A stretch of DNA of 64,000 bases from a bacterium (GTDB taxonomy: Bacteria; UBA8248): contig CBDBBI010000010.1 of NCBI GenBank assembly GCA_965202625.1, positions 544,001 to 608,000 of the forward strand, in the 5' to 3' direction. The translations under genes were made by a program, and so were the position numbers. Below are positions 1 to 64,000 of the stretch, piece after piece (the first letter of the stretch is position 1; each line of letters begins with the position of its first letter). The notes under the pieces are model-generated. The model made no database searches and was not told the DNA's origin. It worked only from the letters and a program-made list of their open reading frames with translations.

Positions 1-1156
1 GCAGGGCGAGTTGGTACCCTTTCCAGAGGACGCCTACCGGGGTGCCTACATTCGCGAGATCGCCAAATCCCGCGAGTTCCAGGAGGGCGTCAGGCCGTTC
101 GCTCAGGTCTGCGAGCGGCTTGCGTCAGGCGCCCCTGACGTCCGGAAGAGGGCGACGGCGCAGGCGACGCGAAAGGCAGGCGCCATTGCCAAGGATTTGA
201 TACTGAAGGACATTAGGAAATCCCTTGCCGATTTCAGGGTGGATTTTGACGAGTGGTTCAGGGAGTTTTCCTTGTTCACTGAGGGCGAGAACAGGGTGGA
301 GAAAGCCCTCGCCGTCCTTAAGGAGAACGGGAAACTCTACGAGAAAGAGGGTGCAGCGTGGCTTGCTTCGAGCGCGAGCGGGGATGAGAAAGACCGCGTC
401 GTTAAGCGCGCCGACGGCCGCCCGACCTATCTGGCCTCTGACATCGCCTATCATCACCTCAAGTACGAGCGTGGCTTTGATCGCTACATCAACGTCTGGG
501 GGGCGGACCATCACGGGTATTTGCCGAGGGTGCGCGCCGCGGTGGAGATGCTCGGCCATGACCCTGCGAAGCTCGACGTCCTCTTCGTCCAGTTCGTCCG
601 CTTGCGCCGCCGGGGCAAAGCTGTCCAGATGAGCACACGCTCAGGCGAGTTCGAGGAGTTGTCCGCCGTGGTAGACGAGGTGGGCGTGGACGCGACTCGC
701 TTCTTCTTTTTGATGAGGAGCGCGGACACGGCTTTGGAGTTCGACCTAGATTTGGCCAAAGAGCAAAGCAGTGAGAATCCCGTTTATTATGTGCAATATG
801 CCCACGCGCGCGCGCGCAGTCTCTTTCGACAGGCGGCAGAGGAAGGGAAAGCAATAGATCGCCTTTATGCGGTCCCGCCTGGAGCACTCGTTCTCGCAGA
901 GGAGCATCGGCTGATGAAAAACCTACTCGAGTGGCCCGATGTGGTCCGCACCGCGGTGGAGCGGCTCGAGCCGCACCACCTCACGTTCGCTCTCATCGCG
1001 CTCGCCAAACAGTTCCACGCATATTATAATCGCCACCGCATATTGGAGCAGAACGAGGAGATCACCCACGCACGATTGTGTCTCACGAAGTGCGTGCAAG
1101 CCGTCCTAAGAAGTGGCTTGTGCTTGCTGGGAGTCTCCGCTCCCGATGCGATGTAG
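1..1156 (+). CDS. argS: Arginyl-tRNA synthetase (5' end outside window)
   Basis: Motifs DEKDRVVKRADGRPTYLASDIAYH, WGADHHGY, MSTRSG (KMSKS-equivalent), ENPVYYVQYAHAR, C-terminal LLGVSAPDAM. Frame is open to the window edge. Confidence 0.98.
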   Translation, partial: QGELVPFPEDAYRGAYIREIAKSREFQEGVRPFAQVCERLASGAPDVRKRATAQATRKAGAIAKDLILKDIRKSLADFRVDFDEWFREFSLFTEGENRVEKALAVLKENGKLYEKEGAAWLASSASGDEKDRVVKRADGRPTYLASDIAYHHLKYERGFDRYINVWGADHHGYLPRVRAAVEMLGHDPAKLDVLFVQFVRLRRRGKAVQMSTRSGEFEELSAVVDEVGVDATRFFFLMRSADTALEFDLDLAKEQSSENPVYYVQYAHARARSLFRQAAEEGKAIDRLYAVPPGALVLAEEHRLMKNLLEWPDVVRTAVERLEPHHLTFALIALAKQFHAYYNRHRILEQNEEITHARLCLTKCVQAVLRSGLCLLGVSAPDAM

Positions 1157-1187
1157 GCTGTGTCCGCCCACGAAAAACGAGCAATCC

Positions 1188-1955
1188 ATGACTTTAGGGC
1201 ACCGCGCGAGTGCGAAGCATTATATGACGCTTTCCTTCACCAAACTACAAACCGGTATTTTCGCGACTCTCCTCCTCGCGCTGATGGCCGCTTTTTTCAG
1301 CCTTGGCTACCTGACGGCCGAGCGTGGCGCATCGGATGCGGCGACCCGGGGCGAGAGTACCCTCGCCGGCTTGGGGACGGACAAAGGGGAGAGGGAGATC
1401 ATTGCGCTGCGGAGCGTGCGGGAAAGAGAGACGCCGAGTCGGTCCGACGACGCGATTGAGCCAGAATTTTATCAAAACCTACCCAAGCGCAAGAAGGATG
1501 AGGGAGATGCGCAGGCTATGGAACCCATGAAATTACCGGGGATAAAAGAGACAGGGAGAAAAGAGAAAAAAGCGTCCCCGAAACGGTTGTTCTTACGCTC
1601 TCCGGCGGTGGTGAAGTCCCCCCCCGAGGAGAAGAGAGAAACCGAGGCTAGGTTTGGCGTGGAGCCGAGAAAACGGGCACCGGCGCGGCCGTGCTCCTCA
1701 AAGCCCTGGCTGAAGAAAAGCGGATACGCCATACAGGTGGTTATTGCCAATAGATACAAAGAGGCGTTTAGCGCTCTCAAGAGGCTGAGACGGGCGGGTT
1801 TTTGCGCCTATATCAAGCAGCAGGACCGCGGCTCCGGGGGCATGCCGTATAGCGTGCGGGTGGGCCACTATCGAGACAGGGCGGAGGCCCAAAGAGCGCT
1901 CTCGAAGATGCGGGGTAGGACGAACCTCCGATGGGCGACGATTGTATCAATATAG
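1188..1955 (+). CDS. SPOR-domain membrane-anchored cell-division protein (FtsN/DedD-like)
   Basis: N-terminal TM (GIFATLLLALMAAFFSLGYL), charged low-complexity linker, C-terminal SPOR (GYAIQV...A...LKRLRRAGF.AYI...YSVRVGHY.DRAEA). argS-SPOR adjacency is common. Start 1188 or 1224. Confidence 0.85.
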   Translation: MTLGHRASAKHYMTLSFTKLQTGIFATLLLALMAAFFSLGYLTAERGASDAATRGESTLAGLGTDKGEREIIALRSVRERETPSRSDDAIEPEFYQNLPKRKKDEGDAQAMEPMKLPGIKETGRKEKKASPKRLFLRSPAVVKSPPEEKRETEARFGVEPRKRAPARPCSSKPWLKKSGYAIQVVIANRYKEAFSALKRLRRAGFCAYIKQQDRGSGGMPYSVRVGHYRDRAEAQRALSKMRGRTNLRWATIVSI

Positions 1956-2006
1956 ATATATTTAATGTAATACTTTGCGGTTTTTTTGCTATAGATAGCT
2001 TTAATC

Positions 2007-2035
2007 TTGACGCTTCTCGTTTCAATTCTTAAAAT
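2007..2035 (+). promoter_or_regulatory. sigma70-type promoter for lipA operon
   Basis: TTGACG-17 nt-TAAAAT in an AT-rich intergenic region, 35 nt before the lipA ATG. Confidence 0.7.
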
Positions 2036-2070
2036 TGTAGCCCTTGACCCTTGGGAGTGGAGGTGGTTCC

Positions 2071-3054
2071 ATGGCTTCTCGACGTTTCCCCCCTTGGCTC
2101 TTAAAGCGGTTCCCGAGTCCGAGCCACGCCCATGAAGTCAAGGTCTTGATGCGCGGTAAGCGGTTGCATACCGTGTGCGAAGAGGCCCGATGCCCGAACC
2201 TGTTTGAATGTTTTTCCCGAAAAGCAGCCACTTTCATGATTGGCGGAGACATCTGCACGAGAACTTGCGGCTATTGCGCCGTCGCGAAGGGGACGCCCGG
2301 GCCCTTGGACGCAGGCGAGCCGTTGCGCGTCGCCGAAGCCGCGAAATCACTGGGTTTAAGACACGTGGTCATCACGATGGTGAATCGCGATGATTTGCCC
2401 GACGGCGCGGCCGCTCACGTCGCGGCGACCATCCAGGCGATTCGGGTGTTGCTGCCCCGGGCGACGGTGGAGGTTTTAGTGAGTGATTTTATGGGCGATT
2501 TCGACGCTGTCGCGCAGGTGGCACGTGCGCGACCGGACGTTTTTAATCACAACATTGAAACAGTGAAACGATTGTTCAAAAAGACGCGACCGAACGGCGA
2601 TTACGAGCGTTCACTGCGCGTCATCGGGGTGGCGAGGGAGATTGTCCCCCAGATGATGACAAAAAGCGGTCTCATGGTCGGCATGGGGGAGACGGAGAAG
2701 GATGTGTTGTCGCTAATGGATGATTTGCGCGATGCGAGGGTGAATTGCCAGATTATGACGATCGGCCAGTATCTCTCTCCCCAAAAAAAGGCGATTCCGG
2801 TTCGGGAATACGTTCATCCCGACGTTTATGAGCGCTACCGGCTGGCGGGTGCGGCGAGGGGCTTCGCACATGTATTTGCGGGGCCCTTTGTACGAAGCTC
2901 CTACAACGCAGAGGAAGCCCTCCATGCTTCCCATGGGCTGACGGAGGAGAGGTCGGAAAGAGACCCCGAGGGACGCGCCTTCATGACTGCGGACGGTTCG
3001 GGCCGGAACGTCCCCGCTCCCTCTGTGCGCCTGATAGCCCTACCGCTCAGTTGA
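2071..3054 (+). CDS. lipA: Lipoyl synthase
   Basis: CEEARCPNLFEC (CX4CX5C), CTRTCGYC (radical SAM), HNIETV, TKSGLMVGMGE, TIGQYL, VRSSY. RBS GGAGGT before ATG 2071. Confidence 0.98.
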   Translation: MASRRFPPWLLKRFPSPSHAHEVKVLMRGKRLHTVCEEARCPNLFECFSRKAATFMIGGDICTRTCGYCAVAKGTPGPLDAGEPLRVAEAAKSLGLRHVVITMVNRDDLPDGAAAHVAATIQAIRVLLPRATVEVLVSDFMGDFDAVAQVARARPDVFNHNIETVKRLFKKTRPNGDYERSLRVIGVAREIVPQMMTKSGLMVGMGETEKDVLSLMDDLRDARVNCQIMTIGQYLSPQKKAIPVREYVHPDVYERYRLAGAARGFAHVFAGPFVRSSYNAEEALHASHGLTEERSERDPEGRAFMTADGSGRNVPAPSVRLIALPLS

Positions 3055-3066
3055 GGATTCCCGAGC

Positions 3067-4263
3067 ATGCATGAATTTCAGCGCATCACGCGCCTGCCCC
3101 CCTACGTATTCGCGGGCGTCGATGAACTGAAAATCGAGGCGCGCCGCCGCGGCGCCGACATCATTGATTTCGGAATGGGGAATCCCGACCTCGCCACCCC
3201 TCCCCATGTTGTGGATAAACTCGTAGAGGCGTCCACGAACCCCAGAAATCATCGCTATAGCGCCTCGCGTGGCATCACTCGCCTGCGAATGGCCATCGCC
3301 GATTGGTATGCCCGCCGCTACGATGTGGATATCGACCCTGAGGAGGAGTCCATCGTCACCATCGGCGTGAAGGAGGGGATATCCCACCTCGCTTTGGCCA
3401 TCACCAATCCGGGCGATTTAGTCATGGTCCCGAGTCCCACATATCCCATCCATACCTACGCCATGGTGTTGGCGAACGGCAACGTGGTGCATGTGCCGCT
3501 CTCTCAGGGGGACGACTTTTTCCAAAGCATGACGGAGGTTATCCGCCCGATATGGCCGCACCCCAAAATCCTCGTCTTAAGTTTTCCGCACAACCCCACC
3601 ACGGTGTGTGTTGACATCGGATTTTTTGAAAAAGTAGTTGCCTTCGCGAAGGAATACAATCTCATCGTCGTCCATGATTTCGCATACGCCGACTTAGGGT
3701 TCGATGGCTATAAGCCGCCCAGCATCCTGCAAGTGCGGGGCGCGAAAGACGTGAGCGTGGAGTTTTTCTCCCTCTCGAAGAGCTACTCCATGCCTGGGTG
3801 GCGGATGGGCTTCGGCGTGGGAAATCGCGCACTCATCGGCGCACTGCGGCGCATCAAGAGCTACCTTGATTACGGTGCTTTTCAGCCCATTCAGATTGCG
3901 TCGATCATCGCGCTCAACGGCCCTCAGGAATGCGTCGAGGAAATTCGCCGGACCTATCAAAGCCGCCGCGATGTACTGTGCGATGGGCTGGAGAGAATCG
4001 ACTGGCCCGTTGGGAGGCCAAGGGGCACGATGTTCGTCTGGGCGGAAATTCCGGGCCCCTATAAGGAGATGGGTTCTTTGGAGTTCTCCAAATTCTTGTT
4101 GCGCGAAACCGAGGTGGCCGTCTCGCCAGGAATCGGGTTCGGCGAGTTGGGGGACGGACATGTGCGCTTCGCGCTCGTGGAGAACGAGCATCGCACGAGG
4201 CAGGCACTCAGAAATATCCGCTCTATATTTCAGGAGAGAGGCTCTAGGCAGACGTTGGGCTAG
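3067..4263 (+). CDS. alaC: PLP-dependent class I/II aminotransferase, AlaC (YfdZ)-like
   Basis: [70 protein letters not shown]. Confidence 0.88.
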
Positions 4264-4290
4264 TTCGCGCTGCGTCCGAGTCGGAGGACA

Positions 4291-5619
4291 ATGAAGAGAA
4301 TTTACGTCGGCATATTGGGCTTGGGCACGGTCGGAAGCGGCGTGGCGAATTTGCTTGCCGAGCAGCGCGACTTGATCAAAAGACGCCTCGGAGTGGAAGT
4401 GCGCGTCTCTAGAATCGCGGACCGAAGCATCTTTACCAAGAAGAAGATGGCGCGCGGGGTGGCTTCCGAGCGTCTGGGCACGGATTTCGAGGGTGTCATC
4501 GACGCGTCCGACGTTCACGTCGTCGCGGAGCTCATTGGCGGGACGGATGACGCGCGACGTCATATCCTGCGGGCGATTGCGAAGAAAAAGCCGGTCGTCA
4601 CCGCGAACAAAGCGGTTCTTGCCGTCCATGGCGAGGAGATATTCGCCGCCGCTGAGAAGGCGGGCTGCCCTCTGGGCTTCGAGGCGTCCGTCGCGGGCGG
4701 AATTCCGATAGTCAGAAACTTGCGTGAGGCTTTCGCGGCGGATCGGATTGAAAGACTCGCTGGTATTTTGAATGGGACGTGCAACTATATTTTGAGCCAG
4801 ATGACGGAGATGGGCGCGAATTTTGGCGATACTCTGAGGCGCGCCCAGGAGCTGGGCTACGCGGAGGCGGATCCAGCGTTTGACATTGATGGCGTCGACG
4901 CGTCTCACAAGATAGCGATTCTAGCGAACCTGGCGTATGGCACGCCCGTCGACGTTAGGACTTACCACACCGAGGGGATACGCCACATTACTTCCGTCGA
5001 TATCGACATCGCCAGGGAGCTAGGCTACCGGATCAAACTCATTGCCATGGCCCAAGAAAAGGAGGGGAAACTCGACATTCGCGTTCACCCGACGATGCTC
5101 TCCGAGAATCACCCCCTCTCGCAAGTTGGCGGGGTCTATAACGCGGTGGCCGTCTCGGGGGCGAACGCAGGGCCACAGGTATTCATCGGTAAGGGCGCGG
5201 GTTCGGAGGCCACGGCCTCCGCGGTCGTCGGAGACATCATCGAAGTGACGAGATGGTTCAGAAATGGGGGGGACTCGCGGATTCCCGCCGCTGCCTTCTT
5301 GCCTGATCAGCGCACACGCCTCGACATTCTGACGCCCCGGGAAATTTCGATGCGCTTCTACGTCCGCTTCGCGGCGCTTGATAAGCCGGGGGTCTTGAGC
5401 CGCATTTCGGGTGTTTTCGGCGAAAACGACATCAGCCTCGAGACCGTCATCCAAAAGGGCCGCGCCGGCGATGATGGCTACGCCCGCCTCGTGTTGCTCA
5501 CCCACGTAGCGACGGAGGAGAACATGCGGAACGCCCTTGAGGAGATATCCGGACTCGACATAGTGCGGCCTGGACACGCGCTCATTCGCGTGGAGTCAGA
5601 CGGCATGGCGTTTATGTGA
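4291..5619 (+). CDS. hom: Homoserine dehydrogenase with C-terminal ACT domain
   Basis: GLGTVGSG, VTANKA, FEASVAGGIP, GILNGTCNYIL, AQELGYAEADP, ACT DKPGVLSRIS. Confidence 0.97.
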   Translation: MKRIYVGILGLGTVGSGVANLLAEQRDLIKRRLGVEVRVSRIADRSIFTKKKMARGVASERLGTDFEGVIDASDVHVVAELIGGTDDARRHILRAIAKKKPVVTANKAVLAVHGEEIFAAAEKAGCPLGFEASVAGGIPIVRNLREAFAADRIERLAGILNGTCNYILSQMTEMGANFGDTLRRAQELGYAEADPAFDIDGVDASHKIAILANLAYGTPVDVRTYHTEGIRHITSVDIDIARELGYRIKLIAMAQEKEGKLDIRVHPTMLSENHPLSQVGGVYNAVAVSGANAGPQVFIGKGAGSEATASAVVGDIIEVTRWFRNGGDSRIPAAAFLPDQRTRLDILTPREISMRFYVRFAALDKPGVLSRISGVFGENDISLETVIQKGRAGDDGYARLVLLTHVATEENMRNALEEISGLDIVRPGHALIRVESDGMAFM

Positions 5620-6887
5620 TCGGGCCAGATAAGAGTTCACCCCCCATGCGCAAAACATTGATGATTCTCGCGCGCGGCTTGAGCGACAGACCGGTGGCAT
5701 CGCTGGGCGGCGAGACGCCCTTGCGAACGGCCCGGACGCCCATGTTGGATCGTTTAGCAAATTGCGGTTTTTCAGGCGTATGGTCTCCTGCGTCCGGTGA
5801 TGCCTACCCCTCTCTGGATGGGTTTCTGAAAAATTTTTTCAAATTCTCCAGTGCCATCTCTTCCGGGTTGATGCTGGCCGCCGGCGCCGGCGTTACTCCC
5901 CGGACAGGAGAGGCCGTATTCCGACTGAGTTTCGTCTGCTTGAAGCCGGGCGCGACGAGCGTCGTTATGCTGGATCCGACGGGTTGCGGAGTCACGGACG
6001 AAGAGAACCGAGATCTCATCGTATATCTCAAGCAACAGATACCGCCCGATAAAGGGGAGTCCTTCCGCTTCGAGTCGCTCGGCGCGCATCAAGGGCTTCT
6101 GCTCTATCGAGGCGCGCCGCTTTCCGCGGAGTCTTTTCGCGGATTCCCCCCCCCCCATGCGATCACCGGAAAACCCATTGGAGACCACATGCCGACGGCG
6201 CGGGAGGCGCGCCGTTTCGTCCATTTCGTCAACGATTCTCAGATGGCGCTCTCCACCCACGAGGGGTTGAAGGAGAAGGCGCGAACCCGCATGTTCGCGG
6301 CGAACTCCATCTGGCTTTGGGGAGGCGGCCTAGCAGAGGAGTCGGAGTGCATCTCGGAAAAAACGGGGGGGCGGACCTCGGCGCTGGTAAGCGACTCACA
6401 ACTTGCCAGGGGCTTTGCCAAATTGGGGGGCGCAGATGTATATGAGCCAGGGGAAAAGGCGTCCGCCACCGTGCGCGAGGCGCTCGCGAAACACGATTTT
6501 GTCTTGTCGTTTCAGGATGTAGACGAAATATCTCCATGGCGCGAGGTGGCGGAGAAGGCCGAGGCCATTGAGAAGTTTGACGCTGAATTCATTTCGCCTT
6601 TGGCGGAGGGGCTGAGCGAGCCGTGCCGCATCCTCGTAGCGACGGACCATGGGTTTAGCGTGGAATCTCAGGAATGGATCGCCGATGCGGCACCGTTCGC
6701 CATGGCAGATTTCGACGGGGAGAATTTCTCGCTACCCAAGCGGTTAAGCGGCCTGGGCGGTCTATGGGAGAGAATTCGCGGCGGCGATGGGAAGAGAAAA
6801 AACGCGACGTCCGGGTTTTCTGAGGAACTTGGGCGAGGGGGACGCGTCTATTCGGTTTACGCGGTCAAAAAACGATTCTTTGGATGA
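5616..6887 (+). CDS. ApgM/proposed-homoserine-kinase family (cofactor-independent PGM-like) protein, catalytic residues degenerate
   Basis: LGGETPLRTARTPMLDRLA, PPHAITGKPI.D.MP, ANSIWLWGGG, KAEAIEKFD, RILVATDH match the family scaffold. Several metal ligands are missing (see findings). Start 5616 or 5646. Confidence 0.8.
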   Translation: MIGPDKSSPPMRKTLMILARGLSDRPVASLGGETPLRTARTPMLDRLANCGFSGVWSPASGDAYPSLDGFLKNFFKFSSAISSGLMLAAGAGVTPRTGEAVFRLSFVCLKPGATSVVMLDPTGCGVTDEENRDLIVYLKQQIPPDKGESFRFESLGAHQGLLLYRGAPLSAESFRGFPPPHAITGKPIGDHMPTAREARRFVHFVNDSQMALSTHEGLKEKARTRMFAANSIWLWGGGLAEESECISEKTGGRTSALVSDSQLARGFAKLGGADVYEPGEKASATVREALAKHDFVLSFQDVDEISPWREVAEKAEAIEKFDAEFISPLAEGLSEPCRILVATDHGFSVESQEWIADAAPFAMADFDGENFSLPKRLSGLGGLWERIRGGDGKRKNATSGFSEELGRGGRVYSVYAVKKRFFG

Positions 6888-8110
6888 CGGAGCGAGGGGT
6901 GGGACTGGTCGTAAAAAAATTCGGAGGCACCTCGGTCGCTGATCTCAACAGGATTCGCGGCGTGGTGGAGCGGATAGCAACGGCGAGAAAGTCCTGCTGC
7001 GAGCGCATCATCGTCGTGGTAAGCGCGATGGCGGGGGAAACCGATAAGCTCATCCGTCTCGCTCATACGCTCTCACCCCAGCCGATAGGTCGGGAGATGG
7101 ATTTGCTCCTCGCCTCGGGAGAGCGCATCGCAAGCGCGCTTTTGGCCATTGCCCTCGACGCGGACGGAATCCCCGCGGTATCCCTCACGGGCGGGCAGGC
7201 GGGTATCTTGACGGAAGGTGCTCATACCCAGGCCCGCGTACGCTCCATCCGCCCGGCGCGCATTCTCCGTGAACTCGACGAGGGAAAGGTAGTCGTCGCG
7301 GCGGGATTCCAAGGGGTGGACGAATTTGACGAGGAAACCACGCTGGGCCGTGGAGGCTCCGACCTCACCGCAGTGGCACTGGCCGCGGCACTTGAAGCGA
7401 ATCGTTGCGAGATTTATACCGACGTGGACGGGGTATACACGGCGGACCCGCGCCTCGTTCCTAATGCGAAGCGGCTAGAGCAGATATCGTTCGAGGAGAT
7501 GATGGAGCTCGCCTCCTTGGGCGCGAAGGTGCTTCAGACGCGTTCTGTGGATCTGGCGGCGAAATACAGTCTTCCCATCGTCGTCCGCTCCTCACTTGGT
7601 GAAGGAGAGGGAACATTGGTCATTCCAGAGTCAACGGGAATTGAGGCGCCCGCAGTGCGCGGCGTGAGCAGCGACTCGAAGCAATCGAAACTCACGGCGA
7701 GCGGCGTCCCCGACAGGCCCGGCATTGCAGCTTCCTTGTTCGGCCAACTTGCCGAGAAGTCTATTATAGTGGATATGATTGTTCAGAACGTGAGCGAAAA
7801 CGGCTTGACGGATATCTCTATCACCGTGAACCGCGAAATGGCGGAGGAGGCCCAGGGTATCATGAAGAAATCACATGAGGCCCTGGGTGGCGTCGCAATC
7901 TCCCGCGATGACGACATCGCCAAGGTCTCCGTCGTGGGCGTGGGCATGAAGAGCCAGGCCGGCGTAGCCTCGCGCGTTTTCTCCGCACTAGCGCGAAGCC
8001 GCATCAACATCATGATGATCTCCACCTCCGAGATTTCGATATCCGTCGTGGTCCGCGAGTCAGATGCCGAGAGTTCAGTACGCGTGCTTCATAAGGAGCT
8101 CATCGCTTGA
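6884..8110 (+). CDS. lysC: Aspartate kinase
   Basis: [51 protein letters not shown], two ACT domains (DRPGIAA; [10 protein letters not shown]). Confidence 0.98.
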
Positions 8111-9048
8111 GCGGCGCGCTGACGTTTCAGGAAGCGATCATGGAGTTGGAGCGGTATTGGTCGACGAAGGGGTGCGTCATTCAGCAACCATATGATGTCG
8201 AGGTGGGCGCGGGCACGATGAATCCGGCCACTTTCCTGCGCAGCCTAGGCCCTGAACCCTGGAAGGTGGCCTACGTCGAGCCCAGCAGAAGACCCACGGA
8301 TGGTCGCTATGGGGAAAACCCAAACAGGCTTCAGCATTATTATCAATACCAGGTGATTCTGAAGCCCTCGCCCATCGACGCGCAAGAGCAGTATCTGGAG
8401 AGCCTGAGAGGTCTGGGCGTGGACCCGCTGGAGCACGACATTCGCTTCGTCGAGGATGATTGGGAATCGCCCAACCTGGGCGCATGGGGTCTGGGCTGGG
8501 AGGTGTGGATCGACGGCATGGAGGTCACGCAGTTCACTTATTTTCAGCAGGTTGGCGGGCTGGACCTAAATCTGGTGTCCGTCGAGTTGACCTACGGGCT
8601 CGAGCGCATCGCTATGCACCTTCAGGGGGCAGAAAGCGTGTATGACCTCGTATGGGCGGAGGAGGCCGACGGCGCGACGATCAGATACGCCGATGTGCAT
8701 TACCAGACGGAGGTGGAGTTCAGCCGCTACAATTTCGATGAAGCGGACGTGAAAATTCACTTTGAGGTTTTCGATCAATATGAGGCGGAGGGCTTGCGCC
8801 TCGTGGAGAAGGGACTCACCTTTCCCGCCTACGATCATGTGCTCAAGTGTTCGCACGCGTTTAATCTCCTAGACGCGCGAGGCGCCATCAGCGTGAGCGA
8901 GCGAGCGCGCTATATCGGGAGAATTAGAAAGATGGCACGTGCGTGCGCCGAGAGGTATTTGAAGTCGCGCTACGAGGCCGGTTTCCCACTGATCAGGGAC
9001 GAGGCACGGCGAGAGGAACAACTCACCCTCTACGCCGCGCAATATTAA
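8107..9048 (+). CDS. glyQ: Glycyl-tRNA synthetase alpha subunit
   Basis: [57 protein letters not shown]. Confidence 0.99.
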
Positions 9049-9094
9049 GGCGAGAGAGGCGGCGACATGAGGCCGTAGGGGGGCGCGGGGGATT

Positions 9095-11347
9095 TTGGAC
9101 TTGAGAAAGGAACTTGTCTTTGAGATTGGAGTCGAGGAAATTCCCTCTGCCTATGCGCCAGGGATGATAACCGCGCTCAGGGAGCGCGCCGAAGCGGCGT
9201 TTGTGGAGGCGCGTCTGGATTTTCAGGGGCTTGAGGTTTTCGGAACGCCCAGACGACTCGTCCTACACGTGGTTGGGCTTTCCGAGCGTCAAAAATCGCT
9301 TCGGGAGGAAATTCTAGGCCCTCCCGTCAGAAGCGCGTTTGATGCCGATGGAAATCCGACAAAGGCAGCCCTTGGCTTCGCCAGGACGCATGGGACGGAC
9401 GTATCTGGCCTCTCGAAGGCGGACACGCGCAGGGGAGCGCGCTTGACGTATTACAGGGAAGATGAGGGTGAGGAGACCCAGGTGATATTGGGATATTTAC
9501 TGACGAACCTGCTTAAGGAGTTGCCGTCTCCTAAGTCCATGCGTTGGGGGACGGGTAAATTCCTCTTCGTCCGGCCCGTACGATGGGTTTTGGCCCTCTA
9601 TGGGGGCGAGCGGGTGGATGGCCCTCCGTCAGGAGAGGACGCGTCGGTTCCGCGCTTTGGCTCGATCACGTATGGACATAGATTTCATGGAGGTAATTAT
9701 TTTTATATCAATAATTTCAAGGATTACATTAACGTTTTACATAAGAGTTATGTGGAACCGATTGTCGATGATGGCGCTGGAGGCGGGCGGGTTTCTATGG
9801 TGCGCGCGCGCCTCCTTGCGGCCGCCGAGACCGAGGGTGGCGCGCCTGCGGCGGACGCCGAAGCAGTGGAGCGGCTGGTGGAGAAGGTGGCCCATCTGCT
9901 CGAGTGGCCGTTTCCGGTGGCATGCGGTTTCGACGAGAAATTTCTCGCCCTTCCCGGCGAAGTGATCGTCTCGACCTTAGAGACGCACCAAAGGTTCTTC
10001 GCGCTGAAGGAGAAGGGGGGAGAGCGGCTCATCCCCTCCTTCATCGGAATGAGCAACACGCGCGCGAAAGAGATGGATGTGGTGCGAAAAGGCTATGAGC
10101 GCGTGGTGCGCGCGAGATTGGAGGACGCGGATTTTTATTGGCGTCAGGACCTCAAAACACCCCTCGCCGACATGATGAAGGGACTTAAGGACGTGGTCTA
10201 TCACCCAAGGCTGGGCACGAGCTGGGATAAGGTGAAACGCTTCAGACGTCTGGGCGCCTGGCTGTGTGAGAAGCTGGTGTCGGGCGATGGCGCTTTAGCG
10301 AAATCCGTGGACGAGGCGGCCGTTCTTTGCAAGGCGGACCTGTGTAGCGGAATGGTCTATGAATTTCCCGAGCTGCAAGGCGTGATGGGCCGACGCTACG
10401 CCGAGCGGGAGCGCAGGGACGAGGCGGTCTCTCGCGCTATCTACGAACATTACCTTCCTAGGGGCGAGGGAGACGAACTCCCGAAGAGCCATACGGGTGC
10501 CATTCTGGGTCTGGCCGATAGGATGGATACCATCGTCGGTATGGTGGGCTTGGGCTACCTGCCCAGTGGCTCAGAGGACCCCTACGCGCTCAGGCGCGCG
10601 GCTAACGCGATTTTACTCCTCCTGGAGAATAGGGGCTTCAGAATCTCCTTCCCCGAATGGGTAGGAGTCGCCAGCGAACCGCTGGAGGATATGTTCACCG
10701 ACGATACTGCTGAGGTCTCAAAACGCATTTTGGGTTTTCTTCGTGGCCGCGTGTCCGCTTATCTCTCGCGCGGCGGCGCGCGTGGCGATCTAGTGGAGGC
10801 GGTGCTCGCAGCGAGCGAGGATTCGGGCTGGTACGATGTGCTAGACGCTAGGGCGCGGCTTCGGGCACTAGAGCGGCTCGCTTCCAGAGAGGAGACCTTC
10901 GAGCCGCTCACTACAACGTTCAAGCGGGTGAGCAACATCGTTCGCCAAGCGAAGGAGGGGGACGGCACACATGGCGCGGCAAATCGTTTCGATGCGCGAC
11001 TTCTTCGTGAAGACGCCGAGATTAATTTAGGCAAATCCCTAAATATGATTTCAGGCGGCGTGAAAAAAGCACTAGCGAACGTCGCGTCGGGTGACTCTGC
11101 TTCTTTGGAGGAAGCGTATGTTTCGGCGATATCCTCGATTGCGGAAATCCGGCAATTGGTAGATGATTTTTTCGACCGAGTGATGGTGATGGCCGAGGAT
11201 GGCACCTTGCGTAAAAATCGGCTTGCACTCATGGTGCGCGTGGGCGCGCTGTTCTCGGAGATCGCCGATTTTACGAAAATTCAAAACGTCGTTCGTGTCG
11301 GGGGAAGACGCAGATGCGCGCCAAAACCGCCACGGCTGACCCTCTGA
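9095..11347 (+). CDS. glyS: Glycyl-tRNA synthetase beta subunit
   Basis: LVFEIGVEEIP, TPRRL, PKSMRWG, FVRPVRW, GHRF, ARLEDADF, EFPELQGVMG, PSGSEDPYALRR, FKRVSNI, VDDFFDRVMV, NRLAL. Confidence 0.98.
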   Translation: MDLRKELVFEIGVEEIPSAYAPGMITALRERAEAAFVEARLDFQGLEVFGTPRRLVLHVVGLSERQKSLREEILGPPVRSAFDADGNPTKAALGFARTHGTDVSGLSKADTRRGARLTYYREDEGEETQVILGYLLTNLLKELPSPKSMRWGTGKFLFVRPVRWVLALYGGERVDGPPSGEDASVPRFGSITYGHRFHGGNYFYINNFKDYINVLHKSYVEPIVDDGAGGGRVSMVRARLLAAAETEGGAPAADAEAVERLVEKVAHLLEWPFPVACGFDEKFLALPGEVIVSTLETHQRFFALKEKGGERLIPSFIGMSNTRAKEMDVVRKGYERVVRARLEDADFYWRQDLKTPLADMMKGLKDVVYHPRLGTSWDKVKRFRRLGAWLCEKLVSGDGALAKSVDEAAVLCKADLCSGMVYEFPELQGVMGRRYAERERRDEAVSRAIYEHYLPRGEGDELPKSHTGAILGLADRMDTIVGMVGLGYLPSGSEDPYALRRAANAILLLLENRGFRISFPEWVGVASEPLEDMFTDDTAEVSKRILGFLRGRVSAYLSRGGARGDLVEAVLAASEDSGWYDVLDARARLRALERLASREETFEPLTTTFKRVSNIVRQAKEGDGTHGAANRFDARLLREDAEINLGKSLNMISGGVKKALANVASGDSASLEEAYVSAISSIAEIRQLVDDFFDRVMVMAEDGTLRKNRLALMVRVGALFSEIADFTKIQNVVRVGGRRRCAPKPPRLTL

Positions 11348-11470
11348 CGACCACGAACGAAACCTGAAGGAGGAAGCGCGAGGCATTGAGATAATAGGAG
11401 CGGTTTTTGAGCTATTCGCAACTATTGTTCCTTACATACGCGCGTGCGTCGCGTGGGAGGTGCGTAGGTG

Positions 11471-14119
11471 ATGACGGAGAAGATGATTTATTCCTTTGGC
11501 GCGGGGCGGAGCGATGGGGACGCCAGTATGCGGAATTTGCTGGGGGGCAAGGGTGCAAACTTAGCGGAGATGGCGAGTCTCGACATACCGGTGCCGCCGG
11601 GCTTCACCATCACCACCGAGATTTGCGTCGATTATCTTCAGAAGAACGCGCTGTCCGTCGGCCTTTGGGAGGGTGTGAAAGAGCAGATGTCGCGCCTGGA
11701 GCGCGCGATGGGTGCGCGTTTCGGTGGCGTCGAAAACCCGCTTTTGGTGAGTGTGCGCTCAGGCGCACGCGAATCAATGCCAGGCATGATGGACACGGTC
11801 CTGAACCTAGGGATGAACGACGAGACGGTGGTCGCCCTTGCGAACAAGTCGGGCAGCCGACGTTTCGCGTACGACAGCTACCGCAGGTTTATCAACATGT
11901 TCGGCAACGTGGTTCTGGACATGGAGCACCATGATTTTGAGACGCGGATCGAGGCGATGAAGCGACGCAAGAACGTCGCGTTCGATTTGGAGTTGACTGC
12001 GGAGGATCTAGCGGAACTGGTAGACGAATACGCCGCCCTCGTGAAGGAAAAAACGGGCGCGCGCTTTCCCCAGGATCCTTTTGAACAACTGCGTCTGTCC
12101 ATTGAGGCGGTGTTCAAGTCCTGGAACAACGAGCGCGCCTTCACCTACCGTCGTCTCTATCGCATTCCCCATGACTGGGGCACCGCCGTGAACATACAGT
12201 GCATGGTGTTCGGCAACATGGGGACGGATTGTGGCACCGGCGTCGCCTTCTCGCGCGATCCCGCCACCGGAGAGAACGTGCTCTATGGAGAGGTTCTCTT
12301 CAACGCCCAGGGCGAAGACGTAGTGGCGGGTATACGAACGCCTGAACCCATATCGAGCCTCAAGGAGAGGATGCCCGCGTGCTTCGATGAATTTGAGAAA
12401 ATCGCCAAAAAACTCGAAGCCCACTACAAGGACATGCAAGACATGGAGTTCACCATCCAGAACGGGCGTCTTTTCATGCTCCAGACGAGGAACGGCAAGC
12501 GCACGGCGACGGCCGCCGTGCGAATCGCCGTCGAGCTGGTGGGAGAAAACGTACTTGACAGGCGCACCGCCCTACAAATGGTGGACGCCGACAGTCTGGA
12601 TCAACTGCTGCATCCTATGATCGCTGATGAGCAGGAGTTGGAGGTGGTCGCCAAAGGTCTAGCGGCATCGCCCGGCGCCGCAGTGGGCAAGGTGGCGTTC
12701 ACTGCCGCTGAAGCGGTGGAGCGCGCAGAGGCGGGAGAACCCGTCATCCTGGTGCGCCAGGAGACGAGCCCGGAGGACATCAATGGGATGAACGTCTCCC
12801 AGGGTATCCTCACGGCGCGGGGCGGGCTCACTTCGCACGCGGCCGTGGTCGCGAGACAGATGGGCAAGTGCTGCGTCACAGGATGCGGCGCCCTGGACGT
12901 GCGGGCGGACGAGAAGGTCATTCGCGTGAATGGCGAGACGATATCGGAGGGGGATTTCATCTCCCTGAACGGAAACTCGGGCGAGGTGATTCTGGGCGAG
13001 GCAAAACTCATGCGGCCCGAACTTCTCGGAGATTTCGCCACCCTGATGGAATGGGCAGACGGGTATAGAACCCTGGGCGTCCGGGCAAACGCTGACACGG
13101 TGGCAGATAGCGAGACGGCCCTCACGTTCGGCTGCGAGGGGATCGGCCTGTGCCGCACGGAGCACATGTTCTTTGAGGGAGAACGCATTGATTACGTGCG
13201 CGCGATGATTCTGGCCTCCACGGAAGAGGCGAGACAGGAGGCGCTTTCGCACCTTTTGCCCATGCAGCGCGAGGATTTTATCGGCCTCTTTGAGGTGATG
13301 GGGGAGAGGCCCGTGACAATCCGACTGTTGGACCCCCCTCTTCACGAGTTTCTACCCAAGACGAAAGAAGACATGGAGCAGGTGGCCAAGATACTAGGGT
13401 TGAAGTTCGAAGCGGTGCGCCACGCCACCGAAGCGACCGAGGAACAGAACCCGATGCTGGGTCACCGCGGCTGCCGCCTGGTCGTCTCCTACCCTGAGAT
13501 CGCCGAAATGCAGGTGCGCGCTATCATTGAGGCGGCCTGCGATATGAAGTTAAGGAACGTGGACGTGCGGCCCGAGATCATGATTCCCCTCACCTCGGGC
13601 GTAGGCGAATGGGAATTTAATCGCGACATCGTGCACGATGTCGCCCAAAAGGTGATTGCGGAGAAAGGCGTCGCGCCGCGCTATCTCACGGGCACGATGA
13701 TCGAGGTTCCCAGAGCCTGCTTTCTGGCGGGGGAGATAGCCGAGAGCGCGGAATTTTTCAGCTTTGGCACAAACGACCTGACGCAGCTGACCTATGGCTT
13801 GAGCCGGGACGACGCGGGTTGGTTCCTTCCCAAATATATCGAGAAAAATCTAATCCCCAAGGATCCCTTCGTGGCGGTTGATCGCGAGGGTGTGGGCGAG
13901 ATGGTGCAAATCGGCATCGAGCGCGGCCGCGGAAGAAGGGAGAATCTGGAAGTGGGCATTTGCGGCGAGCATGGCGGAGAGCCCACGTCGGTGGAATTTT
14001 GTCACCTGATGCAGATGGACTATGTCTCCTGCGCGCCGTATCGCGCGCCCATCGCGAGACTTGCCGCTGCCCAAGCGTCGATAGCGCATGGCGCATACCA
14101 GACGGTCGAAATCCATTGA
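11471..14119 (+). CDS. ppdK: Pyruvate, phosphate dikinase
   Basis: LLGGKGANLAEM, PLLVSVRSGA, SMPGMMDTVLNLG, GGLTSHAAVVAR (phospho-His), GIGLCRTEHMFF, SFGTNDLTQ, GICGEHGG. Confidence 0.99.
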   Translation: MTEKMIYSFGAGRSDGDASMRNLLGGKGANLAEMASLDIPVPPGFTITTEICVDYLQKNALSVGLWEGVKEQMSRLERAMGARFGGVENPLLVSVRSGARESMPGMMDTVLNLGMNDETVVALANKSGSRRFAYDSYRRFINMFGNVVLDMEHHDFETRIEAMKRRKNVAFDLELTAEDLAELVDEYAALVKEKTGARFPQDPFEQLRLSIEAVFKSWNNERAFTYRRLYRIPHDWGTAVNIQCMVFGNMGTDCGTGVAFSRDPATGENVLYGEVLFNAQGEDVVAGIRTPEPISSLKERMPACFDEFEKIAKKLEAHYKDMQDMEFTIQNGRLFMLQTRNGKRTATAAVRIAVELVGENVLDRRTALQMVDADSLDQLLHPMIADEQELEVVAKGLAASPGAAVGKVAFTAAEAVERAEAGEPVILVRQETSPEDINGMNVSQGILTARGGLTSHAAVVARQMGKCCVTGCGALDVRADEKVIRVNGETISEGDFISLNGNSGEVILGEAKLMRPELLGDFATLMEWADGYRTLGVRANADTVADSETALTFGCEGIGLCRTEHMFFEGERIDYVRAMILASTEEARQEALSHLLPMQREDFIGLFEVMGERPVTIRLLDPPLHEFLPKTKEDMEQVAKILGLKFEAVRHATEATEEQNPMLGHRGCRLVVSYPEIAEMQVRAIIEAACDMKLRNVDVRPEIMIPLTSGVGEWEFNRDIVHDVAQKVIAEKGVAPRYLTGTMIEVPRACFLAGEIAESAEFFSFGTNDLTQLTYGLSRDDAGWFLPKYIEKNLIPKDPFVAVDREGVGEMVQIGIERGRGRRENLEVGICGEHGGEPTSVEFCHLMQMDYVSCAPYRAPIARLAAAQASIAHGAYQTVEIH

Positions 14120-14135
14120 ACCGGACGTTACTTTG

Positions 14136-15293
14136 ATGGATTCTCTCCCCACCGAACGTAAAAACGCGTTGATGGCCGAGGCCATCACTCTTGCCGCACA
14201 CGCGGAGGGGATGACGAGCCCCAACCCGCTCGTTGGCGCCATCGTCCTTAATTCCAGGGGAGAGAGGGTGGGTCAGGGCTGGCACCAAAGGGCGGGAGGG
14301 CCGCACGCCGAGGTCCTGGCCCTGAGAGAGGCAGGCGTCCGCGCGCGAGGCGGCGCGTTGATCGTCACCTTGGAGCCATGCTCCCACGAGGGCAGAACAC
14401 CCCCTTGTGCACCTTTCGTGGTGGCGGCGGGCGTCTGCCGGGTCATCGCCGCTGTCTCGGATCCGAATCCCCAAATCGCAGGCAATGGTTTCGCCTACTT
14501 GCGCGCGCATGGCGTCGAGGTGGAGGTGGGAGTCATGGCCGAGGCGGCGGCGCGCCAGAACGAGGTCCATTTCCATTGGTGGAAACGTGCCCGACCCTTT
14601 CTCACCTTGAAGGCCGCTGCAAGTTTAGACGGGAAAATCGCAACCCGAAGCGGACAAAGCAGGTGGATAACGGGTGAAGAGGCCAGAAGCACCAGCCATC
14701 GTCTCAGAAACGAGGTGGATGCCGTTCTCGTGGGTGTGCGGACGGTGCTTGCAGACGACCCTCTGCTCACGGCGCGGCCCGATAACGCCCCGGGCAAGCC
14801 TCTGGTGAGAGTTGTTCTGGATTCGATGTTGAGGACGCCCCCCCGCGCCCGGATTTTGGCTCCTCAGCGAGGGATATCCGCGATCGTCGTGGCCACGGAC
14901 GCCGCACCTGCCGACAGGGAGAGAACGCTGCGTGAATCGGGCGCGGAGATCGTCCGGGCGAAGTCAGACTCCAGGTACCGGGTAGCGCTCGCACCTTTGC
15001 TAGAGTTGTTGGGGAATCGAGGTGTTCGTCATATTCTTGTCGAAGGAGGCGGGCGGGTTCACGGCGCTTTCATTCGAGAGGAGTTGGCAGATCGCCTAAT
15101 TTATTTTGTGGCGCCCTTAGTAGTAGGGGATGAGCAGGCGCCGAGCGCGATTTCCGAACTTGATGAAACAGCGTTGCAATCTCTACCCAGGTTATTTAAC
15201 GTAACACATGAAGTTGTTGGCGATGATTTCTTGATTCAGGGATATTTCAAAAAACCTGCGTGGCAATATATAGGAGAGGGGGCGCGTGTTTAG
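14136..15293 (+). CDS. ribD: Bifunctional riboflavin deaminase/reductase
   Basis: TSPNPLVGA, PHAEV, TLEPCSH.GRTPPC, LKAAASLDGKIA, SRWIT, DDPLLTAR, LVEGG. Confidence 0.97.
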   Translation: MDSLPTERKNALMAEAITLAAHAEGMTSPNPLVGAIVLNSRGERVGQGWHQRAGGPHAEVLALREAGVRARGGALIVTLEPCSHEGRTPPCAPFVVAAGVCRVIAAVSDPNPQIAGNGFAYLRAHGVEVEVGVMAEAAARQNEVHFHWWKRARPFLTLKAAASLDGKIATRSGQSRWITGEEARSTSHRLRNEVDAVLVGVRTVLADDPLLTARPDNAPGKPLVRVVLDSMLRTPPRARILAPQRGISAIVVATDAAPADRERTLRESGAEIVRAKSDSRYRVALAPLLELLGNRGVRHILVEGGGRVHGAFIREELADRLIYFVAPLVVGDEQAPSAISELDETALQSLPRLFNVTHEVVGDDFLIQGYFKKPAWQYIGEGARV

Positions 15294-15936
15294 CGGAATC
15301 ATCGAGACCATCGGCGTGGTGCGCTCTTTGAGAAAAGACGCCTGGGACGCGCGAATCGCTATTGCGGCGCCGGACATTTTGGACGGCGCGCGGGTGGGCG
15401 ATTCCATCGCGCTCAACGGCGTCTGCGTCACGGTGGTGGATTTTGACGAGAAAAACTTCAAGGCAGATTTGTCCGCCGAGACGCTCAGGCGCACGAACCT
15501 AAACGAGTTGCGCGTTGGCGATGGGTGCAATCTGGAACGCGCGATGGCACTGGGCGCGCGATTGGGCGGACACCTAGTGAGCGGCCATGTGGATGGCGTG
15601 GGCAGGATCAAAAACAGAAAAACCGAGGGGGACTCCGTTTGGTTCACCTTTGCGGCGCCGCTAGAAGTAACGCGCTATGTCGTCTATAAAGGGTCTGTTG
15701 CCGTCGATGGAATCAGCCTGACGGTGGCCGCGTGCGCGGGGGAGACGTTTTCCGTTTCCATCATTCCGCATACGGACGAGCGGACCACACTTACCGAGAA
15801 GAAAGACGGTGCCCTCGTGAATCTTGAGGCGGACCTGATCGGAAAATACGTGGAAAAACTTCTCGCTCCCCACGCGGCCTTCAAATCTCAAGACGGAATC
15901 ACCATACAGAAGCTCGGGGAGCACGGCTATGCCTGA
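15286..15936 (+). CDS. ribE: Riboflavin synthase (alpha chain)
   Basis: MFSGII N-terminus, GDSIALNGVCVTV, NLERA, GGHLVSGHVD, KGSVAVDGISLTV, IIPHT, VNLEAD. Confidence 0.97.
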   Translation: MFSGIIETIGVVRSLRKDAWDARIAIAAPDILDGARVGDSIALNGVCVTVVDFDEKNFKADLSAETLRRTNLNELRVGDGCNLERAMALGARLGGHLVSGHVDGVGRIKNRKTEGDSVWFTFAAPLEVTRYVVYKGSVAVDGISLTVAACAGETFSVSIIPHTDERTTLTEKKDGALVNLEADLIGKYVEKLLAPHAAFKSQDGITIQKLGEHGYA

Positions 15937-17164
15937 GACGAGGGAGAGGAAGGAATTGTCGCAGGAGAGCCCTTTTTCCACGATTGAGAAGGCGATTGAG
16001 GATATTCGGGAAGGACGCATCGTCGTCCTCGTGGACGATGAGGACCGGGAGAACGAGGGCGATTTCATTCTGGCGGCCGAGAGGGTGACGCCCGAGGCGA
16101 TCAATTTCATGACGAAACAGGCGCGCGGCCTCATTTGCCTCGCGCTCACGCCAGAGAAGGTGGAATCTCTGGGGCTTCCCATGATGGTGCCTAGCCGCCA
16201 GAACGGCTCGGTCTTCGGCACCGCTTTTACGGTTTCCATTGAGGCGCGCGAGGGGGTCACGACGGGCATCAGCGCTTTTGATAGGGCCCACACCATACAA
16301 ACCGCGGTATATGAGGACGCCAGGCCGTCGGACTTGGTGACGCCCGGCCACGTTTTCCCGATACGGGCCCAGCCAGGAGGCGTGCTCAGGCGAGCGGGCC
16401 ATACGGAGGGTGCGGTGGACCTGGCCCGCCTTGCAGGGCTTCGGCCATCGGGCGTTCTTTGCGAGGTTTTGAATGACGACGGCTCAATGGCGCGTCTGGC
16501 CAGTTTGGGGGAAATAGCGAAAAAAAACAACCTCTCCCTCGTGACCATCAAGGATCTCATTGCCTACCGCATGCGTCACGATCGTCTTGTGGAGCGCGCG
16601 GAGGAGGCGGAGGTGCCGACGGCGTACGGGACTTTCAGGGTCTATGCGTATTGCAATCGAAGCAGCGGGAGGATTCACGCCGCCTTCGTGATGGGGGAAT
16701 TGGATCCGGATGAACCAACATACATTCGCGTCCAGCCGGTGAACGCCATTTGGGATTTGTTGGCACTCTTGCGATCGGACTATCCGGACAGGATCAAAAA
16801 CGCGCTGGCCAAGATTCAGAAAGCGGGCAAGGGGGTGTTGGTGTTCTTGCAGCCGGATTCGATGGGAGAAGAAATCTCAATAAAAGAGAAAATAACCGCC
16901 CGCCCGGGTGATGTGGACGAGAGGATCGGAATCAAAAACGCGCCGTTTGAAGAGTTGCGCGATTACGGAATAGGAGCTCAAATCCTGGTGGATTTGGGCT
17001 TGCGACGCATTCGTATAATGACGAACGACGAGCGCAGGATCGTGGCGCTTGAAGGTTATGGCCTTGAACTGGAGGATAGGGTGGCGGTGGACATGGAGCC
17101 TCCTTTGCCATCTTTGAAAAAGAAAAAAAAAGAAGATAAAGAATCCTACTTGCAGCGGCCATGA
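15929..17164 (+). CDS. ribB: DHBP synthase fused to a degenerate GTP cyclohydrolase II-like domain (RibBX type)
   Basis: RibB motifs [50 protein letters not shown]-terminal domain keeps [10 protein letters not shown] but lacks RVHSECLTGD...RCDC. Confidence 0.93.
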
Positions 17165-17676
17165 AAAACGTGTGGGGAAAGGAAATGGGTAATTCAATGG
17201 AAGGGGCTCTGAATGGACGGGGCCTGCGGGTCGGCCTTGTCTCGTCGCGCTTTAACGATTTTATCGTCGTTCACCTTGTTCGAGGGGCCGAAACGGGACT
17301 ACGGCAGTGCGGGGTGGACGCATCCGACATACGGCACGTGCGGGTACCGGGCGCATTTGAACTGCCGGCGGCGGCGATGAAGATGGCAAAATCACAAAAA
17401 TATGACGCCATCGTGTGCCTGGGCTGCGTGATAAGAGGCGCCACCTCTCACTATGACTTGGTGTGCGCCGAGGCGTCGAAGGGTGTTGCCCAGGTGGGTA
17501 CCCAGACGGGGTTACCAACCATTTTTGCCGTCGTGACGACAGATACAGTAGAGCAAGCCATCGAGCGCGCGGGAACGAAAATGGGAAACAAGGGATATGA
17601 AGGCGCTCTGGCGGCCGTGGAGATGGCCAATTTGTTTGCCCAAATGGACGAGGGCGAGGCGAAGGCTTCCAAATAG
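17161..17676 (+). CDS. ribH: 6,7-dimethyl-8-ribityllumazine synthase
   Basis: [39 protein letters not shown]. True start may be 17185. Confidence 0.98.
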
Positions 17677-17685
17677 AGAATAGTG

Positions 17686-18099
17686 ATGGCGGAAAACAGA
17701 AAAGCGGGACGAGAGATTGCGTTTCAAATCCTCTATCACTCGGATCGCACCGGAGGTCTCACACCCGAGGAGGTAGAGCGCTATTGGCTGCTGCACCCTG
17801 CGGATGAGGGCTCCCGAGCGTTCGCCGACAGGTTGGTCACGCTCATTTTGGAGAAAGACCAGCGGATTGACAATTTGCTCGCCGAATCGAGCGTGCGATG
17901 GTCTCTGGAGCGCATGGACGCCGTGTCGAGAAGCATATTGCGCCTCGGCGTTTGCGAGCTGTATTTCGTTCCGGACGTTCCGCCCGCAGTGGCGATGGAC
18001 GAAGCGGTTCGTCTGGCCAAACGCTATGGACCCGAGAACGCCTCCGGCTTTGTGAACGGCATTCTGGACCGCCTCCATCAAGAGAAAATGACCGTCTAG
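17686..18099 (+). CDS. nusB: Transcription antitermination factor NusB
   Basis: RKAGREIAFQILY, WSLERM..V.RSILRLG, VAMDEAV.LAKRY, FVNGILD. Follows ribH. Confidence 0.96.
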   Translation: MAENRKAGREIAFQILYHSDRTGGLTPEEVERYWLLHPADEGSRAFADRLVTLILEKDQRIDNLLAESSVRWSLERMDAVSRSILRLGVCELYFVPDVPPAVAMDEAVRLAKRYGPENASGFVNGILDRLHQEKMTV

Positions 18100-18559
18100 C
18101 GTGATACGCTTTCGTCTGTTTCCCCAGAAGATTTTCCATTTCACGGGCCGCTGGGAGAAATTGACCATCTGCTGGAGAACGAGTCGAGCCGTCTGGTTCG
18201 AGCGGAAAAGCTGATCGGCGCATGGAAGTCGCAGGCTATGTTGACCTCGAAGGGAAGGCTAGCGTCTGAATACAGGCTGTTCGCGGGGATCGGCTCTTCT
18301 TGACCTTAGAGGAACTCTCCAAGCGGACGAGGACTGTTTTTGGGAGAATGATGAGGACGTCGGCGAAGAATTTGTCGATACGGATTTCTGACTTCACTCA
18401 CTTTTCGATGGTTTCGTTCTCTTAGCGACGAAGATCACGAAAGGCGCGATATGGGACGTCGACATTCCCATCTGTGAACCTGAGGCCGAGAGATATGATG
18501 AATTCGTCGCCTGGGGCGAGTGGATCGTCTTTTCCAGAACGGAGGACCGGGAATTTTCC
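18100..18559 (+). pseudogene. Possible decayed gene of unknown identity between nusB and lptE
   Basis: About 460 nt gap containing protein-like peptides in alternating frames, broken by stops (e.g. TGA 18389). Confidence 0.35.
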
Positions 18560-18595
18560 GTGGAGGTTTTTTATTTGAGTAATGGTTTTTTGAGG

Positions 18596-19108
18596 ATGAT
18601 TCACAAATTTTGTCTTGCCCTCCTGATGGGCGTCCTCCTAACGGGTTGCGGCTACGTGCTTGAGGGAACCCGACTTCCCGAGAACCTCAAGCGTGCGCGA
18701 ACGATTTCGATACTCCCATTTCGCAACCAGACGAACGAGCCGGGCCTTGGGCGGACCATCACGGAAGCGGTGAAAACAAGATTCCTCCATGACGGTCGCC
18801 TTCGCGTCTCTGACTCTCCCGACGCGGATATCGTGATCGAGGGCGCGTTGCGCACGTATCGCCTCACGCCAATCGGCTTCACACGGGCGGATCAGGTACG
18901 ACGCTATCGCGTCGTCGTCCGCACCCGCATACGCCTGCGGGACAACGCCCGGGACAAGCTGCTCATCGACCAGGAGTTGGAGTCCGCCGCCGAGTTCACG
19001 GTCTCCTCCTCCATCGCGCGGAGCGACTCGAGCCGCATGAATGCGAATCAGAGCGCAGCCGATTCTTTCTCCGAGGATATCGTCAGCCTCGTATTGGATG
19101 GTTTCTAG
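18596..19108 (+). CDS. lptE: LPS assembly lipoprotein LptE family
   Basis: Lipobox LLTGC-GY, ISILPFRNQT.EPGL, AD..IEG.L..Y. Canonical lptE-holA order. Confidence 0.88.
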   Translation: MIHKFCLALLMGVLLTGCGYVLEGTRLPENLKRARTISILPFRNQTNEPGLGRTITEAVKTRFLHDGRLRVSDSPDADIVIEGALRTYRLTPIGFTRADQVRRYRVVVRTRIRLRDNARDKLLIDQELESAAEFTVSSSIARSDSSRMNANQSAADSFSEDIVSLVLDGF

Positions 19109-19109
19109 G

Positions 19110-20153
19110 TTGGCCCGAAGCCGCAAGAAGCCAAAGGGCTCCCTCTCGGCGCTTTCTGGCATTCAAAGCGCGTCAATGCACCCTATCTATCTCCTACAAG
19201 GGGATGACCCTTTTTTACGCGAAGAATATCTGCGCACCATTCGTCGTAAGGTTTTTGGCGATGCGCTCGATGACTTCAACCATGATCGTCTCGACTGGAA
19301 TGAGGCGGACGCGTCGCAAATTGTCACCATCGCTCAGACGCTGCCCTTCATCGCGCAGAGGCGCCTGGTCGAAATCCTGAATTTCACTAGTCCTGGCGCG
19401 CGGGATGAAACCGTCTTTCTCTCCTATTTCGACGCGCCGTCCGATTCCACCGTTCTGGTCTTTTGCGCCGAGAGCGTTGATATGCGGAGGAATTTCTTAC
19501 AGCGCCTGGCGGCGGTGAGCACGGTTTGTCACGTGGATACTCCCGGGAGGGATGAATTAACGAGATGGCTTCGTGGGCACGCTGCAGAGCTAGGATTCGA
19601 GTTGCGACCCGAGGCCGCCGACATGCTCGTCGAAATGGTCAAGCCCTCCATGGCGAGACTGAACTCAGAGATAGAGAAGCTCGCCTCCTACCTGGAGTCG
19701 GGAACGTCGGCGGGAACGGAGGAGATTCGTGAAGTTGTGGGTCATTCCAAGGAAGAACTACTCTATAAGCTGGGGGATTCGATCAGCCTGGGGAGATTGG
19801 GAGAAACCCTGATTCTCTTGCGCCGGATGATGGAGGTCGAACACCCTGTCGTTTTCATCGGGCTTCTACGCAATATGATTCGGCGATGGACGATTTCAAA
19901 AGCGTTGGCGAGAAGTGAGCGCGGCGCGCTTGAAATCTCTCAAACTCTGGGAGTGCCCCCTTTCGTGGCGCAAAAGCTCGAGGGGCAGGTCAGGAGTTTG
20001 CGTTCCACCTATCTGCGCGATTTGTACGCGAAGCTGCTCGCACTGGATCGTAAGATGAAAAGGACGGGCGACCTGAGAGTCGTCCGACAGACGTTGGAGC
20101 TGTTTTTGATCGATGCGCGCTTGTCTAAAGACGGAACGCGCACGAGGGTTTAG
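19110..20153 (+). CDS. holA: DNA polymerase III delta subunit
   Basis: PIYLLQGDDPFL, DDFN, AQTLPF..RRLV, DMR, L.SEIEKL, LGVPPFV, L..LDRKMK. TTG start right after lptE. Confidence 0.9.
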   Translation: MARSRKKPKGSLSALSGIQSASMHPIYLLQGDDPFLREEYLRTIRRKVFGDALDDFNHDRLDWNEADASQIVTIAQTLPFIAQRRLVEILNFTSPGARDETVFLSYFDAPSDSTVLVFCAESVDMRRNFLQRLAAVSTVCHVDTPGRDELTRWLRGHAAELGFELRPEAADMLVEMVKPSMARLNSEIEKLASYLESGTSAGTEEIREVVGHSKEELLYKLGDSISLGRLGETLILLRRMMEVEHPVVFIGLLRNMIRRWTISKALARSERGALEISQTLGVPPFVAQKLEGQVRSLRSTYLRDLYAKLLALDRKMKRTGDLRVVRQTLELFLIDARLSKDGTRTRV

Positions 20154-20164
20154 GGACTTTAATT

Positions 20165-20419
20165 TTATTTCACGGACGCCTCATGAACCCGTTTGGACAA
20201 TCTTCCCGCGCACCTAGACGCCGTCTTTTTGTGAATGATCCCTTTCGCCGCCGCGCGGTCCAACTCGGACTGGGCCTTTTTCAGCAACTCCTGGGAGTTT
20301 TCCCCGCTATTCAAAACTCTTTTGATGGTGTTGCGAAACTGAGAGCGGATGGTACGATTTCTGTTGCGGCGGACCATGTTCTGGCGATTTCGCTTTTTGG
20401 CGGAACGAATATGTGACAA
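20165..20419 (-). CDS. rpsT: 30S ribosomal protein S20
   Basis: SHIRSAKKRNRQN..RR.RNR..RS, LDRAAAKGIIHKKTASR..GRL. TTG start at 20419 preceded by GGAG. Confidence 0.97.
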   Translation of the reverse strand: MSHIRSAKKRNRQNMVRRNRNRTIRSQFRNTIKRVLNSGENSQELLKKAQSELDRAAAKGIIHKKTASRCAGRLSKRVHEASVK

Positions 20420-20477
20420 TTTATCGGATTCTCCCATGCGTGGAATGTTTCTCTTGAGGCTGCCTCGCAACGCGGGT

Positions 20478-20505
20478 AAGATACCACTGATCAAAGGGTT
20501 GTCAA
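20478..20505 (-). promoter_or_regulatory. sigma70-type promoter for rpsT
   Basis: Minus strand TTGACA-16 nt-TATCTT with a TG extended -10 element. Confidence 0.6.
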
Positions 20506-20532
20506 GCTCATCGCCCTAGTGTCAGGATTTTT

Positions 20533-22208
20533 GTGACCGCGCCATCCGAGCCACCGCATTCGGAGAAAAAAGAAGAGGGCGTATCCGGAGTTGCGCCTGG
20601 GGCAAATGGCAGTTCTTCCGCAGGGAGGACATTTCCAGGCTTGCCGGCCCGGTAAGTCTGGCGACCCTCATCAGCCGAGTTGCAGGTTTTTTCCGCGACC
20701 TGCTCATCGCTAGGTTTTTTGGCGCGGCAATGATGGCCGACGCCTTTTTCGTGGCGTTTGCGATTCCTAACCTTTGTAGGCGCATGTTCATGGAAGGGGC
20801 GCTGAGCTCCTCGTTTCTTCCCGTCTACTCTGACGTGCGTGAACGATGTGGCCCCAGAGAAGCCCGCAGGTTCGCCGGCGGCATAGTGGTGTTTCTCCTC
20901 CTCGCCGGAGGCGCCAGTTGTCTGCTTGCGATTCGGTTCGCGGAACCCTTGATGCGGGCGCTCGCGCCCGGCTTCTCGCGCAACCAGGAAAAACTGCTTC
21001 TTGCGGCGGAGCTCACCCGCATCATGTTCGCGTTCGTCGTTTTCATCGGGCTATGGGCAGTCGCGGCAGGAGTTCTGAACGCCGCGCGTCGTTTTTTCGC
21101 GCCCGCCCTCGCCCCCGCTCTGCAAAACGTGGTCATCATTCTCGCGCTCTTGCTAGCAAATTTTTGGACGAGCAGAGCGGAAACCGTCCGCTGGCTCGCT
21201 TGGGCCGTAGTCGCTGGAGGGGCAGCGCAGTTTCTCTTTCAGGTCCCTTTCATGAGAAAATTAGGCATATTGCCCATCCTCTCCATGCCCTGGCGCGTGG
21301 AGGGCATGGGCAGGTGCCTGGCACTGATGGGACCGGCGGCCCTTGGGGGCGCTATTTTTCAGATCAACGTTCTCGTTGATCGCTGGCTAGCCTCGTTTCT
21401 AACGGAAGGTGCGATCTCCTATCTCTATTATGCGAATCGACTGGTTCAGCTTCCTCATGGTATCCTGAGCCTTGCGGTTGTCTCTGCCGTCTTGCCCGTT
21501 TTGTCTGATTACGCCGCAAAAAACAGAGGCGATTCCGCGTCGGAAAATTCCGAGCGCAACACCATGCTCGAGGCCGGCCGTCTCACGCTGTTCATCACGA
21601 TTCCCTCGACGTTCGGCCTAGTGGCACTCGCCCACCCGATTGTAGAAGTCATTTTTGAACGAGGCGCCTTCACGCAAAGTGATGCGGCTGCGAGCGCAGC
21701 CGCTCTGCGGGCGTATGCGGTCGGGTTGATTTTTTTTGGCGCGACAAGGCTTCTGGCGGGGGTGTTTCACGCGCGCTTGAACACGAGTTTCCCGATGCGG
21801 TGCGCCAACGTCGTCGTCCTCTCGAACGTCGCTCTCAGCGTCGCTTTGATGGTCCCGTTCGGCTTCGTGGGACTCGCGCTCGCCACGTCTTGCGCAAGCG
21901 CCTTGAATGCGGGATTGTTGTTGAGAGGCGTCCTGCGGGAGTGGAGAGATTTTCCGAAAAAGGAGTTGGCCCATTCCCTGGGCAGACTTCTCGCGCTTGG
22001 AATCCTGACGGGGTTGCTCGCATCTTTCGTTCATCTGCAATTCGTTCGTCTGGGGCTGTGGGATTCGGGGGGAGCGTCCAAATTGTTCCTCGTGGCGTTT
22101 GAGGTCTCCTTGGCCGCAGGATTCTACCTTTCCATGGGAAAAAAATTTGATGCGCCCTCTTATGAATCTTGGAGCCGCTTCGCCCGCCTCAGGCGGGGAA
22201 GAGCCTGA
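20533..22208 (+). CDS. murJ: Lipid II flippase MurJ (MviN); 5' end appears frameshifted near 20623
   Basis: ATLISRVAGFFRDLLIARFFGA (upstream of the ORF-track ATG 20730), ADAFFVAFAIPNLCRRMFMEGALSSSF, ISYLYYANRLVQLP, F.RGAF, GLALATS. Confidence 0.92.
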
Positions 22209-22227
22209 GCGATGAGGGGGGGGGATA

Positions 22228-23181
22228 ATGGGGAAGAAACGAACGGCGGCCAAGAGTCGTGAGAGGAATAAAGGGGTCAGGCTTGCCGCCCCTTTGGCCG
22301 ACATCTTGCGGACGTTTCAAGGTTTCCTGCTCATTGAACGTCGTCTCTCGGCGAATACCGTCGAGAGTTATGGCCGTGACGTTGAAGCGTTTCTCCGGTG
22401 GGCGCAAATAAACGACGGCGTATCGCCCGCAAACTGGTCCAAGGCGACCGTCGTTTCCTATCTGAAAACGGAACGTAAGAATGGGAAGTCAAACGCCACG
22501 CTGCGCCGGCATTTGGCGTCGGTTCGCGGGTTTGCGAAGCTGTTGGTCCGCGACGGACATGTTCAGGAGGATTTTACGGCGGACATCGTCCAGCCTTCAA
22601 GGTGGGAGCGTCTGCCCAAGACCCTCTCTCAAGAAAACATGTCCAGGATTTTACTCGCGCCCGACGACAAGACCCCGGAGGCCGTTCGGGACAGGGCCAT
22701 GTTTGAGCTTCTATATGCGACCGGCATGCGCGTGAGCGAGATTGTTGATCTCGAGCTCAATCAGATTCAGCTCGAAGCGGGCTTTTGCATCGTTCATGGA
22801 AAAGGCGAGAAGTCGCGCCTCGTTCCGATAGGAGACGCCGCGAAACACTGTCTTGAGGATTATCTGGATACGGCGCGTCTGTATCTGTTGCGTACCCGAA
22901 AGTCGACACACGCCTTCCTCACCCGTCGGGGAGGTCCCATGACCCGCCAGGCCTTTTGGGCGCGGGTGAAGCGATGGGCCCAAAAAGCGGGGGTGGGTAA
23001 AGGAGTTAGCCCGCACATGTTTCGCCACAGCTTTGCGACGCATCTGCTCAATCATGGTGCTGACCTGCGGGCTGTCCAGGCGATGCTTGGGCATTCCGAC
23101 ATTTCTACCACTGAGGTGTATACGCATGTGGACAGGCGAAAGCTGCGGCGGCTTCTGGACAAAGGACATCCAAGGGGATAG
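22228..23181 (+). CDS. xerD: Site-specific tyrosine recombinase XerD
   Basis: ERRLSANTVESY.RD, LPKTLS, RDRAMFELLYATGMRVSE, GKGEKSRLVP, MTRQAFW, SPHMFRHSFATHLLNHGADLRAVQAMLGH, TTEVYTHV. Confidence 0.95.
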   Translation: MGKKRTAAKSRERNKGVRLAAPLADILRTFQGFLLIERRLSANTVESYGRDVEAFLRWAQINDGVSPANWSKATVVSYLKTERKNGKSNATLRRHLASVRGFAKLLVRDGHVQEDFTADIVQPSRWERLPKTLSQENMSRILLAPDDKTPEAVRDRAMFELLYATGMRVSEIVDLELNQIQLEAGFCIVHGKGEKSRLVPIGDAAKHCLEDYLDTARLYLLRTRKSTHAFLTRRGGPMTRQAFWARVKRWAQKAGVGKGVSPHMFRHSFATHLLNHGADLRAVQAMLGHSDISTTEVYTHVDRRKLRRLLDKGHPRG

Positions 23182-23216
23182 AGAATAAAATGGGAAATGG
23201 AAATTTATTTCTCGTA

Positions 23217-23245
23217 TTGACGCTCCAAATTCCTAAGCTTACGAT
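23217..23245 (+). promoter_or_regulatory. sigma70-type promoter for phoH operon
   Basis: TTGACG-17 nt-TACGAT with AT-rich upstream sequence. Confidence 0.65.
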
Positions 23246-23313
23246 CTGGCGAGCGAGCAGGGCATGCCCTAGCGAAGTCCATCACGCGAAAGATATGGGG
23301 AGCGTGGAATCTT

Positions 23314-24270
23314 TTGGCGACGAAGATGTCTGCAAGCCCACTGGCCCGGCCGGATAGGTTGATTCACATTATCGGAAACCGGGATGAATCTCTCAAGGCC
23401 GTTGAGCGGGCATTTGGCGTAAAAATTCGGATTGTCTCAGAAGGGTTTGTGATCGAGGGCGCGCCCGGTGATGCCGAGAAAGCGCGGTTGTTCCTCGATG
23501 AATTGGCGAGTTGCATCGATGAGGGTTTGCGTTTTGATTCGTTGGGCGTTGGTACCCTAGCGGGAATTGCGGCACAGGAAGAGGGCGTCACGCTGCGCTC
23601 TTTGGTGACAAATCGAATATCGGTTTCTCCGAGAAAACGTTACGTGATCCCCAAGGGCCCCGCCCAGAGCCAATACATACGAGCGATTCGCGAGAAAGGG
23701 GTGACGTTCGGCATAGGGCCGGCCGGAACAGGGAAGACCTATCTGGCCATGGCCATGGCGGTTTCCGGCTTACTGGAGAAGGCGTACGCGCGCATCGTGT
23801 TGACACGGCCCGTGGTGGAGGCGGGCGAGAAACTCGGATTCCTGCCTGGAGATTTGCAGGAGAAGGTCAACCCATATCTCAGGCCGCTGTTTGACGCCCT
23901 GAACGATATGGTGGAATTTGAGAGGGTGGAGCGTTTCATTCAAAGGGACGAGATTGAGATAGCGCCCCTCGCCTATATGAGGGGGCGCTCGCTAAATGAC
24001 TCCTTCATTGTATTGGACGAAGCCCAGAACACGACGCCCAAACAGATGAAAATGTTTCTCACCCGCATCGGCGTCGGCAGCAAGGCGGTTGTTACCGGAG
24101 ACATTACGCAAATTGACCTGCCTGGGACTTCTGGGTGCGGGCTGATTCATGCACAGGATGTCTTGGGTGAGGTGGAGGAAGTCCGTTTCGTTTATTTCAG
24201 AGAACGAGACGTGGTCCGCACACAATTGGTGAGAAAAATTGTTTCCGCATACGAGGCCCATAGTTCGTGA
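23314..24270 (+). CDS. phoH: PhoH-family ATPase (YbeZ-like)
   Basis: GPAGTGKTYLA, LTRPVVEAGEKLGFLPG, PYLRPL, EIAPLAYMRGR, LDEAQN, MFLTR, TGD..QIDL. Confidence 0.95.
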   Translation: MATKMSASPLARPDRLIHIIGNRDESLKAVERAFGVKIRIVSEGFVIEGAPGDAEKARLFLDELASCIDEGLRFDSLGVGTLAGIAAQEEGVTLRSLVTNRISVSPRKRYVIPKGPAQSQYIRAIREKGVTFGIGPAGTGKTYLAMAMAVSGLLEKAYARIVLTRPVVEAGEKLGFLPGDLQEKVNPYLRPLFDALNDMVEFERVERFIQRDEIEIAPLAYMRGRSLNDSFIVLDEAQNTTPKQMKMFLTRIGVGSKAVVTGDITQIDLPGTSGCGLIHAQDVLGEVEEVRFVYFRERDVVRTQLVRKIVSAYEAHSS

Positions 24271-24377
24271 GTGAATTTTCCGAAAGAAGAAGCTCGCGCC
24301 ACCGGGGCGTTCCTGTTCCCATATGGTCGATTCGTCCACAATCTCTTCGCAGGTGAAGGATTCTAGAGGTTGATCAC

Positions 24378-26864
24378 GTGATTCATCGAACCATAGGTTG
24401 GAAAGCGACGGGGAAATTCAAAAACACCTTCCTGCGTCCCCTTATACTGATGGAACGCTGGATGCGAGGGGCTGTTCCCGCGTTTGCTGACGCGAGAATG
24501 TATCCATGGATTTTGGGCCTGACCCTCTCCATCGCCATTTCATTTCTACTCACGACGGACGTCTCCTCCCCGCGCGTGTCCTTTGAGGTGGGCGACGTCG
24601 TTCCCAGGGACATCAAGGCCCCCCATGATATGCGCGTGATCGACCCCATCGCCACGAACGCGAAGCGACAGGCGGCTAGGGAAAAAGTCTTGCCGCGCTA
24701 CGACATCGACACTCAGCTTTCGCAAATCGTCCTCAACAGATTGACCGGCGCGTTCGAGGCCATTCAAAGGACGATAGACGAAGAGTTGGAGAAGGTGAAA
24801 AGCGATCAGCTGCGCAAGCAGGTCAAGCAGGGAACAAATGCGCTTTTCCGTGAGTCGGAAGCTTACCGGGAAGTGTATGCTACCCCTTCCTACTTAAAGG
24901 CGGAGAGCGCGTTTCATAAGTTGGTGGGCGGCGCGGTTCCTAGTGAACTCTCCGCCTGGTGGAGAGAGGAGAGATTTGCGAATTGGATTCGGGAAGATAT
25001 CGCCCATTTATTGAAGGCAGCGTTTTCGCGTCAAATCGTGGCGGACAAGCAATTATACGCCGCCCATGCGGCGAGAGGCATCACGGCGCGGGACATCAGA
25101 ACGGGAAATCCCGTCTCCATCAACCCGTCCATGAATCCCTTAGAACTGCGGCAGGTGGGCACGCTCCTCAGGCGGGAAGTCTCCAGGACGCGCCCCAGTA
25201 TCTCCTGGCGCATTGGCGATTTGCTCATCGCGCAAATCGCGAAAATGACTCAACCAACGTTGACCTTCAACAACAGGGCAACGCTGGAGAGCAGGGAGTC
25301 CGCCGCCGCCGCTGTTCAGCCAATCTCGGAGATTATCAAGCAGGGGGAGATGATTGTTCGGGAGGGCGAGCGAGTGAGCGAGGGGCAAATCACCAAACTT
25401 AAGGGTTTAGAGAGAATCTATCGCCACGGCCATGCGCTTGACAACTTCGTAGGAACGGCGCTGGTGGCGTTCATCCTGCTCATCCTGGCGTGGATCTGCG
25501 TCCAGAAATATGACGTGGATTTTGGCGCTTCTCCCAAAAACGTGACCCTTTTCGTGATGTTGGTCCTGATTCAGGCCGTCTTGCTGAAAACGGGCATTCT
25601 CTTCTCTAGGGCGCTCCATGGAATCTGGGGGGGAATTCCGTTGCAATCGTTTTACTATGTCGTTCCTTTTTGCTCGGCCTCTCTTCTCGCGGCCGTTTTG
25701 CAAGGGCGATCTTCTGCGGTGTTAATGGCGGTTTTTTCCGCAGTTCTCACGGGATTGATTTTGCCGGCGCACATCAATTTCAGTTTCATCGCCCTCGCGG
25801 GCGGCGTGGCCGCGGCCGTTCGCTGGAAGGAATATCGGCGCAGGACATCCGTGCTCACCGCGGCGCTCATTCTTGGCCTGCTCGGCGCCGCGCTCGCTCT
25901 GGGCTTCAACATGCAGGAGGGTTTCCGCGCGGTTGTTGCGCGATGGACGGACATTCCCATCGCCTTGTTCGGCGGCCTCTCGAACGTCATCATTGTGGCG
26001 GGGGCCATGCCCCTTCTCGAGTCGATTTTCAAGCTCACGACCGACATGCGCCTTTTGGAGTTGGCCGATCAAAATCACCCTTTGCTTAGAAAAATGGTCG
26101 TGAATGCGCCAGGGACCTATCACCACAGCCTTCTCGTGGGGAATCTGGCTGAGGAAGCGTCCGAGGCGATTGGGGCGAACCCGCTTCTCACTCGCGTGGG
26201 CGCGTATTTCCACGATATCGGCAAGATGATGAAGCCGGAGTATTTCATCGAAAATCAGGGGGTGGAAAATCGGCACGACAAGCTCAAGCCCAACATGAGC
26301 GCACTCATCTTGATCAGCCACGTGAAAGAAGGCATCGAGCTCGCCAGACGTCATAAACTTCCCAAAGAGATTATCGATTTAATCCGGCAACATCATGGAA
26401 CGTCCCTGATGCGATATTTCTATGAAAAGGCAAAGTGCCAAAATGGGGATGACGTGAGAGAGGAGATTTTTCGCTATCCTGGACCGAGGCCGCAGACGAG
26501 AGAGGCGGGCATCCTGATGCTGGCCGATATGGTGGAGGCGGCCTCGCACTCACTCTCCGACCATTCCCTTGGACGCCTGAGTGGCTTGGTCGATAGAATT
26601 GTCCAAAGTGCTTTCTCAGAAGGGCAACTGGATAATTGTAGCCTCACACTCAGAGATTTAAGTCGGATCCAGAACGCTTTCATGCGCGTTTTGGTTGGCA
26701 TTCATCACCACCGGATCCGTTATCCGGAACAAAAGAGCGCTCCCAGGAAAGGGTCTTTGAATGGAAGTCCTCATCAAAAACGCACAAAGGCTGTTGACGC
26801 TGAACCGCGAGGCGTTGCGGCGACGTTTGGGGATTATCGGACAGGCTCTCCGCTCCAAGGATGA
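24378..26864 (+). CDS. 7TM-HD membrane phosphohydrolase (PgpH-like)
   Basis: Extracytoplasmic 7TMR-HDED region (I.KGEMIVREGE), about 7 TM helices, HD domain APGTYHHS, YFHDIGK, YFIENQ, HVKEG, QHHGT, FRYPGPRP, MLADMVEA. Confidence 0.92.
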   Translation: MIHRTIGWKATGKFKNTFLRPLILMERWMRGAVPAFADARMYPWILGLTLSIAISFLLTTDVSSPRVSFEVGDVVPRDIKAPHDMRVIDPIATNAKRQAAREKVLPRYDIDTQLSQIVLNRLTGAFEAIQRTIDEELEKVKSDQLRKQVKQGTNALFRESEAYREVYATPSYLKAESAFHKLVGGAVPSELSAWWREERFANWIREDIAHLLKAAFSRQIVADKQLYAAHAARGITARDIRTGNPVSINPSMNPLELRQVGTLLRREVSRTRPSISWRIGDLLIAQIAKMTQPTLTFNNRATLESRESAAAAVQPISEIIKQGEMIVREGERVSEGQITKLKGLERIYRHGHALDNFVGTALVAFILLILAWICVQKYDVDFGASPKNVTLFVMLVLIQAVLLKTGILFSRALHGIWGGIPLQSFYYVVPFCSASLLAAVLQGRSSAVLMAVFSAVLTGLILPAHINFSFIALAGGVAAAVRWKEYRRRTSVLTAALILGLLGAALALGFNMQEGFRAVVARWTDIPIALFGGLSNVIIVAGAMPLLESIFKLTTDMRLLELADQNHPLLRKMVVNAPGTYHHSLLVGNLAEEASEAIGANPLLTRVGAYFHDIGKMMKPEYFIENQGVENRHDKLKPNMSALILISHVKEGIELARRHKLPKEIIDLIRQHHGTSLMRYFYEKAKCQNGDDVREEIFRYPGPRPQTREAGILMLADMVEAASHSLSDHSLGRLSGLVDRIVQSAFSEGQLDNCSLTLRDLSRIQNAFMRVLVGIHHHRIRYPEQKSAPRKGSLNGSPHQKRTKAVDAEPRGVAATFGDYRTGSPLQG

Positions 26865-27243
26865 TTGGTGCAGCGTCGTTCTTATTCGGGGGAAGGGAAT
26901 GCGCACACTGAATGCGCAATATCGAGGGGAGGACGAAACGACGGATGTGCTCGCTTTCCCGCCACCACCGGACTCTCCCACCTTGGCGGGAGTGCAAGAG
27001 GAGAAAAAAGCGTTTCTGGGCGAGGTGGTCATCTGCGCCGATGAGGTCCTTCGCCAGGCAAATGCGGAGGCGGTTGCTTGTGAGGTGCTGGCCGATCGTC
27101 TGCTCGTCCATGGCCTTTTGCACCTTAAGGGATATGATCATGGCACGAAAGCGGAATCCGACCGAATGAAAAAAGAAGAGGAAAGGATGGCCCGACTATT
27201 TGATGAGGCCTGGCTATCGCGTAGGAAACCGGAGAATCGTTAA
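26761..27243 (+). CDS. ybeY: rRNA maturation endoribonuclease YbeY
   Basis: LNAQYRG.D..TDVLAF, LGEVVI, VHGLLHLKGYDH. Overlaps the upstream gene by 104 nt. Confidence 0.95.
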   Translation: MEVLIKNAQRLLTLNREALRRRLGIIGQALRSKDDWCSVVLIRGKGMRTLNAQYRGEDETTDVLAFPPPPDSPTLAGVQEEKKAFLGEVVICADEVLRQANAEAVACEVLADRLLVHGLLHLKGYDHGTKAESDRMKKEEERMARLFDEAWLSRRKPENR

Positions 27244-27741
27244 ATGGAGCGGTTGTGGGCACCTTGGCGCAGAGCGTATGTAGTGGAAGATTCTGAAGCG
27301 GGAGGAGAAGCGGAACCCAGCTGTGTTTTTTGTGACTTGCTTGACGCGCAGCATAGGGAGGATAATTTGATCCTCCAAAGGGGCGAGCACTCATACGTCG
27401 TACTCAATAAATACCCCTATACGAACGGGCATCTCATTGTAGTACCGATTCGCCACCTTGAGGACTATGAGGTTCTGGATGAGGGCGAGCGTCGGGAGAT
27501 TTTCTCCCTCTCACAGAAATGCGTGGGAGTCTTGAGAAGGCGCTTGAAGGCGGACGGCTTCAACGTGGGGTTTAACCTCGGAGAGAGCGCTGGCGCCGGA
27601 ATTGTCGGCCATTTGCACATGCATGTCGTTCCGCGCTGGGAAGGAGATCACAACCTCATGCCCGTTCTGGCGGGCGTGCGAGTGATTCCCGAGAGATTAG
27701 AGACGACCTACGCACAACTCCGCCCTGATTTTGAAACGTAA
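27244..27741 (+). CDS. HIT-family nucleotide hydrolase/phosphorylase
   Basis: MERLWAPWR, CVFC, LNKYPYTNGHL, GFNVGFNLG..AGAGI, HLHMHVVPRW. Confidence 0.93.
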   Translation: MERLWAPWRRAYVVEDSEAGGEAEPSCVFCDLLDAQHREDNLILQRGEHSYVVLNKYPYTNGHLIVVPIRHLEDYEVLDEGERREIFSLSQKCVGVLRRRLKADGFNVGFNLGESAGAGIVGHLHMHVVPRWEGDHNLMPVLAGVRVIPERLETTYAQLRPDFET

Positions 27742-27763
27742 GCACATCGGATATGGGGACAAT

Positions 27764-28171
27764 ATGGGTAGTCTTCGACTCATCGTCGGAGTTGCACTGG
27801 CCTTGGCGATCTCCAGCTTCGGCGTCATCAACATGAAGCCGGTGACCGTCGCTTACTATCAGGGCAGCGTCAGCGCTCCTCTTTTTTATGTTCTCCTAGC
27901 GGTGTTCGCGTGCGGATTCATGGCGGCGTGGTTTGGCGGGGCATTCGACAGGTTGAGGTTCAGGAGCCAAATCGGAAAATTAAAGCGCGAAGTGAAGACA
28001 CTGGAGAACACCCTGGACGAAGCACGCGAGCAAAGCGGCAGGCTGCTCTCGGTGGGAAATAATCCAGAGGTGGATGACCCTGCGTCCGCGCTGGAGGAAG
28101 ACGCGCGGCAACAGCAAACCGCTTCCGCCCCTCGAACGAACTTATCCCCACGTGAATCTAGGACGGAGTAG
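27764..28171 (+). CDS. LapA-family (LPS assembly protein A) small membrane protein
   Basis: TM1-F...N..PVTV.Y-linker-PL-TM2 (LLAVFACG), then coiled coil (IGKLKREVKTLENTL). Confidence 0.75.
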   Translation: MGSLRLIVGVALALAISSFGVINMKPVTVAYYQGSVSAPLFYVLLAVFACGFMAAWFGGAFDRLRFRSQIGKLKREVKTLENTLDEAREQSGRLLSVGNNPEVDDPASALEEDARQQQTASAPRTNLSPRESRTE

Positions 28172-28173
28172 AA

Positions 28174-30864
28174 ATGTCCCTTTCCAGAGGCACCCTCCAT
28201 GGGAGAAAAGAAAAAAAAACGTCAGGGGCCAAGGGCCGCGCCCCGTCCCCGGCGATGCGCCAATATCTGGAAATGAAGGCGCGCTATCCGGACGCGGTAT
28301 TGTTTTTTCAACTGGGTGATTTCTTCGAGATGTTCTATGGGGACGCAAAGATCGGGGCTGAGGCACTCAAACTTACGTTGACCTCTCGTCAGCGCGATGA
28401 GAAAGGTCCCATCCCGATGTGTGGCGTACCCTGTCATTCGGCGGCCCCTTATTGTGGGCGATTGCTGGAGGCGGGGCACAAAGTCGCCATATGCGAACAG
28501 GTCGAGGATACAGGAGAGAGCAAAAGCGTCGTGAGACGCGAGGTGACCCGCGTCCTGACTCCGGGCACCTCTATTGCCGATCTTGAATTGATGGACAGCA
28601 AGGAACCTCAGTATTTGACGGGGGTCGTCGTATCTACGGCAGGGGGACACACGCTTTGGGGAATGGCGTGGGTCGATAATTCGACCGGTGAATTTTGCGC
28701 GACCCAGGCGGCGGGCGATGCCGCCGAGGCGCTCATTTGCAACGAATTGGAGAGGCTTTCTCCCCGTGAACTAATATTGCCTAATGAATTTTCCCCCTCC
28801 GATGGGATGAAAGACAAACTAGATGCGCTCAAGATCCATGTAGAAAAAAGGCCGGCGAGTACTTTCAGCGAGCCGCTCGATCGCCAAAGCCTGGGCGCGA
28901 TTTTTCCCGACGAGACGAACGTTCGGGAGAATCCGGCGGCGGCGAACGCCGCTGTGGGGGTGATGAAATATCTCAAAGAGAATCAACCTGGGGATTTTCC
29001 CCACCTGAGGCCCGTGTCTTTCTCCCAGATTTCAGACACCATGATTCTCGACGCCGCCACGCTAAGAAATTTAGAGATCATCCACTCTGCTGCGGATCGT
29101 GGGAGAAAGGGCACCTTGATTGGCCTGCTTGATGAAACTCTCACGGGTATGGGCGGGCGATTGTTGAAAAAATGGGTACTTTCGCCCCTTATTAATGCAA
29201 ACGCCATCAGCTATCGCGCAGCCTCTATACAAGAACTCGTGGAAGGCTCCACAACCCTGGATATCCTCAAAGATGCCATCGCGCCAATACAGGACATTGA
29301 ACGTCTGCTCGGCCGCGTGGGTTCTCAAAGCGCGAACGCTAGAGACCTGGCGGGATTGGGCGCGTCCCTGGCCATGCTTCCCAAAGTCTGCACGGCCATA
29401 GAGGGGGCGGATGCGGAGTTGTTCCGCGACGTGTTGTCGAGTTGGGATTCTCTTGAGGACGTGACGCAGGAGTTGAAGAGCGCGCTTGTGGACAAGCCGC
29501 CCGTTTCGATTCGCGAGGGCGGCATTTTTCGCTCCGATTATGACCAGGAACTCGCGCAAGTGAGAAAGGCGCAGCGCGAGGGCGATACATTGTTGAAAGA
29601 TTATGAGGGCAAAGAAAAACGCAGGACAGGGCTGCCGCTGAAAATCGGGTTTAACCGCGTTTTCGGATATTATCTGGAGATCGCCAAACGATTTAGCGCT
29701 AAAGCGCCTGGGGAATATACGCGCAAGCAAACCCTCGTTTCCGCGGAGCGCTACGTCACTTCTGAGCTCAAACAGATGGAAGAAGATATTCTCGGCGCAG
29801 AGGAAAAGGGTCATCATCTCGAATTTATGCTTTTTGGTCGACTGAGAGTAAAAATATCAAAACAGGCCAAACGCATACTCGCCGCTGCAGAGAGGGTGGC
29901 GCTTCTCGACGCCGTCTTGTCCCTATCTATCGTCGCGCGCAAATATGGATACGTCAGACCGCAAATAACGGACTCTACTCATCTGGAAATCGTAGAGGGC
30001 AGACACCCCGTTATGGAGGCGGAGAATCCGGGACTCTCTTTCGTGCCGAACGATTTGGCTATCGGCGCGGATCAGCAGATACTCATCATCACGGGGCCGA
30101 ACATGGCCGGAAAATCCACGTATCTGCGCCAATCGGCACTCATCATTTTGATGTCGCAAATCGGCGGTTTCGTCCCCGCCAAAAGCGCGCAAATCGGTTT
30201 GGTAGACAGGGTATTCACTCGTGTGGGCGCGCATGACCGTCTTCTGGAGGGACAAAGCACTTTTATGGTGGAGATGGTGGAGACGGCCACCATCTTACGA
30301 GAGGCGACGCATAGAAGCTTCATTGTTTTGGACGAAGTAGGGCGCGGGACGAGCACCTATGACGGCGTGAGCATCGCGTGGTCGATCGTGGAGTATCTTC
30401 ACAATGCGGTCTCCCACAGGGCAAGAACCCTGTTTGCGACCCATTACCATGAGTTGTCCGAGCTCTCTAAGGAGTTGACGCGCGTCCATAATCTGACGGT
30501 CGAGGTTCGAGAATGGGGCGATGAAATCGTGTTTTTACGAAAAGTCGCCGAGGGCAGTTGCGATAGAAGCTACGGCATTCACGTGGGAAGATTGGCGGGG
30601 CTTCCTGATGTGGTTATTGAGCGCGCGAAAGATTTGCTCTCTCGATTTGAGGGCACAGGCGCTGAGGACCCTTCCAGCCGGCCGAAGTTATTCGTGGAGA
30701 ATCACCGGCGAAACGGGCAATTGTCTTTATTTTCGCGCAAGAGATCACAAACCGAAGAAGCGTTGGACGGCCTCAACCCGGACGCTATGACGCCTCGCCA
30801 GGCTCTTGAAGCCCTTTATGAGCTCCGGAAGATCATGGTAAATAAGGAGGAGCGGCGACTATAA
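28174..30864 (+). CDS. mutS: DNA mismatch repair protein MutS
   Basis: PAMRQY, FFQLGDFFEMF, PMCGVP, ICEQ, RVLTPGT, FNRVFGYY, GRHPV, ITGPNMAGKST, STFMVEM, DEVGRGT, FATHYHEL, SYGIHV. Confidence 0.99.
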   Translation: MSLSRGTLHGRKEKKTSGAKGRAPSPAMRQYLEMKARYPDAVLFFQLGDFFEMFYGDAKIGAEALKLTLTSRQRDEKGPIPMCGVPCHSAAPYCGRLLEAGHKVAICEQVEDTGESKSVVRREVTRVLTPGTSIADLELMDSKEPQYLTGVVVSTAGGHTLWGMAWVDNSTGEFCATQAAGDAAEALICNELERLSPRELILPNEFSPSDGMKDKLDALKIHVEKRPASTFSEPLDRQSLGAIFPDETNVRENPAAANAAVGVMKYLKENQPGDFPHLRPVSFSQISDTMILDAATLRNLEIIHSAADRGRKGTLIGLLDETLTGMGGRLLKKWVLSPLINANAISYRAASIQELVEGSTTLDILKDAIAPIQDIERLLGRVGSQSANARDLAGLGASLAMLPKVCTAIEGADAELFRDVLSSWDSLEDVTQELKSALVDKPPVSIREGGIFRSDYDQELAQVRKAQREGDTLLKDYEGKEKRRTGLPLKIGFNRVFGYYLEIAKRFSAKAPGEYTRKQTLVSAERYVTSELKQMEEDILGAEEKGHHLEFMLFGRLRVKISKQAKRILAAAERVALLDAVLSLSIVARKYGYVRPQITDSTHLEIVEGRHPVMEAENPGLSFVPNDLAIGADQQILIITGPNMAGKSTYLRQSALIILMSQIGGFVPAKSAQIGLVDRVFTRVGAHDRLLEGQSTFMVEMVETATILREATHRSFIVLDEVGRGTSTYDGVSIAWSIVEYLHNAVSHRARTLFATHYHELSELSKELTRVHNLTVEVREWGDEIVFLRKVAEGSCDRSYGIHVGRLAGLPDVVIERAKDLLSRFEGTGAEDPSSRPKLFVENHRRNGQLSLFSRKRSQTEEALDGLNPDAMTPRQALEALYELRKIMVNKEERRL

Positions 30865-30948
30865 GCGAGAGCGCAGTGCTTCATGATGCGCGAGGCGGGC
30901 GAAACGAAATAGGGCGGTCGGTCGCGTTCTTATCGGGCGGCGTGGAAG

Positions 30949-31578
30949 GTGAAAGACCAGGGAAAATTTGTGCTATCTGACGACGGCAAGAAAGCGTTTC
31001 TTCTCAGAAGCTTTACCATCGCCACCTGCGCGTTCCTCGCGCTGTCGGCGCCGGCTCACTCCGTTGCGGACGCGCAAAGCGGCATTCACGTGAGAGACGT
31101 CGTCGTTGTAGAGAAAAATGACGAATTGCTCGTTTTTGGCTCGCTGCGGGGTGCGTTTTCGCCAAAACTCCTGGAGGCGATTCATGGCGGCGTAACAGGC
31201 AGCTTCATCTTTGACATAAGCCTCCTTCAATCTCGTAAACTTATCCACGATGTGGAAGTCTTCGCTCGGCAGCTGTCCCACCGAGTAAAGTATAGCGCGT
31301 TGAAAAAAACATATACCTTCCTCGTCAAGGAGAATGGAAAAGACCTTGAGAGAAAAGTGACCGACAGTGAGAAGGAAATGATGACCTGGATGCTTGAATT
31401 GAATGGCGTGGCGATCGCTTCTGAAAAGGCGTTATCCCCAAACGAGCAGTATTATGTCAGAATCAGAGCGCGATTGAAGCGGGTGGATTTTGTTTTTCCC
31501 TTTAATTATCTGCTCTCTTTTTTGGAAAAGAAATCCGCTTGGAACTATTCCGAGACGTTTGGCCTGAAAGGAATGTGA
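30949..31578 (+). CDS. DUF4390-family exported protein
   Basis: Signal-like segment, L.EAIHGGV...F.F.I.L, VKYSALKKTY, YYVRIRA.L, C-terminal W...F. Sits immediately before an NtrY-type kinase, the usual position for this family. Confidence 0.75.
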   Translation: MKDQGKFVLSDDGKKAFLLRSFTIATCAFLALSAPAHSVADAQSGIHVRDVVVVEKNDELLVFGSLRGAFSPKLLEAIHGGVTGSFIFDISLLQSRKLIHDVEVFARQLSHRVKYSALKKTYTFLVKENGKDLERKVTDSEKEMMTWMLELNGVAIASEKALSPNEQYYVRIRARLKRVDFVFPFNYLLSFLEKKSAWNYSETFGLKGM

Positions 31579-31581
31579 GTT

Positions 31582-33846
31582 TTGCATCTAGCGCGCCTGA
31601 GAGATGAAGAAGACGTTTCGCACCGACGAGGGAATCTTCTGCGCCTCTTCATCGCTTTGATCGCCACCGCCACCCTTTCCCTCACCTCCTGGCTCTACTT
31701 CAAAGATCTCGAGCCAGGAGTCCCTATTCTGAACAACGTCGTCGTATTCGCGCTCGTGAACTTAAGCATGACTCTACTCATGGTGGTCGTCCTCCTTGTG
31801 GCGAGGAACTTGGTGCGCCTTTATTCGGAGAGGAGAACGCGCGCCGGCGACTCACGCCTGCAATCAAAGCTCGTGTTGGCTTTCGTCGGATTCGCGCTCC
31901 TTCCGACGTTGGCTCTTTTTGTGACGGCCAGCGGCCTCATAAACCAAAGTTTCAACTCCTTGTTCAACATGAATGTGGAGAGAGCGCTCAAAAATTCGTT
32001 CGACGTAGCCCAGACGTATTATCGCGAGGTGGAAAGAAACGCCCTGTCCGACGCGAACCGACTTGCTCGTATGCTGGAGGGGACGCGCTCGGACATAATG
32101 CGAAACCCTGCAGAAATCGCAAAAATATTAGAAACGGCAAGAAAGAACGCCGGAGCGGACATCATTCAGCTCTACGACAAAGGTCGGAAGGAAATCGTCT
32201 CTGTAAAGCGGCCGAGTTTAGCACAATCTACCGGATTCTCGCCTTTGGTGGGATACGTGGATCAGGTGATTGACGGGGAGTCGCGCTCAAGCGTGGAGAA
32301 TTGGGAGAAGGGAGACGCCGTCTATGGCGTGGAACCGCTGAGGGCGCAAAAAAAAGTAGTGGGATTTGTTGTCGTAACTAAATACATGTCCGGCCAGCTC
32401 GTTGACCGGATCAGAGCCATATCAGATTCCTTTGTGGATTATAAAGAATTGGAACTGTCCAGAAACCCAATCAAGGCGAGCTATATCGTCACTTTTTTGG
32501 TGATTACTTTGCTTATCCTGTTCGCTGCTATTTGGTTAGGCTTCTACCTCGCTCGCGGCATCACGGTTCCTATCGAAAAACTAGCAGAAGCCACTCGAGC
32601 GGTCTCAGGTGGTAACCTCGAGCATCGCGTGGACGTGAAGGCAGATGGCGAGCTGGGCATCCTGATCGACGCATTCAACAGCATGACGGAAGAATTGTTG
32701 GACAACAAAAAGAGAATTGAGCAATCTTCCGAAAACCTTCGCCGCTCCAATTTAGAAATCGATAGGAGACGCAGGTACATGGAGGCGATGCTCGAAAACA
32801 TACGAACCGGCGTAATATCGACCGATCAGCGGGGGCGGGTCACCATTCTAAACAAAGCGGCCGGAGAGTTGCTGAACATCTCTCCACGGCATGCCGTCGG
32901 GCAGATATTCAGCGAAGTTTTCGAAAGCGCACATCTCGAACCCATTCGCGAGTTGATGCGCTACATGAGAGGCCGGAAAGATGAAAATGTCTCGAAAAAA
33001 ATAGAGATGATGGCAAACAGCCGCGTGCTCACCCTGCAAACGAGCCTGACCCTCCTCAAAAACGCGAAAGGTGTCAGGCTCGGTGCGGTCATCGTGTTTG
33101 ACGACATGACAGCCCTGATACGCGCACAGAAGGTCGCTACGTGGCGGGAAGTCGCCCAAGGTATTGCGCATGAGATTAAAAATCCACTGACGCCGATTCA
33201 ACTCTCTACCCAGAGAATGAGAAAGAAATTTGAAAACGAAGCGTATGATTTCGCGGACATATTTGAAACGTGCACAAACACCATCATCCATCAAGTGACA
33301 AACCTGAAAGAAATGGTGAATAAATTCAGCCGGTTTGCGCGGATGCCCGATCCGATGCTCAGCCTTTGCGAGTTTGTTCCTCTTATCGAAGAGGTGGTAA
33401 ATTTATATCGCGGCGGGCAGGGAGACATGGCATTCTCCGCTCAAATCAGTGCCGAGAATGCATTCGTCATGGCGGACCCCGAGGAATTGCAACGCGTATT
33501 CATCAATTTGCTCAAAAATGCTTTCGAATCCCAAGAGGCCGAAGGCGGGGTAAACTTACAAGCTTGGGTAGAGCAGGACGGAAACATAATAGTTGTGGAA
33601 ATCGCCGACCAAGGCAAGGGGATATCAGAAGATATGAAAAGCCATGTGTTCGCGCCCTATTTTTCCACGAAGGCCAGAGGCTCCGGTTTGGGCCTGGCCA
33701 TTTGTTATCGCACCGTGGCTGATCACAATGGAACGATAAGCGTGCGCGACAACCATCCAGCAGGTTCCGTTTTTCGTGTAACGCTCCCTCTGGCGTCCGC
33801 CGTGAACGTCACGCCTAAAAAGCAAAGGGCGACCGCCATTGGATAG
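31582..33846 (+). CDS. ntrY: NtrY-family sensor histidine kinase (TM-periplasmic-HAMP-PAS-HisKA-HATPase)
   Basis: SRLQSKLV.AF, WLGFYLARGITVPIEKL (HAMP), PAS, ATWREVAQGIAH(530)EIKNPLTPIQLS, VFINLLKNA, IADQGKGI, YFSTK.RGSGLGL. Confidence 0.93.
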   Translation: MHLARLRDEEDVSHRRGNLLRLFIALIATATLSLTSWLYFKDLEPGVPILNNVVVFALVNLSMTLLMVVVLLVARNLVRLYSERRTRAGDSRLQSKLVLAFVGFALLPTLALFVTASGLINQSFNSLFNMNVERALKNSFDVAQTYYREVERNALSDANRLARMLEGTRSDIMRNPAEIAKILETARKNAGADIIQLYDKGRKEIVSVKRPSLAQSTGFSPLVGYVDQVIDGESRSSVENWEKGDAVYGVEPLRAQKKVVGFVVVTKYMSGQLVDRIRAISDSFVDYKELELSRNPIKASYIVTFLVITLLILFAAIWLGFYLARGITVPIEKLAEATRAVSGGNLEHRVDVKADGELGILIDAFNSMTEELLDNKKRIEQSSENLRRSNLEIDRRRRYMEAMLENIRTGVISTDQRGRVTILNKAAGELLNISPRHAVGQIFSEVFESAHLEPIRELMRYMRGRKDENVSKKIEMMANSRVLTLQTSLTLLKNAKGVRLGAVIVFDDMTALIRAQKVATWREVAQGIAHEIKNPLTPIQLSTQRMRKKFENEAYDFADIFETCTNTIIHQVTNLKEMVNKFSRFARMPDPMLSLCEFVPLIEEVVNLYRGGQGDMAFSAQISAENAFVMADPEELQRVFINLLKNAFESQEAEGGVNLQAWVEQDGNIIVVEIADQGKGISEDMKSHVFAPYFSTKARGSGLGLAICYRTVADHNGTISVRDNHPAGSVFRVTLPLASAVNVTPKKQRATAIG

Positions 33847-35215
33847 GGGATATGTCCTCATCGTCGACGATGAGAGTGAAATACGCCTGAGCCTGGAGGC
33901 TGTCTTGCAGGATGAGGGCTATCGCGTAGAGAAGGCCGAGTCCGGCTCCGCCGCGCTCCAGTTGATTCAAGCAGAAGCCCCGGATGTGGTTTTGGTTGAC
34001 GTGTGGATGCCGGAGATGGACGGAATCAAAGCTCTGAAGGCGGTCAAGGGGCGCAACTCGGCTATTGAGGTCGTTGTCATGTCGGGGCACGGCAACATTG
34101 ATGCCGCCGTCGCCGCCACGAAACTAGGCGCTTTTCATTTTATTGAAAAACCCCTCTCCATCGATACGGTTTTGGGTGTTGTCGACTCCGCCGTTAAAGC
34201 GCGAAGAACAAAGGAGAGCCAGGCGGATGCTTCCCCTAACGCGAGACATAGCGACGACGCCGAAAGGACGCGAGGGGCCCGGACGGACATTTCAGATTCT
34301 GGCACAGGCGTGTCGGCTACTCACTTAAGACAAAAGATCAAAGCATATGATATAGAGGCACCGCCTGTGTCCACGAAGGTTGAGGGTGCAAATCAGCGGA
34401 GTATATCGAAGAGCGTCGTACTGCATGGCAGAGGTCTGCACTCAGGGCTGAAGACTGGATTGCTCATTGAACCCCTGCCGCCGGGGAGCGGAATACATTT
34501 TGGCAGCCTGACGAGCCCGGAGACCGTAAGAGCGAGCGTCGATTTCGTGGATGATACGAATCATGCGACAAACTTGCGCAACGGGTTGGTGGAGGCGCGC
34601 ACAATAGAGCATCTCATGAGTGCACTGCACGCATACGAGGTGAGCAACATCCTCATTAAAGTTGGCGAGGAAGTACCCGTCATGGATGGTTCGGCGGTGG
34701 AGTTTTGCCGCTTGCTCGAAGAGGCGGGTATAGAGGAGCAAGAGGAGAAACGCCAGGAATTGTGGGTGGACAAAGCCTATGAGGTGGGAGGGCCGGGGGG
34801 GGATGGGGGCTATATACGTATCGAGCCGGCGATCTCGTTTTCGATTTCCTGTCTCGTGGAATATCCCCAGCCCATTGGGAGGCAAGCCTATCTCTATGAA
34901 CACAAGAACGTGCTGGGTTTTCAGGAAAAAATTGCGCGAGCCCGCACGTTTGGCTTCGTATCTGAACTGGGTGCACTCGAAGAGATGGGCTTGGCCGAAG
35001 GTGGTCGTTGGGACAACGCGATTCTCGTGGACGAGGAGCGCATCGTGAATACGGAATTGCGATTCCCCGACGAGTTCGTCCGCCATAAAATTCTCGACGT
35101 TATGGGGGACCTTTATTTGGCCGGGTGGCCTATTCGAGGAAAAGTGACCGCCGAAAGAAGCGGGCACCGGCACAATGTCGCCTTGGTGAAAAAATTGGTG
35201 GAGGCCCAGGGCTGA
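33839..35215 (+). CDS. lpxC: Fusion of an NtrX-type receiver domain with UDP-3-O-acyl-GlcNAc deacetylase LpxC
   Basis: aa 1-120 REC: VLIVDDE, D54 in LVDVWMP, MSGHG, FIEKP. aa 186-458 LpxC: QRSI...G.GLHSG, TIEHLMSAL, EVPVMDGS, IARARTFGF, LRFPDEFVRHKILDVMGDL, SGH. Confidence 0.95.
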   Translation: MDRGYVLIVDDESEIRLSLEAVLQDEGYRVEKAESGSAALQLIQAEAPDVVLVDVWMPEMDGIKALKAVKGRNSAIEVVVMSGHGNIDAAVAATKLGAFHFIEKPLSIDTVLGVVDSAVKARRTKESQADASPNARHSDDAERTRGARTDISDSGTGVSATHLRQKIKAYDIEAPPVSTKVEGANQRSISKSVVLHGRGLHSGLKTGLLIEPLPPGSGIHFGSLTSPETVRASVDFVDDTNHATNLRNGLVEARTIEHLMSALHAYEVSNILIKVGEEVPVMDGSAVEFCRLLEEAGIEEQEEKRQELWVDKAYEVGGPGGDGGYIRIEPAISFSISCLVEYPQPIGRQAYLYEHKNVLGFQEKIARARTFGFVSELGALEEMGLAEGGRWDNAILVDEERIVNTELRFPDEFVRHKILDVMGDLYLAGWPIRGKVTAERSGHRHNVALVKKLVEAQG

Positions 35216-35257
35216 TTCTGTTTTTACGCCCGGTGATTCCGCCCGCCGCTTCATGGA

Positions 35258-36319
35258 ATGTCTCTTTTGGATGCGCATCATATTACATACAAAGGCTCGG
35301 GCGTTGACGTAAGCGCAGGAGAGAACTTCGTTCGCGCCATCGTCCAGACGGTAAAGTCCACCCATGAGAGCCAAAGCGGCCGCGTCCTGAAAGGGACGGG
35401 GGACTTTGCCGGCTTGTTCCACCTAGGCAAGGATTACGAAGACCCCGTTCTCGTTTCAGGTGCCGACGGCGTTGGGACGAAATTGCTTCTGGCCCAACGA
35501 CTCGACCGCCATGGCTCGATCGGGGTTGATTTAGTCGCCATGTGCGTCAACGACGTCCTGACCACGGGAGCGATTCCTCTTTTTTTTCTGGACTATATTG
35601 CGGCGGGCAAGATGGACCAAAGGATATTGGTCGAGGTTGTATCCGGCATCGCCCAAGGCTGTCGAGAGGCGCAGTGTGCCCTCCTCGGGGGCGAGATGGC
35701 TGAGATGCCCGATCTATATCCGCCCGGTACATATGACCTTGCGGGCTTTGCCGTAGGCGTGGTTGAGCGAAGGCGATTAGACGGCGCCGCGCCCGTGGAA
35801 GCGGGCGACGCCATCCTCGCCCTCCCTTCGTCAGGAGTCCATAGCAACGGGTATTCCTTGCTACGGAAGATATTCGATTCCAAGGGAAAACGAGAGGCTG
35901 CGACACAAAGGCTCGCCGCTCCGGTTGAAGACGCTCTCTTGGAGCCGACCCGCATTTACGTCAACGGGTCGGAGGTCATTCGAAGAGAGGAAGGGATCAG
36001 CGGAATCGCGCACATCACGGGCGGGGGGATCGCAGGAAACGTGAGCCGCATGATGCGAGATGGTCTGCAAGCGAGGCTTTATCCGGAAAAATGGCCCATG
36101 CCGGAGATATTCTCACTGATTCAGGAGTTCGGCCCACTCGAGGCGGCGGAGATGTATCGCACTTTCAACATGGGGCTGGGTTTCGTTTTTCTCGTAAAGG
36201 CGGAACGGGCCGAACCTTTGCTCGAGCGTCTCAGAAACACGGGCGAAGAGGCCATGGTGGTCGGAGAGGTAGTCAAAAGACCGAAAGGCGGCCAAGCCGT
36301 CGTCGTCAAGGGTAGATGA
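35258..36319 (+). CDS. purM: Phosphoribosylformylglycinamidine cyclo-ligase
   Basis: TYKGSGVD, LVSGADGVGTKL, DLVAMCVND, PLFFLDY, GGEMAEMP, YDLAGF, SSGVHSNGYSL, HITGGG, FNMGLG. Confidence 0.98.
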   Translation: MSLLDAHHITYKGSGVDVSAGENFVRAIVQTVKSTHESQSGRVLKGTGDFAGLFHLGKDYEDPVLVSGADGVGTKLLLAQRLDRHGSIGVDLVAMCVNDVLTTGAIPLFFLDYIAAGKMDQRILVEVVSGIAQGCREAQCALLGGEMAEMPDLYPPGTYDLAGFAVGVVERRRLDGAAPVEAGDAILALPSSGVHSNGYSLLRKIFDSKGKREAATQRLAAPVEDALLEPTRIYVNGSEVIRREEGISGIAHITGGGIAGNVSRMMRDGLQARLYPEKWPMPEIFSLIQEFGPLEAAEMYRTFNMGLGFVFLVKAERAEPLLERLRNTGEEAMVVGEVVKRPKGGQAVVVKGR

Positions 36320-36972
36320 ACATGTCTCTAAAAACGCGATTGCGCGTGGGCGTTTTGGCTTCCGGACGGGGGTCGAATCTACAATCTCTCATCAAGGCGT
36401 GTCGGGATGCGGATTTTCCGGCAAGAGTCGCTTTAGTGTTGAGCGACAAGAAAAAGGCGCACGCGCTTAGGCGTGCGGCGGACGCGGGGATACAGAATCA
36501 ACTCATGGAGCCGAAGGAGGATAATTTTTATCCGAGAATCGGCGATGAAATGGAGCGTTGCGGAATCGATCTCATCTGTTGCGCTGGCTTCATGCGAATT
36601 TTGCCTCCGGCGTTCGTGGAACGTTTTGCGGGAAAAATCATCAACATTCATCCCTCGCTTCTACCGAGCTTCCCTGGCCTTCGCGCGCAAAAACAAGCTC
36701 TGGACGCTGGTGTTAGAGTATCTGGCTGCACGGTCCACTTTGTGGATGAGGGAGTGGATACGGGACCGATTGTTTTGCAGGCTGCCGTGCCGGTGTATCC
36801 CCAAGATGACGAGAAAACCTTGTCAGAGAGAATTCTCGCCTATGAACACCGCGCGTATCCATTGGCTGTGCGACTCATCGCCGAGGGATGCGCTCAATAC
36901 GCAAGGGGCGCACTTGTGGATGAGGGCGGTTTCATCTCGCCCGTCTCCGAATCATCACCCACAAAAGGATAA
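36316..36972 (+). CDS. purN: Phosphoribosylglycinamide formyltransferase
   Basis: VLASGRGSNLQ, AGFMRIL, INIHPSLLPSFPG, GCTVHFVDEGVDTGPI, EH. Confidence 0.98.
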   Translation: MNMSLKTRLRVGVLASGRGSNLQSLIKACRDADFPARVALVLSDKKKAHALRRAADAGIQNQLMEPKEDNFYPRIGDEMERCGIDLICCAGFMRILPPAFVERFAGKIINIHPSLLPSFPGLRAQKQALDAGVRVSGCTVHFVDEGVDTGPIVLQAAVPVYPQDDEKTLSERILAYEHRAYPLAVRLIAEGCAQYARGALVDEGGFISPVSESSPTKG

Positions 36973-36980
36973 ATAACGCT

Positions 36981-37712
36981 TTGCGAAGACGGTTTTTTTT
37001 GACGCTCGTATTTGGTTTTTCATTTCTGGCGCTTTCCAAAATGTTCTTCCTCTCCGCGCCGGCGGCCGAAGAGTCATCGCGCCTGAGTGAAGAGCGAATC
37101 ATCGGGGCGCTCCAGAAAAAATATGAGGCGCTCGCGTCTTTGCGAGCCTCCTTTGAACAAGAAAACGAATTCAAGTCCCTTGGACAAACGACACGCTCTA
37201 GCGGGCAGCTTCTGTTGAGCAAGCCGAGCAAGCTGCGTGTGGAGTATACCAGTCCCGACAAGCAGATTCTGGTCTCTGACGGCATTACGCTTTGGCTCTA
37301 CACAGCTCGTTTCAATCAAGTGGTGGTCTCGAAGATTGAGCGCATTGGGCTTGGGGCCACTCCTTTACTATTCTTGGCGGGAAGGGGGAATTTGAGGAAA
37401 AATTTTAATATCCTCGTCGAAGAAGTCGGAGTCGCCAAGCGAAGCGAAGGAATTTGGAGGGCGGGGCAACCGCATCGCATTCGCTTGGAGCCCAAATTTC
37501 CGGGTGCTTCGTTTCGACGGATGTGGATGGAGGTAGAGCCCGAGAGTTTCCGAATTCTCGCTTTGGCGTATGTCGATGCCCTCGGCAACAAGAGCCGCCT
37601 GCGGTTTTCAAACGTGAAAGAAGATATCAGCGTAACTGGAGGGGAATTTAGTTTTGTCGCGCCGCCTCAGGTCGAAGTTCTTCATATGCCGCTCCGAGAG
37701 GAGCACCAGTAA
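36981..37712 (+). CDS. lolA: Outer-membrane lipoprotein carrier LolA family
   Basis: Signal peptide, LRASFEQ, SGQL...KP.KLR.EY..P..Q.LVSDG.TLWLY, TPLLFL, DALGN....F.N, F.F..P. Confidence 0.88.
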   Translation: MRRRFFLTLVFGFSFLALSKMFFLSAPAAEESSRLSEERIIGALQKKYEALASLRASFEQENEFKSLGQTTRSSGQLLLSKPSKLRVEYTSPDKQILVSDGITLWLYTARFNQVVVSKIERIGLGATPLLFLAGRGNLRKNFNILVEEVGVAKRSEGIWRAGQPHRIRLEPKFPGASFRRMWMEVEPESFRILALAYVDALGNKSRLRFSNVKEDISVTGGEFSFVAPPQVEVLHMPLREEHQ

Positions 37713-37730
37713 ATAAGGATTTATTCGATA

Positions 37731-38930
37731 ATGGCGATGCAAATCATCAACTGGGTGATGGGTTTTGGACAGACAATTTTTTGGGCCGTTCTGGTACTTG
37801 GGCTGCTCATTTTCATCCATGAATTGGGACACCATCTCTTAGCCAAGTGGCTCAAGATCGGTGTCGTCACGTTTTCGCTGGGCTTTGGACGGCGTATTTG
37901 GGGTTTTCAAAAGGGAGAGACGGAATATCGCGTATCACTCATCCCTTTGGGCGGTTATGTCAAGCTCTTAGGCGAAGACCCGGAGGCACATCCCGATGAC
38001 GCCAGCCAGCCCAAAACGCCGGATGAGCCGGAGAAGTCTTTTTACCTGCGTCCCGTAAGCCATAGGCTGGCGGTCATCTCTGCGGGGCCGATATTCAACA
38101 TCATGCTGGCGATACTGCTGAGCTGGGGGCTGCACCTTGGCGGCATTCCGGTGCCTGGCACTTGGGTGGGGGAAGTTTTGCCCGACACGCCGGCCCAAAG
38201 GGCGAACCTCAAAGCCGGAGATCACATCGTGGCCATTGACGGACGGCCAGTTCAAAAATGGTCTGAACTCGTAGAAATTGTCCGTAAAAGTGCTGGCAAA
38301 AAACTCGTGCTAAAGATCGAGCGCGGCCGTAAAACATCCTTCGAGACGACCATCGTTCCGATGTCGAAGAGCGCAACAGGAGAATATCTGGACCATGGCC
38401 GAATCGGCATCCGCATCGGCCAAGGCGCTTATACCGAGCGGTTCGGATTCGTCGAGGCATTGGGGAGGGGTTTCGAGCAAAGCTACCACATCGCCAAGCT
38501 GACGGTCGTGACTCTGTATTCGATGCTCATGAAGACAGTGCCCGCAGATATCGGCGGGCCGATTCGCATCTCCATCGTGGCCGCCGAACAAGCCCAGCGC
38601 GGACTCCGCTACCTCGTGATGTTCACGATTTTGCTCAGCGTAAACCTAGCGATTCTGAACTTGCTGCCCATTCCGGTTCTCGATGGCGGACACATTTTTT
38701 TCCTGTTCATCGAAGGCTTGCGGGGAAAACCCGTCAGTTTAAGAATTCGGGAGATGGCCATGCAGCTGGGCACAGTCTTGCTCATCGGTTTGATGATCTT
38801 TGCCACTTATAAGGATAGCGTGTATTATCTCTTTAGAGGAGAAGTGCCATCCATCACGCAAGAGAAGCCGAGTGCGGAAAGGAAAGAAGCGTCAGAATTG
38901 ACTCTTGAGAAAAAAAAGGGCCAACAATAG
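37731..38930 (+). CDS. rseP: RIP metalloprotease RseP
   Basis: IHELGH, FSLGFG, PLGGYVK, AGPIFN, PDZ domain, GGPI, NLAILNLLPIPVLDGG. Confidence 0.97.
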   Translation: MAMQIINWVMGFGQTIFWAVLVLGLLIFIHELGHHLLAKWLKIGVVTFSLGFGRRIWGFQKGETEYRVSLIPLGGYVKLLGEDPEAHPDDASQPKTPDEPEKSFYLRPVSHRLAVISAGPIFNIMLAILLSWGLHLGGIPVPGTWVGEVLPDTPAQRANLKAGDHIVAIDGRPVQKWSELVEIVRKSAGKKLVLKIERGRKTSFETTIVPMSKSATGEYLDHGRIGIRIGQGAYTERFGFVEALGRGFEQSYHIAKLTVVTLYSMLMKTVPADIGGPIRISIVAAEQAQRGLRYLVMFTILLSVNLAILNLLPIPVLDGGHIFFLFIEGLRGKPVSLRIREMAMQLGTVLLIGLMIFATYKDSVYYLFRGEVPSITQEKPSAERKEASELTLEKKKGQQ

Positions 38931-39096
38931 GGGTTTGAGAGTAGTGTTTCAACCATTTACAGACGATGTATTTCACGCAAAACACATTCCGGGCGTCGGC
39001 CTTGCGCTTCACGGGTCTACCAGTCCGGCCCTGCCGATGGTGGGCACGGAGGCAGCTGGCGAAGCATTACCCTGTGCGAATCCCTCCTCATTTCCC

Positions 39097-40188
39097 ATGA
39101 ACCGACGAAAAAGCACTCAGGTCGAGGTGCGCGGCGTTCGGATTGGCGGCGACGCTCCCATCGTCGTGCAGTCGATGTGCAACACCTACACGCACGACGT
39201 GGAGGAAACCGTCGGCCAAATCGAGCGACTCGAAGAGGCCGGGTGTGAGATTGCGCGTCTGGCCGTTCCTGACGAGAGAGCGGCGAATGCGCTGCCTCAG
39301 ATCAGAAAGCGCACTTCGATGCCCCTAGTGGCGGACGTCCATTTTGACTACCGCTACGCCTTGATGGCAGCGGACGCCGGAATTGATTGCCTGCGCATCA
39401 ACCCTGGCAACATCAATGGGGAACACAGGGTGAGCGAGGTGGTCGCCGCGGCCAAGTACCACGGATTGCCCATCCGCGTGGGCGTGAACGCAGGCTCCCT
39501 GGAAAAGCATTTGCTCGATCGCTTTGGCGGTGCCACGCCCGAGGCGATGGTGGAGAGCGGGTTGCGCCATGTCGCTATGCTAGAGAAGCGCGGGTTTTAT
39601 GATACGAAAATCTCTCTGAAGGCATCGGACGTCGGAAGGACGGTGCAAGCCTATCGCTTGATGGCGAAGCGCGTCGAATACCCACTCCACCTAGGTATCA
39701 CGGAGAGCGGAAGTCTGCATACAGGCAGCGTTAAAAGCGCGGTTGGTCTGGGTATCTTGCTCTCCGAAGGCATTGGCGACACCATCCGCGTCTCTTTGGC
39801 AGCGGACCCGGTGGAGGAGGTGCGCGTAGGCTACGAAATCCTCAAGAGCCTCAATTTGCGCAAAAAGGGCGTGAACGTCGTGGCGTGCCCATCTTGCGGT
39901 CGCGTCCAGATTGACGTAGATAAGCTCACGATGGAAGTAGAACGGGAGCTCGCCCATATCGACGTCCCTATCACGGTGGCCGTCATGGGTTGTGAGGTAA
40001 ACGGTCCGGGCGAGGCGAGGGAAGCCGACATCGGTGTGGCCGGCGGCCACAAGCGCGCCCTGATTTTCATGAAAGGGGAAAAGGTGGGACTAGTGGCGTA
40101 TCAGGACATCAAGAAAAACTTGGTGGAGCACGTAGAGGTGCTCGCCGCGCAATATGAACAAAAACGATACGAGGCGTTTCTCTCCTAA
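39097..40188 (+). CDS. ispG: HMBPP synthase IspG
   Basis: IGGDAPIVVQSM, PLVADVHF, RINPGN, RVGVNAGSL, LHLGITE, GIGDTIRVSL, CPSCGR, VMGC.VNGPGE. Start may lie further upstream in frame. Confidence 0.98.
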   Translation: MNRRKSTQVEVRGVRIGGDAPIVVQSMCNTYTHDVEETVGQIERLEEAGCEIARLAVPDERAANALPQIRKRTSMPLVADVHFDYRYALMAADAGIDCLRINPGNINGEHRVSEVVAAAKYHGLPIRVGVNAGSLEKHLLDRFGGATPEAMVESGLRHVAMLEKRGFYDTKISLKASDVGRTVQAYRLMAKRVEYPLHLGITESGSLHTGSVKSAVGLGILLSEGIGDTIRVSLAADPVEEVRVGYEILKSLNLRKKGVNVVACPSCGRVQIDVDKLTMEVERELAHIDVPITVAVMGCEVNGPGEAREADIGVAGGHKRALIFMKGEKVGLVAYQDIKKNLVEHVEVLAAQYEQKRYEAFLS

Positions 40189-40202
40189 GAAAATTCTGAT
40201 CT

Positions 40203-41915
40203 ATGCGATTTTCACGAGGGTTTTTCCCCACATTAAAAGAAGCACCCGCCGAGGCAGAAGTCGTCAGCCATAAGCTGATGGTGCGCTCGGGCATGATTCG
40301 CCGTTTGGCGGCGGGGGTGTATACGCTGTTGCCCCTCGGCGTGCGCGTGCAGCGCAAGGTGGAGCAAATTCTGCGTGAGGAGCTCGACCGCGCGGGCGCG
40401 CAGGAGGTTTTCCTGCCCGCGTTGAATCCCGCCGAGCTTTGGCGAAAAACGGGACGCTGGGAAGTGTATGGCAAAGAGTTGATTCGGCTGAAAGATCGCC
40501 ATGAACGTGATTTTTGCCTGGGTCCCACACATGAGGAGGTCATCACCGATCTCGTAGCGCGCGAGGTGAGGAGCTATCGGGACCTGCCGCTTAATCTCTA
40601 TCAGATTCAAACGAAATTCAGAGACGAGATCAGGCCGCGTTTTGGCGTGATGCGCGGGCGGGAATTTACGATGAAGGACGGCTACAGCTTTGATCGCGAC
40701 GAGGAAGGAGCTGAACGAAGCTACGATGAAATGATGCGAGCCTATGAGCGGATATTCCGGCGTTGCGGGCTGAGTTTCAGCAAGGTGGAGGCGGATTCCG
40801 GGACCATCGGAGGGAGTTTTTCGCATGAGTTCATGGTAATGGCCGACACGGGCGAGGAAGCGATTACCACGTGTGATGCGTGCGGCTACGCGGCGAACGT
40901 GGAAAAATCGCCGGTCCGTCTGACGCTTCCCGACAACGAGGGGGGGGAGATCGAGAAAGTACACACGCCGAGCACTCATACAATAGAAGAGGTGGTGAAA
41001 TTTTTCTCCTTGCCGCCGCATCGAATAGCCAAAACCCTTTTGTATTTGGCAGACGGCGCGCCCGTGGCTGCGCTGATTCCCGGGCACAGGGAGTTGAACG
41101 AGACCAAACTCAAGAATGCACTTGACGCAGTGGATATCGCCCTCGCTGACCCCGATACGGTCGAGAGGCTCACCCGCTCTGAGGTGGGTTTTGCCGGCCC
41201 CGTTGGTTTGTCGGACGTTCGACTCATCGCAGACCACGCCCTCGAGGGCAGTGGCGGGCTCATCGTTGGCGCGAACGAGACAGACTATCACTACGCGCGC
41301 GTGAGAGAGGGTCGTGATTTCAAAGCGAGCGAATTTGCGGATCTCACGGTGTCTAGCGCGGGAGACGCTTGTCCAGAATGCAACGAGGCACTCCGCATCA
41401 GGCGCGGCATTGAGGTAGGGCACGTCTTCAAACTGGGATGCAAGTATTCTGAATCTCTGGGTGCCGCCTATCAGGATGAAAATGGCGAGGCGCGCACTAT
41501 CTTCATGGGGTGCTACGGCATCGGCGTGGGCCGCACGGTGGCGGCAGCCATAGAACAGAACCATGACGCGGACGGGATCCTCTGGCCGACTCCCATCGCC
41601 CCATATCATGTGGCGATCATTCCGGTGGAAGGGACTGAGGAGACCCTGAAAGCTTGCCGACGTATGTACGACTCGCTCGCATCCACAGGATTGGAAGCTG
41701 TCCTTGATGATAGGAACGAGCGTGCAGGCGTGAAGTTCAAGGACGCCGACCTTATAGGTTTTCCCTATAAAATAGTTGTCGGCCCCAGATGCCTCAAAGA
41801 GGGAAAAATCGAGATAAAATCAAGGAGGACAGGAGAAATGCGGCTTGTAGCGATGGAGGAAGCGGTGTCTTTTCTGGAAGACCTGATCTCCGAGGAGATG
41901 AGCACCGCTGAGTGA
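40203..41915 (+). CDS. proS: Prolyl-tRNA synthetase (with editing domain)
   Basis: PTLKEAP..AE..SH, LGPTHEE, YQIQTKFRDE.RPRFGVMRGREF.MKD, GIEVGHVF, MGCYGIG, GVKFKDADL. Confidence 0.99.
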   Translation: MRFSRGFFPTLKEAPAEAEVVSHKLMVRSGMIRRLAAGVYTLLPLGVRVQRKVEQILREELDRAGAQEVFLPALNPAELWRKTGRWEVYGKELIRLKDRHERDFCLGPTHEEVITDLVAREVRSYRDLPLNLYQIQTKFRDEIRPRFGVMRGREFTMKDGYSFDRDEEGAERSYDEMMRAYERIFRRCGLSFSKVEADSGTIGGSFSHEFMVMADTGEEAITTCDACGYAANVEKSPVRLTLPDNEGGEIEKVHTPSTHTIEEVVKFFSLPPHRIAKTLLYLADGAPVAALIPGHRELNETKLKNALDAVDIALADPDTVERLTRSEVGFAGPVGLSDVRLIADHALEGSGGLIVGANETDYHYARVREGRDFKASEFADLTVSSAGDACPECNEALRIRRGIEVGHVFKLGCKYSESLGAAYQDENGEARTIFMGCYGIGVGRTVAAAIEQNHDADGILWPTPIAPYHVAIIPVEGTEETLKACRRMYDSLASTGLEAVLDDRNERAGVKFKDADLIGFPYKIVVGPRCLKEGKIEIKSRRTGEMRLVAMEEAVSFLEDLISEEMSTAE

Positions 41916-42019
41916 CTCGGAGAGGTTTCTGCATTTGCACCGAAACGATTTACCGGTTTTCCTTGAAGCACCCATCGTGCCGGAAGATTCAAGGAAGGAG
42001 GGGTTGAAAAATAGAAAAC

Positions 42020-42049
42020 TTGACGTTTCCACGCCTAGGCATTTATATT
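42020..42049 (+). promoter_or_regulatory. sigma70-type promoter for the small-ORF/tRNA unit
   Basis: TTGACG-18 nt-TATATT with an A-rich UP-like tract upstream. Confidence 0.55.
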
Positions 42050-42093
42050 CTGCCGCTGTAGCGAGGCGGCACCAGGGGAGGAGGCGTTTACTC

Positions 42094-42285
42094 ATGGCCT
42101 ATACCGAAGTTCGTGAGTGCGCCGTTTGCGCCTGGCGAGAGGCTTGTCGTCTCAAGTATCGCAACGAGCCGAAGGGGGCACTCTTTTGTCCGGAGTTTTC
42201 TGTGGACTTGAGATTGCGCCAAGAGAAATGGAAGGGGGCGCCACCTTCATCCAAAGGCGTCCAGCAGGGAGCAAATAACAAATGA
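42094..42285 (+). CDS. 63-aa Cys-rich hypothetical protein
   Basis: Strong RBS GGAGGAGG before ATG 42094. MAYTEVRECAVCAWREACRLKY...CPEFSVDL contains four Cys. Confidence 0.75.
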   Translation: MAYTEVRECAVCAWREACRLKYRNEPKGALFCPEFSVDLRLRQEKWKGAPPSSKGVQQGANNK

Positions 42286-42437
42286 GACGTGAAATCGAGA
42301 TTCTGATCTTGGTCTTTCTGGGATACTTGTGCTTGATGATTGGTTTTCGCGTAGAAGACATTGGCATAGAAGTGTTTTTCTATATTCTTTCGGCTATGTT
42401 TTTTTTGGCGATTTTTCGACCCAAGCAGTCCCCCTGA
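42282..42437 (+). CDS. 51-aa two-TM small membrane protein
   Basis: ATGA overlap with the upstream stop, GGAG upstream. MRREIEILILVFLGYLCLMIGFRVEDIGIEVFFYILSAMFFLAIFRPKQSP has two hydrophobic stretches. Below the ORF-track cutoff. Confidence 0.55.
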   Translation: MRREIEILILVFLGYLCLMIGFRVEDIGIEVFFYILSAMFFLAIFRPKQSP

Positions 42438-42451
42438 CAGAGATGCATTCT

Positions 42452-42528
42452 GGCGGCGTAGCTCAACCGGTTAGAGCATACGGCTCATATCCGTAGTGTT
42501 GGGGGTTCAAGTCCCTCCGCCGCTACCA
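42452..42528 (+). tRNA. tRNA-Met(CAT), elongator type
   Basis: 77 nt cloverleaf: acceptor GGCGGCG/CGCCGCT, D arm TAGCTCA..GG..AGAGC, anticodon stem TACGG/CCGTA with CAT at 42486-88, GTTCAA T-loop, encoded CCA. Confidence 0.95.
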
Positions 42529-42558
42529 TTTCCTCGCCGTCCAGGCAGGACGTTCTCA

Positions 42559-44046
42559 ATGGCGACGAACGCCGTGCAAACTTCTCTATTGAAAGCCAGA
42601 AAAGCGTTTGAGGCTAAGGTGCGGAAAGGTCTCAAAAAATCCGCTCACGAGTCGAATGCCTCGCCCTTACTCGTTGGCTTTTCGGGTGGGGCGGATTCCA
42701 CCGCTCTTTTGGTGTCCCTCAAATCGCTTTTGCCGGAATCCCAGCCCCTGTGCGCGGTTCACGTTGAGCACGGGCTCCGAGGCTATCGCTCTGTGCGAGA
42801 CGCCGCTCATTCCGAGAATGTATGCCGAGAATATGGCATTCATTTCCGCTGTGAGCGTGTTGAAGTGTCTCGGGTGGCGCAATGTGGTCTAGAGAGGGCC
42901 GCTCGAGAATCGAGACGCTCGGCTTTTCTGGCCGTCGCCGAAGAAATGGGTGCCGATACGCTCGCCTTGGCTCACAACAGGGATGAGCAAGCCGAAACCG
43001 TGCTCATGCGCTTGTTCGAGGGCGCTGGCGCGCGAGGTATTTCAGGCATGAAATGGTGGGTCCCTCTTTCGTCAAAAGAGACGGAGGGGTTGCGCATCAT
43101 CCGGCCCTTGCTTGATGCGTCGCGCGCTGAAATTTTAACCTATCTGGATGCGCGAGGAGTTCGCTGGATCGAAGATGAGACGAACGAGGACGAGGGCCGC
43201 TTGAGAAACCGGATACGCAAACAGATCATGCCGGCGATTCGAGAGAATTTTGGGGATGCAGCTATCTGCGGAATCGCGAAGAGTGCGGAAATCTCAACGA
43301 CTCTCGCCTTTTTGGCAGAGGAGCTGAGTGTGGATGCGAGTACAAAGTTCGTTCATGAAGATGACGGGAAACTGATCGTTTTTCCGCTGCGGGAGGTAAG
43401 GAGCCTCAAGCAGGCGATCAGGGCCGGAGTGTGGCGCGCGGTGTTGGAAATGCACAGAGACGGCGCGCGTGTGCGCGTCCGAAGGCACGCCCTCAGAAAG
43501 TGGATCGAGGCACTAGATGGCCTCGCAACCGGGGATAATCCCTCGGGCGCTTTGCGCTTGCCGGGTGGATTGGAGGCGAGAAGGGAGTATGACCGACTCT
43601 TTTTGGGGCCTCTTCAGCACGACTTAAAATTGTCCGAGGAGCAAAGGCTTCGGGTTCCCGGAAAAACGGTTCACCTCTCATTGGGTCTTGAAATCGAAGC
43701 TTCTCTTGGCTTCGGGCATCGTTGCGTGGGGCCGTGGGAGGCGCGTCTTAACCTAGAAAATCTGGGTGTGGATGCCCGCGTCCGCACCCGGCGCGATGGG
43801 GATCGCTTCCATCCTTTAGGCCGCAAAAAGGAGCGGAAGTTGAAAGATTACTTCATGGAACAAAAGATACCGAAATTCACGAGAAACAAAATGCCTCTGC
43901 TTGCCGTGGAAGGGAAAGTGGCTTGGATAATCGGACATCAGATTTCAGCGGAATTCGCACTCGATGAGAATGCGAAGGGGGGGGTAACACTCAAGACGTT
44001 GCCCAGAAAGGAGGACGACAAACCTCTCGCTTCTCTGAGCGAGTGA
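42559..44046 (+). CDS. tilS: tRNA(Ile)-lysidine synthase
   Basis: VGFSGGADS, VHVEHGLR, ERAAR..R, AHNRDEQAETVLMRL..G.G, IIRPLL, DETN, RNRIR, C-terminal RDGDRF.P.G, KLKDYF. Confidence 0.97.
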   Translation: MATNAVQTSLLKARKAFEAKVRKGLKKSAHESNASPLLVGFSGGADSTALLVSLKSLLPESQPLCAVHVEHGLRGYRSVRDAAHSENVCREYGIHFRCERVEVSRVAQCGLERAARESRRSAFLAVAEEMGADTLALAHNRDEQAETVLMRLFEGAGARGISGMKWWVPLSSKETEGLRIIRPLLDASRAEILTYLDARGVRWIEDETNEDEGRLRNRIRKQIMPAIRENFGDAAICGIAKSAEISTTLAFLAEELSVDASTKFVHEDDGKLIVFPLREVRSLKQAIRAGVWRAVLEMHRDGARVRVRRHALRKWIEALDGLATGDNPSGALRLPGGLEARREYDRLFLGPLQHDLKLSEEQRLRVPGKTVHLSLGLEIEASLGFGHRCVGPWEARLNLENLGVDARVRTRRDGDRFHPLGRKKERKLKDYFMEQKIPKFTRNKMPLLAVEGKVAWIIGHQISAEFALDENAKGGVTLKTLPRKEDDKPLASLSE

Positions 44047-44201
44047 GCTTTTGAAGCCCCTCGTTTTTCTTTCGCTGGCCGGGCGACTTTGACGTTGACA
44101 CACTGATATAAGGCTGATGTTTATAGACGGATGAAAAAAATCCTGATACCTTATTCTTAATGGATCAAGGAGGCACTTATCCGAAAGAGAAGGGACGTAT
44201 T

Positions 44202-46121
44202 TTGAACCAATTTTACAAAAATTTGGCTCTTTGGCTAATCATAGGCCTGATAATGGTAGGTTTGTTCCAGGCTTTCAATGGCCCGCACTCAATGGACAGG
44301 ACGGTCGTCTATAGCGATTTTCTGAAAGCGGTCGCTGACGGCCAAGTGAGCGAAGTGGTCGTTCAGGGAGACGATATCCGTGGCCGCTACCTCAGCGGAA
44401 GGGCGTTTCACACCTATGCCCCCAAGGATCCGAAACTCATTGACACCCTCAGGGCCAAGGGCGTCCGCATCACGGCACAACCCGTGGGACAAAACGCCTG
44501 GTACATGAACGTGCTCCTCAGCTGGCTACCCATGCTGGTGATGCTGGGTGTCTGGATTTTCTTCATGCGTCAAATGCAAATGGGCGGCTCTAAAGCTCTA
44601 TCCTTTGGAAAGAGCAAGGCACGCATGATGCCGGATTCCGCGAAGAAGAAGATTACGTTCAAGGACGTGGCCGGCATTCAGGAGGCGAAGGAAGAGCTGG
44701 AGGAGTTGGTTGATTTTCTTCGCGATCCGCAAAAATTCACGCGCTTGGGTGCGCGGATTCCAAAGGGCGTTCTCATGGTCGGCCCCCCGGGAACGGGAAA
44801 AACCCTTCTCGCACGCGCCATCGCCGGCGAGGCCGACGTGCCGTTTTTCTCCATCAGTGGGTCGAGTTTCGTGGAGATGTTCGTCGGTGTCGGGGCGTCG
44901 AGAGTTCGAGATTTATTCGAACAGGGCAAGTCAAACGCGCCGTGCATTATTTTCATCGATGAGATTGACGCCGTGGGGCGGCACAGGGGTGCTGGCCTTG
45001 GTGGCGGCCACGATGAGCGCGAACAGACGCTCAATCAACTCCTCGTCGAGATGGACGGCTTTGAGTCGAACGACGGCGTTATCTTGATGGCGGCGACGAA
45101 CCGCCCGGACGTGCTGGATCCGGCCCTCCTCAGGCCGGGCCGCTTCGATCGCCAGATAGTCGTCTCCTTGCCCGACATCAAGGGACGTTTGGCGATTTTG
45201 AAGGTGCACGCCAAGAAAGTCCCACTGGATGAATCCGTCGATCTGAATCTCATCGCGCGAGGTACGCCTCGATTCGCTGGTGCCGATCTGGCGAACCTTT
45301 TAAACGAATCCGCGCTTTTAGCCGCGCGCCGGGGAAAACGTTCCGTTCAAAATGAAGATTTGATGGAGGCGAAAGACAAGGTTTTGATGGGCAAGGAGCG
45401 GCGCAGCATCGCACTCAGCGAAAAGGAAAAAAGGAGCACGGCCTACCATGAGGCGGGGCACGCCCTCGTTTCGTTGCTAATACCCGGGACGGACCCCGTC
45501 GAGAAGGTGACCATCATCCCGAGAGGTTTCTCGTTGGGGAGCACATGGTCCTCGCCCCTTGAAGATCGCTACAGCAACGACAAGACGTTTCTGACGAACC
45601 AGCTCGCCTGCTTGATGGGCGGGCGGGCGGCGGAGATGCTCGTCTTCAAGGAGTTAACGACCGGAGCGAAAGCCGACATCCAGACGTCGACCGATCTGGC
45701 CAGAAGCATGATTTGCGAATGGGGGATGAGCGATAAACTTGGTCCCTTGGCCTATGGTAAAAAACATGAGCAAATTTTCTTGGGCCGGGAGATATCCCAG
45801 CACAGGGATTATAGCGATCAAGTGGCCCTAGAGATCGACAACGAAGTGAAGCACATGGTCACCTCAAACTACGATAAGGCGTATAAATTGCTCGAGCAGA
45901 ACCGGGATAAGCTCGATTTGCTCGCCAATGCCCTGCTTGAATATGAAACCATCGATCTCGAAGACATTGAGTCTTTGATGGAAACCGGAAAAATCATCAG
46001 GCCCCGGAAACGAAAAGACGGAATGAATAAAGGAAGAGCCTCGGTCTCTCCCCAACCTAGGGACCCCCCCCATGAGGATCCGCAGGCGTCGCCGACGGAC
46101 CTGGCACCCGGCCAAGCCTAG
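44202..46121 (+). CDS. ftsH: ATP-dependent zinc metalloprotease FtsH
   Basis: Two TMs, [68 protein letters not shown]. Confidence 0.99.
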
Positions 46122-46201
46122 TTCGTTCCCGAATTTTGATTTGTTCGGATGGGGTGACGTTTGTCCTCATCCGAGATTTCTTATCTTCCAAGAGGGGAGG
46201 T

Positions 46202-46930
46202 ATGTCTAAGCTCTGCGTGAACGTAGATCACGTCGCCACCATTCGAGAAGCGCGAAAGACGAACGAGCCCGACCCGGTAGCAGCCGCGCTCATTGCCGAG
46301 CGAGCGGGCGCGATTGGCGTCACTGTCCACCTTCGTGAGGATAGACGGCACGTCCAGGACAGGGACTTAAGGTTGATGCGCCAGGTAGTTCGTGGCAAGC
46401 TTAATCTAGAGATGGCGCCAGTATCTGAGATGCGGGACATCGCCCTTGACGTGCGGCCGGAGCAGGTGACCCTTGTTCCAGAGCGACGCGAGGAGATAAC
46501 AACCGAGGGTGGCTTGGATGCAGAGGGCAACATTGAGCAGCTCGCCGCCTTTACGAAGCCCCTGAGAGACGCAGGCGTTCTGCTGAGCCTCTTCGTCGAT
46601 CCCCATCCCTCGCAAATTGAGGCGGTAAAGGCACTAAATGTGGATTTTATCGAATTGAATACGGCAGCCTATTCCGAGGCCAAAAACCATGTTTCCCAAG
46701 AGAAAGAGTTGGACGCGCTTCGTGGTGCGACCGCGTGCGCCCACGGCCTTAACCTTGGCGTGCACGCCGGCCACGGACTCAATTATATCAACGTGCGCGC
46801 CGTGGCCTCTCTCCCCCGTCTCCAGGAGCTAAACATCGGCCACAGCATCGTCTCGCATTCGGTTTTCGTCGGCTTTGAGAGCGCCGTGCGTGAGATGGCC
46901 GGTATCATCGAACGTGTCAGCGGTGCCTGA
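46202..46930 (+). CDS. pdxJ: Pyridoxine 5'-phosphate synthase
   Basis: VNVDHVATIREAR, TVHLREDRRH, NLEM, LVPERREE.TTEGGLD, SLFVD, HAGHGL, ELNIGH. Confidence 0.98.
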   Translation: MSKLCVNVDHVATIREARKTNEPDPVAAALIAERAGAIGVTVHLREDRRHVQDRDLRLMRQVVRGKLNLEMAPVSEMRDIALDVRPEQVTLVPERREEITTEGGLDAEGNIEQLAAFTKPLRDAGVLLSLFVDPHPSQIEAVKALNVDFIELNTAAYSEAKNHVSQEKELDALRGATACAHGLNLGVHAGHGLNYINVRAVASLPRLQELNIGHSIVSHSVFVGFESAVREMAGIIERVSGA

Positions 46931-46932
46931 AT

Positions 46933-48519
46933 ATGCCAATTCCCGTCGTCACCGCCCATGAAATGTCCAATATCGACGACCGGGCGATCCATGAATACGG
47001 AATTCCCTCTGCGTGTTTGATGGAAACGGTGGGGGCGAAATCTGCCCAAAGGATCTGGGAAACGTATGGAAAGGCGGGACTTCGTGTTTTAGTCGTGTGC
47101 GGGAAGGGAAATAATGGCGGAGATGGATTTGTCATCGCCAGACACTTGTGCAACGCCGGGGCAGACGTGGAGGTCGCCACCCTCTTCCCCTTACGCGATG
47201 CGGCGGGCGATGCGGCCGTTTTTCTCAACGTTCTCGGAAAAATGGAAATTCTCGTCTTTGAGGTGGACGAGGCAAGCGCCTCGTCTTTCGAGATGACGCT
47301 GAAAGATGCGGACATCATCGTGGACGCCATTCTGGGGACGGGTTTTCGACCCCCCGCCCGGGGCCTGCCGGCGGAGGCGATTCGCATCCTCTCCAGGTGT
47401 GGGACCCCTATCGTGGCGGTCGACGTGCCGTCCGGCCTCGACGCCACCTCTGGAGGGGCCACGCCTCCACACCTTGAAGCGGAACTCACCCTGGCATTGG
47501 GCGCGCTGAAGAGGGGGCATATTCTCATGCCGGCCGCTGGGCACGTCGGTGAGTTGGCGTCACTCGATATCGGGATTCCGCAAAAGTGCATGGACGAGGA
47601 AAACGTTTCGTTCCATATGATCGAACGTTCCGACGTAGCAGAGAACTTGCCGCGAAGGTTTCCCGATGCCCACAAAGGGGATGCTGGCCATGTTTTTTTG
47701 ATAGCCGGCGCGCCGGGCATGTCGGGAGCCGCCCTGATGGCGGCCATGGCGGCTCTGCGTTCCGGAGCAGGCCGGGTGACACTCGGCGTTCCGGAAAGCA
47801 TTTATCCACTTCTTGAGAACGGATATCCGGAAATCATGACGCTGTCGCTACCCGCCACAAAATCAGGCTCCGTCGATGCTACAGCGTTTGACGTTATCGT
47901 TGAGCGCTCAGAGGAGATGAGTGCCTTAGTCGTAGGTCCCGGACTTGGAACGAATCCTAGAATGCTCGAACTCGTTCATCTGCTTGTCCAACACGTTGAC
48001 GGCCCGATCGTGCTGGACGCGGATGGACTAAACGCGCTTTCGCAAGACTTGACCATCCTGGACGGCAGACTCGCACAACTGATACTGACGCCCCATCCAG
48101 GCGAAATGGCAAGGTTGCTGGGCGTCTCGCCCGGAGAAGTGCAAGAAGCTCGCGTCGCGCACGCGAGCCGCTTCGCCGTGGATCATCGGCTGGATCTCGC
48201 GCTGAAAGGTTGGGGGACGATTGTGGCCACGGCGGAGGGAGAAACCTGGTACAACCCCACCGGAAATTCGGACATGGCCACCGCGGGCAGCGGAGACGTG
48301 CTGGCTGGCGTCATTGGCTCCCTGCTCGCCCAAGGGCTTTCCCACAAATGGGCACTGTTATCCGGAGTCTATTGGCATGGCTTGTCTGGAGAACTGGCGT
48401 CCTCGGAGGTGGGAGGACTCGGCATCACGGCGACCGACATTCTACGTGCGCTTCCCATGGGGAGGAGGAAAATTATCTTGGACGCAGGAGGTTCAGACAC
48501 TGCTCGAATTTCCCTTTGA
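46933..48519 (+). CDS. nnr: Bifunctional NAD(P)HX epimerase/dehydratase
   Basis: CGKGNNGGDG, VDAILGTG, AVDVPSG, HKG..G, GAA, GAG, GPGLG, DADGL, LTPHPGEM, LKG, MATAGSGDVLAG. Confidence 0.96.
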   Translation: MPIPVVTAHEMSNIDDRAIHEYGIPSACLMETVGAKSAQRIWETYGKAGLRVLVVCGKGNNGGDGFVIARHLCNAGADVEVATLFPLRDAAGDAAVFLNVLGKMEILVFEVDEASASSFEMTLKDADIIVDAILGTGFRPPARGLPAEAIRILSRCGTPIVAVDVPSGLDATSGGATPPHLEAELTLALGALKRGHILMPAAGHVGELASLDIGIPQKCMDEENVSFHMIERSDVAENLPRRFPDAHKGDAGHVFLIAGAPGMSGAALMAAMAALRSGAGRVTLGVPESIYPLLENGYPEIMTLSLPATKSGSVDATAFDVIVERSEEMSALVVGPGLGTNPRMLELVHLLVQHVDGPIVLDADGLNALSQDLTILDGRLAQLILTPHPGEMARLLGVSPGEVQEARVAHASRFAVDHRLDLALKGWGTIVATAEGETWYNPTGNSDMATAGSGDVLAGVIGSLLAQGLSHKWALLSGVYWHGLSGELASSEVGGLGITATDILRALPMGRRKIILDAGGSDTARISL

Positions 48520-48934
48520 AGCGCAAAGCAATTCCGTCGAGCAGACCGCCGTGCTCGGTGCGCGCTTAGCGAACACATCGAGGCCCGGCGAGGCTGTTTT
48601 GCTTGATGGCGACTTGGGATCTGGCAAGACCGTGTTTGCTAGAGGCTTCATAGAGTCGATGCCGGGGGGAGAGAAGAGAATCGTCAGGAGCCCCACCTTC
48701 ACCTATGTTTACCACTACCCGACAATTCCACCCGTTCACCATATCGACCTGTATCGACTTCCCAAAAGTTCCAACTTCAGGGAAATCGGATTGTGGGAAC
48801 ATATTGGAGAGAGCGACTTCGTGCTGATTGAGTGGCCCAGCCATGTGGAGAAATGGTGTTTTCCCGTGCGCACTCATGTGAGGTTCGAGATTTTGGGGGA
48901 AGGGAATAGACGTCTCTCTATCACCCGTTCCTGA
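48500..48934 (+). CDS. tsaE: t6A biosynthesis ATPase TsaE (probable CTG start)
   Basis: S.EQT..LG..LA, LDGDLGSGKT, VRSPTF, HIDLYRL, IEW. SD AGGAGGT lies 7 nt before in-frame CTG 48500. Confidence 0.9.
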   Translation: MLEFPFEAQSNSVEQTAVLGARLANTSRPGEAVLLDGDLGSGKTVFARGFIESMPGGEKRIVRSPTFTYVYHYPTIPPVHHIDLYRLPKSSNFREIGLWEHIGESDFVLIEWPSHVEKWCFPVRTHVRFEILGEGNRRLSITRS

Positions 48935-49128
48935 TACATTCGTCTTTACAAAGAAAGAAAAGGATGGCAATCTGGTGGAGCATTGTTCTGTCTTATACGC
49001 TCTGTTGAGAAGAGGCACATTGTGGCTCCTGCGAGTTTCGGCGTTTCTTGTAGCCAATGTGGCGTCTATAGAACGTTCCGAGCCGCTGGACACTTCAAAA
49101 GGCGCTTACGATCCTTTTCCGTAAGGTA

Positions 49129-49719
49129 GTGAAAATCCTGCTACTTGGCTTACTGGTCGCCATTGGCGGGACCATTTCCTATTTCTTCATAGGGTCTTCG
49201 AATTATGAGTTCCGCATTGGAGGCGTTTCGTTCACGGGAATGGATGCGAACCTCAATATGGACGAAGTGCACGTCGTTCAAAACGAAAAAGGCGTGAAGG
49301 AATGGGAGCTTTGGGCGGATTCCGCCAAGGTGTATCGCAAAAAAGATGTGACGATTTTGAAGAACTTGCGCCTGCGTTTTTATCCACGAGATGGCGAACC
49401 AGCGGACGTGAGCGCGCAGAGAGGAGCCATGGAGAATAAAAGCCGAAACATGAAGATCAGCGGCAACGTCGTTATCTTAGCGTCGAACGGCGTGTCCATG
49501 AAAACTGACTCTTTGAATTTTCATCCCGAGAAAAAACGTATTGACTCGGATGCGCGAGTTCTGATGGAAGGCGCGCGTTTCCGTCTAAGCGGCACAGGTC
49601 TGTGGGGACGCACCGATTTAGGGCGTTATAAATTGAAGCATAAAGTGAGTGCCACTATATACAAAGTGAACGAGACATCTCGATATCGACGGCGAGAAAA
49701 TCAGCCTGTCCACAACTGA
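49129..49719 (+). CDS. lptC: LPS export periplasmic protein LptC
   Basis: N-terminal TM, G.KEWEL.ADSA, SA..G, GNV, .TDSL; first gene of the lptCAB order. Confidence 0.88.
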   Translation: MKILLLGLLVAIGGTISYFFIGSSNYEFRIGGVSFTGMDANLNMDEVHVVQNEKGVKEWELWADSAKVYRKKDVTILKNLRLRFYPRDGEPADVSAQRGAMENKSRNMKISGNVVILASNGVSMKTDSLNFHPEKKRIDSDARVLMEGARFRLSGTGLWGRTDLGRYKLKHKVSATIYKVNETSRYRRRENQPVHN

Positions 49720-49754
49720 GTTGGCAAATGCTGATCGGAACGGAACAACTTATC

Positions 49755-50351
49755 ATGAGAACGAAAATCTATTCCATTGGGCATCTTCGTTTCGTTTGTG
49801 CGGTATTGTGTACTGGGTTTTTGCTGTGGAGCGGGGCGAGCACGCACGGACAGGAGGCAGACCACAAAAGCCAGCCAAACAGTGGGAAGCCGCTTCACAT
49901 CACCTCCGATAAAATGGAAGTGGACAACCCGAAGAACTTCATCGTCTTTATCGGAAACGTGAAGGCAAACCAGGGAGATATGCGTATTCAGGCCAAGCGT
50001 CTTGAGGTGTATACAAAGCAGGCCAAGCGAAAAACAGGAGCGGAACCCCGGGCGAGTGCAGCGGACAGAGCAGGGGAGATCGATAGAATTGTGGCCATCG
50101 GGAATGTGCTGATGGAGCAAGAGAAAAGAAGGTTTGCCACTGCGGATCGCCTTGAATACCACGAATCCACCGGCGTTGCCGTCCTGACGGGCAACCCTCG
50201 CGCCTGGGAAGGAAACAACCAGTTGGTTGGCGACAAAATAGAGTTGAACATGAGAAAAGATACAACAATCGTTCACGGTTCGCCTCGCCAGAGAGTCAGC
50301 GTTACCCTTTTTCCTTCCAGCGAGGCGCTTCCCCGCAAGAAATCGAAATAG
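49755..50351 (+). CDS. lptA: LPS transport periplasmic protein LptA
   Basis: Signal peptide, PLHITSDKME, FIGNV.A.QG, A.GNV, A.A....Y, LTGNP, GD.I. Confidence 0.9.
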   Translation: MRTKIYSIGHLRFVCAVLCTGFLLWSGASTHGQEADHKSQPNSGKPLHITSDKMEVDNPKNFIVFIGNVKANQGDMRIQAKRLEVYTKQAKRKTGAEPRASAADRAGEIDRIVAIGNVLMEQEKRRFATADRLEYHESTGVAVLTGNPRAWEGNNQLVGDKIELNMRKDTTIVHGSPRQRVSVTLFPSSEALPRKKSK

Positions 50352-50353
50352 CC

Positions 50354-51118
50354 ATGGCTGCGCTCGCCGGCCTTAGATTAGCGGGACGCGCCGGTTCTTC
50401 TTCCATTCTCACCACTGGATTGACGAAAATCTATTCCGGTCGAGAGGTTGTCTGCGGAGTGGATCTCGAGTTGCGTCCTAGAGAAATCGTGGGATTGCTT
50501 GGGCCGAACGGGGCCGGCAAGACGACGATATTTTATATGATCGTTGGCCTAGTCGCTCCGGATGCGGGAAAAGTTTTGTTGAACGGCATTGATATCACCG
50601 AGCTGCCCATGTATGTGCGCGCTAGGAGGGGAGTCAGTTACTTGCCGCAGGAAGCGTCTGTATTTCGTCGCCTTTCCGTGAGAGACAACATTATGGCGGT
50701 ACTCGAGTTAGGTCTTGACGATTCGAGGCGCCGCAAGGAGCGCCTGCATGAAATTCTTGAGGATCTGCGCATCCAGGACATCCAATCCCTAAAAGGATAC
50801 GCCCTCTCAGGTGGTGAGCGTAGGCGCGTAGAAATTGCGCGGGCCTTGGCTACCAATCCCACTTTCATGTTGCTTGACGAACCTTTCGCTGGTATCGACC
50901 CCATCGTGGTCCACGATGTGCAAGAAATCGTGGTGGATTTAAAAAACCGTGGAATCGGAATCGTAATTACAGACCACAATGTGCAGGAAACGCTTCGGAT
51001 ATCTGACAGGGCGTATGTCATTAACGAAGGTCGGATACTGAAGTCCGGCATACCCGAGGAAATCGCCGTGAGCGATGAAGTCCGCGCGGCCTATCTGGGC
51101 GAGAAATTTCGGCTCTAA
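50354..51118 (+). CDS. lptB: LPS export ABC ATPase LptB
   Basis: GLLGPNGAGKTT, YLPQEASVFR, LSGGERRRVEIARAL, LLDEPFAGIDP, ITDHNV, YLGEKF. Confidence 0.98.
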   Translation: MAALAGLRLAGRAGSSSILTTGLTKIYSGREVVCGVDLELRPREIVGLLGPNGAGKTTIFYMIVGLVAPDAGKVLLNGIDITELPMYVRARRGVSYLPQEASVFRRLSVRDNIMAVLELGLDDSRRRKERLHEILEDLRIQDIQSLKGYALSGGERRRVEIARALATNPTFMLLDEPFAGIDPIVVHDVQEIVVDLKNRGIGIVITDHNVQETLRISDRAYVINEGRILKSGIPEEIAVSDEVRAAYLGEKFRL

Positions 51119-51135
51119 AGGCGAGAGAAACGGGC

Positions 51136-52578
51136 ATGGCTTTGCGACATGAAATGCAGATGAGGACAGAACAGCGCCTTGTCATGACGGCCATGTTGCG
51201 GCAGGCGATCAACCTCTTGCCCTTGAGCCGCATGGAAATGCAGCAGGCCGTTCAGCAGGAAATGCTGGAAAACCCCTTGCTCGAAGAGGTCCAGGACGAA
51301 ATGAGAGAAGTCGCCGATGGTGAGATGCCAGAGATGAGAGGCGATGTTCCCGAGAGAGGGAACGATGAGAGAGGAGAGATGGAAATTGAGTGGGAAAACA
51401 TCGTGCAGAATGATTATGCTGATCTTTCGCCGACGCCAGCCGATGAGGATTTTCCCTCCTATGAACAGACGCTGGTCCGGTCGGATACTCTACATGAGCA
51501 CTTGAAATGGCAGCTGGGTCTCTCGATGATTCCCAAGCCGATAGCCCGAGTCGCCGAGCAAATTATCTGGAACGTTAACGAGCAGGGTTATCTCGAGGCA
51601 GAGGCAGAGGAGCTGGCGACTAGCCTGGCTCTGGGGCCTCGTGAAGCCAATAGGGCGTTGACGCTGGTGCAGGGCTTTGATCCGCCGGGCGTTGGTGCGA
51701 GAACACTTCGAGAATGCCTGCTTATCCAGTTGAAAAATTATGCGTTTTCGGTGAATGGCAATGGCCGTTTCGTGGATTTGGCGCGCGTTTTGGTGCTTGA
51801 GGATATTGAGAGGCTAGACGAGCGCCAGTATGCGAAACTCGCCAAAGCCAACGGCGTGGAGATAGAAGACATCGCTCGGGCCATTCTCATCATCCGGAGC
51901 CTCGACCCCTATCCGGGTTTACGCTTCTCCGACCAAAGGGTCGAAGTGGTGATTCCGGACGTCAGCATCGCCAAGAGAGGGGATGATTACGAGGTGACCC
52001 TCAATGACGATGGCCTTCCGCCCTTGCGCGTCAACGCATCTTATGCGGCCATGGCCGCTGATAAGGCGCGAACGCCTCCCGACACGTGGAAGTATTTGAA
52101 TGAAAAGCTCAAGTCCGCCGTCTGGTTTCTCAAAAGCATAGAGCAAAGAAGGCGGACGATCCTGAACGTTTCCCGCAGCATCGCCCGTTTTCAAAGGGAT
52201 TTTCTGGAGCATGGCGTGGGGCACCTAAAGCCCCTGGTTTTGAAGGATGTGGCTGAAAATATCGGGATGCACGAATCGACCGTGAGCCGTGTGACGACGG
52301 GCAAGTATGTGGATACGCCGCAAGGCGTTTTGAATTTGAAGTATTTTTTCCACAGCGGGTTGGCCTCAGAGAGGGGAGAGAGCACCTCTTCGGTGGCTGT
52401 GAAGGAAATTATCAAGAAAATGGTGAAGGAGGAAAATCTCCGCAAACCGCTCACTGACCAGCAAATTGCGGATAGGCTCAAACGGGAAGGCGTAGTGATA
52501 GCGAGGCGTACGGTGACAAAATATCGTAAGGAGACGCGCATCCCTCCTGCGAGCAAAAGGCGCGTGATAGCTCGATGA
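51136..52578 (+). CDS. rpoN: RNA polymerase sigma-54 factor
   Basis: Q-rich Region I, ENPLLE, FDPPGVGAR.L.ECL, PDV, KPL.LKDVA, HESTVSR, RpoN box ARRTVTKYR. Confidence 0.98.
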   Translation: MALRHEMQMRTEQRLVMTAMLRQAINLLPLSRMEMQQAVQQEMLENPLLEEVQDEMREVADGEMPEMRGDVPERGNDERGEMEIEWENIVQNDYADLSPTPADEDFPSYEQTLVRSDTLHEHLKWQLGLSMIPKPIARVAEQIIWNVNEQGYLEAEAEELATSLALGPREANRALTLVQGFDPPGVGARTLRECLLIQLKNYAFSVNGNGRFVDLARVLVLEDIERLDERQYAKLAKANGVEIEDIARAILIIRSLDPYPGLRFSDQRVEVVIPDVSIAKRGDDYEVTLNDDGLPPLRVNASYAAMAADKARTPPDTWKYLNEKLKSAVWFLKSIEQRRRTILNVSRSIARFQRDFLEHGVGHLKPLVLKDVAENIGMHESTVSRVTTGKYVDTPQGVLNLKYFFHSGLASERGESTSSVAVKEIIKKMVKEENLRKPLTDQQIADRLKREGVVIARRTVTKYRKETRIPPASKRRVIAR

Positions 52579-52679
52579 CGTTTGGGACGAAGATGCGCAC
52601 TTCGCGCGTTCGTGGTGATGGGAAAAAAACTATACCGACCAAGCGATTCTTACTCCACCTAAACAGCATGGGGAATTTT

Positions 52680-52688
52680 TGCTATAAT
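52680..52688 (+). promoter_or_regulatory. Extended -10 promoter upstream of hprK
   Basis: TG-C-TATAAT in an AT-rich stretch about 140 nt before the hprK ATG. Confidence 0.5.
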
Positions 52689-52823
52689 TTATTTATATAT
52701 TAAGGTATCCATTCCTTGGGGCCGCCGACTTTTGGATTTTTTCGGGCATGTTCATTGTCATCGTCATCTGCGGGTGAGGGGGGTTTCATCACCCAGGCGC
52801 GGTCTGAATTATCGAGGAGGACG

Positions 52824-53762
52824 ATGAGTAAAATATCAGTCTCCCAATTATACAAAGACCTGCGCGAGGAATTGAAATTATCCATTATCTCGGGTGGATC
52901 TGGTGCGGAGCGCCAGATCGGACATACGCGCTTTCAAAAAAACGGCTTGCCCCTCGCCGGGTTTTTGAAAGTCGTCCATCCGGACAGGGTCCAATTATGG
53001 GGCAGGACCGAACTGGACTTTTTGGCGAGTTTGGAGGAGGAGGCGCGTATCAAGGCTGTGCGCAGATATTTTCACCTCCCGTTGTGCGCCATCTTGGTGA
53101 TGGGAGGGCAATATATCTCTCCAGGGGTCGTGGAGGCGTCTGATGAATCCGACGTCCCAATTATCATATCGGGGTTGGCCGGTAAGGATCTCGTGCCGAG
53201 ATTGTCTGAGTATCTCGCAGAGCATCTCTCCCCTCACGCACGGCTGCATGGAGTGCTGGTTGACTTATATGGCGTCGGCGTCCTCATTCAAGGGAAAAGC
53301 GGCATCGGAAAAAGCGAATGTGCACTGCATCTCGTTACGAGGGGGCATCGACTGGTCGCCGACGACGTGGTGGACATCCAGTTGCGCGGGAACGAATTGG
53401 TCGGAAAAAGCACGGAACTGCTCAAGCACCACATCGAGGTGAGGGGGCTTGGAATCCTGAACTTGAAGGATCTTTTCGGAGTCGTGGCGATTCGTTATGA
53501 GAAAAACGTCGACATCATCATAGAGTTGGGACAATGGAGCCCGGATTTGTCGTTCGATCGTCTCGGAATCGATATCGAGACGCAAAACATTTTGGACAAA
53601 CATTTGCCGCACGTGAAGATTCCCGTCGCCCCGGGAAGGAATATCCCCACGCTCATAGAAGTGGCGGCCAGGAATCTGTTGCTCCAAAGGATGGGCTATT
53701 TCTCCGCAGAGGAATTCAGCCGCGCTCTCTCCGCCCGGATTGCGCTCGAATCAACGGGCTAG
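52824..53762 (+). CDS. hprK: HPr(Ser) kinase/phosphorylase, full length
   Basis: GL.LAGF, RVQLWG.TE, HGVLVD.YG.GVLI.GKSGIGKSE, GHRLVADD, EVRGLGI, PV.PGRN, IEVAARN. RBS GAGGAGG. Confidence 0.97.
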   Translation: MSKISVSQLYKDLREELKLSIISGGSGAERQIGHTRFQKNGLPLAGFLKVVHPDRVQLWGRTELDFLASLEEEARIKAVRRYFHLPLCAILVMGGQYISPGVVEASDESDVPIIISGLAGKDLVPRLSEYLAEHLSPHARLHGVLVDLYGVGVLIQGKSGIGKSECALHLVTRGHRLVADDVVDIQLRGNELVGKSTELLKHHIEVRGLGILNLKDLFGVVAIRYEKNVDIIIELGQWSPDLSFDRLGIDIETQNILDKHLPHVKIPVAPGRNIPTLIEVAARNLLLQRMGYFSAEEFSRALSARIALESTG

Positions 53763-53797
53763 CCGGACAAAAAAAGAAAAAAACGAAGAGGCCGGGC

Positions 53798-54220
53798 ATG
53801 ATTGGTTTGGTGATTGTTGGTCATGGAGATTATCCGGACGCACTACTGCACGCGGCGAAGTCCATTTTAGACGGCGTAACCCATATGAAAGCAATTGCGT
53901 TGCAGCTTGACGCCAACCCCGCCGGATTTACGGAAAAAATAGAAAGTGCGGTTGCGGAGGTAGAGGCGGGCGAAGGGGTGATCGTCATGACGGATATGAT
54001 GGGCGGCGCTCCTACGAATGCAGCTCTCGCCATGCTGAACCATCCCAAGGTGGAGGTGGTGACGGGGGTGAATTTGCCGATGTTGCTAAAATTGTCTTTC
54101 ATCAAGGGCAAGACCGTCTCCGAGGCGGCTCGTTTCTTGGTGGAATACGGGAGGCGCAATTTGGCACAGCCAAGCGAAATGCTCAATTCTGCAAAACAAC
54201 GCTCAGTCGAGGAGGAATGA
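53798..54220 (+). CDS. PTS EIIA, mannose/fructose family
   Basis: MIGLVIVGHG (phospho-His), TDMMGGAP.N, VTGVNLPML. Confidence 0.93.
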   Translation: MIGLVIVGHGDYPDALLHAAKSILDGVTHMKAIALQLDANPAGFTEKIESAVAEVEAGEGVIVMTDMMGGAPTNAALAMLNHPKVEVVTGVNLPMLLKLSFIKGKTVSEAARFLVEYGRRNLAQPSEMLNSAKQRSVEEE

Positions 54221-54507
54221 GTACGGGTATGGAAGAGCGCAGAGTCGCCATCTGTAATCCAATGGGAATTCACGCCAGGGCTGCGGCTCAATTCGCGAGT
54301 CTTTCCAGTAAATTCGAGAGCGAAATTCTCGTTCGCTTCCGCGACATGGAAGTGGATGGCAAAAGCATTATGGGCGTTATGATGCTTGCCGCGGCTCTTG
54401 ACTCGGAACTCCTGATCACAGCGATCGGAATAGATGCGGATGCCGCGGTGATGGAACTTGCCAGTCTGGTTCAAAGCGGTTTTGGAGAGATCGTAGAGAT
54501 TCAGTGA
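54217..54507 (+). CDS. ptsH: Phosphocarrier protein HPr
   Basis: N.MGIHARAAA (His15), VDGKSIMGVMMLAA (Ser46), F.E. Confidence 0.96.
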   Translation: MSTGMEERRVAICNPMGIHARAAAQFASLSSKFESEILVRFRDMEVDGKSIMGVMMLAAALDSELLITAIGIDADAAVMELASLVQSGFGEIVEIQ

Positions 54508-54724
54508 AGATACCTGGAGATTTAAGGGCGCATATTCATAACCTAAGAAAAACATTCGTTCATACGCGCGATCTCAGAGATTTCTCTATAGGAACCTTCA
54601 TTGGGGAAAAAGTAATACTTTCTTTCCCTGGGCTTCTACCCAGACGCGAGAAATGCTAAAACACGCGCAGTCTAGGAGGCGTTTTGTTAGATGCGAGGAT
54701 GCCCTCAACTCATGGGAGATGATG

Positions 54725-55903
54725 ATGAGTTCCAATCATAAGGGAAATTGCATTTTTGCTTCCGAGTCTGTTTCGGAGGGACATCCTGACAAGATTGCCG
54801 ACCAGATTAGCGACTCCGTTTTGGACGCCATTTTTCGTGAGGATCCAAACGGGCGCGTCGCCTGCGAGACGCTTGTCACGACGGGCATCGTGTTTGTGGC
54901 CGGTGAGATTACGACGACGGCGCGTTACGATGCGCGCGAGATCGCGCGCGAAACTGTGCGTCAAATCGGCTACGACGACGCGGCATACGGTTTCGACTGC
55001 AACACGTGTTCCGTCGTCGTGTCGGTCGATCAGCAGTCTCCCAACATCTCTCAAGGGGTGACGGAAGGAGAGGGGCTTTTCCAGGAACAAGGCGCGGGCG
55101 ATCAGGGGATGATGTTCGGGTTCGCCTGTCGGGAATCCGAGGTGTTGATGCCCTTGCCCATCATGCTGGCCCACAGGCTCGTTCGTAGAACCTCGGAGAT
55201 GAGGAGAAACGGCTCCCTGAACTATTTGAGACCCGACAGCAAAAGCCAGGTATCTGTTCGTTATGAAGGCGGAAAGCCAGTGGGAATCGACAATGTCGTC
55301 ATATCCGCCCAGCATTCTCCCGAGGTGAGCCTAAGGCAGGTCCGCGAAGACATCATTCGGGAGGTGATACGTCCCATTGTGCCGGGCGGCATGATGGGAG
55401 GAGATACGGAACTTTATGTGAACCCGACCGGACTTTTCATCATCGGCGGGCCGATGGCCGACACGGGGCTTACGGGACGAAAGATCATCGTGGACACATA
55501 TGGGGGATACAGCAGGCACGGGGGAGGCGCGTTCTCAGGTAAAGACCCCTCAAAGGTGGACCGCTCGGCTGCGTACATGGCGCGCTATATCGCCAAAAAC
55601 ATCGTCGCCTCGGGGGTTGCGGATAAGGTGGAAGTCCAACTTGCCTACGCCATTGGCGTGGCGGACCCGGTCTCCGTCCTAGTGGAGGATTTTGGAACGA
55701 GCCGGGTGGATCCAGATCTCCTCTCATCCGCCGTTCGCGACGTATTTGGTCTGAAGCCCCAGGAGATTATCAAACACCTTGAACTGCGGCGCCCCATATT
55801 CAAGAAAACGGCCGCTTATGGTCATTTCGGCCGAAACGAACCCGAGTTCACGTGGGAAAAGACAGACAAAATAGATGACTTGAAGACCGCCGTCGGGGCG
55901 TGA
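54725..55903 (+). CDS. metK: S-adenosylmethionine synthetase
   Basis: [69 protein letters not shown]. Confidence 0.99.
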
Positions 55904-57211
<1,308 letters not shown>

Positions 57212-57256
57212 GAAGCACCTCTCATCAAATACGCCGCCCGTCGCGGGAGAGGTTTT

Positions 57257-58600
57257 GTGGCAGGGACCTTTTTCACGCTGCGCCACGCTAAAAAACAGAA
57301 CAGACGACTAGTTGGAAATCCATCTCTCATCCTTCTCGTATTGCTCATCTTCTGGGTGGGGAACGGGTGTGTCACTCTTGGTGCGCCAGGTCTGGGCGCT
57401 ACAAGTGTCCTTGGGGTTCGAGAGTTTTCCACTGAGGACTATGCGCGAATCGTTTTGATACTCGACCGCGAGACGTTTGACTTCGAATCCGGTGTCTTGG
57501 GCCGGCCGACGCGAATTTTTATCGACATCCCCCAAGGACGCGTCAGAGGGGGGGTGCGGATTCCGGAAATCCGGTCGGAAAAAAGCATCATATCCCGACT
57601 TCGGTTCGGCAACCCCCAGAAGAACATCCTGCGCTTTGTGATTGACGTCTCGGGAAAACGCGACCTTACACGCCGAGTTTTCACCCTACCGAGCCCGCAT
57701 CGCATCGTGATTGACGTGAGGGCGAAACGCGCGCGCTCATCGAAATCTCGAAAAGGAAAAGAGGGAGACTCTCATACTAAGCGCGTGAAGCGGGAAAGTC
57801 TCGCCCGTCCGCGGAGAGATCGCCCGCGTGCGACTTCCAAGGGGAGATTGAAGCGCCGCAATCTGAGCCTAGCCCAAAGGTTCCGCTACGGCCTCGGTAA
57901 AATTGTGCTGGACCCGGCGCACGGTGGCAAGGATCCGGGCGCCGTCGGTTTGGGTGGCCTCAAGGAGAAAGACGTCGCACTGGATATCGCGTTCCGGATG
58001 AGAAAGGCGCTGAGGAGAGGCTTGCCCGGAAACGCGATCCATCTCACCAGAACTTCTGACAAATACGTTTCCCTTCCCGACAGGACGGCACTCGCCAATG
58101 AGCATGACGCGGATATGTTCGTATCGATTCATGCGAACAGCGCACCCTCGCGGCGCATCCATGGAGTTGAGACCTATCTTTTGAGCGAGGCGTCATCTAA
58201 GAGGGCACTTGCATTATCGGCCAGAGAAAGCGGAACGACTGTCGCGCGTATGAGCGATTTGCAGAAGATACTGCGTGACTTGACGCTGCGGTCGAAGGTG
58301 GATGAATCGCGGAAGCTAGCGCAGCTAGTCCAAAAAGCGATCCTCTTGCGCTTAAGACGAACCTACCGAGGCATTCGGGATTTGGGCGTGAAGCGAGGGC
58401 CATTCTACGTCCTTCTCGGCGCCCAGGAGATGCCAAGCATATTGGTTGAAGTCGCCTTCATATCAAACCCGATAGAAGCACGAAGGCTGAGGCGTCCCGC
58501 ATATCGCCAGGCGCTTGCGGAAGGAATTGCGAAAGGTATGATGCGCTTCGTATGGGCGTCGGGCTACGGAAAGGCCAGAAGAGATGCCCTAAAGCGCTGA
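57257..58600 (+). CDS. N-acetylmuramoyl-L-alanine amidase (AMIN + Amidase_3), AmiC-like
   Basis: AMIN repeats (RIVL.L, P.RIFID, RFVID, P.RIVID), IVLDPAHGGKDPGA, EKD..L, LTR..D, FVSIHANS, PSILVE.AFISN. Confidence 0.93.
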   Translation: MAGTFFTLRHAKKQNRRLVGNPSLILLVLLIFWVGNGCVTLGAPGLGATSVLGVREFSTEDYARIVLILDRETFDFESGVLGRPTRIFIDIPQGRVRGGVRIPEIRSEKSIISRLRFGNPQKNILRFVIDVSGKRDLTRRVFTLPSPHRIVIDVRAKRARSSKSRKGKEGDSHTKRVKRESLARPRRDRPRATSKGRLKRRNLSLAQRFRYGLGKIVLDPAHGGKDPGAVGLGGLKEKDVALDIAFRMRKALRRGLPGNAIHLTRTSDKYVSLPDRTALANEHDADMFVSIHANSAPSRRIHGVETYLLSEASSKRALALSARESGTTVARMSDLQKILRDLTLRSKVDESRKLAQLVQKAILLRLRRTYRGIRDLGVKRGPFYVLLGAQEMPSILVEVAFISNPIEARRLRRPAYRQALAEGIAKGMMRFVWASGYGKARRDALKR

Positions 58601-58631
58601 AGCGCGTTTTCTCGCCTGGAAGCGAGTCTCT

Positions 58632-60008
58632 ATGTCTTCGCCTCTGTTCGTCATCGTCGGTCGCCCGAACGTGGGCAAATCCACCTTATTCAATCGTCTC
58701 ATCGGCAGGCGGGCCGCCATTGTGCAGCCGGAACCGGGAGTAACGCGGGACAGGCGCTACGGAGAGGGGCAATGGGGAAATAAAAATTTTCTGATTGTCG
58801 ACACAGGCGGCATCGCCGCATCCGAAGAGGATCCGTTCTTGCTGAAAATTCAAGAACAGACGGTAGTCGCGATTGAGGAAAGCGACCTCGTCCTGTTTTT
58901 GGTCGACGGGATCGAGGGTCTCCTGCCCGGGGATCAAGAGGTCGCGCAAATGATTCGCACATCTCAAAAACCTGCCCTCCTCATCGTGAATAAATCGGAC
59001 GCTAAGCGCGCGAGAGAGACGAAATGGGATTTTTACCAGCTGGGCCTTGGCGAGATTTGGCCCGTCTCGACTGAACATGGCACCGGCGTGTCCGACGTGA
59101 TAGATGAGGCGATTCGCATCGTTTCGCCCGGAAAAACGCAAATCGAAGGGGCCGAAAGAACAGAAGAGCGGCGCATCGCCGTTGTTGGACGCCCGAACGT
59201 GGGTAAATCCTCTTTCGTGAACCAGATTCTCGGAAGGAAACGAAACCTAGTGAGTTCCGTTCCGGGGACGACGAGAGACCCGGTGGATTCCCTCTGCCGG
59301 CGGGGAGAGAAGTCCTATCGAATCGTGGATACGGCCGGTATCAGGAGGCGTGGGAAGATAGGGGCGCGCCAAGTGGAAGCGGTGAGCATGATGATGGCGT
59401 ATCGCAGCATCGAGCGCGCTCAAGTCGCGTTACTCCTCATTGACGCGACCGAAGGCCCAAGAGCGATGGACGCGCAGATAGCCCGCCACATCAAAGAGTC
59501 TGGCCGCGCCTGCGCAATTTTGCTGAACAAATGGGACCTCCTAGCAAAGGAGACCGAAACGTTTGATGCCAAGGTGCTCGAGATCAGAGAGAAACTGGTT
59601 CACGTCCACTTCGCCCCTGTTCTTTCCATTTCCGCCCTAACAGGACAGAGGTGCGAGCGTGTTTTCGAGCTAGTGGAAAAAATATATGCGTCTCACCTGC
59701 GGCGCGTACCCACCGCTCAGATGAATCGAGCGATAGCGGAAATCGTTCGCGCGCATCCTCCGCCCGCCGCTCCGGGGGGTAGGCGTCCCAAGGTGTATTA
59801 TTCCACCCAAAGCGCCGTCTCTCCCCCCCAAGTTATGCTGTTCGCAAGTCTTGCAAGCCACATCCCCGTCGAGCAATATGGGCGATACGTGGAGAACAGG
59901 CTGAGAGAGCGGTTTGACTTCGAGGGAACCCCGCTGCGGATCGGTTTTCGCCAAAGGGGGAGAAGTTCTCCACGAAAGCGGGGTAGAGGTAGGAACGCAG
60001 ACCGATAG
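58632..60008 (+). CDS. der: Ribosome biogenesis GTPase Der (EngA)
   Basis: Two GRPNVGKS P-loops, GVTRD, DTGG, NKSD, GTTRD, DTAG, NKWD, Y..Y.EN.LRE.F.F.GTP. Confidence 0.98.
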   Translation: MSSPLFVIVGRPNVGKSTLFNRLIGRRAAIVQPEPGVTRDRRYGEGQWGNKNFLIVDTGGIAASEEDPFLLKIQEQTVVAIEESDLVLFLVDGIEGLLPGDQEVAQMIRTSQKPALLIVNKSDAKRARETKWDFYQLGLGEIWPVSTEHGTGVSDVIDEAIRIVSPGKTQIEGAERTEERRIAVVGRPNVGKSSFVNQILGRKRNLVSSVPGTTRDPVDSLCRRGEKSYRIVDTAGIRRRGKIGARQVEAVSMMMAYRSIERAQVALLLIDATEGPRAMDAQIARHIKESGRACAILLNKWDLLAKETETFDAKVLEIREKLVHVHFAPVLSISALTGQRCERVFELVEKIYASHLRRVPTAQMNRAIAEIVRAHPPPAAPGGRRPKVYYSTQSAVSPPQVMLFASLASHIPVEQYGRYVENRLRERFDFEGTPLRIGFRQRGRSSPRKRGRGRNADR

Positions 60009-60097
60009 CCTCAAAATTTTTCGAGAGTCTTGAGAAATAGATGGACATATAGTTCATGCCCAGCTTTAATTATATCATCACAAGCATTTCATTATGA

Positions 60098-60126
60098 TTG
60101 ACAAATCTATTTTTGCTTGGCAGAAT
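60098..60126 (+). promoter_or_regulatory. sigma70-type promoter for the EF-G paralog
   Basis: TTGACA-17 nt-CAGAAT with a TG extended -10 element, in an AT-rich intergenic region. Confidence 0.6.
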
Positions 60127-60227
60127 TACCCTAAATTAGTATTTTCAAGTTCTTCATTGAGCTAAGCGTGATGCTTTTTCACGAGATTGAGATGACCAAA
60201 AGGCTGATATTAGAGGAGTTAAGGTAA

Positions 60228-62315
60228 ATGGCGGCGCAAGAAACAGAACGGATCCGAAACGTTGCTTTTGTGGGAGAGGGCGGAAACGGAAAAACTTCTC
60301 TCGTGGAAGCCTGTCTCTTCACCGCCGGAAGCACGGACAGGCAAGGAAATGTGTACGCAGGAAGCACGATACTCGACTTCGAGCCTGAGGAAGTGAAGAG
60401 AACCTCCTCCATCTTCGGAGCGGTGGCCTACGCCGACTGGAACAAGCGTCGCTTCAATCTTCTCGATACGCCGGGATATTCAAACTTCATATCCGATGCC
60501 CTAGCCGCCATCCGCGCGTGCGACAACGCGGTCGTCGTCTTGAATTCTCACTCAGATCTGAAAGTGATTACCGAAAAAGTCTTGGGCTGGGCCGAGGATG
60601 AGGGTCTGTGCGCGTTCATATATCTCAACCAGATGGATCATGAACAAGCGGATTTGAGTCGCGTACTGGAACATGCGGGAAAGGTGATCAACAAGCGTCT
60701 CGTGGTTTTACAACTACCCATTAACCCCGGTGTCGGCTTCAACGGGATTCTCGATCTCATTATGGGCAAGACCTACACCTATGAAGTGGGGGGAAGCGGA
60801 AAGGGCGAGGAGGGCGATATTCCGGCGGAACTTGTCGATGCCTATGAAGAGCATCGCGCGCGGCTCATTGAGTTCGCCGCGGAATCGGACGAAGAGGTGC
60901 TCGAAAAATATCTCGAAGGAGAGGAACTCTCTCCGGATGAGATCGTTCAAGGACTGCGCCAGGGGATCCAGGAGGGTTCCTTCTTGCCGGTGTTATGCGG
61001 GTGCGGTCTCACGAACGTGGGCACGGACCTTCTACTTGATGCGCTCGATCAGTTTGGCGCCTCGCCCCTCGTTCATGAGTTCAAGGCAAGAAACGACGGC
61101 GGGGGGGAGGTGAACGTCAAGGCCGATTCAGGCGCGCCTTTCCGCGCCCTGGTGTTCAAAACGGTCATAGATGCTTTCGCCGGCAAGCTAAACTACTTTC
61201 GGGTAGTTTCGGGCGAAATTTCCTCCGACGCCAGCGTTCTCAACACCACACGATCGGAGAAAGAGAGAATCGGCGCCTTGTTCTTCGTCCAGGGGAAAGG
61301 GCAATCTCCCGTCTCCGATAAGCTCGTGCCAGGAGACATTGCTGCGGTCGCAAAACTGAAAATCACCAGAACCGGGGATACGCTTTGTGCCGAAGCGGGC
61401 GCCGTCGTGTTTGAACCCATCAACTTTCCTTCTCCTGTCATCTCCTACGCCGTAGCGCCCAAGAGCAAGGGAGATGAGGAGAAGCTCAGCACCGCCATCG
61501 CGCGCTCGCGCGATGAGGATCCCGTTCTCACCGTCAGCCGCGATCCGCAGACGAAGGAGATGCTTCTCTCGGGGCTGGGTGTTTTGCACATCAAAGTGAT
61601 GGTGGAGCGCATCAAGCGCAAATATGGCGTGGAAGTCGATATGAAAACCCCCCGCGTACCCTACAAGGAAACGATTAAAGGCAGAACTAAGGTGCAGGGC
61701 CGCTACAAGAAGCAAACGGGCGGGCGCGGACAATTCGGAGACACATGGCTTGAGATCGAGCCGCTACAGCGCGGAAGCGGCTTCGAGTTCGTAGATAAGA
61801 TTGTCGGCGGCGTGATCCCGAAAACGTTCATTCCGGCCGTGGAGAAGGGGATCGTAGAGGCAATGGATTCCGGTACCCTAGCTGGCTACCCAGTGACGGA
61901 TTTGAGGATCACGCTTTATGACGGCAGTTTTCACAACGTAGACAGCTCTGAGATGGCCTTCAAAATAGCCGGTTCTCTTGGCTTCAAAAAGGGCTTGCGG
62001 GAATGTAAGCCCACCCTCCTGGAACCCATCATGAACATGAACGTCGTCGTTCCGGAAGAGTATATGGGCGACATCATCGGGGACATGAACTCACGCAGGG
62101 GCAGGGTGCTCGGTATGGATCCGGGTGCTGGCGGCAAACAGGTCATCAAATCGCAGGTTCCCATGGCCGAGGTGTTGAACTACGCACCCGTGCTTCGCTC
62201 GCTTACCGCGGATCGGGGTGATTTCTCCATAGAGTTTTCACACTACGAGGAAGTACCAGGACAGATTTCTGAAAAAATTATATCCGAAGTGACACTTGCC
62301 GGTGAGAGCGAATGA
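60228..62315 (+). CDS. fusA2: Elongation factor G paralog (EF-G2 type)
   Basis: Five-domain EF-G (PRVPYKETI, KKQTGGRGQFG, DGSFH.VDSSEMAF, LLEP.M, GD.NSRRG) with a divergent G domain (GEGGNGKTS, DTPGY, NQMD). Not in a str operon. Confidence 0.9.
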   Translation: MAAQETERIRNVAFVGEGGNGKTSLVEACLFTAGSTDRQGNVYAGSTILDFEPEEVKRTSSIFGAVAYADWNKRRFNLLDTPGYSNFISDALAAIRACDNAVVVLNSHSDLKVITEKVLGWAEDEGLCAFIYLNQMDHEQADLSRVLEHAGKVINKRLVVLQLPINPGVGFNGILDLIMGKTYTYEVGGSGKGEEGDIPAELVDAYEEHRARLIEFAAESDEEVLEKYLEGEELSPDEIVQGLRQGIQEGSFLPVLCGCGLTNVGTDLLLDALDQFGASPLVHEFKARNDGGGEVNVKADSGAPFRALVFKTVIDAFAGKLNYFRVVSGEISSDASVLNTTRSEKERIGALFFVQGKGQSPVSDKLVPGDIAAVAKLKITRTGDTLCAEAGAVVFEPINFPSPVISYAVAPKSKGDEEKLSTAIARSRDEDPVLTVSRDPQTKEMLLSGLGVLHIKVMVERIKRKYGVEVDMKTPRVPYKETIKGRTKVQGRYKKQTGGRGQFGDTWLEIEPLQRGSGFEFVDKIVGGVIPKTFIPAVEKGIVEAMDSGTLAGYPVTDLRITLYDGSFHNVDSSEMAFKIAGSLGFKKGLRECKPTLLEPIMNMNVVVPEEYMGDIIGDMNSRRGRVLGMDPGAGGKQVIKSQVPMAEVLNYAPVLRSLTADRGDFSIEFSHYEEVPGQISEKIISEVTLAGESE

Positions 62316-62345
62316 CTTCGCCCTCACACATAGAGGGTTCGAATC

Positions 62346-63180
62346 ATGGTCCAAAAAAGAGGGCGACTCGGGGGAGAATTACGGAGACTGCGAAGAAAAG
62401 GATGAGTGTCGTGGTGGTGGTCTTCTAAGACACCTTGATGGTCGCCCTGTTCTCGTTTGTCATGCTGGGTGGCGTAGGTGGGATATCAGTTTTGGTGGAT
62501 ACCCAAGATCGCGAAAAAAGAAAGAATCAAAGAAGCCCAGCAGAAGCAGAAAGAGCAAAGAAAGATGCGGCTGGCCCGAATTGAGCGCGAGACCGAGCTC
62601 ACGAAACAAGCACTCACGATCCTTGAACAGGTCAAGACGGACGGCGCGCGGGAGCGAGGACAGCCCGTTGTGTGGCCCGTTTCCCCCAAAGAGCAAAGGA
62701 GAGCAAATGCGGTGCCGAACGCAGTGGTAATGAAGAAATCCTCCGCACCACAAGGCCAACTTCTGAAAGACAGTCGGCATCAAACGCGATGATTACGGAA
62801 AAATCTATCGCCTCTCACCAGGGAGCAAAAGGTAAAACCAAGGGTTCGGGCAAACCCAAAGACACAAAAACCTAAAGCGAGAGCGCAGGAAAGCCTAGAC
62901 GTCCGTAGGCCGCGCCAAGGTATATCGGCACCAAAAGCAGTGGAGAGTATCCGTGGGAAGTTTTAAGTATCTGGAAGATACGGCCATCCTTTTGGATTGC
63001 ATCAAGGATTCTGGGTTTCGTGGCGAGCTTGCTTTCCGGCTTCAAGTCAAGACGACGCGGTTTTATGGAATACAGACGGGCAAATTTGAGAGATTTCGTG
63101 GGGCGATGGCGTTTAGAAGAAAAATCATCGGCGCTGGATTTTCTGATGCCACCGTAGTTCGTCAAAGGTTGAAAAAATAG
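62346..63180 (+). pseudogene. Fragmented TM-coiled-coil-SPOR gene
   Basis: TM piece LMVALFSFVMLGGVG (62435+), coiled-coil piece GYQFWWIPKIAKKERIKEAQQK (62478+) and SPOR piece KQWRVSVGSF...GF...FYGIQTGKF...A...GFSDA.VV (to 63180) lie in three different frames with stops. Confidence 0.7.
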
Positions 63181-63191
63181 AGGATCGATTC

Positions 63192-63614
63192 ATGTCCCAA
63201 GTTGCCCAGGAACAGCGGATACCCGACAAGTTGTTCTTCAAGATTGGTCAAGTGGCACAGTTGACGGGTACAAAACCCCATGTGCTTCGTTATTGGGAGA
63301 GTGAGTTTCAAATGCTCCGGCCCGCTAAGGGCGACTCGGGCCAGCGCGTCTACCGCCGCAAGGATGTGGAAATCGTTTTTTCCATCAAGAAATTATTACA
63401 CGAAGAGAATTTTACCATTGCGGGAGCCAAGAAGCAGCTGCAAAAGCGAAGAGGGGCGAAATCCGAAGCCAGCAAAGCGCAAAAACCCATCGAAGCCCAG
63501 CCGGAAGCTACCCCCGCGCCGTCCTCTAGCGGCGAGAGCAAGGAAGGGGTCGATCTCGCGTGGGTGCAGAAAGAACTCCAAGAGATACTCAAGATTTTTG
63601 GCGGGAGCGGCTGA
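63192..63614 (+). CDS. MerR-family HTH regulator (type usually found after ihfA)
   Basis: [31 protein letters not shown]...GQRVY...D, LL.EE.FTI.GA. Confidence 0.93.
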
Positions 63615-63670
63615 GAGCCGTCCGGATGTGTTTTAAAAGCCCCGTGCAGCACATATTCTTTCTCTCATCT

Positions 63671-63706
63671 TCTGAGGAGCAAACGTATGGACGCTTGCTC
63701 CTCAGA
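63671..63706. repeat. Strong inverted repeat/hairpin downstream of merR
   Basis: TCTGAGGAGCAA-(ACGTATGGACGC)-TTGCTCCTCAGA: 12-bp perfect arms plus inner CGT/ACG pairing. Confidence 0.75.
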
Positions 63707-63940
63707 TGGAAAAACCCGCGCCAGTGCTTCTCAAAGGTGTCGGCGTTCTCGCTTGGACGAAGCACTCGTCTAGGGAAGTGATTGACTGATCAGCGCGCGC
63801 CACTTATCGTTGGGCTTGGTGATTGTCGAAAAACGACTTGAAGTCTAAAATGTGTGAAAGGGCCAGTGCCATCAATGGTTGATAGACGAGCCTTAGATCA
63901 AATCGCGTCCGCAGATTCAACGATTGTAGGACTCTGAGAG

Positions 63941-64000
63941 ATGGCTAGAACTTTTCGGAAAGAAATTCGGCAGCCAGACGCCTTGCAAATCTACGGACGG
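63941..64000 (+). CDS. 5' start of a gene truncated by the window edge (MARTFRKEIRQPD...)
   Basis: ATG 63941 is open to the edge. RKEIRQPD resembles the N-termini of YfgM/TPR membrane proteins (weak). Confidence 0.4.
   Translation, partial: MARTFRKEIRQPDALQIYGR

Follow-up and report, generated by a model that had tools for sequence, protein, structure and literature searches.

[quoted passage not shown] In the portion of a 2025 review considered here, LpxC control runs through FtsH/LapB/YejM, Lon, partner binding and transcription only, with no fused receiver among these modes, and the words 'fused' and 'response regulator' occur 0 times each in the paper (PMC12444477). Two-component systems are also tied to lpxC: in the excerpted text, loss of ntrYX raises lpxC mRNA 8.8-fold in R. 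sphaeroides, and NtrYX influences lpxC and LPS both there (PMC7240162) and in C. crescentus, in line with the first-pass annotation, which linked NtrYX to the envelope through transcription in alphaproteobacteria. A dedicated case is described in extracts from work on D. vulgaris, where lpxC is the single mapped target of the NtrC-family regulator DVU2934 and, in S. fumaroxidans, adjoins the orthologous operon (PMC3333781). Finally, passages of a further study place a DUF4390/PlrP gene directly 5′ of the kinase gene in beta- and gammaproteobacteria, and report that PlrP/DUF4390 curbs phosphatase activity in a kinase of the NtrY family (PMC13001219).

The window analyzed here is a 64,000-nt stretch of a bacterial contig (CBDBBI010000010.1, lineage UBA8248). 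Judged from predicted domains, one of its loci is best explained as an envelope-signaling module in three parts: a DUF4390 protein resembling PlrP, a kinase of the NtrY type, and a response regulator fused to LpxC. Its features, in window coordinates, are as follows.

30949..31578, + strand: DUF4390 (PlrP-like) gene, 209 aa (ORF listing; Pfam PF14334)
31582..33846, + strand: NtrY-type sensor histidine kinase gene, 754 aa (ORF listing; Pfam domains)
33169..33171, + strand: codon of kinase H530 in the H-box (HEIKNP), predicted phospho-histidine (residue check)
33839..35215, + strand: REC::LpxC fusion ORF, 458 aa, TTG start (ORF listing, Pfam, NCBIfam)
33839..34198, + strand: receiver domain, residues 1-120 (Pfam, AF2 model)
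33998..34000, + strand: GAC codon of D54, predicted phospho-acceptor (residue check)
34226..34258, + strand: zone containing the ~237-aa deletion junction, residues 130-140 (genus-mate alignments)
34259..34357, + strand: decayed Fis-type HTH remnant, residues 141-173 (aligns to the HTH of 710-aa forms)
34367..34369, + strand: in-frame GTG (V177), candidate internal start, unconserved (GAGG 8 nt 5′)
34394..35215, + strand: LpxC domain, residues 186-458 (Pfam, TIGR00325, PDB chain matches)

The DUF4390 gene lies directly on the 5′ side of ntrY across a gap of 3 nt, the arrangement described for PlrP as a third component, and the TTG start of the fusion overlaps the ntrY stop by 8 nt. The ORF listing bears out the reported gene order, overlap and 458-aa frame free of internal stops, and every residue named in the first-pass annotation (D10, D11, D54, S82, K104, E257, H258, H416, D420, H443 and kinase H530) is as stated. 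The kinase carries the complete NtrY domain set (NtrY_N, HAMP, PAS, HisKA and HATPase_c, all five above Pfam cut-offs), with H530 in HEIKNP. The DUF4390 protein matches PF14334 at 88 bits (cut-off 27, 6.1e-25) and begins with a hydrophobic stretch that, by eye, resembles a signal peptide. The locus shares with NtrY/NtrX of alpha- and betaproteobacteria, including PlrSR-PlrP of Bordetella, the full NtrY domain set, a PlrP-like gene 5′ and an NtrX-like REC. What sets it apart is a regulator joined covalently to LpxC that, in this genome, has neither AAA+ nor a functional HTH. With the DVU2934 module it has in common a two-component regulator apparently dedicated to lpxC, a likeness of described role; the D. 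vulgaris control, as described in the extracts, is transcriptional and its genes are separate.

The receiver matches Response_reg (PF00072) over residues 6-112 at 104 bits (cut-off 30.2, 6.6e-30), and its nearest solved structures are the receivers of NtrC, NtrC4 and Brucella NtrX. In the AF2 model, strands at residues 5-9, 29-33, 50-54, 77-82 and 100-103 alternate with five helices in a (βα)5 fold, most blocks being modeled at pLDDT above 89 and α5 running on to about residue 130. All signaling residues are present, at positions D10/D11, D54, S82 and K104, which we take to be the acidic pocket, phospho-acceptor Asp, Ser/Thr and Lys, respectively. Among fused proteins, D54 and K104 are each conserved in 88 of 88 and S/T82 in 87 of 88.

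The C-terminal part is an LpxC by profile and structure matches. Residues 186-454 match PF03331 at 3.9e-81, the lpxC equivalog TIGR00325 matches at 236.5 bits (cut-off 187.25; model positions 2-274 of 297), and PDB LpxC chains match the domain at 8e-45. Each of E257, H258, H416, K417, D420, D424 and H443 is found in 87 or 88 of the 88 fused proteins; for E257, H258, H416, D420 and H443 we presume the zinc-ligand and catalytic Glu/His roles established for the E. coli and A. aeolicus enzymes. A search for other copies returned no further LpxC match, confirming the fusion as the only lpxC of the genome, and LpxB, LpxD and LpxK matches are also present; the rest of the Raetz pathway appears to be encoded, and the fused LpxC is predicted to serve a full lipid A pathway. 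The equivalog-level match, the catalytic and zinc residues and the sole copy accompanied by lpxD, lpxB and lpxK are shared with the LpxC proteins of E. coli, P. aeruginosa and A. aeolicus, whereas the N-terminal receiver and linker, and the lack of the C-terminal tail of the family model, set the fusion apart. In an LpxC phylogeny, a branch with SH-aLRT support of 99 separates all 64 fused domains from 28 unfused domains. LpxC-FabZ (NF009667) is another natural LpxC fusion. Against its model the LpxC part scores 204.8 bits, where 465 would be required; the partner there is a C-terminal metabolic enzyme, as opposed to the N-terminal signaling domain seen here.

Alignments with genus-mates identify the window's protein as having arisen recently, by in-frame deletion, from a ~710-aa NtrX::LpxC composed of REC, a degenerate AAA+, a Fis-type HTH and LpxC. 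The deletion took out ~237 aa comprising the AAA+ and lid domains, and the HTH remnant left behind carries a further 13-aa internal deletion. Full-length fusions occur in 20 of 22 genus-mates, the remaining 2 being incomplete, and the short form is confined to the window's genome (1 of 23 genomes of the genus); with 20 of 22 relatives long and the HTH remnant kept, the polarity of the deletion within the genus is clear. The first-pass annotation was right that AAA+ and HTH domains are missing, inasmuch as neither Sigma54_activat nor HTH_8 gives a Pfam match in the fused ORF, but it overlooked the decayed HTH remnant, and its view of a primary REC-plus-LpxC design in this lineage gives way to one of deletion from NtrX::LpxC. 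Among response-regulator families, NtrX gives the highest score with the REC part, 121.7 bits, far below the NF051870 equivalog cut-off of 600 and over model positions 4-131 only; by these profiles the protein is derived from an NtrX-like fusion, yet is not itself NtrX. NtrX is sigma54-independent, and the AAA+ of the long relatives resembles it in that none of 115 proteins has a GAFTGA-like loop.

Substitution rates place REC, the kinase and the DUF4390 gene under continuing purifying selection. REC omega against genus-mates is 0.11-0.16, a rough value given dS near saturation. The dN of REC on the window lineage is 0.13-0.155, two- to threefold above the 0.04-0.09 between long forms, with LpxC dN unchanged; the increase fits partial relaxation after output was lost. 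Linker dN reaches 0.49-0.64. For ntrY, dN against genus-mates is 0.146-0.218, comparable to the 0.134-0.208 seen between long-form genomes, and neither it nor the DUF4390 gene is relaxed, their rate equaling that of long-form genomes.

Homologous fusions are present in 50 of 51 phylum genomes, nearly all of which have the long NtrX::LpxC form, and in 48 of the 80 top-ranking loci from named genomes. The expectation that similar fusions exist in databases therefore holds for a large conserved family within and beyond the phylum, and, as the first-pass annotation supposed, a description of a REC::LpxC fusion was found nowhere in the literature searched. Among 41 genomes of the phylum, short forms turn up in at least 4 separate places, and many other phyla have them too; wherever AAA+ and HTH are missing, REC is retained. 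The TTG start occupies the same aligned position in 39 of 41 phylum genomes. Linkage to DUF4390-ntrY is conserved within the phylum: of 50 LpxC-bearing genomes, 42 have NtrY_N, and 38 the DUF4390 gene in the window's order, upstream of lpxC on its own contig and strand. Outside the phylum it holds less often, with NtrY adjoining 12 of the 39 informative loci, defined as fused loci preceded by 2.5 kb or more of sequence.

These observations suggest, but do not prove, that the cell switches its sole LpxC directly rather than via gene expression. In this genome, the sole LpxC is best explained as the regulator's only surviving output, and direct phospho-control of the enzyme is our best reading, with a probability of roughly 0.45. 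NtrY would pass phosphate from H530 to D54, with the DUF4390 protein tuning its kinase/phosphatase balance; the phospho-state of REC would shift its dimer or conformation via the α4-β5-α5 face and the long α5 helix, this change would alter LpxC catalysis directly, and lipid A flux would be set without transcription. In CheB, a receiver is flexibly linked to a methylesterase hydrolase and phosphorylation gates catalysis. Its receiver-linker-hydrolase plan is shared by the fusion and serves as a working model for a receiver gating a tethered hydrolase, although the catalytic domains are unrelated, the linker of the fusions is much longer (35-65 aa) and their inhibitory interface is only hypothetical. 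As NtrYX lowers lpxC expression in alphaproteobacteria, our guess is that phosphorylation lowers LpxC output. Arguing for direct control are the architecture, the intact residues and the sole-copy status alongside the rest of the Raetz pathway; the clear deletion polarity and the HTH remnant; the retention of REC in short forms, with its invariant D54 and K104 and low omega; the unrelaxed ntrY and DUF4390 gene and the TTG start overlapping the ntrY stop; the separation of fused LpxC domains in the tree and the tail missing from this LpxC; and the functional links described, in the excerpts considered, for NtrYX, DVU2934 and PlrP (PMC7240162, PMC3333781, PMC13001219). Against it count the raised REC dN and a deletion seen in 1 of 23 genus genomes, which could be a young, unpurged state. 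The REC-LpxC linker, 65 aa long, is poorly conserved and predicted by AF2 to be disordered, with a lone helix at 160-169 in the low-pLDDT stretch of the HTH remnant, and the pTM of only 0.68 implies no fixed REC-LpxC contact in the model, a further point against. Most fused phylum proteins also keep the HTH, such that the primary logic of the family may be transcriptional, and 27 of the 39 informative loci outside the phylum are without an adjacent NtrY.

Other readings differ in how much of this they accommodate. That an assembly or frameshift artefact joined two genes is a negligible prospect: we found no point in its favor, 33600-35400 lies within contigs of two runs of the probable source organism, which show 0 differences, and contigs of an independent metagenome study (X5) cover 33634-34189 and 34161-34376 (record 4) with 1 difference, taking in REC and the deletion junction, a support that consists of assembled contigs rather than raw reads. 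The fusion is therefore not specific to this assembly, and its recurrence across the phylum and among named genomes points the same way. Translation of LpxC as a free ~282-aa protein initiated at the GTG at 34367, whether alongside the fusion or as the main product, is very improbable; REC would in that case be a small stand-alone product or have little effect. That V177 codon is preceded by GAGG 8 nt upstream, and in one other short form (G040, locus L007) the LpxC domain begins exactly at an ATG accompanied by an SD-like 4-mer; yet an in-frame start with such a 4-mer within 30 codons before LpxC occurs in only 6 of 41 phylum genes, at differing positions, and in 0 of 20 other genus-mates, chance alone would give a start-like codon within 30 codons, and the open frame is conserved family-wide.

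The two remaining alternatives accept a single fused protein. Phosphorylation of REC might set the amount or location of LpxC rather than its catalysis, through regulated proteolysis or membrane recruitment replacing the E. coli FtsH/LapB route. Proteolysis is the best-known control mode in the portion of the review considered (PMC12444477), this LpxC lacks the family model's C-terminal tail, a long disordered linker suits access by a protease or adaptor, and the genome gives no LapB zinc-ribbon match in a search whose control was unspecific; but no degron or adaptor is positively indicated, and the basis is the same sequence evidence as for direct control, leaving this reading unlikely. We consider it rather doubtful that there is no direct coupling at all, the fusion being a 'Rosetta stone' that records NtrX transcriptional control of lpxC, LpxC a constitutively active passenger, and the regulator half in the window a decaying relic or phosphate sink. 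Most phylum members do keep AAA+ and HTH, NtrYX and DVU2934 act on lpxC transcript levels in other bacteria according to the excerpted sources, REC dN is raised on the window lineage and the deletion is unique within the genus. A relic, however, should have gone as cleanly as the AAA+ domain did, whereas here REC omega stays low with all signaling residues intact, ntrY and DUF4390 are unrelaxed, and in several phyla a REC predicted to be phospho-competent persists in short-form lineages of long standing.

Extending direct control beyond the window, we put at even odds a scenario in which, across whole phyla, LpxC would itself be a response regulator that the periplasm-sensing NtrY/PlrP system phosphorylates, setting lipid A flux post-translationally in place of FtsH/LapB; the AAA+ and DNA-binding parts of an ancestral NtrX::LpxC would have been trimmed repeatedly to leave a bare REC-to-enzyme switch, of which the window's genome would be the youngest case. 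A receiver fused to the sole LpxC would, if it controls the enzyme, constitute a new mode of LpxC control, and the pleiotropic NtrYX/PlrP system would gain a concrete envelope target, consistent with the genetic effects on lpxC in alphaproteobacteria. The natural deletion series from REC-AAA+-HTH-LpxC through REC-remnant-LpxC to REC-LpxC could show how a transcription factor is converted into an enzyme switch. A second, unfused LpxC occurs in 2 of 5 other genomes tested, and Syntrophobacter-labeled genomes (L046, L057) have the fused form with NtrY adjacent.

The first-pass annotation had described a DUF4390-NtrY pair followed, with an 8-nt overlap between kinase and fusion, by a single REC::LpxC frame. 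We recovered this three-ORF layout as described in an ORF listing, and all the residues it had named were confirmed, among them D54 at 33998 and H530 of the kinase:

30949-31578, + strand: DUF4390 gene (Pfam, 6.1e-25)
31582-33846, + strand: NtrY-type kinase gene, with the full NtrY set of Pfam domains (NtrY_N, HAMP, PAS, HisKA, HATPase_c)
33839-35215, + strand: REC::LpxC ORF, 458 aa (Pfam Response_reg at residues 6-112, 6.6e-30; LpxC at residues 186-454, 3.9e-81)

The fused ORF has a TTG start 8 nt ahead of the kinase stop. It exceeds the NCBIfam cut-off for the lpxC equivalog (236.5 versus 187.25 bits), and NtrX is the top NCBIfam response-regulator family for its REC part. The reported absence of AAA+ and HTH domains holds at the level of Pfam, which matched no family of either kind in the 458-aa ORF, but residues 141-173 still align to the Fis-type HTH of the 710-aa long form (REC, AAA+, HTH, LpxC). 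A promoter and terminator scan between the genes, itself uninformative, returned 0 promoter-like sites and 0 + strand terminators, and metatranscriptome contigs (read set X8) cover only 33673-33845, 33897-34081 and 35047-35269, too short to speak to transcript unity or expression. Immediately 5' of the DUF4390 gene, on the same strand, is a full-length mutS (domains I-V; 28174-30864); the fusion is followed by purM, purN and a gene of the LolA family (35258-37712). In distant 'orphan' long-form loci, purN, lolA and rseP (M50 protease) likewise lie 3' of the fused gene (L078, 8188-10865; L094, 7136-9796), so that synteny with the downstream envelope lipoprotein carrier outlasts linkage to the upstream kinase.

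An assembly artefact joining two genes is a practically negligible explanation. Two runs, probably of the source organism, yielded contigs that cross 33600-35400 with 0 differences. From an independent study, contigs at 33634-34189 and 34161-34376 take in REC and the entire linker and show 1 difference, so the fusion is not peculiar to one assembly. Confirmation of the junction had been proposed from raw reads; the agreement at 34161-34376 comes from assembled contigs, as do the other comparisons. Whether this is the only lpxC of the genome has a clear answer: the 3.09 Mb assembly (99.7% complete) gave one LpxC match, the fused one, and LpxB, LpxD and LpxK matches lie elsewhere in it, which makes a complete lipid A pathway dependent on the fused enzyme. 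At 393.5 bits against a cut-off of 600, the best NtrX-model match apart from the fusion was a 460-aa NtrC-family regulator (C10:2602817-2604163), and the genome therefore has no second bona fide NtrX. The LapB zinc-ribbon (PF18073) had no match in the genome, which is weak evidence because in the control it matched 10 of 14 genomes, Gram-positives among them.

Nearest relatives in a database search were 63-78% identical proteins of 700-711 aa, labelled Nitrospinae, Nitrospinota or Tectomicrobia, with REC, a sigma54-type AAA+, an AAA lid and LpxC, and often HTH_8 as well. Proteins with REC and LpxC only (short forms, here 424-458 aa) made up 32 of the 120 matches listed, bearing out the suspicion that similar fusions already existed in databases. 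Aligned to the 710-aa form, the window protein lacks one block of ~237 residues comprising all of the AAA+ and lid, and has a second deletion, of 13 residues, inside the Fis-type HTH. An AF2 model (pLDDT 88, pTM 0.68) agrees with this alignment: REC is confident with a long alpha5 helix (108-130), LpxC is confident from 185, and the linker is disordered at 135-157 and 175-179 with a lone helix at 160-169.

LpxC is present in 50 of the 51 phylum genomes, and where one of them gave two matches these were solely pieces split by contig ends or a break. The domain lies inside a 712-755-aa open frame in 34 of these LpxC-bearing genomes; in one more, a contig end truncates the long form, nine have short forms (open frames of 432-538 aa) and six have partial ones. 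The window's genome is the sole short form in its genus, where 20 of the 22 other genomes encode a full-length long form, with one broken long frame and one fragment. Among 41 phylum genomes, a quick IQ-TREE search on REC+LpxC (SH-aLRT support only) places short forms at the window's genome, in group g8, in g6 beside long g7 and in g9 beside long g3, with at least four state changes. In the window's genome the fusion is caught just after loss of its transcription-factor parts. A GAFTGA-like loop occurs in 0 of 115 long-form AAA+ modules (residues ~130-395 in P0002, for example; loci and database proteins, duplicates between both retained), with 'DG' in place of the Walker B 'DE' in most. The module thus already looks degenerate in long forms and, from the usual meanings of this loop and acidic pair, was probably ATPase-dead and sigma54-independent before its loss.

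The signalling parts are maintained, as indicated by conserved residues, low REC omega and unchanged rates of the partner genes. D54 and K104 are invariant across 88 fused proteins, S/T82 is kept in 87, and the LpxC catalytic residues in 82-88. REC omega in the window's lineage is 0.11-0.16, a rough value because dS is ~1 or more in most pairs, and ntrY and DUF4390 evolve at rates equal to those among long-form genomes. REC dN is 0.13-0.155 in the window's lineage versus 0.04-0.09 between long forms (2-3x), LpxC dN is alike in the two comparisons, and the linker evolves fast (dN 0.49-0.64). There are signs that REC was partly relaxed or re-tuned following AAA+/HTH loss.

We tentatively favour, at a probability of about 0.45, a mechanism in which NtrY H530 would pass its phosphate to D54 and the phosphorylated receiver would alter LpxC directly, much as the first-pass annotation had proposed. 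The model here is CheB, for direct action of a phosphorylated receiver on its attached enzyme, and we class the fusion with enzyme-output response regulators and a putative post-translational control of LpxC. Complex prediction between the REC and LpxC domains (alignment A2) gave no verdict (score 0.00, no controls) and counts neither for nor against binding. Phosphorylation might instead govern the stability or location of LpxC, a rather unlikely alternative. Absence of any coupling, with the receiver possibly a relic, is unlikely; the raised REC dN could be read in its favour, and the maintenance of the signalling parts speaks against it. Production of a separate LpxC from GTG177 would leave the enzyme free of its receiver, and we regard this as highly improbable.

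Neither a receiver-LpxC or NtrX-LpxC fusion nor the term 'REC-LpxC' was found in the literature searched, subscription journals being outside its reach, in keeping with the earlier statement that no experimental description was known. In a 2025 review of lipid A regulation (PMC12444477), 'fused' and 'response regulator' have 0 occurrences each. Other studies report that NtrYX depresses both lpxC transcript levels and LPS in R. sphaeroides (PMC7240162) and C. crescentus, that the single target of D. vulgaris DVU2934 is lpxC, that lpxC in S. fumaroxidans adjoins an operon orthologous to that of DVU2934 (PMC3333781), and that PlrP (DUF4390) is put forward as a third, periplasmic component that keeps in check the phosphatase activity of PlrS, an NtrY-family kinase (PMC13001219).

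Conserved linkage to DUF4390-ntrY held up within the phylum but only in part outside it. In 42 of 50 phylum genomes NtrY_N is found 5' of the fusion and shares its contig and strand; in the remaining eight it is on another contig of a fragmented assembly (six) or missing (two, of which one is a fragment and one a contig end). DUF4390 is upstream in 38 of 50 and absent from groups g12, g13 and g15. A scan beyond the phylum, with one genome per species and the best 80 loci retained, gave 48 fused loci (38 short, 10 long), 31 unfused or ambiguous and 1 without the LpxC part; some counts exclude L016, which a contig end truncates, and the duplicates L029, L043 and L044. Where a fused locus has 2.5 kb or more of sequence 5' of it (39 loci), an NtrY-like kinase lies directly upstream in 12 and an adjacent one is lacking in 27. 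Pfam confirmed the upstream kinase at L045, L051 and L062, together with DUF4390 at L062, and one 'orphan' long form has its NtrY 128 kb away. Source labels of fused loci include Deltaproteobacteria/Thermodesulfobacteriota (Syntrophobacter, Syntrophorhabdus, Desulfopila sp. IMCC35006), Binatia, Thermoanaerobaculia, Holophagae, Aminicenantes, Thermodesulfovibrionia/Nitrospirota and Myxococcota, and 17 ESM Atlas clusters of at least 50 members (among the top 30 matches) carry REC and LpxC on 100% of members.

In 'quick' IQ-TREE searches with SH-aLRT support only, a branch of the LpxC-domain tree (SH-aLRT 99) parts 28 unfused rows from all 64 fused and 3 ambiguous ones. This is consistent with a single origin of the fusion, provisionally, because the unfused sample is narrow, its 28 rows having been picked by pattern scan, and the trees are quick. 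Rooted on the unfused rows, unordered parsimony needs 8 changes from a short root and 10 from a long one, and a loss-only model needs 11 losses; long-to-short polarity is clear solely within the window's genus.

Five other genomes were searched for LpxC copies. Three have the fused one only; Desulfopila and a Nitrospirota MAG, which belong to a divergent basal clade, have an extra unfused LpxC. There the ordinary unfused LpxC (G051 C22:125342-126157 and G055 C8:110046-110852) scores 322-354 bits and the divergent REC-LpxC paralogue 246-252 bits; the fused copy of this clade may have a different role. In L007 (genome G040), a 453-aa short-form fusion, an ATG at residue 179 with an SD-like 4-mer sits exactly at the LpxC domain start (MLQKTIGR), and free LpxC might be co-produced in that lineage. 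L076 and L091 have a REC match just upstream of LpxC, not in one open frame, with LpxC domains inside the fused clade, a pattern that may reflect frameshifts, errors of sequencing or secondary splits. Fused REC-LpxC also occurs on oddly labelled contigs, L075 (Promethearchaeota archaeon), L088 (Patescibacteria group) and L066 (Enterobacteriaceae), which the LpxC-domain tree places with Thermodesulfobacteriota, Acidobacteriota and Delta/Binatia rows, respectively, and which are probably mis-binned.
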